A stretch of DNA of 64,000 nucleotides, taken from positions 46,500,001 through 46,564,000 of the forward strand of contig OZ296659.1 of NCBI GenBank assembly GCA_965655095.1. The letters run 5' to 3'. Shown piece after piece: positions 1 through 64,000 of the stretch. Numbering within the stretch: position 1 is the stretch's first letter; each line of letters begins with the position of its first letter. The position numbers and the translations under genes are program-made. Below the pieces are notes generated by a model. It searched no databases. It saw only the letters and a list, made by a program, of their open reading frames with translations, and was not told the DNA's origin. This DNA comes from Haplodiscus bocki (lineage: Eukaryota).

Positions 1-1964
1 GGAAGGTGTAAAGTTCTTGCAACTTCGTGTGGAGGTTAGTCATTGGTCAACGGATGACGGTCTCCTGAGCATGGGCGTAGAATTATGCTATGATAGTCAA
101 AAGCGTTAGTTTTGGTAACGCGTGTTCGTAGGTTCCTTTTGCTTCACATTCCAGGCGGCGAGCCTCCGAAAAGGATTTTTTTTCGCAAGCTGCTACAAAG
201 TAGGCAAAACAATGGATGGCTCCCTCACAACAACAACAACAACAACAGCTAACGGAGGATTCCTCATCGATCTGCTTTTTACTCCCCGTTTTCAGCTTGC
301 TCGGTAAATTAATGAATTCTTGCATCCATCAATCAATTACTTGAACATCACCGGCGTATCTGCTGAGCTACTTCCTTGTGTGACTTCAAATCTTGTGTAG
401 AGTTGTTTCTAGTAGTCGCACCCTACGGCTGTTTCGCTAGTCAAAGATAATTTGGGCGTCTATGGGATGAGTCTGCATAAAGACTTGGTTGTCATTCGAC
501 GGAATGAGAGGAAAAACTGGAAAAACTTACAGGAACGCATTTATGACGCAGGAGCCAACTGCTTTTTTACAGCAGCAATGCATACAATTTTTGCAGTTGT
601 GAATGATTTGCAATCAGTACCGTTCAGCTGGCTAGGTAGGTATAGGCATTCGTTTACATTACTTTGAGTCCATCGCGGAAAAAGATTTTGTCTTGATCGC
701 AGTCATGACTCAATTTTTTTGTCGAGAGTTTCAAACCAGCAAGCCGAGGGACCAAATTGATCAAAAATTTTTCAGGCGAAAAATTCTCTTTATAAAAGAC
801 ACGCGTTTGTTTTATGAAAATTTTGCCGTTAGTACTGAGCTACTAACCATTCGGCTTAAAAGGCAACCAAAACAATAAAATATTTCCAAAAATGAAAAAA
901 ATTAACACGCTCAGCGAAAGGCAAGACGGCAGATAAGGATTCACTTGTAAGCATTCAGCCAGTTAGGGGCAGGGGTCATATTAAATCGTTTATCTTCGAA
1001 GCCCTAATACACAAGTTAGTCAAATGTTGTCTTGTTTACTGCTCACGGTCTCAGCTTAGTCGGAAAAATGCAAAGTTTTTGAAATGAAGACCACCTGATT
1101 TAAACTTAGGTTGCAGCCAGGCTAAATAAAGCACCTAAGATATTGGAGTTTCTTCAGCGATCTCTCTGGTGACCCAAACAACAACAAAAGTTTCACTTCC
1201 GCAAGGAAAAGCACTCAAGATCTCTTCTCTGCGGGACACGCACGTCAATTGAACTTTGGTGATCAGTTTCTACGGTGATTGAAACTGCCAAAGGAATGTT
1301 TTGAATAGAACTTCCCGGGATTTGGAGCTAGCAGACTGCAAGTTTCAGGGCTGGGTACTTGCGATGGAAAACTACTTTTGTCAAGCTAGTCGTCGTCACC
1401 GAGTGTTGGTTTTTGGGCGTTGTGTGTGACTCACGGGTTTATCAAAATCTCTGTTTTTAAGAATTTCACCTTTTCTATTATCTCCAAACAGGGATTGAAT
1501 TTTTTCTGGTGAACAAACACGTTTCGTTGAGAATCTTGAGGAAACAAGAATTGCACTTGATATATGTGAATTTAACCAGCAGCTCCTTTCTTCATAAGTG
1601 ATTACCCGAAATATTGACTGGGAGAAAACACTCTGTACTTATTCAAACACACATGTGAACCTCAGGTCCGGGAGGACTATCTGCAACGTATATAGTAAGG
1701 GTACCCGAACCGTTGGTAGCATTCAGTTCTTTGTTCCCCGAGTAGCTCTAAAACAAATGCTAACGCTGGCTGGCCGAGTTGCAATATTCTTCACGAATCG
1801 TGAATTTAAATGAAAACTCAATGTTTTCTCACATTAAATCTCCATTCGCTCGTAAATTTTCCGTTAGTCCATGGGCGTCAAGTACGCTGCTCGACTCGGA
1901 ATACCCTGCGCATTGTCTGTTTGTTGGGTAATGTTCGAGTGGACGATAAGTTGTTGTCTCTATT

Positions 1965-2088
1965 GTGTGTGTGTGTGTGTGTGTGTCTGTGTGTTTGTGT
2001 TTACGTGTGTGTGTTTGTGTGTGTGAAGGTGTAGGTTTTTGCGTATGAGCGTATGTGTATGCGTGTGTCTTTGAGATTTCGTGTGTGT

Positions 2089-2173
<85 letters not shown>
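1965..2173. repeat. Compound (GT)n/(GA)n microsatellite
   Basis: Long tgtgtg tracts followed by a gagaga tract, next to an assembly gap. Confidence 0.95.
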
Positions 2174-2211
2174 TGTGATAGTACGCTTGCGTGTGTGCTT
2201 GTTTAGGTTTG

Positions 2212-2340
2212 NNNNNNNNNNNNNNNNNNNNNNNNNNNNNNNNNNNNNNNNNNNNNNNNNNNNNNNNNNNNNNNNNNNNNNNNNNNNNNNNNNNNNNNNN
2301 NNNNNNNNNNNNNNNNNNNNNNNNNNNNNNNNNNNNNNNN
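2212..2340. other. Assembly gap (129 N)
   Basis: Run of N. Confidence 1.
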
Positions 2341-3619
2341 CAGTACGAGCTGAAAAAAGTTGCAGTGATGGTTAATCGAAGGCAAGTTTTTCGCCGTCCA
2401 AAATGATTTTCCGTGTCTCGATGCCCTGCAACAAACAGTCCTATTGGTTCCTACTCTTGTTCAGCAAGTTTGCCCAGTCCTTACTTCAACATATTTTTTA
2501 CCGAGTATATTTTGGTCTAAATTCCTCCAGTTGCAGCATGTCACAGGATATTTTTTTTCAACATTGAGTGCCATTCTCTGATTGGAAGCAGCTGATGTCC
2601 CCGCCAACACCACTGATCTTTTGGAGTCAGCACACAGAATAACTTTGGGAAAATCATCGCGTTGGAAGAAATTCTTGAATCAGACGTTAAAAAGCCAAAC
2701 TTATCATTCAGAAAACGAGTAGACTTTGTTCGAAAGAAGTTCATTGTTTGTTTCATGGCGAAAATTGGGGAAAATTAATTCATCGAAATCGTTGTCAGTG
2801 GGCGTGAGTTCTTGGTTTACATCGTCCGAGAGGAAAAAATTTTGGTTTCTGTGTGACAAGGTTGACTGTTGGATACAACAAGTTGAAATCGTAGATGTTT
2901 TTGTGTGCTATCGTTTCGCTATAGCAGTCGAAATGACTTCTGAAGGTTGAATTTCTGGCGCTGGCCAAAACTGTTTTCTTTCTGTCGATCTGATAGTGGG
3001 ACGAATGTTTCGCAACAGGAATCCATTTCCCGTTCGACCAAAGAGATGTGCGTGTCAGAGATCTAGACCTTTTGACATATTTCTTGCCACTTTCTCGAGT
3101 GCTGATGGCCGCATCAGAGGTTGCTGATTCCAGTGAGTATTGCTGTGTGAGTGGTCGCAAACCAAAGGAGAAGTGACTCCTCCGTAATAAGAGGAGAAGG
3201 AGTCTCTTTCTGGTTGATGTACCTTAGATATGTTGATACAAGAAATTCATCAACAGATGCACTTTCGTAATCAGGTAAAACAAACTCGACGTTTTTCATC
3301 TGAAGGACGTTCCAATCGGATGAGTAGCTAGGTCGGGGTTTTGGTCGTTTACAGGAAGGCATCACCTGGAAACCGTGTACCACCGGCCATATTTTTGTAC
3401 TTCAGATAAATTCACTCGACCTCACGATATCTGAATGATTTTGTTGAGCATTGATCAAAAACGGCTCTGCTATACACTATGATCGAATTTGCCAGTTCAA
3501 AAGCAACTGTATCTCTCAGGCGGTTGTCATAGTACTCCTGTTGTCGTCGTTAGCTTTGTTGAGTATTCTGTTGTGCTAACTGATAATATTCTTGCTGTCT
3601 TCGCGGGGTGCTTGTGATG

Positions 3620-5990
3620 TGATGTTTTCATCTAATTTTCTGAGGAACAATTTCATGAAAAAAATGTTGACAACAAAATGTTTTCTCTTGACGGGTATGC
3701 ACTTGGTATTGTCTCAATCTGATTGTTCCGTTCAGAGTTATATTGTAAACCCCGATAGTTTTTTTTTGTGATTTTATTACCGGCCTAAAAATAGTAGTGA
3801 ACAGGAAGCATGAAACTTTGAGGAGTGTTTGATTGTGTTCTTCCACTATGGTGTAGGTTGTTCGGGTGTTGAAATCAATTGCGTTTCTCGAATTGTTTGC
3901 ATCACAAGTTTTTTTTATTAGAACCAAAAACTCTGGTCCACTGTCAGACAGGTTGAAAACTAGGGACCCGTAACCTGAAAACAAGTTTTTGATCATATAA
4001 TCGTAGGTTGTCAAAGAAATTTGATCATAACATTGGATATTTCCGGCCAGTTTGGAGAAATCGATGAATATGACGAATTTGTTAGAATTTCCCATGGTTA
4101 TACGGGAAATTTAACTGGTCGCCCAATAAGTAGTCATTCAACTCGAATGACTTTTTTACCCCAAACATAAGTTGGTTTGGTCTAGCGGTCTCTTTACACG
4201 CCGGCAGTGAAGAAAAGAAGCAAACCATTCAACACCTTGTCGTGCATTCTAGGCCATTCGAAGGTTAAAAAAAATTTGGGTAAATCTTTCTTGTCCCTGG
4301 AGTCTCTCCAGGTCAAGTGAAGAATTCAAAGAACGCAGAGTGTGGTCTGTTGCCATTCGCGGGAATCGGAAGACTCATTGCGGTGCCCTCACTCTAAAGG
4401 TATCCCTTGGCAACAAACAATCTGTTAGAGTTTCCATTTCTCTTTCTCTTTACCCCAGAGAGTAACTTCCAGGATTTTTGAGAAGGGTAGTCATGTTAAG
4501 GGAAATTCCTTGAGTTACACTGTTTACTTCTTGAGCTTTCTTCAAACTCGCAACCTCTGTTTGTCAGTGAGTGAGTTGTGATACGTTCTATTTTCTTTCT
4601 GAGTTTCCATTTCGCATCGTTTATCGTGTCAGACTCCGAGTTGTTGTTTTTTCAAAGCCTAGCCACTGCAAAGCATGAGGCGGAAAAACAAATTGGCAAA
4701 CCGGTGTGGTTGTGCTCCAAATCTCCGATTGGTCAACGGTGAGGATCTTTTTTAGGTGCCACTGATTATTCACCGTGCTTTTGTTGAGAGTGGAATGAGA
4801 CTCTATTTGGAGTCTCTTCTACTTTAAACTTCAATTGCTTTGCTGAGTTTTCGAGCGTTTTGTTGTTTTTTTTTTGGTCTCGGTGATATATTTCAATATG
4901 GTATTGGTTACGTCGGGTAATCCACTCTCTGTTATTACCGTTGTCGTTGCAAATGGTTCTTAGCCACAAATGCACTTGTTTTTACACTGGAGGAAAGCTT
5001 TCTCAACCAAGAACAGAGGAACCTTTTTTGGTAAAAGTGAGCGACTGCTAATATACTGGCTACCGGAGATCCGTATCTTCATTTAGCTTCAGTGGAGACT
5101 CGGATTCGATAACAAAGGTTTCATGGTGTTTTTCCTCGGATGTTTTTCGAAAAGTCAAAGTTAAGATAATGACCGCATGGGTAGCATCGCCGTGCCAGAA
5201 GACCCTCTCCTCTGGAGCAGCATCCATCTTTATAATGGTCTAAAACAACTTCACCTTCCTCCGTCTATGAGAAATGTCTCGTTAATCTGAAAGACTTTTG
5301 AGAAGTTTGGTGTTTGCTGAGTAGACAACAACGAAGTCCCGGTAGTTGTTGGCTGATCAAAAGAGACGGTGTCTTTCTATGCAAGTGCAGGGAAAACCCA
5401 AAAGTAGTCACTTTCGCTAATTCAGGACCGAGAGAGACCTCATTTATCCCACTACAAGTATAGTTACCGGATTCGTTCTCATGATTCCGTAATTAACCGA
5501 TCTCAACATACACCCCGCATCCGGGAGAAAAACGAAGATTTCTTGGATGTCTGAAAAGTGATCCTCAGCAGTTGTTGTGGCGACGACAGAATCGCCGAAG
5601 TATTGCTTGTCCACTCTTCTGTTTTGAGGATTGACGGCTCCTACAGCCATAGTCATGTTACTTTGACAGCTAGAAAGCATCTTCTAAAGCCACTCCAACG
5701 TTCTCTTCTATTGGAAATGACGTATTTCACTGGCATATATGCCTTTGCTTTGTCGTCGTTGTCGATCGCAACTTGCATCACGGCAAAATTAATATCTCAA
5801 TACGCCAAAAAAAATAGTATTCCAAACGGGAGGTGTCCAAACCATCGAAGTGGAAGAGCGCCTCATAGACTCTTTTATTTGAATTTTCGACGTTACCACG
5901 CATCAGCAATCAGTTGCCCTGTTGTTGTCGTCCCTTTTCATGCTCCAGGCCCAAAAACAGCAGAAAACTTGGACTAAACCTCAACCTATT
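3620..5990 (-). mobile_element. Decayed Ty3/Gypsy LTR-retrotransposon pol relic (RT-RNaseH-integrase order)
   Basis: Minus-strand fragments: RT YFGDSVVATTTAEDHFSDIQEIFVFLPDAG (degenerate YxDD...H...F...AG, ~5500-5600); RNaseH end WL...REWI...QYHIEIYHR (~4800-4975); integrase FEWPRMHDKV (~4230-4260) and SDSGPEF...EEHNQTLL...YN (3628-4095). Many stops and frameshifts. Confidence 0.7.
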
Positions 5991-6699
5991 AACTACGTAT
6001 TTTTTTCCTCTCATCACATTGAAGTAACCCTTCCTATGTCTCTGCTTTGTGGTATTGTATCAAGTGTGAGGTCAGATTTGTAGTCCATTATGCTATATCT
6101 TTCCAGGTATGCTTTACTTTGTTGAAGAATTGGTTTCAACTCAATTGAAGGTGTCTGAATCACCGAACAGTTCAGTTTTGAAACCACTTTCCAGTTTCTC
6201 AATGTTGTACAAAGTTTTCTTATCATGTGTTAAAATTCAATGATCTTAGTCAACATGTTGAAAACTTAATAGCATCCCTCAACAAATGCTATAAGTGAGT
6301 TCTGAGAAAATGAACAAATTACAGTAGCCTCCTCAGAAAGCAAATGCAACATGTTGTCTTTAGCTAAAACTAGAAGAAATACTGAAAACTTTGTGAGCGT
6401 TCAACTTGTTGCCGTTGGTTTTTTTATTTTAGAATAATAACTATTGCATTGAGTGCAGTCGCAGCCGTTTGTCTTTTTGTTGACAATGGTTGCTAAAATG
6501 TGTCCTATAACATCATCCGAAGTATCATCGGACCAGAGAATGCAGTCTGTTCTGATGTAACTATGAAGAGAGGTTTTCAAGCGTATAGACTGCATGTCAG
6601 CGTTTTCCGTCCTACTGGCTTCGTTCAAGCCAACTTAAGTTTACGGGTGTCTTCGCTGTTTTTTGCATAAATATGATCTTTCGGATGACAAATCACCAT

Positions 6700-9050
6700 C
6701 GACTATTAACGCAGATCTTTATAAGTCAATAGAATTTATGTAAAAGTCTACTAGCTTCATCCACCAGCCCTGCTTTACGAAAACTTCACATTCGGTTTCC
6801 CTCCTGGGCAATATTTGTCCGCAGTCTTTTCTGAAGAAATTTATTTGGTCATTTTCAACCTTGTTTCCCTTGTTTGATGAGAAGTGGAACAAATCCAAGC
6901 ACTTTTGACATTTAAGCATCACGTTGACGTAGTCTTTTCTCGTATGAAACCTCTTCGATACTCTGTAAAAAACTGTCCGAGGGGTTTTAATTTTTCTTGA
7001 CAGGTCCACTTTTGATCCAATACTACACCAATATAAGCATGCACAGCTGCATTGTGGGTACCAGTAACTTCGAGCAAATGCTGATCCCAGTCGAATGGAT
7101 GTCGTATTTGATGAAACCTCAACAAAATTAACAAATTCGCTCCTTTCGTGCACGGTTGTTGGCTTGCGGAAAACATTTGCATTTTAAACCAGCTTGAAAA
7201 AGAGTCTAACTAAGTCGATTGCGAACTGCTTCGGGTTGTACCACCGATTTTAAGCAGGTCAAAGGTATCGCTTAAAGCATCGTTTGAATGGCCTATCAAA
7301 AGTTTCCACATTTCCGTATTCACAGCAATGAACGACTTCTACTTTATTTGAGAACAATGGAACCTGAAAAAGAATGTTCTTCGAAACAGTTGTGAGGGTT
7401 TTAGGTGATACATTTGAATCAGTTCATCGAATCGATACCTAATAGCTTTTTAGTTTTCAGGAATCATTTTAATGTAAGGCGTTCAGTTTTGCTGCCATAT
7501 AGTGCAAATAGTGATCCTTCCTGCAATAAACCAGGCCATTCCAATCGTTGCAATAGTCGGCGACTGATCTTATGGGTGCTTTGATAACTTGAATAGTCTT
7601 GAGCCAAAAGCGGATTTTTGGAGTGATTTACTTGGAACGAAACTATTCGTCCATTGCGTTGTAGATTCCGCTCATCCACCTTTGTTCGATAACAAAGTTT
7701 TGCTCGAAAGTTAACGTAGAGACTTGTTTTTCAGCTGCGAAATCGTCGTTTTGTGCATCGAATGACAGTTCACGGAAACGAGACCAGGATAGAGTTCCCG
7801 TTTTCTAACAGAGTTTTGACAGCTTCGATTTTTGTAACAGATTTTTTTTGGCTTTTACATAACCTTTTAACAGTATTTTTGTGCGTTTTTCAGATTACAA
7901 GACATTCCTTACCGGACATTTTTCACGACAATTGAGAGCTACAAACAAGTTTTTTGTTCAATTGATATTTCCTTTTAGCTTTCGAAAATTGTTGGAAACC
8001 TGAAACGACATAGAAAAAAGATGCAGCTCCAGTGACAGTGAAGAAGTTAACAACAATCGGGCGGGTTCTTACATTCAGACTTTTTGCCAGGGTTAAGTCG
8101 GACAATTTCCACTAACCAAGGAGGGAGAGGAATTTTTTCATATTCTTTTTTCTTAAAACAAATTTCTGGTAATTTGACTGCCATTCGAATTTCTTTTTTG
8201 TTTCCTGTAACAAACAGTTATTTCACCCAAACCAACAGTATTTTTATATTTGATTTTACTCTTTTATTGCGTTGCAAGATGGTGAGTAACTGATTAGAAA
8301 AACCATCTACCAGTGACTTGTGTTTTCTTTCCTTATCGTTTTAACGAAGATGGCTCTCAGCTAATATGTATAAAGATGAAATCGCGAATTTTCAATAATG
8401 AAAAAGCAACTCGACGAGGTAAAAACATCTCACTTCCCGGCTTTTGGACACCTGAATTTTGTTCAACTTTCTATTTAAAGATTCATTAACTCTTTTAGAT
8501 TGGTCTCCGATTGGTACTTTTCCAATAAAACGTTCGTCTCTGTCCGAATAGGGGAATCAGTGTCTCAGTAGAACCTTCCTGCTAAGGCCACTTCACAAGA
8601 GGTTTTTTTACAGAATAAAAAAGCGTACCGAACATCGTTGTTCGGTTGGAAATATTTAGTGGAGCGAGTCAAATCATTCGGAGGTTTAAAGTCAGCAGCA
8701 TAGCGAACGTTGAACTCTTGATAAGTTTTTCAAAAACTTGTAATTCTTTCCACTACCACAACAAGTTTTCCAAACTTTTGAAGATGCTGCCTTTTCTGGG
8801 TCTGTCTCATACATTCATTTTTCCCATTCGTCCCATATATAACATAATCCGTCTTGATTTGAGTTTGAACGGTTCTAAACTTCAATCCAGCATTTCTCAT
8901 AACAATAAACACTCTTCTCAAACGGTGCAAGCGGTCTTCTGGTGTAACTGCAGCTGTAACCACCAGATCCATATAACACAACACGAGGACTTAATCGTGT
9001 CCTATTTTAGACCACAATCATCTGTTCAAGGAAGAGCAGTAACACTTTTC
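6700..9050 (-). mobile_element. Second decayed Ty3/Gypsy pol relic
   Basis: RT LCYMDLVVTAAVTPEDRLHRLRRVFIVMRNAGLK (8730-8984); integrase Zn region NGRIV...AQD...RLLQRLEWPGL (7464-7679); integrase core DWDQHLLEVTGTHNAAVHAYIG (6919-7182). Confidence 0.7.
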
Positions 9051-9339
9051 AGTGTTTAAGCATTCATGTTTTAATCAGCTTTTGACAAAGAAAAACAGTT
9101 TTTTAAGCACTCGCTTGTTTTCCTAGAAGTCTGTAGGGGGCTGGTCTGAACTGAGTAAGATAGTTCAATCAGCTCTAAATCGACTAGGGTGCGAATTTTT
9201 TCTTCCGCTGGTTCAGATTCAAAAGATGTCATAAAAGGGAACTGAGCTTGGTTCTGAGGCTGTGTAGGGGCTTGTTTGATGACATTGCGCCAAATTGTTT
9301 ACATACAATATGAAAGCAAAATCATCATCTCAAACAGTG

Positions 9340-9787
9340 CGTTTCTTACATGACGTTTGCCAATTGCATTCACGTTTCCGGAGTTCGTTCTCGGGTCTGA
9401 ACGTGAAGATTGCTTCACACTAATTTGTAACAAGTTTGCCGTGGAATGCGACCAAAAAACGATTTCTCAAAACGTTCAAAGTTTGGGTTCTCTTGAAAAA
9501 TTAGATTGTTTCTTCGATGAAAACATATTTTTTTTTCAAAATCGTTAAACTTGGCAAATTTGCTGTACAATGTGTATCAAATGGTACTATTTTCTATGGA
9601 CGCCTTATCGGCCTCATTTACAAGGTTTTGTTGGAAGAAAATCAGAAAAGTTTCAACGTTGGAATAATTAGAAATCATGATGAAAGATGAGAGTTCTTTC
9701 GAGAAAAAAACGTTTTCATCTTTTTAAAAGCCTTCTTTACAAAATTGGAGAACCCAGAATTTGCGGGTGATGGCCGGCCATCTTGTT
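9340..9787 (+). mobile_element. Putative non-autonomous Helentron-like (HINE/DINE-type) element; 5' limit uncertain
   Basis: Ends in a perfect 14-bp palindrome GATGGCCGGCCATC (9769-9782) whose last C begins a terminal CTTGTT; lies between the Gypsy RT relic and the gag-like relic. Confidence 0.3.
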
Positions 9788-10399
9788 ATATCTCTATTTG
9801 CTATGTGACTTTTCAAACCTTCTTTTATCAAAATCTCAAACTCTGAGAGAATTAGAATTATGTTCTTTTTAATTTCTCAATTTCTGCTAGCATATTTTTG
9901 TTTCCCTTCGAACCAGTTTTAGGAAGCTCAGACCTATCACCTAAAACGTCGCGTAGAGCAGAAGAACAAGGCTTTCTTTTTAGTGGCAACTATCAGAAGG
10001 GACAAATGTTAATTTGTGATTGGAAAACAAAATACAAACTCATACCTGAAGCTCTAGTTGAAACCCTTAGGACAGTTACAAATATGTGGACATAATTATC
10101 ATTGATAGCGGTGGTTTATCCCGAGAACGTGTCAAAATAATCATCAGAAAGAGCCTTTGAATTTATTTTGAGTTTACCTAACTGTTTAGGCACCTTAACT
10201 TGCACGAAAAGTCTTCGCTGGTGGGTTGACAACTGATGAACGAAAGTTCGGCATTCTCAAACTTTTCCACAGTAGTTGGCTTTGGAAAAGGATCAATATT
10301 GGGATTTGACTTAGGCTCAGGAGACTTTTGTGCGTGCAAATTAAGTGTGCTTAATGTATGATATTTTTCTCGAGCAAATCCCGAATCACAAAAAAGGAG

Positions 10400-12100
10400 C
10401 CTGCTTTTCATTTCCAACATTATCGAATGCTACTAGCCTTGCCACTCCATCCGTGAAGACTGGTTTATTGTATTTTCAACTAAAGCGCCCAGTTATTTCC
10501 GTATGTTAGCTTCCTTCGATCGGAGATTTCGTCAAGCAGAGAACCCCATGAGCGGGGGACCAGCAGTCGTATCAGTCATATTACTAACCTTCCTTCTAGG
10601 ACCTTCCATATGACAATAATAGAAGCTAGTGAAGAGCACCAGGTTAGTTGGATGATGGTTTCAGCCGATTTTTCCATTGAAATCAACGGATAATTGAAGT
10701 TGGAACCCTTGTTCACCGAAGTCAATTTTTTCTATGCTTGCTTCAGGACAAAATTTATCTAAAACTTCAAGGTCTTTGTTCAGGATGTCTGAACCATCGA
10801 TGTTCAAAGCAACACCTGGGGTTTAGAAACGGTGTTTCGTTTTGTTGGAAAAGAAAAAATCGTGTCGGATCTCCAATAGGAGGTTTTCGTTTCCCTGTGG
10901 GTCACGAAATTGGTTGTTGGTATCTTCTCATACAAGCGTGAAACAGATACTGGATCCAATTGTGTTATCTGGTATTCCTACCACAAGGAACAGAAACCTC
11001 TTTGATTTCTGACGATTCTGCCATATATCATTCAGAGCGAGACGGCTGCCAGCTGCGATTGCATGGCCAGTAACTAGATTGACAGAGCAAGCAATGCTGT
11101 AACTACAGTGCCATTTGTGGGTGTTGAAAAAGTATTATCAAATCGTTTAGATGAGCAGCTTTGTTAACGTCTCGGAAGGACACCACACAACGGTTCAGGA
11201 AGAAGCGCACAATCTCATGTTGTTTAGGGGCATTCTCAGATAAAGTTTCTAAATTTTCCTCAAAAAACTATACGTCTTTGTTGGCGTTAGGTTGTTTTGG
11301 GTTCACTCCAGTGGTAAAGACAGCGTGGTTGGAGGGAGATGTAGGCAGCTGGCTGGTTTGCAACGGTGGGTGCGGTATTGAAAAGTATGTAGAGAATACA
11401 ATAGTATGGGCAGGTTGCACCTCTGAATTCAATTTGATACTTTTCCAAATCCATTCATTTTCGTCGGCTACAAAAACAACTGCTCAACATTGGGATAATT
11501 CGTTACACATTTTTCATCATTGTACTACAGAGTCATTGTTTTTTTTGTGCGCGACACCATTGATGCATCGGCCATCGGTGAATGAATTTGTGAAAGCCAG
11601 GGTCTCTGCTCCTCGATTATGCACATATACTTAACTTTTCAAGATGGTTCGTAAGGTGATAGAGACCGTGTCGGTGTTTTCGTCTTGGCAAAGCAGAATC
11701 TGCACAAGTTTGAGCTTTTCGGACCCCATACCGAATCGAGTTGACAAAAATTCAAACATTTTGTCATTGGTGCTGTACGTAGCACAAAGCTCAGTCAAAG
11801 TGGAATCGCGGTCCCCTTTTATCAATTAACTTGTCATAAACAAAGTTTCCAATTTAAGTGATCGTATTTGGCGATACGAATCAAGCTTCATCACCTCTAT
11901 TGAAAATTCAACCTTTCCACTTTCTGTACCGGTATAGTTTTCAGGTTTAATTCTCTTAGCACTTGAAACATGGGTTGTTTGACCATTCCAAGTTTTCAAG
12001 AAAACGTAACTGGGTGATTTGATGTATATCGATCAGCTTCCTGGAAATCTAACAATAAATCACATTGCAAAGTGGAAGAACTCGCAATTTTTTGCACAAT
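10400..12100 (-). mobile_element. Possible gag/protease region of the Gypsy relic
   Basis: Fragment KGDRDSTLTELCATY...FEFLSTRFGMG...LLCQDENT (11631-11825) resembles retrotransposon gag (L..RFG...Q...E). It is on the same strand as, and upstream of, the RT at 8730-8984. Confidence 0.35.
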
Positions 12101-15100
12101 GAGATTTTTTGATCTTGGTATTGCAAACCACAAATAGGATTATCAGAGATTCGATTAGAAAAACCAGATGGCCTCCGAAGTCCACATGTAGAAAGGTTAA
12201 CTGGAAGTGTGAATTGCGGGAGAACAATTGGTGGCACGCTGTAAATATGGAGTACACGCTGCATTTTTCCCATGTTTTCTCAGAGGAAAGGTCAGGTTGT
12301 GTTAGAACTCACTGGAGGAGCTCTAGCTGGCATTATAGCTCATTAGATTCTTCCTTAAACAAATTGAACTCCTGCGTCCGGTGTTGTTCTATTTACAGTT
12401 CGTTCATCAGTCAGATTGTTATTTACTTTTCGAGTTTTTCTCGTTTTAAATTGACTTTCAAGTGGATCATTTTGAACTGAAAATAGTTCTGTCGCACTTG
12501 GTCTCCCACAGCTTTCATTCTTTTTTTTTGCAATTTTTTTCACTCTATGTTTTCCTTGAGCAATTAGATTATCTAATCCAAATCCCTCAATCACGTCTTT
12601 AAAGATTTTAAGCCTCAATGCACTCAAAATTACTTCTTAAAGCCTAAATTGAGCTGTTGTGGGGCTGTGGTATCAACACTCAGACGGTGGCAACTCATCA
12701 TCAGTCGGTTTGCATTTAGTCAAGTGATGCAGATGAACTTCAACCATCAGACTGGCTTTTTTGTACACTGAAAGTTATTGAATCAAATGCTGGCAAACAA
12801 TTTGATGCTTCAACTGAAGACACCGCTCTACTCAAGGTTATTGTACACAAAGTTCCGCTTTTTGTTTTTGGTTACAGTCGTCCTCTCTTGGACAAGTTTT
12901 CCGATTAACAGCCAATTAGAAAAATTCTGTTTATTGTAGGAAATTTTTAGGTTTTGTAAAATTATCAAGAAAACCGTAATCTAGGCCTCAATAAAGTCGT
13001 TATGGAGCCCTTTGCCGTTTGTCCCGCAGTTTTAATAGAAGTATGAAAGGTACTTTCAGTTTTGGTCTCGCCGTGTCAGCTGGTTAACAAGATGTTGTTT
13101 CTATGACCTGGAAAATTGCTACAGATTACTAGCACTGTCCATGACAACGTCAAAGAACAATTTCTTGTCCTAAAAAATCAGTCCAGTTCATAGCACAAAG
13201 TTTTGTATTGCCAGGTAAAAGATTGCCAAATTATCTAAACTCTTGAATTTTTGAGTAACTTTGATCGCGAAAAGTGGACTCAAGTAGGAAAGTTCGGACT
13301 CAAAATTGACGTCTATCAGATAATGGGCTTTTAAACGAGTAACTCAACAGAATAGAGCCTTAAGCTAAACAACTAAAAAAGAAGCTAGAATTTTCATTGA
13401 AGGGATGGTTGTTTTAAGTCCCTTTATCAATTTTTTTTCAGTTTTTTGGAAAGCTATTCCAAAAAATTCGTTAAACATTGTGTCTTTTAGCTGGCGATGA
13501 CAGAAGAGGCATGAAAATTTTTCATGGCGTTCCCATCATTCCTAAATTTTTGAACTAGCAAGCTTCTGTTCTGAGAATTTCTCAATTGAGCATCTATAGC
13601 AAATTGCATCGGACTGCTCACACTACTACCATTATACTGATGGCTGAAAAAACTCAGACGCAAAATTGAATTCCAATTCCTGTCAAGTTAGTTGCTTCTA
13701 GTCCTTAATTGCCAGCAGCCACTACTGATGAAAAAAACGTCAACTAGTCTCAAAATTGAAACCAGCGAGTGGTACAAAAAGTACATTTGGAAACATTTTG
13801 CGACTCAGATCTACACTTATCTCATGGTTACAGAGTTGGATCTACTTTTCAGCGTAGTGTCAATGCAATTCGATGAAAACAGTTTATTCCTACTGAGAAC
13901 TTTCGTACTCCATTCTTTCGATTCAACTTCAGAACAGCTACAATCATTAGCTAGTGTCGAATCCGTATTTTTCCCTCTCAGCCTCATTTTCATTGTCGAT
14001 TGATCCTATCTGTGCGGTTGAAACGGACCAGAGACTTCACTCAGGTTCTCTAATTTTTCGAGCTGACCGCTGCTGCTCGTCAAATAGCCGTTGTCGATTT
14101 TCGTTTTTCCTTAGCCAGAAATCACTCACAGGACGCACAGATCGCCAGAAGTAAAGAATTCAATTGGGTTTCAATGTTCTTTTGATAGATTTTGATTAGC
14201 CGGACGATGTGCATACGAGAGATTAGGTCGAGAAAACTGTCTAGCGTGGTCAATTCTGCAGTAGGTGGCGTTTGAGAGGCGTCAAAGTTGATATGGTACG
14301 AAGGTTCTGCCGATTTTTTCCAAATTGATTATTCAGGTGATTGTGTTAGCAGTCACTAAATTGCCTGCAAAGCTTCAAGCATTACCAATATTTTTTGATC
14401 AAGTTTATCTTATACGGATCCAACGCTATGCAAACTCCTTTATAGCAACCCAGTTGACTATCTAGACACTAATTCAAGGAATTAGAGCTGAACGGTGGCG
14501 AACCTAATCCTCAAAATAGCAAACTAGCGTGCCGACTATTACACTACGGCCCTGAGTTCCAAGCAACTTGACTAGACTTTCTGAAAAACTTAGCTGCTGC
14601 AATGAATCTAACAGAACAATTCTGCTAAATTGACGAAAAAAAATCGAGATTGTTAAAGGCATTTGAAAGATCCCTTCACGTTTCTTTTGTGTCCCGATTC
14701 ATTTATAAAACTTGAAGGATTGAAGCGACTAAGAAAATGTAGCGAAAGATTTGACAACTGCATTCAGTTTCTCTTGATTGTTGTGATAATCATATTGAAT
14801 AGAGATTATCAGGGCGGTCTGAAAAAATTGACGTCTGCAAATGATTAGCTGGCATGATGTTGAATACACTGGTTCAATTCTGGGTTATGGTGGTTGTATT
14901 GCGTGGTTGCCGCTTTGGCTGCCCGAAAAATTTCCCAAAGTTTTTTCCACGACCTTTTGTTTGTGGTTTTTGTGGAGCTGAAGCAGTTGAAAGTGTATAA
15001 TTGGCAGCTTACGTTGGTGCGAATCGATTGCAACTCATAGAAACAAATTCTCTCGATCACCACGGTCGCAATTAAGGTATTAGGATGTTTGTGGTGCTCG

Positions 15101-15611
15101 AAGCGGAAACCCAAGTCTTATGAAATGGTGACAAAAGTTGTAGCAGAAATTTTCAATAGAATATAAAAAGATATCGGCGTGGCGCATCAGTATTTATCTC
15201 GTAGAGCTGACCGAATACCTCTCATAGCCAAGGTTGTCCAATAAAGAACCAAACCTCGTAACAAGGCATAAAATACTGTTGAGAAATTGGGAGATAGTTC
15301 GATGCCCCTAGGAGCAATATTAGTTCGACCTAAAAAAGAAAAACCTACTAAAAAAGGAGTAGCATCAGTCGATGAAAAAAATGTTTTCTTGGCTTGCTTT
15401 GAGAAGATGGTTTTTGACAACTTATAAGATTTTCAAAAGTGAGAACCCCTGTTTTTTCGAATGCGGGTGATAATTTCAATTGCGTTTTTCAAATTTCCCT
15501 CAGAAACATTATTTTAGCGAAGATGGACCAAGTAGTGGAAGATTACATAATGAAAACAGCCACTGGTTTCAAAAAAAGAGTTTTTGGTTGTTCTACAAAA
15601 GTTTTGTTGAT

Positions 15612-15840
15612 TTAGGTTTGCTTGTTTGTATGTTTGGTAACGAGCCACTTCATTGAATTGCCAGTAAATCTTGGGTAAAGGAAGAAGCCCCGCTCGGAAG
15701 TTCCGTATTCCTGATTACTAGGAGTTATTGTTGTCGTTCCATGGTGTCTCGTGCAACTGTGGGAAGCTAACTTTGTCAGTTTTGATCCCTGATACTCACG
15801 AATAGAAGCGTCCGTGTCCTTCAATTGCGTCCGGTTCCAA
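15612..15840 (-). mobile_element. Possible SINE or LINE 3' end with (CAAA)n-like tail
   Basis: Minus strand ends in CAAACATACAAACAAGCAAAC after a GC-richer body. Confidence 0.25.
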
Positions 15841-17039
15841 ATACGAAGAACTAAAAAAGCAATGAAGGGTTTCTATCTCCACATCTCACCTTATAAATAT
15901 AGAAATAAATTCCCAGATAAAATGGACAGATCATTGCAAGTATTGAAATTTATTGGAAAGCCGTGATCAATCGAAGTTACATGATCCACAACATTTAATT
16001 CGTTCTCGTAACTTCGAGAAATATCTGATTAAAGGAAATAAAATTCGTTACTACCAAAAAAACTTGAATCAATGAGAGTTGCGAAAAACTCGTTGGCCAC
16101 ATTTTGTCATGCGATTAAAAACGGTCTGTCACTCAACCGGTGCTTGTGACATCACATTGACTCTAAACGATCATTAAAAAACTGGCGTGGACTTCCAATT
16201 CCTTGGAATAAATACCAATTAAAAACGAATCCTAACAAAAACTTCAAATAATAAAACCAAAAAACTGAAACAGAATGTCATCAATTCTTGGCACGTTTTC
16301 GAGCTAAATTAGACAAAGCAAACATCTTACACTTAAATTGAACGAGGTTGTCTTATTTTTGGCCAAATGTGTCGAATCAACAGCGGTTTCATCCACAACA
16401 GTTAGCGTTTTAGAAAAGAAAAAAGTTAAGGTTGATACTTTACTAATTATCCTGATCAAGAAAAAGAAATGGTTGGGTGATATTTTCAGCGGAAATTTTC
16501 AACAATTCTCACCATTGCTGTTCTATGAAAAATTCGTAATTTTGTTACAATCGGCACTGGAAACGACAAAAACATATCCAAGTAGAGAAATGGGTGAAGG
16601 TATGAATGATAAAAACTTCTCTTCAGAAATTCATATGAACAAACCAAGAAAAAAATTCAACAAGCGTCTATTCAGTTGTTTTAGGATGATAACAATCTGG
16701 TATTCAGCGATCGAATTGGTCGAACTAATTGCTCAATTCCTTGTAAGCATTGGAAAAAATCGCAAAAACTTTTCTTGCAGATTTAGATACAGCACTATTA
16801 GTCGGAAAGAAATCTTTATCTATCTCTATAGAAATCACTGCAGGCAAAATCAATCGAACGAATGGTTTTTGACAGTGAAGCAAAAGGAACTGACAAACTC
16901 TCAGTTAGAAAAACTAGGGGACCTTCCCCGGTGCTTTTTTCCAACAAAACTCAATAAAAAAATATTCCTATTTCAACTGGGATTTTTCCTGATTGACCTA
17001 AATGATTGGTGTTTCACCTGTTTTCAAGTCTGGAACTAG

Positions 17040-17960
17040 TATCTGGCCTGTAAAATTTCTACCCACCTCAACTGTTTGGATTTGGATTGAACATTTCGAA
17101 GGACTTTTCTGTGGAGGGCTCCTGGTTTTTCGATAAGAACAAAGTGCTTACCAGGTTTCAAGTTAGGTTTCCGCAAAAACAACTAACTCCAGACGCACAA
17201 GGTGAGTCATAAAAAAATTCAACATTAAAGTCAAAAGAGGGAGCAAAGTTTTGTCATATCAGTTAAGAAAAAGGCCCTCGACACTTTATATCGGCAACGC
17301 TTGGTCACTAAATTGTAAGTCGATGGAGTCAAAGGACTTGTACTGACATTGTTGAACGTTTATTTTCCTTATCGGATTCAGTGTGCTAACACAAATCGTA
17401 TTGATTGTACTCTCAAAAAAGTCGTCTTGATCTTCAAGTTATCCTTTATTTCAATAACTCTCCCACTTCATTGTAATTTCGGACTCCTTATGTTTGCTGA
17501 GGACACAAGTTTGTATTTACAAATCCGATTGGGAACGGTTTGGGATGGGCTAATCTTGAGTTGGAACGACTGCTTAATGGGTTGAACGTCAACAGTTAGG
17601 CACTCAATAATGAGATATCTGAAGATCCTTGTTTCAAAATTGCAAGGAATCTTTTCCCCATAATCAATTGACAAGGCTTTTTATTGGACAGGGACGATTG
17701 TTGAACTAACTTTGACTGCAATTATCTGCCATAGAATGAAAGACTGAAATAAAACAGCCACTATGTGGAACCTATAATTTTCTGTGAAAAAACGATCAGC
17801 GGTTGCACTAGAAAAAACACACTCCTGTCCATTTTTGGTTTAGGACAGATTACGCTGGATACGTTTGAAAAACACTTTTCTAGCACCACTTCATTCCAAT
17901 TTTAAAGAATTCTCAATGTACATGAGCTTTATGCTTTCGATATCCGCAAGCTTGCACTAA
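17040..17960 (+). pseudogene. Non-LTR retrotransposon reverse transcriptase fragment
   Basis: Degenerate KALDTL...LVTKL.VDGVKG.VL.LL..YF..R.Q.. and MFAEDTSL (FADD motif) at 17270-17520. Confidence 0.6.
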
Positions 17961-19329
17961 CGTTAATCGAAAGTGACCATAAATTTGGTTTTCTATTTCT
18001 TGCTCATCCAAATCGGAAAGTCTTGGAAAATCCATTTGTTGGAAAAGCTATTCTCATTGCCACGGATAGCTTAAAAGCACCACGGAGTATCGATGCTCTG
18101 TTAAAGAAATCACTAAGTAGACGTCATGCCCATTTGCTCAAATTTCTGATTGCTAAGAAAAAACCGATTGGTGAAATGAGTACTAAATCTTCACATCGTT
18201 TCTGAAATTATCGTGGTGAACTGCGAAGCAAAAACTTGTCAACCAAAAATCGAACCCGGTAACTGATATTGAGTTGATCATGAAGCGGTGCCATCCCTGT
18301 AAGTCCTAGGCTGGCTCGAGGAACACAGATTTTCAAGTCAAGAAATAAAAACTTCTCTCTAGAAACTCGACTTCTCTCCATTCTTTGAGTTTTGACAGAC
18401 CGTTTTTTGAGAGACCGTTTCTTGGATAGCTGTAAAACCCTTTCTTTGTAGAGAAACCCAACATAGAGCAGTATAGGTGTAAGCCAAAATCGTCAAGCAT
18501 AGAACCACTGGATGACATCACATAGATTCTTCAATTTCTAACTCAAGCTGTGGAGCAGCATCTTATTGCTTTTGGGTTTGAAGGAGCCTTTCGACGACAT
18601 AAACGACCAACGCTTGCTTCTAAAAAAAACTCCATGCTGTAAAAGGATTTATAGTGATATGGTTAAATTCGCATCGTCACAAAAAATGTCCTTTTGTCAA
18701 TGTTTTTGGCAGGAGGTCGACTCCAAAAAAATCGTGTTGTAAACCTGCGGGCTCTATCCTAAGACTCCTGCTATTTGTGATTTTTAGTGTTTTTTGCGCA
18801 GCTTGTGTTGTACAATTGAGCTTTGTTTCTTGGCTAATTACACGAAATTTAGTTACAGAAACCCAGAGGGATCGGTTTCGGTTCCGTCAGTTTTGTGTTT
18901 GAAAGAGGTTTTTTGTGTCTGGTAATAGAATGGAAACATTCGTTCACTCGATGTTGCACATTAGCAAATATGATAATGAGTAGTGGGAACACATGCCTAT
19001 TTTTGTCATGCTTCTTCATTATGTGTCGAATGTTTAGTTACTGAACTTCTACATACAACGTATTATAATTTCACTTGCCAAACCCAAATTGATTTTTGAT
19101 TGCACAAGTAAAAGCACAACCCTGCTGAATATAGAAGTTGGAAAAAAGCTATACTTTAGAATTGATTAACTTCATTAACCGAAAGAATCTCAACAAAGCT
19201 TGATCGTAATTAACAAGGATGTTTATTTTATACAAATTCCATGTTTTCGAGATCTGCATATTTACACTAACGTTGATCCAAGGTCGGCGCTTTCTAGGCT
19301 TTTCGACTTCTCTGGGTCACAGTAGGACA

Positions 19330-22300
19330 AGCTACGTGAAAATGCTCAGTGTATTTTTCGGGAGCCTCAAGATATCAAAACCAATTTTGGAGATTTTTTT
19401 GCTGAAAAGCCTTCAGATACAAGTGGCGCTTTGCTACTCAACTTTTAGTCAATGAACAGCTACTTTTTGAATTCGCTACTTTGTCTGATTAAACATCTTG
19501 AAAATTTTTTGCAGAACAGAGAAGGAGAAACTCTTCTCAACTAATCGTTGATGTTTGATTCTCATAATGTGCTCAATTGCGTTCGGTTTGTTTGACAATC
19601 TTTGCTCAATAAGCCAACTTTAGAATTTGTAGAGGTTTAGAGTAGCTTTTATTTTTAAAAAACAGTGTATGAGATATTAAACGAAGCAAAACAACAACTT
19701 TTCACATTTTTCAAAATTTTTGTTTTGTTGTTTTTATGAAGGTTGACTTACAGTGGCACCAGTAAAAACACAAACCTGCGTGATCTAATTGTCCAGAAAG
19801 AAACCCTACGTTTTTTTTTGAGGGTCTCTTAGTTGGAACTTTTTTCAACAATACAGTATATGCCAGGCTAAACGAAGCACAATTTTGAACCATTAACTGT
19901 TCTGTCTACATTTCCATCCTATTGTTGTCCTTCTTAAAATTTTTTTGAAGTTGTACCAGTAAAACTACACCACTTCAAAATCTTTTCAAAAGGTGTCTTT
20001 TTAGACATTCCTCAGACAAAGAAATGTAGCACACTAAACGATCAGCGATTAACAGAGGAGAAAGGAGGTGTCACCTTGTATAATCTGTAGGGGAAGTAAG
20101 TAACGGCACTGGTCGCACCTTTCGGTCCGAAATATGGCTTTCGGGATGCATACCATAAATTATCTTGGCCTCGCTTTCTTGGAAAGGTCTTTGTGCCTAC
20201 GACACTAATGTTGTCAGCCGAAGCAGGTCATTCAGGCACTTGCAACAGCTGTGCGAAGCAAACGCACTTGAAAAGTACGCAAGGCCAGGTGTTTTGAGCT
20301 TTGCGGGACAGGACCGGAACCGAACGCCCAAAAAGAAATTCTTGAATTTGAAGTTTTTTTCGTGTTAACCTAATAAGAGTGGTCAACAGTGTATGTCATC
20401 ATCTCTCCCTTCAAAAAGTGCTAAGTTTCTTTTGATGGTGTGGTTTCTCCGGAGAGAAGAGAACAGCTGACGAAAAGGAAGAGAAAGGTGAGGACTCAAG
20501 CAGCAGGCTATCTTTTCGGTCAAGACGTAACTCTAAGTCAACACGCAAACTGTCTTAGCCACGCAAGGAAGATAGCATTGACTAGCGGGACCAGCGAACA
20601 AAACCATCTGTAGTACGTGAGCAGTTGCAGAAGAATGCTGTTCAACGTATGCATTACCTTGAACGTATGCATTACCAAGGTCACCAGTGTATGCCATTGT
20701 CTCTGCTTGAAAAAACTGCTAAGTTTCGTTTGATTGCGTCGTTTCTCCCAGGAGAGGAGAACAGCTGTCAAAAAGTAAGAGAATTGTCGGGAATCAATCA
20801 GCAGTCTTTCACTTCTTTCAGACGGAACTTTAAGTCATCACGCAAACGGTCTTACCTACGCTAGGAAGAAAACATTAAGTAGAGGGAGCAATGTGCAAAA
20901 AACTTTTTAATGCTCGAACAGCTGCAGAAGAATGCTGGTCAACGTATGCAATACGTTGAAAGTTGGTAGAAAAAACAAACTGTTGAAACCAATTTTCGCC
21001 AAAACCTGGATATTGTGCAATTGAACCAGACATGACTCATAAACCATGTATTGTATTGAATAGCTAGCCGTGCCTCATAAACTAAATCAAATATCGAGCA
21101 GATCTCAAAAGCAAAGGAGTTCCAAGAAGTCATTGAGGGTTCCCGTTAGCTATGAAAAATGAAATCTTTAACCAAGAAATTGATACCTCCATTGATCCGT
21201 TGAATGTCCAGTGTCCGTCGAAGCAAGTCGTTTTTCCACAAAAGCAGGGATCAATATTGAATTCAGTTCTAATGCACAAAAAAGTAAGCCTTACCAGATA
21301 ATTCTCGCAGAAGTCGATGAAGTCTTCAAATCTTTGAAATTTAATTGCCAAAGAAATCGGATCTATTCTGTTGACTTCAATATGCCAAGAAAGGACTGGA
21401 TCTTTGACTTCTCCATTAACCTATTCAAGAAAATATAACAAACAACCTACTGGGACTGAATTAGAAACTACTGACCAGTTTCAAAAGAACTGCAAGCTCG
21501 TGCTTGGATTTGGTTTTCATCGCTAGAAAAATAGTTCGAATATCGTAAACAAAAAGACTGGTTGAAAGAGTTAATAGAGCAGCTCCTAAGTTTGTTCAAA
21601 ATTACCCGAGCAAAAAAGCGGAAAATTTATGTTTCCACAGATAAGATAAAACTTTTTCAATTAGAAATATTAAAAAATCAAAGTCGACCTCAAAATTATC
21701 CCGTTGCAATCCTGATGTTACAGCAAAAATGAAAAGAACGTTGAAAAGGGATGTGATTGGTTTTCTAAACAATGGCCAAGCAGGAACAGCTGAAAAAAAC
21801 TCCGTAGGCAACAACTCCGTTCTTGGAATAGCGAAAAACAACTGTTGCCTTGGCCAAGCTAAGCAGGCTCCGATTAAAACATGTTTGAGCAGATAAAATT
21901 TCACGTGGCGTTTTATCACGCAACGTCAAATTGCTCAATGTTTCTTTGGGGAACGTCAAAACACAAACACCAGCATTGGATAATTCTCTGCTGAAATACC
22001 CTCAGATACACATGGCGCTTTGTTACTTAACTTTTAGCCAATGAATAGCTACATTTTGAAGTCAATACTGTCTCTGATTAAGCATCTAGAAATTTTTTGC
22101 CGAACAGAGAAGCACAAATTTGTCCCAACTAACTGTCCATGTATGATTCTGTTTTTTTGCTCAATTTCTTTCGGTGTGTTTGACAATCCTTGCTAAAGAA
22201 GCCAATTTTAGGGTCTGCAGAGGTTCTTTGGCGTAGTTTTTAATTTTAAAAAACAGTGTATGAAGGATCAAAAGAAGCAAATTAAAAACTCTTCACTTTC

Positions 22301-25300
22301 TTCTACTTTTGTTTCCTTGTCTTCATGAATATTGACCTATAGTGGCACCGGTAGAAACAGAAACCTGCGTGATTTAATTGTTCAGAAACAAACCATACGT
22401 TTAGTTTCGACGGTCTCTTTGTTGGAACTTTTTTCGAAAAGAAAGTATATGACAGGCTGAACGGATCACAATATTGAACCATTACCTGTTCTGTCTACAC
22501 TTTTTTCCTGTTGTTGTCCTTATGATTATCCATTTCAATTTACACCAGTAAAACTACACTACCGTAAAAACCTTTCAAAAGGTGTCATGTGAGAAGTTCT
22601 TCAGGCAAACAAAAGTAACGATGTAAACGATCAGCGATTAGCAAAGAAGAAAGGATGTTTCACTTTGTAGAATGTGTAGGTGTTGGAAGTAACAGAACCG
22701 GCGGCAACTTTCGGTCCAAAACCTGGCTTCTGTGTTGCATACCATACATTTTCTTGGCCTGGCGTTCTTGTGAGGATCTTTGTGCCTACGACACTAATGT
22801 TGTGGGCGGAAGCAGGTTATTCAAGCACTTGCAACACTTTTTCGAACCAAACTCACACGAAAAGTACGCAAGGCCAGTTACTTTGAGATTTGCGGGACGG
22901 GTTTAGTTTGACCGGAACCGAACACCCCAAAAGAATTTCTTGAAAAAACAGTTTTTCTTTTTGTGAACCTAATAAGAAAGGTCACCAGTGTATGCCATTG
23001 TCTCTGCTTGAAAAAACTGCTAAGTTTCGTTTGATTGCGTCGTTTCTCCCAGGAGAGGAGAACAGCTGTCAAAAAGTAAGAGAATTGTCGGGAATCAATC
23101 AGCAGTCTTTCACTTCTTTCAGACGGAACTTTAAGTCATCACGCAAACGGTCTTACCTACGCTAGGAAGAAAACATTAAGTAGAGGGAGCAATGTGCAAA
23201 AAACTTTTTAATGCTCGAACAGCTGCAGAAGAATGCTGGTCAACGTATGCAATACCTTGAAAGTTGGTAGAAAAAACAAACTGTTGAAACCAATTTTCGC
23301 CAAAACCTGGATATTGTGCAATTGAACCAGACATGACTCATAAACCATGTATTGTATTGAATAGCTAGCCGTGCCTCATAAACTAAATCAAATATCGAGC
23401 AGATCTCAAAAGCAAAGGAGTTCCAAGAAGTCATTGAGGGTTCCCGTTAGCTATGAAAAATGAAATCTTTAACCAAGAAATTGATACCTCCATTGATCCG
23501 TTGAATGTCCAGTGTCCGTCGAAGCAAGTCGTTTTTCCACAAAAGCAGGGATCAATATTGAATTCAGTTCTAATGCACAAAAAAGTAAGCCTTACCAGAT
23601 AATTCTCGCAGAAGTCGATGAAGTTTTCAAATCTTTGAAATTTAATTGCCAAAGAAATCGGATCTATTCTGTTGACTTCAATATGCCAAGAAAGGACTGG
23701 ATCTTTGACTTCTCCATTAACCTATTCAAGAAAATATAACAAACAACCTACTGGGACTGAATTAGAAACTACTGACCAGTTTCAAAAGAACTGCAAGCTC
23801 GTGCTTGGATTTGGTTTTCATCGCTAGAAAAATAGTTCGAATATCGTAAACAAAAAGACTGGTTGAAAGAGTTAATAGAGCAGCTCCTAAGTTTGTTCAA
23901 AATTACCCGAGCAAAAAAAGCGGAAAATTTATGTTTCCACAGATAAGAAAAAACTATTTCAATTACAAATATTAAAAAATCAAAGCCGACCTCAAAATTA
24001 TACCGTTGCAATCCTGATGTTACAGCAAAAATGAAAAGAACGTTGAAAAGGGATGCGATTGGTTTTTTAAACAATAGCCAAGCAGGAACAGCTGAAAAAA
24101 ACTCCGTAGGCAACAACTCCGTTCTTGGAATAGCGAAAAACAACTGTTGCCTTGGCCAAGCTAAGCAGGCTCCGATTAAAACATGTTTGAGCAGATAAAA
24201 TTTCACGTGGCGTTTTATCACGCAACGTCAAATTGCTCAATGTTTCTTTGGGGAACGTCAAAACACAAACACCAGCATTGGATAATTCTCTGCTGAAATA
24301 CCCTCAGATACACATGGCGCTTTGTTACTTAACTTTTAGCCAATGAATAGCTACATTTTGAAGTCAATACTGTCTCTGATTAAGCATCTAGAAATTTTTT
24401 GCCGAACAGAGAAGCACAAATTTGTCCCAACTAACTGTCCATGTATGATTCTGTTTTTTTTGCTCAATTTCTTTCGGTTTGTTTGACAATCCTTGCTAAA
24501 GAAGCCAATTTTAGGGTCTGCAGAGGTTCTTTGGCGTAGTTTTTAATTTTAAAAAACAGTGTATGAAGGATCAAAAGAAGCAAATTAAAAACTCTTCACT
24601 TCCTTCTACTTTTTTTCCTTGTCTTTATGAATATTGACCTATAGTGGCACCGGTAAAAACAGAAACCTGCGTGATTTAATTGTTCAGAAACAAACCATAC
24701 GTTTAGTTTCGGCGGTCTCTTTGTTGGAACTTTTTTCGAAAAGAAAGTATATGACAGGCTGAACGGATCACAATATTGAACCATTACCTGTTCTGTCTAC
24801 ACTTTTTTTCTGTTGTTGTCCTTATGATTATCCATTTCAATTTACACCAGTAAAACTACACTACCGTAAAAACCTTTCAAAAGGTGTCATGTGAGAAGTT
24901 CTTCAGGCAAAAAAAAGTAACAATCTAAACGATCAGCGACTAACAAAGACGAAAGGAGGTTTGACTTTGTAGAATGTGTAGGTGTTGGAAGTAACAGAAC
25001 CGGCTGCAACTTTCAGTCCAAAACCTGGCTTCTGTGTTGCATACCATACATTTTCTTGGCCTGGCGTTCTTGTGAGGATCTTTGTGCCTACGACACTAAT
25101 GTTGTGGGCGGAAGCAGGTTATTCAAGCACTTGCAACAGTTTTTTGAACCAAACTCACACGAAAAGTACGCAAGGCCAGTTATTTTGAGATTTGCGGGAC
25201 GGGTTTAGTTTGACCGGAACCGATCACCCCAAAAGAATTTCTTGAAAAAACAGTTTTTCTTTTTGTGAACCTAATAAGAAAGGTCACCAGTGTATGCCAT

Positions 25301-28300
25301 TGTCTCTGCTTGAAAAAACTGCTAAGTTTCGTTTGATTGCGCCGTTTCTCCAAGGAGAGGAGAACAGCTGTGAAAAAGTAAGAGAATTGTCGGGAATCAA
25401 TCAGCAGTCTTTCACTTCTTTCAGACGGAACTTTAAGTCATCACGCAAACGGTCTTACCTACGCTAGGAAGAAAACATTAAGTAGAGGGAGCAATGTGCA
25501 AAAAACTTTTTAATGCTCGAACAGCTGCAGAAGAATGCTGGTCAACGTATGCAATACCTTGAAAGTTGGTAGAAAAAACAAACTGTTGAAACCAATTTTC
25601 GCCAAAACCTGGATATTGTGCAATTGAACCAGACATGACTCATAAACCATGTATTGTATTGAATAGCTAGCCGTGCCTCATAAACTAAATCAAATATCGA
25701 GCAGATCTCAAAAGCAAAGGAGTTCCAAGAAGTCATTGAGGGTTCCCGTTAGCTATGAAAAATGAAATCTTTAACCAAGAAATTGATACCTCCATTGATC
25801 CGTTGAATGTCCAGTGTCCGTCGAAGCAAGTCGTTTTTCCACAAAAGCAGGGATCAATATTGAATTCAGTTCTAATGCACAAAAAAGTAAGCCTTACCAG
25901 ATAATTCTCGCAGAAGTCGATGAAGTCTTCAAATCTTTGAAATTTAATTGCCAAAGAAATCGGATCTATTCTGTTGACTTCAATATGCCAAGAAAGGACT
26001 GGATCTTTGACTTCTCCATTAACCTATTCAAGAAAATATAACAAACAACCTACTGGGACTGAATTAGAAACTACTGACCAGTTTCAAAAGAACTGCAAGC
26101 TCGTGCTTGGATTTGGTTTTCATCGCTGGAAAATTAGTTCGAATATCGTAAACAAAAAGACTGGTTGAAAGAGTTAATAGAGCAGCTCCTAAGTTTGTTC
26201 AAAATTACCCGAGCAAAAAAAGCGGAAAATTTATGTTTCCACAGATAAGATAAAACTATTTCAATTACAAATATTAAAAAATCAAAGCCGACTTCAAAAT
26301 TATCCCGTTGCAATCCTGATGTTACAGCAAAAATGAAAAGAACGTTGAAAAGGGATGCGATTGGTTTTTTAAACAATAGCCAAGCAGGAACAGCTGAAAA
26401 AAACTCCGTAGGCAACAACTCCGTTCTTGGAATAGCGAAAAACAACTGTTGCCTTGGCCAAGCTAAGCAGGCTCCGATTAAAACATGTTTGAGCAGATAA
26501 AATTTCACGTGGCGTTTTATCACGCAACGTCAAATTGCTCAATGTTTCTTTGGGGAACGTCAAAACACAAACACCAGCATTGGATAATTCTCTGCTGAAA
26601 TACCCTCAGATACACATGGCGCTTTGTTACTTAACTTTTAGCCAATGAATAGCTACATTTTGAAGTCAATACTGTCTCTGATTAAGCATCTAGAAATTTT
26701 TTGCCGAACAGAGAAGCACAAATTTGTCCCAACTAACTGTCCATGTATGATTCTGTTTTTTTGCTCAATTTCTTTCGGTGTGTTTGACAATCCTTGCTAA
26801 AGAAGCCAATTTTAGGGTCTGCAGAGGTTCTTTGGCGTAGTTTTTAATTTTAAAAAACAGTGTATGAAGGATCAAAAGAAGCAAATTAAAAACTCTTCAC
26901 TTCCTTCTACTTTTTTTCCTTGTCTTTATGAATATTGACCTATAGTGGCACCGGTAAAAACAGAAACCTGCGTGATTTAATTGTTCAGAAACAAACCATA
27001 CGTTTAGTTTCGACGGTCTCTTTGTTGGAACTTTTTTCGAAAAGAAAGTATATGACAGGCTGAACGGATCACAATATTGAACCATTACCTGTTCTGTCTA
27101 CACTTTTTTTCTGTTGTTGTCCTTATGATTATCCATTTCAATTTACACCAGTAAAACTACACTACCGTAAAAACCTTTCAAAAGGTGTCATGTGAGAAGT
27201 TCTTCAGGCAAAAAAAAGTAACAATCTAAACGATCAGCGACTAACAAAGACGAAAGGAGGTTTGACTTTGTAGAATGTGTAGGTGTTGGAAGTAACAGAA
27301 CCGGCTGCAACTTTCAGTCCAAAACCTGGCTTCTGTGTTGCATACCATACATTTTCTTGGCCTGGCGTTCTTGTGAGGATCTTTGTGCCTACGACACTAA
27401 TGTTGTGGGCGGAAGCAGGTTATTCAAGCACTTGCAACAGTTTTTTGAACCAAACTCACACGAAAAGTACGCAAGGCCAGTTATTTTGAGATTTGCGGGA
27501 CGGGTTTAGTTTGACCGGAACCGAACACCCCAAAAGAATTTCTTGAAAAAACAGTTTTTCTTTTTGTGAACCTAATAAGAAAGGTCACCAGTGTATGCCA
27601 TTGTCTCTGCTTGAAAAAACTGCTAAGTTTCGTTTGATTGCGTCGTTTCTCCCAGGAGAGGAGAACAGCTGTCAAAAAGTAAGAGAATTGTCGGGAATCA
27701 ATCAGCAGTCTTTCACTTCTTTCAGACGGAACTTTAAGTCATCACGCAAACGGTCTTACCTACGCTAGGAAGAAAACATTAAGTAGAGGGAGCAATGTGC
27801 AAAAAACTTTTTAATGCGCGAACAGCTGCAGAAGAATGCTGGTCAACGTATGCAATACCTTGAAAGTTGGTAGAAAAAACAAACTGTTGACACCAATATT
27901 CGCGAAAACCTGGATATTGTGCAATTGAACCAGACATGACTCATAAACCATGTATTGTATTGAATAGCTAGCCGTGCCTCATAAACTAAATCAAATATCG
28001 AGCAGATCTCAAAAGCAAAGGAGTTCCAAGAAGTCATTGAGGGTTCCCGTTAGCTATGAAAAATGAAATCTTTAACCAGGAAAATGATACCTCCATTGAT
28101 CCGATGAAGGTCCAGTGTCCGTCGAAGCGTGTCGTTTTTCCACAAAAGCAAAGATTAAAATTAATTTCGATTTTAAAGTACATCAAAGTAGTCCTTACCA
28201 GTTAACTATCGGTGAAGTCGATGAAGTCTTCAACATTTTGCATTTGATTTGCCAAAGAAGTCGGATATTTTATGGCGGTTTCAAGGTGACAGGAAAGGAC

Positions 28301-31000
28301 TGGAATTTTCATTTTCCGACCAACTTTTACAGGGACAATGTTACAAACAATCCACTATGATTCAATTCAAAACAACTGACCAGTTTCCAAACAACTTCGA
28401 GCCCGTGCTTTGGTTTGGTCTTCATCACAAAAAAATACTTCGAAGTTCGTAAGGAGAAAGATAGTTTGGGCGAGATAGGAGATCAGCTCCTAAGTTTGTT
28501 CAAAGTTACCCGGGCAAAAAAATGGAAAATTTATGTTTCCACAGATAAGATAAAACTACTTCATATCCAAATATTAAAAAATCAAAGCCGAGTTCAAAAT
28601 TATACCGTCGCAATCCTGATGTTACAGCAAAAATGAAAAGAACGTTGAAAAGGGATGCGATTGGTTTTTTAAACACTAGCCAAGCAGGAACAGCTGAAAA
28701 AAACTCCGTAGGCAACAACTCCGTTCTTGGAATAGCGGAAAACATCTGTTGCCTTGGCCAAGCTAAGCAAGCTCCGATTAAAACATGCTTAAGAAGCTAA
28801 AAATTCACGTGGCGTTTTATCACTCAGTGTCAAATTGCTCAGTGTTTCCTCAGGGATCGTTGAAACACAAACACCAGCCTTGGATAATTCTCTGCTAAAA
28901 GACCCTCAGATACACATGGCGTTTTGTTACTCAACTTTTAACCAATGATGAGCTAACTTTCGAAGTCAACACTATGACTGATTAAACATTTGGAAATTTT
29001 TTGCCGAACAGAGAAGCAGAAATTTGTCCCAACTATTTGTCCAAGTATGACTCTGTTGATTTGCTCAAATTCCTATAGCTTGTTTGACAATCCTCGCTGA
29101 CGAAGCCAACTTTAGAGTCTGCAGAGTGTTTTTAGCATGACTTTTACTTTTTTAAAAAGCAAAGTATGAAAGGCTGAACATAGCAAAATAACAAATCTTA
29201 ACTTCTTTCTTTTGCTGACTTCATGGATAAATACTTTTAGTGCCACCAATAAAAACAAAAACCTGCTAGATCTAATTGTTCAGAAAGAAACCTTCTTCAA
29301 AAATTGAGCGTTTCTCTGTTGGAATACTTTCCAAAAACACAGTATATGACAGGCTGAACGGATCACAATATTGAACCATTACCTGTTCTGTCTACATTGT
29401 CTTCCTATTGTTGTCCTTATGATTATCCATTTCAATATACACCAGTAAAACTACACTATTGTAAAAAACTTTCAAAAGGTGTCATGTGAGATGTTCTTCA
29501 GGCAAACAAAAGTAACGATGTAAACGATCAGCGATTAACAAAGAAGAAAGGATGTTTCACTTTGTAGAATGTGTAGGTGTTAGAAGTAACAGAACCGGCT
29601 GCAACTTTCGGTCCAAAAATTGGCTTTTGGGTCGCACACCATACAGTTTTTTGGCCTGGCGTTCTTGTGAAGATCTTTGTGCCTACGAGACTAATGTTAT
29701 GGGCGGAAGCAGGTTATTCAAGCACTTGCAACAGTTTTTCGAAGCAAACGCACTCGAAAAGTACGCGAGGCCGGTTATTTTGAGATTTGCGGGACAGGTT
29801 AAGTTTGACCGGAAACGAACACCCGAAAAGAAATTTCTGAAAAAACAGTTTTTCTTTGTGTGAACCTAATAACAATGGTCACCATGTATGCCACCGTCTC
29901 TGCTGGCAAAAACTGCTAAGTTTCCTTTGATTGCCTTGTTTTTCCAGAGAGAGGAGAACAACTAACAAAAAGAAAGAGAAATGTTGGGAATCAAGCAGCA
30001 GCCTTTCGCTTGTTTGAGACGGAGCTGTAAGTCAACACGCAAACGGTCTTAGCTACTCTAGGAAGAAAAGGTTAAGTAGAGGGAGCAATGTGCAAATAAA
30101 ATTTGTAATGCGCGAACAGCTGCAGAAGAACGCTGCTCAACGTATGCAACACCTTGAAAGTTGGCAGAAAAGGCAAACTGTTGACAACAATAATCGTGAA
30201 AACTTGGATATTGTGCAATTGACCGAGACATGGCTCATAAACCATGTATTGAATAGCTAGCCGTGCCTCACAAACAAAAATCAAATATCGCGCAGATCTC
30301 AAAAGCAAAGGAATTCCAAGAAGTCATTGAAGATTCCCGATAGCTATGAAAAATGAAATCTTTAACCAAGAAATTGATACCTCCATTGATTCGTTGATTG
30401 TCCAGTGTCCGTCGGAGCGTGTCGTTTTTCCACAAAAGCAAAGATTAATATTAATTTCGTTTTTAAAGTACATCAAAGTAGTCCTTACCAGTTAACTGTC
30501 AGTGAAGTGGATGAGGTCTTCAACTTTTTGGAATTGATTTGCCAAAACAATCCAATCTTTTCTGGCAGTTTCAAGGTGCCTGGAAAGGACTGGAACATTC
30601 CTTTTTCGACCAACCTATACAAAGACAATAGTACAAACAACCTGCTACGACTGAAATCGAAACGACTGACCAGTTTCTAAATAACTGCGAGCTCGTGCTT
30701 GTTTTTGATCTTCACCACAAGTAAAAACTAGCTCAAAGAAAGTATACAGAATGACTGGTTTGACAAACTGTGAGAGCAGCTCCGAGTATGTTTCAAAATT
30801 GCCCGGACAGAAGTGAACTGGAAGGTTCCCACAAAAAGGAAGAAACTATTTTAATTCCAAAATACGAAAAACTCACGGCCGACCTCACCAATATAGGATT
30901 GCAATCATGATCTTACAGCAAAAATGAAAAACACCTCGAAACGGGATGCCATTGGTTAATTAAAACATACCCAAGCGGGAACATCTGAAATTACTGCGTG
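19330..31000 (+). repeat. Tandem array of ~2.3-kb units (four complete units plus two divergent partial edge units) derived from a LINE ORF1-end/APE region
   Basis: Anchor GGTCACCAGTGTATGCC recurs at 20679, 22980, 25282, 27583 and (variant) 29877; homologous ORFs at 21211/23512/25814/28115/30405. The unit carries APE motifs NLDIVQLTETWL (~30200), YRADL...SH..IAMK and VDFNMPRKDW. Confidence 0.95.
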
Positions 31001-33984
31001 GGAAATGACAATGAGAGCTTGGCAGAGCTTCAAAAATGTTACGGAATGCTTTAGCAGAGTCCTCTAATGAATATACACAGCTTCTTTCAAGTACAAGTAA
31101 AAAGAGCAGAATTTCTAGAAACGTGGCGAAGTTGAGCAGGGACAACGTTCTTGCGAACGTTGAAAACAAAGACTTCCAATAAGATGCGAAAACAGACGTT
31201 GAAAAGCCAAACTAATTACTGGATGCTTGGTTAAGTTTGTTACAAAGATCCCATAATTGAGATTTATGCCAATTCAAGTACACTATGTTGGAGCCACGAA
31301 AATCAGTATTGATGCACTCAATCTATTGAAACGATTGGTTATCCTATCAGTCTCAAAAGAAAAGGGCCCTGTTTTCTAACCCCAACATTGAAAAGAGAAA
31401 TCAAATCGAAAGTTCTGAAGTCTTTTGTCAGCTTTTACGCCAATAATAAAAGGCTGCGTAAAGTCTCTGAGCTTTGGGAATTTGAATTTTGAAATTTCTG
31501 AGGCAATCATCGATCAGACTTTCTGGCGCCGAACTTCACCAAACACCGCTAAGTCGTCTGTTTATACACATGAACAAGTGTAACAAGTTCTATTTTTTTT
31601 GGCTGCTTCATCACTTTTGGACCTTCCACCTTGTCACTGAAATGGCGACTAACCAAGATTTATGAGTTATGGAAAAGAACAATAACTTTGAAGCTAAGGT
31701 AGAAAGTAGATATACTAAAGTGTGTCAAGTACTCTGATTGTTGTGATGAAACTAAAAAAGTTTTCGGAGAAGCTTTTGATTTTGTCCTTTTAGAGACGTG
31801 GACCTGGCCAAATAAAATCAATAGCTTGTGACGTCTGTGATATCTGGAGTCTCACGGGATTCTCTGGACAAACTACAGTTGGGCAAATTGTAGGTCATAA
31901 CAAGGAAACTATGTGTATAATAATATTCTGTAATTCAAGTTTCTTAAAAGAAGTATGAGCGAAAGATTTTTGAATGTTCTACAGGACTTTATGAAAGATT
32001 TACTTCTAGACATGGTTTGTACTGTTATGATCAATAAGGGACTTGAAAAGTTTCTTCTCGATTTGGCGTTTGCAGAGTGATGTAAAATTTCTGACTTTTG
32101 AAGTCAAAACTTCATGTACGACTTAGCTTCTCAGTAACACAGTTGAATTTCTCCAAGATGGCAATGATCACAGTCTGACCTTTATGGAAAAATTTACTGC
32201 TTTACACTTGTAAAAAGAACCTTCACGATCGGATAAATAGCCTCAATTGACTTTTATATCAGGTATTTGCACTACCATACATTTGTAAAGGGACTAAAGG
32301 GCGCTCCAGAAACAAAAAACTCTGTCCTGAAGGAAATGCTCTATTTCGGTACAACCAATACGATATCATCCCTGAATGGCACCTCTAGGCTGCTTTGTGA
32401 ACATATCTACCCTGGTACAATATCGAATGTTGTTGGTGTTCACGAATTGGAGGACAATTTGAATCAAAATCAAAAAGAGTTACAACAAAGCCCCGGAACA
32501 AACCGTCAAAAAACACAGTTTAAACATTTCCAAGCTGTTTTTGATGGAATTACTGCTAATATTGGTGAACCCTGCACTTTCATAATGATGTTGCCTTAAG
32601 ATGGGGTAACCTAAAGTATGCTGCTCGAGAATGATTGAAAACAAACTGCTAGTCTGCAGAGCAAAACTAAAGCGGACAATCTGAAGTTTCAATTTCTTAG
32701 TGGTCTGTTGAGTGCTAGCTCTGAGAAGAAAATCTAAAGAAGTCTGATCTGCAAAGTTTTTTTTGCTGTTGATTTCGTCTTATTTACAGAATTGAACCAT
32801 GAGCTCTGATGACTTTCTCAATAGCCAATGTTTTCTGGATGATTATAGTTTCTATGATGCTTATTGATTTACTTCTTTGTTGGAGGCATGATTTATTTGT
32901 AGGTTGATGTCAAGTTTTGAACTGGTAAATGAATTCTGCAGCTATGATAAAGAATTCTTTGAGATAAAAATAGGCATTAGGCATTCAGAGTACGTATTTG
33001 TTTTGTAACGGCCACCTTTTCTTGGTTTGGAACTTTTTGTTAGTGACTTATCATTTAACTCAGAAACTCTAGTTCTGGTCAAAGTTGAATTTCATGGATA
33101 TTGCAATTCACACGCGAAAAACTCTCTGATTCATTTCGTGTGTTCTTTTTGAACGTAATTCGAGACAATTTGTGTCCTATCTTAACCACTCTTGTACTAA
33201 AAAACTTGAAGTTGTTGTTTCGGTTTGCTACATGACATAGAAATGTCTTTTTGGGAGCTCAATCCTATTTTCTACACGTAAGGATTACTTTATGTTCTAG
33301 TTTCACCAAAATTTCGTGACATCCAAGAAAAACTTTCAAGACGAGAATGTGGAAAATGTTGAAAGTAGTCGAGTGACAAATTTATTGTTAAGAATCGGAG
33401 TGCACATTTGTTGGGCTGCTATTTGTAGTCGGTACAAATACACATAGTGAAATGGGTTTTGTTTTCAGCTCAACCAACAAAACAAACGATTAACTTGTTC
33501 GAGAACAGAAAAAAAATACTCTTAACAGCGCTGTCCGTTCCTCGAAACCGACTTATTCACTGCAAAAAAAACTAGGCAGCAAATGAGGTGATGTCACCGA
33601 AACCATTCAATTGGCCGCAGTTTTCAACTGTACATGCAATATATAACGCAATGTTTTAGTTTGTTTAATCGTAATCAACCTCGATGTTTTAAACCAAAAA
33701 TCTGTGATATCTTCGCATCAAAACATTTTTCCAATTGCCAAATTGGTAATTTTTTTGTGCCGGAGGAGAGCGACACCTCTCACTCAACCAACCTCAAAAA
33801 ATCTCCTGCCTGAAATCTCTTGAACTTTTTCTCGAAAGACTAGATGATTTTAAAACATAGTCACAAGCCCAAGTTTGACATTTTGAGTGTTGATCCGCTC
33901 AAAGAGCATTATTTTCTAGAAATGATGACTATGAGTGATGCTGACGTCTACGTGACCCGTAATATAGGGCACATGATTGTCATT

Positions 33985-34184
33985 NNNNNNNNNNNNNNNN
34001 NNNNNNNNNNNNNNNNNNNNNNNNNNNNNNNNNNNNNNNNNNNNNNNNNNNNNNNNNNNNNNNNNNNNNNNNNNNNNNNNNNNNNNNNNNNNNNNNNNNN
34101 NNNNNNNNNNNNNNNNNNNNNNNNNNNNNNNNNNNNNNNNNNNNNNNNNNNNNNNNNNNNNNNNNNNNNNNNNNNNNNNNNNNN
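33985..34184. other. Assembly gap (200 N)
   Basis: Run of N. Confidence 1.
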
Positions 34185-34361
34185 AAAGGAAGTTCTCTCA
34201 AACTGCGATACCCTCACACAGAAGCCAAATATATCATTGAATGCATTGTTGTTATGCCTTATGGCCAAATTTCACGATTTCGATTTCAACAAAAGTCTTA
34301 GGATTGATCCTTGGTTGCACTGATCCTTGGTTGCACTGAATAAATAGTTTCAGTTATATAA

Positions 34362-34939
34362 TGATCTGCTGGGGAAGCTGTGGTGGTCCCCTTTGATTGA
34401 TCTTCACAAATTCAGAGGAAGTTGACTAGGAATTGGATTTTTCTCAACAGATGCTAAAGATCATTGCCGCCAGCTCCCTGCATCACTCCCTAAAGTCACT
34501 CCCACAAGCTGAATAAGACAAGTTTTCACAAATTATCTATTCTTTTCCTGGTTTAAATCTTGATCCGACCACCAACAATTTCGTTTACCCTTTTCTGACT
34601 TCTGCCCCGTTGAGAAATGTTCAGCTAATCCTCAGGCAGGATTTACTTGACAACACCTTTACCTCTCATTCGAAGAAGAGAGATATTCCTCAGACTGTTC
34701 CCCAACTTATCGAAACCCTCAAAAGTCACCAAAACCTTTTTTGTGTGGTAACTTGCCAACGTGACGGTGCCCCCTACATCTTCGAGGACCTTCTTAGAAA
34801 TTTGGCCTGTTACGTTATTGATGTCACAAAGCATATCATAAGCGTAACGGAACAACTCAACGATTCTATTATCGCTCAATATAACAATATAAACATCTTC
34901 ATAAACCTGCCGATCTTTAGCTTCGATCTCTGTCTGTAA
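34362..34939 (+). pseudogene. LINE upstream ORF0 (possible SGNH/esterase-like), disrupted
   Basis: MICWGSCGGPL* then MLKIIAASSLHHSL...IYSFPGLNLDP...LILRQDLLDNTF...CQRDGAPYIF; homologous to the ORF at 42388-42675. Confidence 0.5.
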
Positions 34940-35209
34940 TGCTTCACTACCAAACAAACATCAAACGATTCTTCAAAACTAGAGGAACGAAACGCAGGAA
35001 GACAAGTGACAGACGCGATGCAAAGAAGGCACTCGAGGCGAATCCCAAAACACCTTAAGTGGCGAATCTTGTTAGGTAGGTGTGCTTATTGAGACACTGG
35101 CTCTGAGGCCCTCCCAATAGGTTTCTCTGTACGTGTAAGTTTAGCCTTTCTGATATACCGTCTTTGAAAGGTGTGCTTATTGAGTCTCTGGCTCTGAGCC
35201 CCATCAAAA

Positions 35210-36040
35210 ATGAGTGATCCCTGGAATAGGATTGCATCTGATAACAACTGTTACCCTACCGTTGCTGAACTCCTGAACTCACCCAACAGTGACCTAACCA
35301 GTTTTCTTTCTATGGCTAAAAAGGCTACTTTGGAATGTTTACTACGTGAAACTTTGTCGCAACTGAACGATACCAAGAAACAAAATGAGCAATTGATAAC
35401 GTGCTTGGATGAAAACAAACGCTGCCTCCAACAACTTCAAAACTCCGTAACTGAAATCGGCAAAACTTCTCCGAAAATTACCTGAGACATCTGAACCTGC
35501 AGTCTGGGCTGACGTAGTGAAGAAGTCCCTTGATGAAAGAGATTATGACAAAGCGGCATCAGAAATCGTTGTGTTTTGCAATGTTGCTGATTATCCGATG
35601 ACATTCCAATTACTCAACAACTGGATCCCTTTTTGCAAACGCCCGAAATTCCTTCTTCTATAGTTAAATGTGCCAAAAGGCTTGGTGAACGCAAAGCTGG
35701 TAAAAAAACCGTCCTCTGTGCCCTCTAATCTTCGTCCCATTGAAGCCTGTTTTAACTCAGTTTTCGATAAGCGTCTCCTCGTGAGCAATGAATCCAAGTT
35801 GAAAAGTACCGCAGTCTTCGTGAAACCAAAACTGTTTTGGAAGGACCGTCTTATTGAGAAAGAGCTTCTTCATGCAAGATTTGAAATGGTAAAAAAAGTG
35901 CTGATCGTTCACTCTTCCGGATCAGAGACGTCAAATTATTCTACAATGCTTCTCTTGTCGATGTTTCTGACATTGACGAGTTCATGAGGACAATTAACAC
36001 AATCTCTGATAACTTAATTCTTAAATCTGGTCCTGAATGA
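35210..36040 (+). pseudogene. LINE ORF1 (coiled coil plus C-terminal RNA-binding region), frameshifted
   Basis: Coiled-coil-like LSQLNDTKKQNEQL; C-terminal EKELLHARFEMV...DRSLFRIRDVKLFYN matches ORF1 of the minus-strand LINE (REKLRIRNLKL); this frame ends at TGA 36038-36040. Confidence 0.7.
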
Positions 36041-38462
36041 CTAGTTAATCCAAATATATGTCTTGTAAACACTCGCGGATCAACAACTATAGCAAAGTGA
36101 TCACGCCTACTTGAGAACCTTATCACCAAACAAATTGAATTAACACTCATCACTGAGACTTGGTTGGATCACACTTTTGACGAAAATGTTGCCTCGCTGT
36201 TTAGGTTGTACACTGTAATCGGAAGACGTGACCGTTGTAATGGCCCTCACGGCGGGGTCATTGCCTTGAAGAGGGTGTCCGCTAGCATCAATTTCTCAAA
36301 ACACCGCTAGATGACTGTTTCGACTTTGCTTGTGCGTTTGTGCTAAATAGCCGGAATGTCTCACCAATACTACTGCTACTTGTCTACCTTCCCCCTTCTA
36401 GTAGTCGTTATAGTGTATCAGCAAATGAACTTTCTGCGTGCATTGATAGCCTCCTCAACTATTCTGTGTCTGAACACTCAATTTCTGTACTTCATTTTTG
36501 TGTCTTAGGTGACTTCAATCTTCCAAAATCACAGTGCAAGACGTTGAGTACTAGCGTTGATCATGAAATTCAAATCTTAGATATTCTGAACAATCAATTT
36601 CTCTCTCCAATCACTATTAACACCCCAATGTACATAGCTAATATTTTTCTGAATAATATTCTAGTAAGTGATCGTTCCCTTTCCAATCTATTATCAATCG
36701 ACTCGAGTGCCAATATCAGTGATCATTATCCTATAATTTTTGAGTGCAATGTTTCAGAACAACTGTTATTGGTGTCTAGGCCTCTGCAACACATGCGCTC
36801 GTTGAACAACTTTCGAAGCTACTGGCAACTCTTCGATTATTCCAACCACCCTAGTAGCACCGTAGAAGAATTCTACTTACACCTTCATAGTGCGGTCGCT
36901 CCTACTCTAGTCAAGAAACGAACAAAACGTATAAAATTACCATATTATTACACTTCACACACTGTATTCTGCTACAATAGACGCGAAACTCTTAAACGAC
37001 GTTGTATACGAAATCCAGCTATTAGAAACGTGACCACTCTAAACAGCTCGCAGAAAGATTTCGACGAGTCTGTAGAGTTGGACAGAATCACTTCACTTCA
37101 TTGCTCCAGCACCCACTTCATCTCTGAAAGCTTCAAACTTCTGCGCTCTCTTTCCTGCCGAACTCTTCCTGAGATAATGTTCCGCGGAGACAATTGTTTC
37201 AACTCAGCTGCTGAAATTGTAAATGGGTTCAAGGATTTCTTCGTTGAAAATTTCAAATTGCAATAATTTGATGAAGTTTTGCCTTCGACCGACTGCTCAC
37301 TTGAGCTTGATGGAGTACTTGACACCTTCTCTCCCTGTGAAATCGTCAACTTCATAAAGAATCTGAAGTCTTGTACGTCTCCCACCAACGATGGCTTCCC
37401 CACACGTCTATTGAAACTTCACTCAGAGTTATTTGGAAAACTTTTGCATCCTGTATTTTCATCAGTTGTCTTGACCAGGATTTTTCCACCAGAGAGGAAA
37501 GTGTCTCACATACTTCCGCTACATAAAGATGGTCCTAAAAATTGCATAGAGAACTGTAGACCCATCAGTCTCCTTCCGAAAGTCTCTTTGCTTTTTGAAC
37601 GCATTCTTTTCAGTTACATCTATTCAGCCATCAAAGACAAACTTCATCCGAAACAATTCGGTTTCGAAGCCAAACGAGGAGCAGTCCTGCAACGTCTCGA
37701 CTATCTTGAAACTATATATAGACAATCTTCAAGCATTCTGTTTGCTGTGTACCTTGATTACACGAAAGCCTTCAACACAAAAAACTTCTGCGCAAAGTCA
37801 GCTCTCAAATGCCTTTTCCGGTACTTAGTGGAGTACCACAAGGCTCTGTATTGCGTCCGCTTCTCATTTTACTGTTTATTAATGACCTTCCAGCAATCTT
37901 TTTAGATGCTATACCTTGGATCTTTGCCGATGATTTAAAACTTTTGTTCAATACAACTAACTTCCATGACGTCTTAGCTAGATTGCATAACTGGAACCTC
38001 TGAACTGGAATGCTAGCCAACACAGCTAAAACAAAGACTCTCAACTTTAAATCTGTCACTGGCGTTATTCTAAGTGGCAATAACTTGTTGAATGTAAATT
38101 CGCAAAGACACCTCGGAGTCGTAGTGACGTTTAACTTGAAATGGGACAACCATATTGGTATCAGGATCAGCAAAGCGCGTAAAAATTTTTTTCTGAAAAA
38201 TACTATTCCTTGGAGCACGCCTTCGAAGACAAAGTATAGCCTCCATCGCAGCATGGTCCTATCTGTCCTTCTCTATGGAGCCGTCATCTGTTATCCAAGT
38301 ATCTCTTCGTTGAGGAAAATGTAGGCCTTCCAAAAACTTTGCTACCGGTAAAATTTTGGAAAAAAGCTATATTATGAAAGAACTTCGAACACTAACAACC
38401 TGTTGCCAACTGCTTACCATATAGAGCTGGAGTCCCATTCACTTCTACTTAACACACTTTGA
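36041..38462 (+). pseudogene. LINE ORF2 endonuclease/reverse transcriptase, disrupted
   Basis: ORF pieces 36340-37266, 37279-37905, 37809-38003 and 38010-38324 carry APE and RT motifs; internal deletion after YLDYTKAFN. Confidence 0.92.
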
Positions 38463-38642
38463 NNNNNNNNNNNNNNNNNNNNNNNNNNNNNNNNNNNNNN
38501 NNNNNNNNNNNNNNNNNNNNNNNNNNNNNNNNNNNNNNNNNNNNNNNNNNNNNNNNNNNNNNNNNNNNNNNNNNNNNNNNNNNNNNNNNNNNNNNNNNNN
38601 NNNNNNNNNNNNNNNNNNNNNNNNNNNNNNNNNNNNNNNNNN
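38463..38642. other. Assembly gap (180 N)
   Basis: Run of N between two convergent LINE 3' ends. Confidence 1.
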
Positions 38643-38678
38643 CGGAAGGGTATTGAGCCCACGCAAATACCAGTTACT

Positions 38679-41327
38679 TCATGGCGAGCAGGTTCGACTT
38701 TGACAAATGATTCGCCATGAGCACAGGTTTTCTTCACAAAAGTTGTTGACGATGAACTTCCAGTAATAATCTTGGATACCTTCTTTCACGTAGCACAGTT
38801 CTTGTAAATTTAAAGTTCTCGATAGTCTTCGGTGAATTTGAAGAGTTCTGTACCAAAAATTGTCTTTGCTTTTGCTCCTCCCTATTTTTGGTAGATAAAA
38901 CGGGGATGATGTTGTTGTTCTCAGGGAGTTTTTTCAATAGGGGGCGATGTGCTACTTCACCAGTCGAAGTTGTATTGATCAGCTACTTTTTTTAGAAGGT
39001 TAGTAAATCGTGCATTTCGATGTATAAATTATTTGGTAACAGCTTCAGTTGGGTCAAGCGGGTTTTGTAGTCTACTTGAGACGTTCTGGAACTCCATTTC
39101 GGTACTCTCTTCTGTACCAGTTCGAGTTCTTTCATGGATGTCCTGTTTGCATGCCAGACTGGAGAACAGTGTGTCAAAATTGGTACGACATACCCACAGT
39201 ACATATTTAGGCGTGAACACAACTAACTCAGTGGTGAGGTGTTCCTTTTTAGATTGAGAAAGGCTCGATAGGCTTTGTTGCATTAAGGCTTTGTTTGTTC
39301 AACCGACGATAGGTCTTCCGAAATTACGACGCCGAGGTCTCGCTCGAATGGAGATGTTTGGAGGCTTACGTTCTTCCTTCTGAATTTTTGGGAGTCACCG
39401 CCGCGGAACATCATCAAATGGCTTTTTTCAACATTGATTTCCATTTTTTTTGGTCGCACCACTGGACAAATCGATCTAAATCTTCTTGTAGTTCCATCTG
39501 GTTGGAAGACATGAACTTGGTGTCATCGTGGTGACATGATTTTGGTGTGGCAAAGTCAATGTACACCGTTGCAAGGAATTTTGTCTGAGAGTCCAGGGTT
39601 CTGTAAATTTCATCTCTGTACGCTAAGAGTTTCAAGAGGGTGGAACGCTTCGAAACAAAACCGCACTGACATGGGTCAACTTTCGGAAGAAAAATTTCAG
39701 CAATGGTTTTCTCCATCATTTTCTCCCAAACTTTGGATATGTTACAGAGGAGTGATATTGGTCTATATTTCTTTACCAGTGATCGATCCGTATCCTTAAA
39801 AATTTGAGTTACTTCCGAATTTTTCCAGAAGGTGGGAAAGCATCGTTTATTAGAGAAAGTTCTAAAGATAACGGATAGAGAATTTGCTAGAGATTCAGAA
39901 CATTTGTTGAGCATAATGTCCGGCAGATTGTCCGGTCCACAGGTTTTTTGGGGGTTGAGGTTTTGAAGTAGGTTTGTAATGTTGTCATTTGAGAAGTTTG
40001 GTTCTATCGATTGGTCTTCCAATATCGCAGGTATTTTGGTAAATTCAGCAGTACATTCATCTTCATGGTCGTTAGATTTCAAAAAAACACTACAGAAGAA
40101 AGTATTAAAAAGAACGCTCTTCTATTCGTCCGTGTTAGCTGTTGAGTTTTCATGGCAAATTTCGGCCGGTATGGGATCAAGCCGACGAATATAGCGTAGG
40201 TATCTTTGGATCGTGCTAAAGTGTCGAGATTTGAAAAAACTTTCTTCGTATAGCATGAGATCTTCGTTGATCTTTGAGGCCACCAGGTCTTCTAGACTTC
40301 TAACTTTGTTTCGTAGTGCAGGCGATGGTTCAGAATTCAATTTGCGTTGTAGATACTTCAATTTTCTGATGATGCAAGGTGTTGGCGATGTGACCCAGAT
40401 TGGGAGACTGCTTCTGTGGTTAGTACGTATGGGAATTGTTGCAAGCATGATTTCATGCAGCCACTCATACCACGTTTCCAAAAGTTTGTCGCAATTACTA
40501 TAGCAGTGTTGTGACAAGGGGTTTTCAGTCACGTACTTGTTGACCTTTTTGAAATCCACTCTTGAGTAGGAAAAGTCGTGAGTCTGGGTTGTTTTAACGG
40601 AAGGACTTTGCATATCGACGAAAATTGAGAAAGGGTCATGATCAGAGCGAAAGTGGCCATTAAGGGAGGCACTTTTGATTAAGAAGTTATTGCTAAACCA
40701 TCGAACTACTTTTTCTGGATTATTCAGCAGGCAAATTTCAAGTGAGCTGCTTGTTGTTTTCCTTAGAATTTGTTCGAAGCCGCTGTTCACGAACATTCCA
40801 GCAATGGAGTCTTCGTAGTCACACGTGCTTAAGAAACTGTTCCAATCAGTTAACGGGAGGTTGATGTCTCCAGTGACGTTGATTTCTGTTATGTAGTATT
40901 GTTGTGGAACCTTGTCAATTTCTTGCAGGTAGTGGGTAAATTTACTGCCAGCCCATCGATAAGAACTCTTTTCAGGGGGACAGTAAACCGATAGAACTAA
41001 AAGATGAACTGAACAAAAATGGCAGACAATGCTCACAACGTCTTCAAAAACGTTGAACTCGGTAATTTCTTTGCAGGGTACCAACCTGTTAACGGCGAGT
41101 CGTACGCCGCCGTGACTCGATTTCCCGGTTCGCTTAGGTTGTCGATCACGACGGAGTTTTGACCGGTTTCCATGAAGTAGGCCACTGCTCGGTATTGTGT
41201 CTACTAGCCAAGTTTCGCACAGGCTAATGATGTGGAATTGTTGCAAGGCAAGTGCATTTGATAAAGCTGTTCGTCGATTCAAATCGAGCAAACTTCTAAC
41301 ATTCCACATCAGTAGGTGTACTTGCAT
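38679..41327 (-). pseudogene. LINE ORF2 endonuclease/reverse transcriptase, disrupted
   Basis: 401-aa APE ORF (40122-41327), RT piece 39414-40082 with a deletion between IDFA and DDTK, and C-terminal pieces at 38679-39400. Confidence 0.92.
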
Positions 41328-41353
41328 TGCTTTTTGTGATTTCGGTTAGGTAG

Positions 41354-42254
41354 TCAGGCCGACGGTGCTTCAGCTCCGTTGTAAACCTCTTCCCAAATCC
41401 CTTGGTCATTTTGCATCTCAAGTTTGAGATTTCGGATACGAAGCTTCTCCCTAGGAACTCTTTGATCGATTTTCACTTCCCTCATTCGCAGTGATTCGTT
41501 TTCAGTTTTTAGTTCTTCGATTGTAAGCGCCTTCCAGAGAAACGCTGGTCCCGACAATTCCGGGTAATTCTTCAGTTCTCGTGAGGCCTTCAACAGAATT
41601 GTACGACACGCTTCGTTATCGACCTGTACTATCAGGTTTCGTGGTTTGGGACTGAGGTCTTTGAATTGGCTAACTCGTTTTGGGCTTTTGACATCGCACT
41701 TCTTTCCGGAAAGAAACTTGAAGACAGATTCTACTTTCTCCAGGTCTTTCTTGAACTCTTTGTCAGGACGAAGGCCAGACATTTCAGGAATGCCTCGTAG
41801 TCGGAGGCCTCTGGGTTCTGCAACTTTTGACTCAAATGCTTTCACTTGAACAGGCTGTTCTAGCTTCACGGCAATGTTTTCAGTTTCTTTTTTCAGAGCC
41901 ACAACATACAGATGCGTACTTGTCGCTGACGTTCCTTTTGTAATCGTCGAGTTTGTCCTGCATTGCTTGCAGTTTGTGTGTGTTTTCTTCTTCGAGGCGG
42001 TTCCTCCTCGTGGCGTAGACGTCTTGAATCAGCGTTTCGCGTTCATTTTCAGCGCACAAAGTGCAAAGGAGGAGCACGTTTCGTGTCACTTCTTGAAAAC
42101 TTTTGACAACAGAAGCTGAGAAACCAGTACATTCTGGCGTCATGTGGAGTACCGCACCACAAGACAAGCAGCAAAAGCGTTGTTTTCCAGATACTTTCTC
42201 ATCGCAAATTTTGCATGTGGTCATGCCACGTTTGCGGGGTTCTGATTGACTCAC
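41354..42254 (-). pseudogene. LINE ORF1 with N-terminal PHD-type zinc finger, one frameshift near 41890
   Basis: CKIC...CLSC...H...C...CTLC; coiled coil; GLRLRGIPE, PRNLIV and LRIRNLKL typical of CR1-group ORF1. Confidence 0.85.
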
Positions 42255-42387
42255 TTTTTGAGCTCCCAGCCACCAAGCAACGTCCGAGATAACTAAATCT
42301 CAGGAGTCACGAGGAAATCAGGAGAACAAAGTTTCGAAAGCTGTAGACTTTTCTCGGGTCCCAAGCAACGTCCGAGATAATTCAAAC

Positions 42388-42675
42388 TCAGGAGTCACGA
42401 GGAAAACAAGACGAGTTCCTTCTTGGAAATCTTTGACAATCTTCCTTTTGACAGTAAGGTGGGAATAACCCTGAGGTCGTTTTTTTGTTCTGATTGAACG
42501 AAAGACCAGGGATTACTGTTATTGTTTTCTTCAGGGTTCGCTTGGAGTTGTAGTCAAATTTTTCGATGACTCGGGAGACTGATGAGGCGCCAAGGAATTG
42601 GACAATTTGTCGTTGAGGGGAAAAGATTAGGGGGCCGCCACGGCTGCCCCAGTAATCATATTCCTGAAAAGACAC
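42388..42675 (-). pseudogene. LINE upstream ORF0 (N-terminal half), homologous to 34362-34939
   Basis: YWGSRGGPLIF...VQFLGASSVSR...ITVIPGLSFNQN. Confidence 0.5.
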
Positions 42676-42689
42676 TATTTAATAAGTTT

Positions 42690-43000
42690 GATGAATGTTG
42701 ATGAAATAGTGACGTATCAGCCACGAAAACCTTATAAAAGGCTGAGTTCTTTCAACCCCCTTGTCCCTTTTTCAAACGTGAAACATTCTGTTCTAAGAAA
42801 CTCAGTTATGTCTTTCAATTTTCTCCATCGCAATTTAATAATCTGTGAATCGCATCCTCCCTCAATCAGAAGTGTAAAAAATTTTCTGTTGAATAAAACC
42901 TTTGATTTCGATAATACTTGTACCTAATATATTTGTTGCTGCTGTGCTAAATGCTCACATTTGAAAAGTCTGATATGATCTTTCTCTTCTTGCATTTCTT
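42690..43000 (+). mobile_element. 3'-terminal fragment of another CR1-group LINE
   Basis: FLLNKTFDFDNTCT*YICCCCAKC resembles the Cys-rich ORF2 C-terminus also seen at 38679-38770. Confidence 0.45.
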
Positions 43001-44176
43001 GGATACCTGAAAAGGAATTGAGTCTTTCTCTCTCTCCACTTCGTTTTCGGAACAGGTAACACTATACCTGGTACTTCGATCAGACATCTACTGAGTTTTG
43101 ACTTTTTGAAACTGTCCATTGTCGCCTGGACTGTTTCATTTCTTTGTTATAACGGGATTCACACTACTTATCCATATCACAACGGGTTCAGAGTCGAGCA
43201 GCTTGTCTCGTTTTTTGGTAGTTACTCAACACTGTACTGATGTAAGACCATCATAAGAGAAGCTACACTGGTTAACACTTGAAAAAAGGAATAGTACAAA
43301 TTCTACCTTCATGTTTTCGTCTTTCATTTTCTACCACATGCCGTTTGCCTAGGTAAACTTTTAATCAAGAATTGTGGCTCCATTTACCCTAGTCGGTGTC
43401 TCCACTCTTGAGGTACCCAGGATTACAAACAAATTTGAAGATAGTGCTTTTCAATTATCTGGTGCAGTTCTTTGGAATGCTCTTCCGGATTCCCTAAAAT
43501 ATGCACTCTAAATGGTTTTAACAGAAAACTGAAAGTTATCTTTATTGAGTGATGGCAGCTTTGTGATGAAGAGAAAAAATTACAATCAATCAAAAACTCA
43601 ATTTTTCTCCGGTGACAATGAAAACTCTTTTTCAATTTATCTCGTAAATGATCAGGGGTCTTTTCCATTTCTTCTCCCCCCCCCCCCCCAGCGGATTCTT
43701 CCCCCCCCCCCAGTCGAAGCTGTAGCTGCTGCTACCAGTGTACATGTGTTTATTCACTGAATACGTCTTTCGCGAGTCAGTAGACAGTGCACACAATTCA
43801 CAAATCTCAAGTACCTTCCAAGAAGCTGACTGCTTGCTGAAGCTAGTTAAAATAAACAAACAGGTATTTGCAATAACTTTATTATGCACAAACTTGGAGC
43901 ATACTGCTCAGCTGTGCATATCAGCTAGGGGGGAAATAATAATTTTGTCAGTAGGGCTGGGGGAGTAAGACCCATGATCAGTTTATATTGGTGGAGCCAA
44001 AAATAAATAATTGGAGAAAAGATGTTGACAATTTTTTCCCTGCAATTGTATTTTTCTCACCCTTCTTGGTTGGGGTAATTTGTCCTAATATTTCGATAGG
44101 TAGGCCCTAAGGAATCCTGTTTTATACTGTTCGTGCAAATGATGATTTAGGTTTATTTTGCTTCAGAACTTGGTCA

Positions 44177-44459
44177 ATGGGAAAAGGTGCCAGTAAATTA
44201 CCCACAGAGAAAATGAAAGAATACTTGAGAGAAAGCTCTTTCACAGAGAATGAGCTACGGCTATGGTATAAGTATTTTATAAGAGAATGCCCAAACGGTA
44301 CGATGAATAGTGAACAGTTTCTCAACATATACAAATTGTTTCACCCCAGTGGACGTCCTGAGCAATTTGCTTCTCACGTGTTTCGAGTGTTCGATCGCAA
44401 CAAAGATGGATCGGTAGATTTCGATGATTTTCTGGGCTCAATTCATATTACTGCAAAAG
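44177..44459 (+). CDS. Neuronal calcium sensor family protein (NCS-1/neurocalcin/hippocalcin-like), coding exon 1
   Basis: MGKGASK myristoylation motif; WYKYFIRECPNG (EF1 CPxG), FASHVFRVFDRNKDGSVDF (EF2); donor AAAG|GTACT, phase 1. Confidence 0.95.
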
Positions 44460-47400
44460 GTACTTTTTCTTTTTTTTACTTGTTGCTAGAAGGTTGAGGA
44501 TTAGTTTCGGACTATGAAATATTGTTAGGCTCATTTTGCGCATTTTGCCCAACTTTTAGAGGCAAGCGGGCGAAGAAACTAAGAGACCTCTATTGTTGAC
44601 ACTATTGGCAGCTTCTTGTGTCAGTTTTGAATGAGCTAAAATTCGTTACGCTGACTTTCAAATTTCTTGCCAAAATGTTTTTTCGTACATGCCATTTCGA
44701 ATTAAATGTCAATCGTCAAATTATTCGAATTCTTAGTGAGTGTTATTAACATGCAACCAGCATAAATGAATGAAGGATGTTAAATTTTGGGCAATCATTG
44801 GAATTTTTGAGACTGTCATCCTAAAAATGGCGTCCAAGGCGTCCAAAATTGAGTCAAAAATCGCTATTTTTGGAATTTTGTAGAGTTTTTCATGCACTAC
44901 CATGCATATCATTTTCGTAGCTGCCAAGTCAAACGGATACAATAAAGATAAATAAATGTAGTGTAATGCAATGGAATTTTGCTGAGGCAATTCTTATAGT
45001 TTTTCCAGCAATTTGAATGCTGGTTTTGATGTTTATTAATGAGCCAAACATTCCCAGTCAATTTCATTCAAGACTTTGTTTCGATTTTTGAAAATTCCTG
45101 TTCAGGTATTGCTTCTCATTCTTTTGATGTAGATTTTGGTCAATACTCCAAATACGTTTTGTCTTAAACCACCTGGTCAAGTTTTCTTATTCATGGCTGA
45201 TACAACAGCTTTTTATACGGTTATTTATTTTGCCTGTAAGCGTTGCTCCAGGTTTTGTCCTAATATTGAAAAAAATTGGTCCAAAGTTAACTACATGTCA
45301 TATACTGAAGTATTAGCTTTGGTTGAGAAGAAACGAATTGGGTCTTTGAACCCAAAATACCTTGATATTTAAACACTTTAGTTGTGCTGAAAAATTTTTG
45401 AACTCTATAAGTTGTTTAATCTTACTGTTTATGGAAACGTTATCTTAAACTGAGCATGAAACAGCCGGCTCAGAAGAGAGTAACTGGAAAATTGAAATCT
45501 GTATGTTCTGAGAATAGTAACTAATCAGAGGATTGTGATCCATGCATCCAGGATTCGTGTCCGCTCTCCAAACTGCTCCCCACCACAGAAATCAAAACCT
45601 GAGGATTAGATTTATTTAATTATACATCTGCAAATGATTTCGATTCTAGTCAATTGTGCGAATGCGTTTTTTTGCTAAATTACCCGGTCGATTCTTTTCA
45701 TTCATGTCTAAAGCGGCTGCTCGCTTATTTTGGACAGTTTTTCGCAATTTTTTTTTGAATATGTAAAATTTATGGTCCAAACGTTGCCAGGAATGAATTT
45801 CCTGCCAATTTTATTCACAATTCCGACTGCCTTTTCCATTGAACTACCCTCCCAATTGTTTTCATTTACGTCCTGATCGACTTTGTGGTGTTTCATGTGA
45901 CTGGACGACTTTCCAGATTTTCCAATCTCTAATTGGTCCAAACATTGCCACAAATGCATATGAAGCCGCTTTTGGCCAAAATTCCGAAGGTTTTTTCTTC
46001 TGAACTAACGACTGAATTCTTTTCATTTAACAACTTAATCGACGACTGTTTGAATATAATTTCTTTTTCGAGATTTTTGTCTGTCCGAAAACGATTGAAA
46101 CAATGCTACCCACGCGTATAAGAGCAATTTTAGACAACCATACGGTTGCTTTTCCTACTACCCTTTCATTTTTTTGTTTAAAACCTAATCGACAGACTTT
46201 TGAATTCAAATTCATTTCAGGAAAGTTTTTTCGCGATTATGATCATATTTCTCATAATGTTGCAAGCAAAATTACTCATACCATTGATTTCTGTTTTTAG
46301 CAGGTTTCCGAATGATTTTTTCTTGAACTACCTACTCAGCTGTTTTTTACGGCCTATTCCATTGCCTCTTTTCAACTTCCTTTACCTGGCTGAGGTTCTC
46401 CAGATATCGTTTCAATTTTCAATCTTTATTGTCCAAATGTTGCTACACATGCATGTGATTTCGATTTTGATCAGTTTCCATTTGCTTCCAAAGTTTCAAG
46501 GACTACTTCGACCTTTTGTTTTCAGACAACTTAACTAGGTCCTAAAAACTTTTGCCTCACTTAATCATCTGAACATGAGGGACTTTGTACTGTGTCTTTG
46601 AAAATGCGACCTTCAGTCTCAAAAATGTAATGAACCCGTCATAAAAAGCACAACGTAGCGTTACTGCATTTTTTTTACATATTGTTGGTCTAATTTCAGC
46701 CAAACTTCGCTCGTTCCGCACAGGTTGTGCTGACTCTCCTTGAAAAATAAACTTTCGCTCAGTTAGACGTAATTCAATCAGACGTACAATTTCAAAAGTT
46801 CTTCGATGGCAGGTAGCAATTTCGTTTCGTTTTGTACAAAAAATCCAATCATACCATTTTTTGCGGGTTTCTCAGGCTGTTGTCTTGCGAATCATCTATT
46901 TATCTACGGTAATACCTTAAAGTAGCACAAAAAAGTTGATTTCGCAAAAAGCTTCCTCAAAAACTGGTGCTTTTGGGGCTTCAAAGTATGCCAAGGAGTT
47001 AGTTTGTTGTTTTCGAATTTTTCCCTTTCCTTCCCGCTTTAACCTTGCAATTAAAACCGATACGATACCGAAGCCCAATTCCAGATAGTACTGTGGAATT
47101 AGTCGAAAACGATATATCTGAAGCTTTTTGGTTGCTCAAAGTACAAAAGACATATCTAACTTAACAACTTGGGGGAATTTTTGCTTTGCGAATCTGGATT
47201 TCAGTTATCGATTAATTTAAATCTGTTAGAATAAGTGCGAAAGAAATTAGTCGGGGAATTGACCAATAAAGGCGAACATTTTCGCTAGAAAGGTCATTTA
47301 AAATGTCTTCGAATCGTCGAACATAGCTTGGTTCGCAATTTTTCGAATTTTTGCACTTTCGTCTTCCAAATTGCTTTTTTGACCATGCATCCAGCTGAAT

Positions 47401-47899
47401 GAAGCAGAAACGAGTACTTTTGACGAACACTTCAAAAATCTGATATTTTCCTCTCGATTGGTAGTTGTCGTGCTTTACCGTTAGACGAAAAAAACTGAGT
47501 TGTCGATTTCTCATAGACCTTTCGTCCTTTTGGCGTGCAAATCAACTTTCGGTTTCAAATCGACCATGATCCGTCACCACAGGATTGTTTTTGGAAAAGT
47601 TATAGTAGTTGTTTTTAATAATAATACCACTAATCTTGGTGCCAAATTGTGCTTAAAATTGCGAACCTTTTGATTGATCCGGTTTTTTGCGTTTCTGATG
47701 ACATCAACTTCCTAGCTTCTAGGGTTCGTCCTCTTGCAAAAATCATTTTTTCACTATTGTAGTAGAGAGCTCTATAGAGTTTTCTAATGTGAGGGTTTTT
47801 GATTGCTTTCAAGTCGACAAAAATGGAAAAACTAGCGTTTTTCAGTGTTTCAAGTCATTTTCCATCTAGAACAGTGTTTATCCTGCAATTTCATTCGAC

Positions 47900-49000
47900 G
47901 GCCAGAAAGTTCCATTTTGACAACTCCAATTTTTAAAGGGAGAACATCCACTGTGATTTATTTTTTTCGAGTACATCAAGTCGCTCTGGTTTCGAAATAC
48001 TTCTATTTTTGAGCTCCTATGGAGGTTTTCTGTAAACTTCTCATTTAAATGTAATAAATAAACTACCCACCCAACGACAACTTTTTACAAAAGTTAAATT
48101 AACTGGAGCGTTGTTTCTTTATTTCAATCCTTTTCCGAGAATTCGTGGTCTGAATACTTGCTTCAAGAGTATAGTATGTCGATTTTAGTCTCTTCAGATT
48201 GGTTGTTCTCCTAACTGCCCTTTCAACTTCTTTCATCCATGGCACAGCTGAAGGTTGTTCATTTTCAGATTGGTTGGTCTGGATCATTTTTCTTTTCGTT
48301 ATGTCTAAATAATGATGGAGGCACTGTCGTTTTTACTCATTTTTCGAAATAAGTCTCGAATCAACGATTGATTTTTTTCATCCTGGGCTTCATCGGGAGA
48401 TCTTTCTACTGGCTGCTGTAATTGAAGCAATTTTGCAAGTTCTCATTTCATTCTCAAGAAGCTAGAGTCCAAATCTTTCTAAAGCACATGGTGTCGGAAT
48501 TTCTCGTTTTTAAAATGTTTCTTTAACTTTTCAATGTCCTTTAATCGCGGTTCTGTCAAACGCCAATTATGTGTAGATTGATTAGCCGATGCCTATCTTC
48601 TGGTTTACCTTGTGTACTTCATAATTTTTTTCCACAGATTTTGGATCATTTCGATGTTAGTGTGAAAGTTTGTGGCAAGCCATCAATGGTCTACTAAAAG
48701 TTCTTCGGTGTCAAACATTAATAACAGTTCTGCCATGCCCTTAATTGTCCGGTGAAGAATTCCCTCGTTCGAATGCAAAGATATTTTGCCTGAGATTTTG
48801 GAGGGTTTTTGGAATATCCTGGGAAGGTAAACAATGAGGCGTTTTCCCAGTTTGACGAAGTCTCGACAATTTTCTAACATTTTGCATCAGCGCAAAAATA
48901 ACCTCCAAAATGTCACAGATGGTCGCTGTTCGATAAGATTTAATCATTTTCGATTATAATAACTTTGATTACGTTTTTTTGGCTGCTTTGGCGACAACTT
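47900..49000 (-). mobile_element. Possible highly decayed Gypsy integrase fragment
   Basis: ENCRDFVKLGKRL...NEG resembles the CxxC...GK segment ahead of the integrase core; weak. Confidence 0.3.
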
Positions 49001-49245
49001 GATCGTATTCTGAGATCTGTATCTTTCACTTTTGTCTCCAATTTCTCTCTTTCGTGTCTAAGTGTGTCTATGAGAGTGAATTATCAGATGCTGCTTGTTT
49101 TATGAGTTTTTGAGTTTTCAGCGCTTCAAATTTTTCAAAATTATTTTACGTTCAATGAAGTTTGCTTTCTGGATTGTTCTACTTTGGTGTTTAGCTATGC
49201 TACTTTGACGCGGTGTTTGTTTCAGCGTTGTAAAAGTACGCCATT

Positions 49246-49445
49246 AGTATAAGGTAGCACATGTTTTTTGCGGGTCCATTCCGAGATTGGGTCAATGTTT
49301 TCGCGGGTGAGTCTCAATTCTCTCGATCCTTTCGCAAGTTGATCTCTACAAGGTTCACCTGCGAGAAGACTGAAGATTCACTCGCGAAAAGATTGACTCA
49401 ATCTTGGGATTGACACTCGAAAAACCATGTGAGTCCTCATTAGTG
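49246..49445. mobile_element. Foldback MITE-like element (~200-bp imperfect palindrome)
   Basis: Left arm CATGTTTTTTGCGGGTCCATTCCGAGATTGGGTCAATGTTTTCGCGGGTGAGTCT is an imperfect reverse complement of right arm AGATTCACTCGCGAAAAGATTGACTCAATCTTGGGATTGACACTCGAAAAACCATG. Confidence 0.75.
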
Positions 49446-50529
49446 AAAAAGGTGAGAGTTATGAAAAGAATCGCGGTAAAAACTAAGAAGTTGATTGATA
49501 CTGTTTTTAGTCTCCAAAAGATTTTTCTTTTTGATTTTATATAAAAATGAAGACCTTGACGATCATGCACAAATAGCTCCGACGGTACAACCAGTTGCTG
49601 TGGTTCTGATGATTGAGGGCTCGGATCCGAAAGGCGACGTTATTTTTTTCTCATATGGACCAGCAGTAAAGAAATTCTGAAGAAACTGTGGAATCAGTTT
49701 CTTAGTACCGTCTCGTTTCGAGGATTTATCACCTTAATTGACAATGAATTGGAAACAGCTGCTTTTCAAGATAGTGACAATAACTCTCGCTCTTTTGACA
49801 AGTTTGGTTTCAATTTGTTTGACATATCATTATTGGTGAATTATACCATTCTCTGGTATCAGACTCTGATACGTCTGATTACGAAAAACAGGAGTATACA
49901 ATATGATCTGACTCCTGGCCAGATTATGACGGTCTCCGTCTGAACGACGGTGTTTGTTTTTTCTGTTGCCCCCACTCATATGAAAATCGAAGGTATGAGA
50001 AGTATTTGGTAATCACAGTTCACACGTAGCGCTATAGACCCCATTGAGACCCACTTTTTTGAATCAAGTAATACATTTTTGAAGTAGCGCAGAACACTCA
50101 TTATATTGTCCCTGATAACAATAAAGCGTTTTTGGAACTCGTTCGCTCGCATTAAAATCAATTCGTGAGCGGGCGGCATTCAGAGGTCACGTTCTGAGAT
50201 TACTATGAGTGATCTCGGAGAAATGGACACAGAGATGAAGAGTTCAAAATTCTATTCGGAACGTGAAAAAAACTTTCCAATTGGCCTATGGAATCAATTT
50301 CACCAACTGCTGGATATTGAAATATTTCAGCAGGAATGTGGACAAGTTGTTGGTGAATTCTGATTGGTTGGTCATAGCTTATAATACCTCTCAACTTTTC
50401 TGTTTCTTGCAGGCCGCATTAAAGTTGACAACCAATTACAGTGAAATCCTCGGGACAAGCTTGAGAGCAATCAACGGTCAGTTTTTTTGGCGTTTTCAAT
50501 CAGAATACTACTCCGAGAACTCGTCTTTG

Positions 50530-50990
50530 TAATCCTAACACCTCACAGTTTTTGATTTTGAAAGCTTCGTTTTTTAATTCAACCTTTCACCTGTTATCTT
50601 ATTATTCAAAAGTTATCTTTTGGGGTTTTGACTACAACGATACAATTCTTCTGAAGCCACCATGTCCAATCTATCTAGTCCCTGTCAGAGGCAAAAGAAG
50701 TAATACTTGGACTACGAATAGTTTACACGATTCGAAGTGGAACTTTGGAATTTACGATTCCTCTTTTCCTTAGTTTCTTTCCTAGCTCAAAAATCTGTTT
50801 CCCAAACATCATCGTTCACGCCAAAGGTAACGAGGTTTTGTTTCTACGGAACTTCTTCACTCAGGTCTTTGTTTTAGATCACGCTAACTGTCCCAAAGTG
50901 TGCGAGTTCCAGTAGAACTGTACTCGCAGCTGTCTCAATCATTCACCATTTTTCTCACGAGATCTTAGCTAATGGGAGAAATCAAACTAT
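50530..50990 (+). pseudogene. Polinton accessory DEDD-exonuclease-like gene, disrupted
   Basis: DFESF...NDTILLKPP...WTTNSLH..KW..G.YD...AKG.E...LD...CPKV pattern across frames. Confidence 0.45.
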
Positions 50991-51850
50991 CTCTAAGTCA
51001 TTCTCAACAGAACACTTACGTCTACAGGTTCCCAAACACAGAATTACTAGTACAACTTGTTCCTACCATATCCCCGAGTTTAACCATATCAGTATCCACA
51101 ACCAACCAGGTCAATATCGAGAACGTCTCTGGAAGCATCGCCATTAAATGGGTGAAAGCTCGGTTACATAAACCATTGTGAAAGGCCGTCATACATTTTT
51201 TTATGCTGAATTCCTTAAGCTTTATTCGAGTACCTTTTCCAATCTTCCTGTTCTGAACTTCATAGCAAATCGTGTCAAATGCCGGATTGAAGCAGCTGAT
51301 GGAAGAGAACAACAGCAAGCCCTTGAAACTTCCGCCACCCCCTAAAGCTACAATTCTATCTGGTGAAGAGGACCCCCGCTTGCGAAAACAAAATTTCAGA
51401 TAACTAAGAGACAGAGTAGACATTGTCGAAATTCTCCGTACGCGCCTGGAAACCTGAAGAAGTTATAGAGTACCTCTAAAAGAGTGCGCGATGATTTTAA
51501 CGTTTGTATGTTTTACGTATAAAATATGTGCAACTCCTAAATAAATTTTCTCAAGCTAAAACATTTATACTTAGAGATGGAAGAGCGAACAGTTGACTAT
51601 CCCAACGATTTTGTAGTTGAACTTTTCGTCTACGTTGAAAATAATAGCGAAAGAACGCTCTTCGTGGAAGTTGTGTAACTCGACAACATTACCAAGATCT
51701 GAGGTTGTCTTTTTTTTCAAGTCTTACTTCTGATACTCATCATTAGCGGTATAGTAAAGCTACTTTTCTACGGAATACAGTGTGGAGAAAGCCAATATGG
51801 CTCCCTCTGTTGTCAGCTTCAGTTGGCTACATACTTTCCAGCCCACATCT

Positions 51851-52537
51851 ATGAACGGAAAAATCTTCGCTAACGATAGACTATTCGTGTCTCTCATGGG
51901 CCCTAGAGGCTCAGGTAAGACACGACTTATTTTGGCAATGTTGGCATCACCTACAACTCTCCATCCAACGCCTGGAAAAACCTACTTCTTTGCGAAGAAT
52001 ATCATCCATCTTTCAAAGAAGTGACTGAAACACTGTACATAGAGTTTGTCCCATGTCTCGATTTGGAAGTGACCAAGACGGATGAAAACTGTTCGCTGTT
52101 CTTCGATGATTCTTTCGAAGGAATCCACCAGGAAGAAGAATTTGCTAGGATCGTCGTTGCTAGAAGCCATAAAAAAGATTCATTGCATTATCATCAAACA
52201 TAATTTGTTCCATGAGAGCAAGTGGTCGCTTACAATTGACCTCATTACAACACACGTTGACTTATTCGAAATTCCGCGTGACTTTCAGCGTTTTGATCGC
52301 TGTGGTACACAAGTGAACAAATGGCATTTCATTCGAGATCGTTATCAAAAAGCTACTTCTCCATTGGGTCATTTTTTGATTGATTTCGATCCAACGACAA
52401 GTGAATCGTTGCGGTTCTTTTCCAATATAACCGGAGTAGGTCCTACATTTTTGAATCTAGTCTCTTCTCTGGCGAAAGCGACCGCTTGGTCAAATGAAAA
52501 AGAAAAATGCGCTTGTACTGAAGTTTTGGGAAATTAA
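51851..52537 (+). pseudogene. Polinton A32/FtsK-like DNA-packaging ATPase, frameshifted
   Basis: Walker A MGPRGSGKT; Walker B SLFFDDS; RSHKK.IHCIIIKHNLFHESKWSLTIDLITTHVDLFEIPRD. Confidence 0.88.
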
Positions 52538-53379
52538 TCGGAAGAGTTTTCCAAAGAATTTCATGTAACTCTGGCGCAATTGAAGTCAAATTTCTCTCTG
52601 AACGAAATGTCTTTAACGAAAATTTTCTTCTCACTATCGATCGCTTACACCCATGAAAAACAGCTGGAAGTTTTATGGAATGCTAAGACGTGTGACAAGA
52701 AGACGAATTCTTTCCTCCAACAAAGTGATCAAGTTGATGCAGGAGATCAGTTGGCGAGTTTAATCATCTAACACAATGAGCTCACAACATTTCATTCTAA
52801 ATTTTCAAGAAAAGTATGTTGAAGAGCAACATAACTTATCGGAGGTTTTGTTCATCAAAAAATCACCGGGAAAGCCAAACAACTAACGTTGCTGCAGCGA
52901 CAAAAACCTACGGTAGCAAATGATGAAAACCCAACTTTATCCAAAATAGCTGAAAATCAGTCAATTGTTCTGCAGAAATGGGCCTTGAAATCATCATCAA
53001 TGCTGCAGCCCGGTTAGCCCGAAAAAACAAAGCCAATCTTGAAAGAAGCTAGGAAGCTTCGGATGTTGGAGTTAACGAAGATGAATTTCTCGCATTAGAT
53101 GATCGGGTAACGGCAAATGAGGCTACCAGTTTTTTTTCCAAATTACAGCGAACAAAGAAAGGACTATATGACCCTGAATACAAACGTATTTTAGTGAAGA
53201 CGGATTTCTCCCCAGACTTGGTCGCTAACTCCGACGCTAAGATAATACTCCAACCTACTCGAAGCAAAACAAAAGTAAAACGTAAAATTCAAACGCCAAA
53301 CAAAGCATCAGAGAAACAACGACTGGATGACGAGCAGTTTGCGGAAGATTCTCAGGCAGAAGAGATCTCAACGCGAGCG

Positions 53380-54305
53380 CGGGAAACCCTGATTCTGAGA
53401 AATGAAAACTCTGGAGCTTATATAAGTAGGGACCGGAAGCGTTTCAAATCTGCAGACAGTTCCATGTCTCGGGTGAAAGTTGAATTTTTCCTACAGTGTA
53501 AAACTTCAGAGGCGATTGACAGACAACACCGAAAATATTTTCCTCGCTTGAAAGATATTGCTAAGGATATCAATGAGAACTGGTTTTTTGATTTAGCTTT
53601 TTCTTAAGCGACTGAATACAACAGTGGTGTTGAATACCTACCTTCTGGTCGCTGTTGATGTACTGTCATTAAAATTCGCGAGTTCAGCCAATGCAAACCA
53701 AGGGTGAGAAAGAAATTAGCGAAACTTTTGTTCGCATGGTCACCAAAACTAAACCATTGAAAATATGGTCTGATGAATGAATCGAATTTAAAGGATTTCG
53801 GAGCTTGATTCCCTCAAAAAGTTCGGGGGAATGAAAGGCATTGACACTTCTACCACAAACAAAACAGTGAAGGGAAATCGGCCTTTGCAGAGTGCAAAAA
53901 GCGATTCCTCCTTGACAATATCTACCAACATTTGGAGAACAGATGATTTTGTCGCTACATAAACGAATGCAGTCTTCCATTAACACGATCAATTTTCGAA
54001 TCAATCGCGTTACACGATTGGCTCCCAAGAAGGTCTCGGCGAAGCATGTAATACAGTTGGTTTCAGAGATAGTGCAACAGTCGAGTACACTCGTCAGATA
54101 ACCATACTTGAAGCCAGTTGACAAAGTTCGAATATCAAAGGAAGATACACCGTTTGGAAAAGGGTACAAACAACGCTTCACTGACGAAATCTTCCAGACT
54201 ACAAAAATTGCAACATTCAACCCACCCACTTGCCTGCTGGTTGGCTCTGAAGGAGGAGACTGTGAAGGATTATTTTACGAGCCAGAGTTGACAAAAACTC
54301 GGTAG
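53380..54305 (+). pseudogene. Polinton retroviral-like integrase, disrupted
   Basis: RKYFPRLK.IAKDINENWFFDLA, LVAVDVLS, IWSD...EFKG, INFRINRVTRLAPKKV, DKVRISKEDTPFGKGYKQRFTDEIF...FYEPEL. Confidence 0.88.
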
Positions 54306-54307
54306 AA

Positions 54308-54600
54308 ATGGATGAATTTCACATCTAATTAGATTCAACTGGTCCATTGGGAAACAAAACACAATGGCATGCTTTTGCAACGTGCTCGCAGAACCTTTAC
54401 AAGTGGAAGGAGATTGGAGAGTAGCTTTCGGAGAAAAAAATTTCCCAACAAGTATCAAGAATGTTACCAGGAAAGACTACTTCGTATACACACTAACCGC
54501 AACCTGCAAGTCGCGTGTTCAAGGAAGCCTAACTTATTGACGGATTTGCATTTTAAAAAGCTAGTTTTGGATACAATCAGTGAAATATTTATTGAATTAG
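54308..54600 (+). pseudogene. Polinton minor capsid (penton) N-terminus, truncated
   Basis: MDEFHI*LDST...NTMACFCNVLAEPLQVEGDWRVAFGEKNFPTS matches the penton F.I.L.SN...NT...F...L..PL.LEG.W.VAL.EI.FP pattern. Confidence 0.7.
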
Positions 54601-54650
54601 TTTCGGTGACTGGAAACTAGGTCCAATTTTTTGGAACCGGTTGTGTTGGA

Positions 54651-55296
54651 GCACACGGAAAAAGCCCCTGCGAAGTAGCGCACCGGAAAAGCCACTGTGA
54701 AGTAACGCACGGAAAAAACCCCGGTAAAGTATCGCACGGAAAATGTCCCTGCGAAACACCGCACGGAATAAGCCCTCGCGAAATAGCGCACTGAAAAGGC
54801 CGCAGCGAAGTAGCGCACTGAAATAGTCCCGGCGTTGAGCCCTCGGAAAAAGCTCAGCCAAGGGAGAGTGCATCAAAAAACCCTTGCGAAAGAGCACGGA
54901 AAAAGCCCCGGTCGATGAACGCACGGAAAATGCCCCTGTGAAAGACCGCACTCAACAGTTCTTGACGAATTAGCGCACGGAAAGATACCCTGCGAAATAG
55001 CGCACGGAAAAAGCCGCCGCGATGTAGCGTACTGGAAAAGCCCCGGTGAAGAGCCCACGGAAAAAAAGCGGACTTGAAAATGGCGCGCAAGAAAAGCCCC
55101 GTTGAAAGACCGAACGGAATGTTCCCCTTCAATATAGCGCACGGAGAACTCCCCTTCAAAATAGCGCACGGAATAAATACCTACAAAAAAGCACACGAAC
55201 AAAGCCCCTGCGCAATAGCGCAAGGAAATAAATTTCATAAAACAGTGTATGGACTGAAACTTGCGGAAAATAGTGCACGGTAAAAGCCTCTGCAGG
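54651..55296. repeat. 27-bp minisatellite, about 24 degenerate copies (consensus GCACGGAAAAAGCCCCTGCGAAATAGC)
   Basis: Direct head-to-tail repetition with no unique spacers; explains the 9-aa-periodic ORFs on both strands. Confidence 0.9.
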
Positions 55297-55934
55297 ACAG
55301 TGTGGGGATCGGCGAATGGGATAACACTCGATAAATTTATGCATGTTTCAACAATCAAGAAACGTTACAAAAAGGTTCCAGCCTACACAACAGCATTCGA
55401 GTCAAAGCCGGTGTGATGACAATTCAAACATGACAATTCTAGGTGTTGTGCGGATGAGGACACACCGCAAAGGTGACCTTTGAGAAACCAACAGGATTTA
55501 TGTTTTTGTTTTTTTTTAATGTCATGGTTCCCAGCTGTGTTGAATGAAGAGCTGAAAAAAGAAGTGAAACATCCATGCCCTCTATTGAAAAAAAATCCAA
55601 AAAGTGTTAATCCGTCAATACATCAGTTATTTTGACTTCTGGAAACAATCCAGCGAAAGTATAAAAACAAACGTCACATGGTTTTGAACCTGCGGCCTAC
55701 TTCTTCGTTTATTCAGCCATTACAAGTGTTCGGTACCAGTCACTATGAAATGAGCCTTTTTAGCGAACGATAATAGTCGAGTGCCTAATTAAAGTATTTT
55801 TTGGTTTCGATTAGTTTTTCTACTCTCATGGTTGAAGAGTTTGCTTTTTTTCTTTCACTTATAAGATCTCAACCTAAGAGCTCGGTTTTGCAAAAAATTT
55901 TTAAGTTTGAAAACTCAATTCAAAACCCATTGTT

Positions 55935-56335
55935 CAAAATGAATTAGCACTCAGTTTGCTCAAAGCATGGGGTAAAAAAAGTTAATGTAGTTTGGGATTA
56001 CCTTCAACCCGGAGAAGACAGTTTTTCATGCCCGCAGCTTGAAGAAGTTTCTCTGCTAGAGGCGGGCAGGACATCCCATGTCGCGAACCACGAATACCTC
56101 AGCCCTTTAGATTTTGCAGGTCCCAGGAACCTCGGGCTATCGGGAATCGTTTTCTGATGTCATTATCTCTGGCAGCAACGTTTCCCGTTTTGTTCATCTT
56201 TTTACCAAAGCGCACATCTTCAATTTTAGCGCCCACCATAACCAGAGCTCTATGACGGGTTCTCGGAACCCCTTTTGTGCTGGTACTTGTCTCAGCAATT
56301 ACTTTCAGTAGGACTTCCTCCATGTGTAGGCTCAT
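55935..56335 (-). pseudogene. RPS2: Highly diverged 40S ribosomal protein uS5 (RPS2)-like relic, intronless
   Basis: EEVLLKV...RTRHRALVMVG...VRFGKK...PIARGSW then, in the same frame past one stop, RG..G..CPPLAEKLLQAAGMKNC....G...ALSKL. Compare RPS2 DEVLKI...RTRFKAFVAIG...VGLGVK...PVRRGYW...[23 protein letters not shown]...AISKT. Confidence 0.6.
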
Positions 56336-56387
56336 GTTTTTGTTGAATGATGATTCAATTTAGTATGAACACAAGAAAAACCATTTT

Positions 56388-56667
56388 GTTTGAAAACAAT
56401 GTGGTTTTCATGATTTCAAATAAGATGTTACACAGTAAAGATTTTTCGTTTTCACCTGTGCTTAATTTCAAAATCTGAACAATTGAGAAAAACCAAGCTG
56501 TTCGGAAAGGTAAATGGAAATGAATCGTTTGATTACAATGTGGTTTTTATGATTTTAAATTAGACATAACAAAGTGAAAATTTTCCGTTTTCATCTGTGA
56601 ATATTCTCAACATCTGAACAATTAACAAAAACATGGCTCTTCGGAAAAGTAGGTGAGAAAATGAATC
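56388..56667. repeat. Diverged 139-bp tandem dimer
   Basis: GTTTGA..ACAATGTGGTTTT...ATCTGAACAATT...TTCGGAAA...ATGAATC repeated at 56388 and 56527. Confidence 0.85.
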
Positions 56668-57074
56668 ATGATTCTTCAATAATTGGATTTCAGTGATAGG
56701 TTATGTTGACAATTGTTTAAGGTAATGAGTCCAGTGGAGGTTTGTATAAAAATAAGATGCTAAAATCTTTACCTAATTGAGCCAAAACTTGAAAGATGTT
56801 TTAACCGCTTCAAAGTCGGGTTAGCCAAGTCTTTTTTCTACGTATTATTTGCATTGATTGCGTGGGCGTTAAAGGAAGCAGGTGCAGAATTTTTTTAAAT
56901 GGAGGCTTTCGCTTGTTTAGGCGGTGATTTCAGAGAAGACACTTGAGCCGTTTTGAATAGAGGAGGGTTATTTTAAGGTTCGTTGGCTGTCTTATTCTCT
57001 CTATTCGCTCTGTGATTAAATTTGAAATTCCAGCAGTCTAGCCTAGGCTACATGTAACTTTTGTTAACAAACTA

Positions 57075-57176
57075 AGATTCACCTGCAATATCTGTTTTAG
57101 ATTACAGATTTACTCGCAAAAAGATTGACATAATCTTGGGTTTGACCCGCGAAAAACCATGTGAATCCCTATACTG
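57075..57176. mobile_element. Solo right arm of the foldback MITE at 49246-49445
   Basis: AGATTTACTCGCAAAAAGATTGACATAATCTTGGGTTTGACCCGCGAAAAACCATGTGAATCCCTATACT. Confidence 0.7.
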
Positions 57177-60100
57177 CTTACGCCCATCTTTCACGTTTCC
57201 AGTTTTCATCGATATCCAACGCAAGGCCTAATTGCTCTTGGCCTGACAAAGCAGTCGGTTTGTCTTAATGCCTGTAAATTTAATGCCTGGTTGCAAGTTG
57301 TAACCTGACAGTCGAGATTTATCTCGATAGTTGCTTGTCTGGACAAAACCATGAAACTATTTTTTTTTGGAATTGACCTGGAAATGTCAATAACTGACGG
57401 CCTGTTTCGCTTCATTTCGTAAGAAAAGTGCCAGGAGTGCGGCAAGAAACTTAACCGTATGTAACCGCTGCTCAATGCTTTGCAACGACTTTGAACGTTT
57501 CTTCGGTCCTTGGTTAATCGTACTTTCTACGAATGATGTAGGATTCAAAGTTTATTATCTAATTGATTTCAAACAGCTCGACTTGTCATATATTCTTAAC
57601 TGCAGATTTTTATCAAATCTTGTTTGAGCTGGACACTAGTGGTGATAATAGTTCAAATTGCGGTCAATATCTGTTTACAGCGCCCGAATTTGAAGAATTG
57701 AACAATTGAAATCTAGAGGTAGATACAGATTGACTTTTCTAGCGTAAATACATTTGCTTAAGCTAGTGTTTAATGACAGGTTCTGATTTTTTTTCGATCC
57801 GTTCACAGGTTCCTAGATTTTGAAGTATCTTTCCTTTTTATTTGCTTGTTTCTCGGGATTCCAACATTTTTTACACTTACCCAATCAAATGTTTCAAGTC
57901 TTAATTTATTTCCGATCCGTTTACAACTGACAAAAGTTTCTATATTCAACCAAAGACGAGTGAGTAGCCTAGGCTTGAGCTTGGGACACTTCGCACGAGC
58001 CTGGGACACTTTGCGTCGCAGTTGCATTGTCTAGTGACTGCCATTGCCGCTTGAGGATCAGCCTCTCCAATCAAAATATCAAGAGATTGAAATATCGTTC
58101 CGTTTGTTACTGGTACGTAAATGTAGAAGATATAACTGAGTTTCTGTAAACTTGTTCTCAGTTGTATCGTGGCTCCTTCAAAAAGCAAACTTGTTTTTTG
58201 TCGATTTGTCCAATAGTGTTTCGTTGGTGGAAGTGTTACGAAGCACAGCTTTGCCTCTGTGTTCAATATCTGACTACGTGCTAGAACGCAATAATTACTT
58301 AGCAAACGATTTATCGGAACCAATAAATAAAACTCTTATTTCGCGAATAAAACGTAAAATAGTGAAGGCCATGATGAAAATTAACAGGCGGTGGCCTAAG
58401 ATAAGTTGGCTGGTTTAAAATCCCTCCAAATGATCGATTTTCTATGACATTTGAAACATTCAGAATATGGTAAATTCAAGCTAATTGAAAATATGAATTT
58501 GAATTAAATAAAAAGTCACTAAAGGGTGGTATGTGGCTCCCAAATTGGATACCATTGCAAATGATTTTTGTAGGTTGTTGTTGTTACTTCTGTTAATTGC
58601 AGTCAATTTTCTGAATAGGCTAACTGAATAATTATTTTTAGTTTTGGCTGTTGATTTCAGATACAGCTAGCTTTTTTAAACAAGAATTTTTCTGCCGATC
58701 AGTTTTTTCTGTAATCCCTGATGTGGAGTTTCTGTGTTTCTACTAATGAGTATAACCCGATTGCCTCAAGGTACCAATTCGGCCGACGGTATTTTCAGTG
58801 AATGCTTTCAGCCTTTTTGCTTGAACTGAGAAGTTCAGAATTTTTGCTTGGTATGTGAAATACGAAACCGGAGCTGGAAATAATTGAAAACTTAGCTGTG
58901 ATTTGTTTTTTGATCACACAATGTATGTGGGTTAACTCTCAGAACTTCGAGTTGAGCCTAATTTAGGCTCTCTGAGGTCGGCCGTTGGACCTGCGAAACT
59001 ATTTTTCTGAAACTCACTACATATCGTCTTTTTGTAAAGTTGTGCGAATCAACGCCAATCTTGGGCCAGTAGCACTTGACGGCCTTGAGATATAGAATTT
59101 AATGGGTCAGTTTAAAATATCCGGTTTCTATCATTTAGGTTTGTTTTTGGGGACAAATCACGGTTTTGGAAGTTTTAACTAAAACGACAAGTTTTCAAGT
59201 TGAAATTTTTGAACTCGCTGGCGCCAACACTGGTACATGGCTATTTATGGTGCCAGGCCAAAATTTTTTTTCGGTGGTTGGTTGCGCGGCAATACATTAA
59301 AAAGATTTCCTGATGTTATTCTGAAGGTTTATTTTTATTGCCCTAATCTGGAAAGCTGAGTTTTGATCTAACGGACTTATTAAGAGAAAGGTAGGACTGA
59401 AATGATCGATGCTGGAGTTTGGATGATTTTTCTGACATCTTTCCCATTGATGTTTCTAAAAGTTTTGCCGAGTGTTTTTGGAAATACTTTTGACCGCGAT
59501 TTGTATTTCTTTCGTTTTTGATTTCAATCGTTGAGGCTCGAATGTTTTCAAAAAAGGCGATGACATAAATAGATTTTTTCGTTCTATCATTTTTGATTTT
59601 GAATATTTCTAAAAGCCCAAAAATGCATTGTTTGTAGCCTCGAGACCATTGTGTTCTTCAATGATTTTTCGTCCGCATATTGAGGGATCGTCGCCTGTTG
59701 TCCGAATTTTTGATGTCATTAAAATTTTCTTCATCAATGCTTCAATATTCGAGCCCTGACAGGCGCTTATGTTGGAGAATCGGATAAACTCGAAGTCATG
59801 CTTTCTTCGTAATGCTTGTTTGAACCATCATATCTTGAAAATGAGACAAGATATCAAAAAAGACCTAATTAAAAAGATTAGCCTATAATAATTCTCCGAT
59901 TATACCCTAGATGAAAGTGTATTGCTTATTTAAGATAGAACCATCATAAGAATTTATATGAACCAGCATTTCAAGAGCTTTGTTCCACCCATCATGATCA
60001 TATCTTGACCGATAAAAACCTACGCAAAACTCGACTTCACATTAAAGGCGTCTAGATTTTGTTAACTGTCAAAAAACCTGTTGAAAAACGAGAAAATATT

Positions 60101-61985
60101 GTGATTGAAATGTCTCTTTTGGGAAATTAGTGTTTGTGAAAGGCAGACCTTTGTGTTAAGAATTGTTTTCGTTCTTTGCCGCGATAGGATAATCCCACAA
60201 TACGGTCAACATCCAATGATTCGGGCGTAAGCGGATTGAAATTAAAGGTTTGCACTCTAATATTTTAATTGAGTTTGAGCTACCTGTGACTGTGGAAGCT
60301 TTCGAGTTTGTCAAATGTTGATGATCGCTCAAATTAGTTAATTGGAAGCAATTTGTAGAATGTTCGCATAAGGCATGCTTTGAGCTCTGGAAACATGACG
60401 ACCGTTTCAGTAGAGCTCAATGCAAATTGTCAGCATTTCATTACCGTCTTTTCTGAAACTTGTGCGGTGGTCAAAAAATGGTGCCCAATAGTTTCATTGA
60501 CCTGCTGTTTTCTCCTAGAAGTAGTATCACCTCTTGACTGTCATTTGGATCACCCAACTGTTTCGAGGGTTTCCAGCGTACCCGAGGTAGATGCTTCTAG
60601 TCCAGGACATGCGGCGGGGTACACTTGAATGAATAAAACTGTAAGGTTACCATGTTTTCGCTTTCGATTGCCCATGCACCCACTTTTCTTGGCTGCCAAA
60701 ATCATTAAATTTGATCCCTGCCGCCACAAGCAGGTTAGATCTTCAAAAATCAGAATGGAATCTATCGGAGTTTCCATGTGCGATAGCAGTTTAATCGACA
60801 GGTTTCTTAGAGATCATTTCAAATGCTTGGGTTTATTTCGCCATGATGGGCGGCGGGCGATCCATCAATACTACCAACATGTAATGACGAGCGGAAAGGC
60901 GATGAGACAAAGATTTTGAGCTCTAAAATTTAATTGATGTTGAGCTTCTCATGGTGCTTTGTGCTTGATGAAGTCTTATCTAGGGGGACCCTTTGGTGCT
61001 GCTGAACGTTTCTGGTATCGGAAACTTTATAGATAAGGAGTGGCGGGCTATCACGATTTTTGTACGAAACTTTTTTCATCTCACAGTGCCCAAAATTTTC
61101 GTAGAAGGCACATGTTGGTGTTAGTGAGTACTTGACCGTGCCTGTACTTGCATATAGACTGTTCTTGCATGCTTCAAAATTATATGCCAGGAAAAAGTAG
61201 ACAATTCGTTGTGATCTCAAAAAACAAAGTGACGTTTTTTACGTATTTAGTTCTACCTAGATGTGCCGAAAAATTATTCGTATTCATCGAGACTTCAGTA
61301 GCTTTCGATAAGTATCGCAACAATCAACAGTTTTAGTAGAGAAATGAAACCTGGGCTAAACCAGCCCAAAACATATCAAGAAGGTTTTAATTTCGAAGAA
61401 GGTTTTGCAAATCAAGGATTTTCTTTGAGATGGGTCATTTCGTGCGAACTGGCAAAAAAGCCAGCTTCCCTGAGTTTGCAAAAATGTACCCAGAAGTACC
61501 TAAAATGCCGAAAGTTTTGATTTTGCTGATTTCACTCGAAAGATTGAAAATTTTGTCTAGAATTGGACATTTCGTCCGAAGCTGTCGAAGAAATTGAAAA
61601 ATTCCGTTCTTCTATAGATTTTACAGAAAACGCTAAAAAAATTGAAGTCCGAAATACAGGATTTTACCAAAACGCTAAAAATTTAAAAATGTCGAGGTGG
61701 AATTTGAACCCATGTCTGGATCTTCGGAATAATCATAATTTACCTCTTCATCAAGGAGATATTCATGTTTGTAAATCCAAATATTTTCAGATCGACGAAT
61801 GGGTAGTTTCTGGAAAGGAAAAAACTCCGGTAGTGAACTGAAAGTTTTACTTATTCCAAAGGAATTTTGCAAAAAAACACTGAAGTTGAAATTGCTATAG
61901 TGGTGGTTTCACAGTTGACAGCATCCACTTCTTGTTGGTCTGTGTCAAAAAGTAATCTATTTAAAAAATAAATTTTCTCTTGCAG

Positions 61986-62269
61986 GTTCGAGTGACGACA
62001 AACTCAGATGGGCGTTTGAGTTATATGACGTTGAAAGGGATGGTCGAATATCTAAAGAAGAGCTTGCTCAAGTCGTCGACAGTGTTTATCAAATGGTTGG
62101 CAAAAGTTATCTCGAAGACGACTATAGGCGAAAAGCAGTCATATCCAGAGTAAATGCGTTTTTTGGGGCAATGGATCTTCACAATGACGATTACTTGACC
62201 CTTGATGAATTCAAAGAAGCTGTCCAGTACGATCCAGCTATTTTAAAAGATTTGGACTGGAAAGTTTGA
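61986..62269 (+). CDS. Neuronal calcium sensor family protein, coding exon 2
   Basis: SSDDKLRWAFELYDVERDGRISKEELAQVVDSVYQMVG...FFGAMDLHNDDYLTLDEFKEAVQYDPAILKDLDWKV*; EF3 and EF4; missing from the ORF track because it needs splicing. Confidence 0.95.
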
Positions 62270-64000
62270 CATCCAATCAAAATTTTGGATTGGACGTAAA
62301 ATTATGTGTAAATATTTCTAAAAGTATGTAAATAGCTGTGATAAACCTTAAACCTAATAATTTTGTAATTTTGTTTTAGTTACCAGCATTTGGATGTTAT
62401 ACATTTTTGAATCGTAGAGTATAGGTTTTTCTGATTTTTGAGTATAGGTACTTTGGATTTTTGATATGTTTTGGTGGGAGATTTCGATTTTGCTAGTGTT
62501 TTGAGCCTTGTTCGTCGTACAACCAGAAATGGGGAGCAATGAATTGCTATGTAGCCTTATATCAGGTTTTTCGTTTTTTCTCCTTAATCGGGGTGCGATA
62601 GAGTCTTGGTGAACACTTGTGTTGTATGTAGATCGGGTTTTCTAGAACACAAAACTATTAGTATTTATAAACCGGCTAACGCTTATTTTTCATCCTGTCT
62701 TGAACATGAATTTTTTGACGCCAGAGAGAGCTTAGTCATCTAGTCTAAACGGTTAAAATGGCCTCTTTTTGGCAGGTACTTGTTGAATTTCGTTTTTTAT
62801 TGTGCAAACTTCTTGAACATTGGGCTGTGAAATTATATGATTGAGAGTAGTAACCATATCCTTTCCATTATACCAAAGACTCATGAACCACTTGAGTTAG
62901 TAATTTGTGATTGGACTGATAAACTCAACTCTCTCATGTATTTTAGAAAGCTAAAATTTCAACTGGCAGATCGACAGCTTGGTATCAGACACTGTGACAA
63001 GTACTTGTCTCAATTCGACTTTTTCGAAGCAACTTTTGATTGATGGCTGGTGTAGTAGAATTGAAGATGTCAGTCACATCTTTTATGGTTTCCGAAATGT
63101 CTTTCAGTATTTTTGATTCAATAATTGACAGCTAGAATGTGTTGTGAAGTTCCGTTTTGCCTCTGTGTCCTACATGGTTCACACCAGTTGCAACACGAAA
63201 CTTGTAAATCTGCCTCATTAGAAACATGTGACGCAGTCGTTAGGACAAAAGGCTCTAAAGTGCAAACGATTTGTGGATCGCGGGTTTTTCCAAGTTTCCC
63301 GTTTTAATTAAGCTGGCAAATTGCCAGCTGTAACGAATGAGCACATTTTTGTCATAGTCACAACTCGCGTGAGATGTGTGGGATGAACTTCGCTTGTAAC
63401 TGCCAAACGAGGTCCCTTTTGGTGTACAGACTGTTGGCAACGGCCAGGTGCTTCAAATCCCGTCTCGGTTTTTTGTCTTTGGTCTCAAATTTTGAACTTT
63501 CTCCCTTTCGCAATTGAACTAAATCTCAAGTAATGAAAAAAAGTTCTTTTTTGTCCCAAACTTGCGCTTGCTCTTTTTTTTCTCTAGCAAATTCACATTT
63601 TCTCAAGGAAGTGAATGAAATTGTTACCAACGTATAATATATAAAATGTCTTCTTTTGGGGAGACGCTAAATTCTGTGTTTGTAGTGTACAAAAACTGAT
63701 CAATCTTTCTCCCTTTTTTTGCCTTTCGATTCACCTTCACTGCGCATCCAGAGCAAATGAAAACGAGTCGTGAAATTTCGCAGATGTTTGCCAAGATCAA
63801 AGAATGGCGTTCTTGATGCTGTAAAATTGGCTAAGTATAGCTATTTTCGCATTTTTCTAGGTATTGCTCTTTTGTTTTCCATAGTGACTTCTTAGGTACC
63901 ACGCGAACATTGCAGCAGCAAAAGTACAGCTCAATACCTCAATTTTAAGGGTTTTCAATGGTTGAAGGTGGACGAGAAGTTGATTTTTCGGATATTTGAG

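Follow-up and report, generated by a model that had tools for sequence, protein, structure and literature searches.

The translation of LINE ORF2 is understood in only a handful of elements, all of which make it as a separate protein by reinitiation. Unconventional reinitiation is described for mammalian L1 ORF2 (PMC5972666), and reinitiation or translational coupling for L1 and the silkworm element SART1 (PMC5972666, PMC5009743). A 63-nt spacer precedes the ORF2 AUG in L1 and the stop overlaps the start in SART1, both giving a separate ORF2 protein (PMC5972666). The LINEs described below share with mammalian L1 a bicistronic RNA and an L1-like ORF1 fold. The only precedent for a different arrangement found in print comes from the Group 3 non-LTR retrotransposons of Paramecium tetraurelia, in which, as here, ORF1 and ORF2 are parted by a single in-frame stop; this is reported for 12 families, and readthrough was suggested from consensus sequences as an untested possibility (Guerin et al. 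2017, PMC5405496). Those elements form a separate ciliate clade, whereas the host of the present ones is probably an animal, judging by its histone genes and the genes in the window. The accessible parts of the paper describe no signal, and the three junctions inspected among the 12 are TGA-TTC, TGA-GTG and TGA-GTG, not TGA-C (PMC5405496). Neither 'stop codon' nor 'translation' appears in a survey of vertebrate CR1-group elements published in 2026 (PMC13343379), and a literature search, with subscription journals and Repbase reports outside its scope, yielded nothing on UGA-CUA readthrough in LINEs.

Outside LINEs, two readthrough motifs have been defined experimentally. UGA-CUA alone is reported to give 1.5% readthrough in human cells (PMC4132726), in agreement with the earlier note on this DNA, which had called UGA-CUA(G) a known leaky context, and CUAG supports more readthrough than CUA alone (PMC4132726, PMC3542737). 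The vertebrate genes OPRL1, OPRK1, AQP4 and MAPK10 and the type II alphavirus junctions have the same stop and the same next three bases as the LINEs studied here, likewise conserved at the nucleotide level, and in the vertebrate genes the linear signal is enough (PMC4132726, PMC3542737); the differences are that the present extension would comprise an entire retrotransposon enzyme, about 940 aa long, and that the G is variable. Most viral UGA-CUA cases, although not all, also have a 3' stem-loop from about 8 nt past the stop. The other motif, CARYYA, stimulates at UGA also (PMC4132726, PMC3542737). It characterizes type I readthrough, as in tobacco mosaic virus, and one family below has a fitting CAA-CCA; natural type I cases are mostly UAG, whereas here the stop is UGA in an animal LINE. 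Gammaretroviral gag-pol, as in murine leukemia virus, resembles what is proposed here in that a structural protein and a polymerase lie in one frame and are joined in a low-level fusion, but murine leukemia virus has UAG-G with a pseudoknot, whereas the present elements have UGA-CUA, no shared structure and no LTRs. Gammaretrovirus Gag-Pol undergoes protease processing.

An in-frame TGA-CTAG joins ORF1 and ORF2 of LINE family A

The window, the whole stretch of 64,000 nucleotides analysed, holds decayed copies of two LINE families, A and B, arranged tail to tail. Their features are as follows.

34337..35209, + strand: 5' untranslated region of family A, about 870 nt (likeness to intact copies starts at 34335-34352; ORF1 ATG at 35210)
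35210..36037, + strand: ORF1, 278 aa in intact copies, predicted coiled coil, RRM and CTD, L1-like type II (tblastn pieces; AlphaFold model)
36038..36040, + strand: single in-frame stop, TGA, separating the two ORFs and predicted to be read through (TGA in 29/30 copies and 23/23 families)
36041..36044, + strand: CTA(G) 3' context, predicted readthrough stimulator (30/30 copies; CTA in 19/23 families)
36041..38462, + strand: ORF2, APE endonuclease and reverse transcriptase (RT), without initiator Met (Pfam on an intact copy; broken here)
39548-42687, - strand: family B LINE, decayed, with PHD-like ORF1 and the same TGA-CTA junction
41351..41356, - strand: TGA-CTA junction of family B (TGA in 28/30 copies, CTA in 29/30)

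Read directly from the window, the TGA at 36038-36040 is followed by CTAGTT, and the junction is GGT CCT GAA TGA CTA GTT AAT CCA AAT ATA TGT CTT GTA AAC. The ORF1 tail RSLFRIRDVKLFYN...SGPE and the endonuclease start LVNPNICLVNTRGS share one frame, the motif I Asn lies at 36068-36070, and no in-frame ATG occurs from the ORF1 tail to the first endonuclease strand. All ATGs near the window junction are out of frame, and the one overlapping the stop (GAA TGA) encodes Met-Thr-Ser-stop only. The earlier note's observation of TGA-CTAG joining ORF1 in frame to an ORF2 without ATG is thus confirmed at 36038-36044, where the contigs of two runs (of unrecorded kind and from one study, hence not independent support) carry no variant. 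The copy itself is dead: its ORF1 matches intact ORF1 piecewise in alternating frames (tblastn), with several frameshifts; ORF2 is interrupted by a premature stop after its first 19 codons, shifts frame near 36300, has lost sequence near 37775, and enters an N stretch at its 3' end. Since the window copy is decayed, the state of the junction at the level of the family is the question.

An own-genome DNA search scored 40 family A places, spread over many contigs, of which the best 30, window copy included, were aligned. In these copies, 86-100% identical, TGA is kept in 29/30 (one TTA) and CTAG in 30/30, so the junction is not a product of decay. Seven of the 30 loci are open across all 620 downstream codons examined, five of these seven with an ORF1 of 278-283 aa, and two copies have open ORF2 frames of 943 codons. 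The first ORF2 Met in intact copies is codon 256, past the endonuclease domain (Pfam: endonuclease 111-233, RT from 507). PF14529 (Exo_endo_phos_2) and PF00078 (RVT_1) score above cut-off in families A and B; with an endonuclease followed by an RT and dispersed multiple copies with long ORFs, the elements are APE-type non-LTR retrotransposons (LINEs).

The AlphaFold model of an intact family A ORF1 has a pLDDT of 84, and its top 10 PDB matches are all human L1 ORF1p, so that by its modelled fold the protein is predicted to be of type II (coiled coil, RRM, CTD). Type II ORF1s, which may carry a PHD at the N-terminus, are present in CR1, L2, L1 and R1 elements (PMC4120745), and the type is not diagnostic of CR1/L2 because L1 and R1 have it too. 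We tentatively call the clade CR1/L2-like (Jockey superfamily); the set of 46 homologues compared contains no named clade reference. A Pfam PHD match was found in 3 of 15 ORF1s examined. In the ORF1 alignment, six families (L004, L199, L214, L202, L258, L242) are without a PHD finger and have a common 'YYPxxxEL' start; in L258 and L242 the C-terminal half is closer to the PHD-bearing families, and these sequences suggest module exchange within ORF1.

The family B endonuclease-RT is 25% identical to that of family A. The window copy of family B has a 5-nt insertion just downstream of the junction. An in-frame ATG stands at codon 8 in 13/29 family B copies, the others having ACG, ACT, GTG or AAG there.

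TGA followed by C is shared by 23 LINE families

An HMM of the endonuclease start was used to search the window, an intact copy of family A and another of family B, 70 loci from a genome search with Pfam PF14529 (the top 30, plus 40 out of the 120 further places), and 100 places that two protein searches had matched and that belong to neither A nor B. This sample favours relatives of the two families and does not amount to a census of the LINEs of this genome; the top 30 PF14529 loci, single-long-ORF elements of other groups, were uninformative on the junction. The 130 hits formed 31 clusters at 78% nucleotide identity. A junction was defined without regard to stop identity, as the nearest in-frame stop within 25 codons or fewer, supported by at least two copies or by long flanking open frames. 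Such a junction was found in 21 of the 31 clusters, and in all 21 it is TGA followed by C, the next codon being CTA in 17, CTT in two, CTG in one and CAA in one. Among the 10 excluded clusters, two are single-long-ORF elements of another group, three have TGA-CTA in a decayed copy, and three are heavily decayed singletons with TAA-ATA, TGA-GTC and TAA-TGT; when more copies were added for the remaining two clusters, TGA-CTA-G was found in 12/12 junction-retaining copies and in 13/18 copies, respectively. Combined, TGA-C is present in 23/23 families (CTA 19, CTT 2, CTG 1, CAA-CCA 1). Wherever the junction is definable, the stop sits 9-20 codons ahead of the motif I Asn, and linker lengths differ among families on both sides of it.

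The comparison of genomic copies proposed in the earlier note therefore gave a conserved TGA in place of any sense codon, an ORF2 in phase with ORF1, a family A without ATG between the stop and the first endonuclease motif, and a CTA kept across families. Of the TGA-CTA(G) it expected across families, CTA held (19/23) and the G did not, being present in only 8 of the 19 CTA families (P 0.02-0.08). The CTG directly after the stop belongs to one old family, in 7/9 stop-keeping copies (15 scored of 20 loci). Family 18, which is young (96-100% identity), has TGA-CAA-CCA in 28/30 copies and TGA-CAA-ACA in two; CAA-CCA fits CARYYA, the other known readthrough motif. This family (L109:7047-7055 (+), L291-L320) is abundant, with 95 candidates and many intact copies, and is the best test case beside the CTA families.

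The junction is conserved at the nucleotide level

Among nine near-full-length ORF2s, aligned Leu pairs use the same codon in 314/1669 cases (19%) and four-fold sites agree in 550/1987 (28%), so that synonymous sites are saturated. Even so, the post-stop codon is CTA in 9/9 full-length ORF2s, and of nine invariant Leu columns only the post-stop column has a single codon, the other eight being scrambled. CTA makes up 15% of Leu codons, and P is about 1e-11 (binomial, CTA in 17 of 20) if the families were independent, a value that overstates independence because families share ancestry. Other TGA triplets within these ORF2 sequences are followed by CTA in 16/799 cases (2%), and the natural ends of full-length ORF2s in eight families are TAA, TAG, TGA-T or TGA-A, never TGA-C. 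Around the six junction bases little information is found in 21 families (at most 0.4 bit, except 0.75 at position -2). By these sequence comparisons, UGA-C(UA) is clade-wide and under nucleotide-level selection. Position -2 is A in 14/21 families, which amino-acid bias could explain; 5' adenosines have been reported as favouring readthrough.

A folding scan of 90-nt windows in 21 families revealed no stem-loop common to the sequences downstream of the stop (in the windows closest to it, mean z ranged from -0.05 to -0.6), and families 17 and 18 had low z in one window, +30 to +120. The junctions thus have one type II feature, the UGA-CUA conserved at the nucleotide level, and differ from those of alphaviruses in the other, the extended 3' stem-loop, which was not found.

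Similar junctions in metagenome LINEs

The endonuclease start was found in 43 of 80 metagenome loci. Four of these have an open frame of at least 230 codons directly upstream in the same frame, with TGA-CTA, TGA-CAC, TGA-CTC and TGA-CTT at the junction and no Met ahead of motif I; in a fifth, also with TGA-CTA, the contig ends within the element. In eight others an ORF1 profile match (E below 1e-5) lies in another frame, and these out-of-frame ORF1s stop at TAA (six), TAG (one) and TGA-T (one). The remaining 30 loci, which lacked either an upstream frame of this kind or a confident match to ORF1, were left uncounted. TGA-C is therefore present in 4/4 in-frame vs 0/8 out-of-frame junctions (Fisher P = 0.002). 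In a quick RT tree, one of the four in-frame LINEs pairs with a family of this genome as its sister, and two others are sisters whose pair sits among out-of-frame elements (support 95), apart from the families of this genome, which group together (support 89). This suggests that the in-frame TGA-C junction may have arisen more than once. Viral contigs scanned with the full ORF2 alignment gave no match; the endonuclease-only alignment was too divergent for scans of the collection.

Two contigs of a public metagenome, L321 and L322, carry a LINE piece 96% protein-identical to a family of this genome, so the same host, or a close one, probably contributed DNA to that metagenome.

Alternative explanations of the junction

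The main rival to readthrough is AUG-independent termination-reinitiation, in which the ribosome would stop at UGA, release the ORF1 product and begin again on the following codon or close to it, making a separate ORF2 protein. Reinitiation or coupling is the route given for L1 and SART1 (PMC5972666). A fixed restart site would preserve the frame too, and near-cognate start codons lie close to the junction in many families, including the CTG directly after the stop in one family and the ATG or ACG at codon 8 in family B. However, CTA is two positions away from ATG and CAA is not a start codon, the near-cognate codons do not share a position, and in two families the stretch up to motif I contains none at all. 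In-frame ATGs between the stop and motif I occur in three families (codons 7, 8 and 10); two of the three are within three codons of the motif I Asn, so close that initiation there would truncate the first strand, and the codon-8 ATG of family B is in fewer than half of its copies. The stop-overlapping ATG of family A opens three codons only. Coupling at an AUGA stop-start of the SART1/calicivirus type was rejected, as an overlapping ATG is found in 6/21 families, out of frame with ORF2, and is absent in the rest. Moreover, reinitiation gives no reason for TGA in 23/23 families or for the swap to CARYYA, and it explains family 18 worst because there one known signal is swapped for the other known one. 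We therefore regard reinitiation as unlikely.

Three further explanations fare less well. The UGA might be removed in the RNA, either by splicing to an acceptor near CTAG or by A-to-I editing to a Trp codon, and CTAG does contain a possible 3' splice AG, and TGACTA is similar to a branch-point motif. AG is at that site in only 8/23 families, however, on which ground an acceptor at CTAG was dropped as a general mechanism; the CAA-CCA family has neither feature, and no conserved duplex was found for editing, making removal in the RNA very improbable. Still less credible is a host that generally reads UGA as sense, ambiguously or as selenocysteine, with no special signal at the junction. In the histone loci examined for TGA ends only TAA and TAG were found, the two genes seen ending one in each, so that no TGA host stop was shown; yet nine ORF2s of 863-968 codons are open in the standard code with 109 Trp, all TGG, full-length ORF2 copies in three families end in TGA, and general reassignment would leave the fixed CTA unexplained. 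A TGA-CTA kept by descent without selection deserves just as little credence. The families of this genome do cluster in the RT tree, but retention by mere descent is contradicted by the saturated synonymous sites and the eight scrambled Leu columns, unless an overlapping function (e.g. a protein-binding site) holds the site, and linker lengths vary on either side of the stop.

Predicted expression of an ORF1-ORF2 fusion

UGA readthrough, giving an ORF1-ORF2 fusion, is thus in our view quite probably programmed in this LINE and its clade. The observed basis is the shared frame, the identity of the stop, its 3' context, the nucleotide-level conservation and the fact that most families offer no AUG that could be used. 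The fusion by readthrough put forward in the earlier note gains support from sequence comparison, TGA, frame and CTA being kept and family A having no ATG before motif I. In the proposed mechanism, most ribosomes would stop at UGA and yield the ORF1 RNA-binding trimer subunit, and a near-cognate tRNA would decode UGA a few percent of the time, producing an ORF1-linker-endonuclease-RT fusion in which the variable tail after the ORF1 CTD would serve as a flexible linker. The fusion could enter ORF1 trimers via its coiled coil, which, as with Gag-Pol, would fix the enzyme-to-coat ratio and bring the enzyme to the RNA that encodes it.

More than 20 families, several of them recently active, keep two classic readthrough signals, which points to a fused enzyme. 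Programmed readthrough as such is an established form of recoding; the likely case here concerns elements of a class in which no demonstration of it was found. If the enzyme is fused, its dosage and its action on its own RNA would have a simple account, transposition would be tied to host termination fidelity, and annotations would need correction where they place the ORF2 start on an internal Met and so cut the endonuclease. The natural series CTA, CTT, CTG and CAA-CCA makes readthrough directly testable. With rather less assurance, we lean towards a wider proposal, that several animal LINE lineages independently took virus-type signals (UGA-CUA, UGA-CARYYA), that a Gag-Pol-like fusion in the ORF1 trimer would be the active enzyme, and that this may be a third, widespread route of ORF2 expression.

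Other observations

2A-like NPGP motifs were seen upstream of the endonuclease in single-long-ORF LINE families of this genome, at L068:997 and L080:997 (+) and at L070:865 (minus-strand count), and likewise in the metagenome loci L330, L386, L389, L392 and L397. 2A sequences in LINEs are already known from a review, and with the NPGP-bearing families this genome has another recoding strategy beside the leaky-stop junctions. Histone genes form a large tandem array, its unit about 4.6 kb long, at about 15.6-16.3 Mb of G000:C4 and on C37. In the window, an exon at 44111-44497 (+) encodes an EF-hand and an N-terminal MG motif, and presumably belongs to a neuronal calcium sensor-like EF-hand gene.
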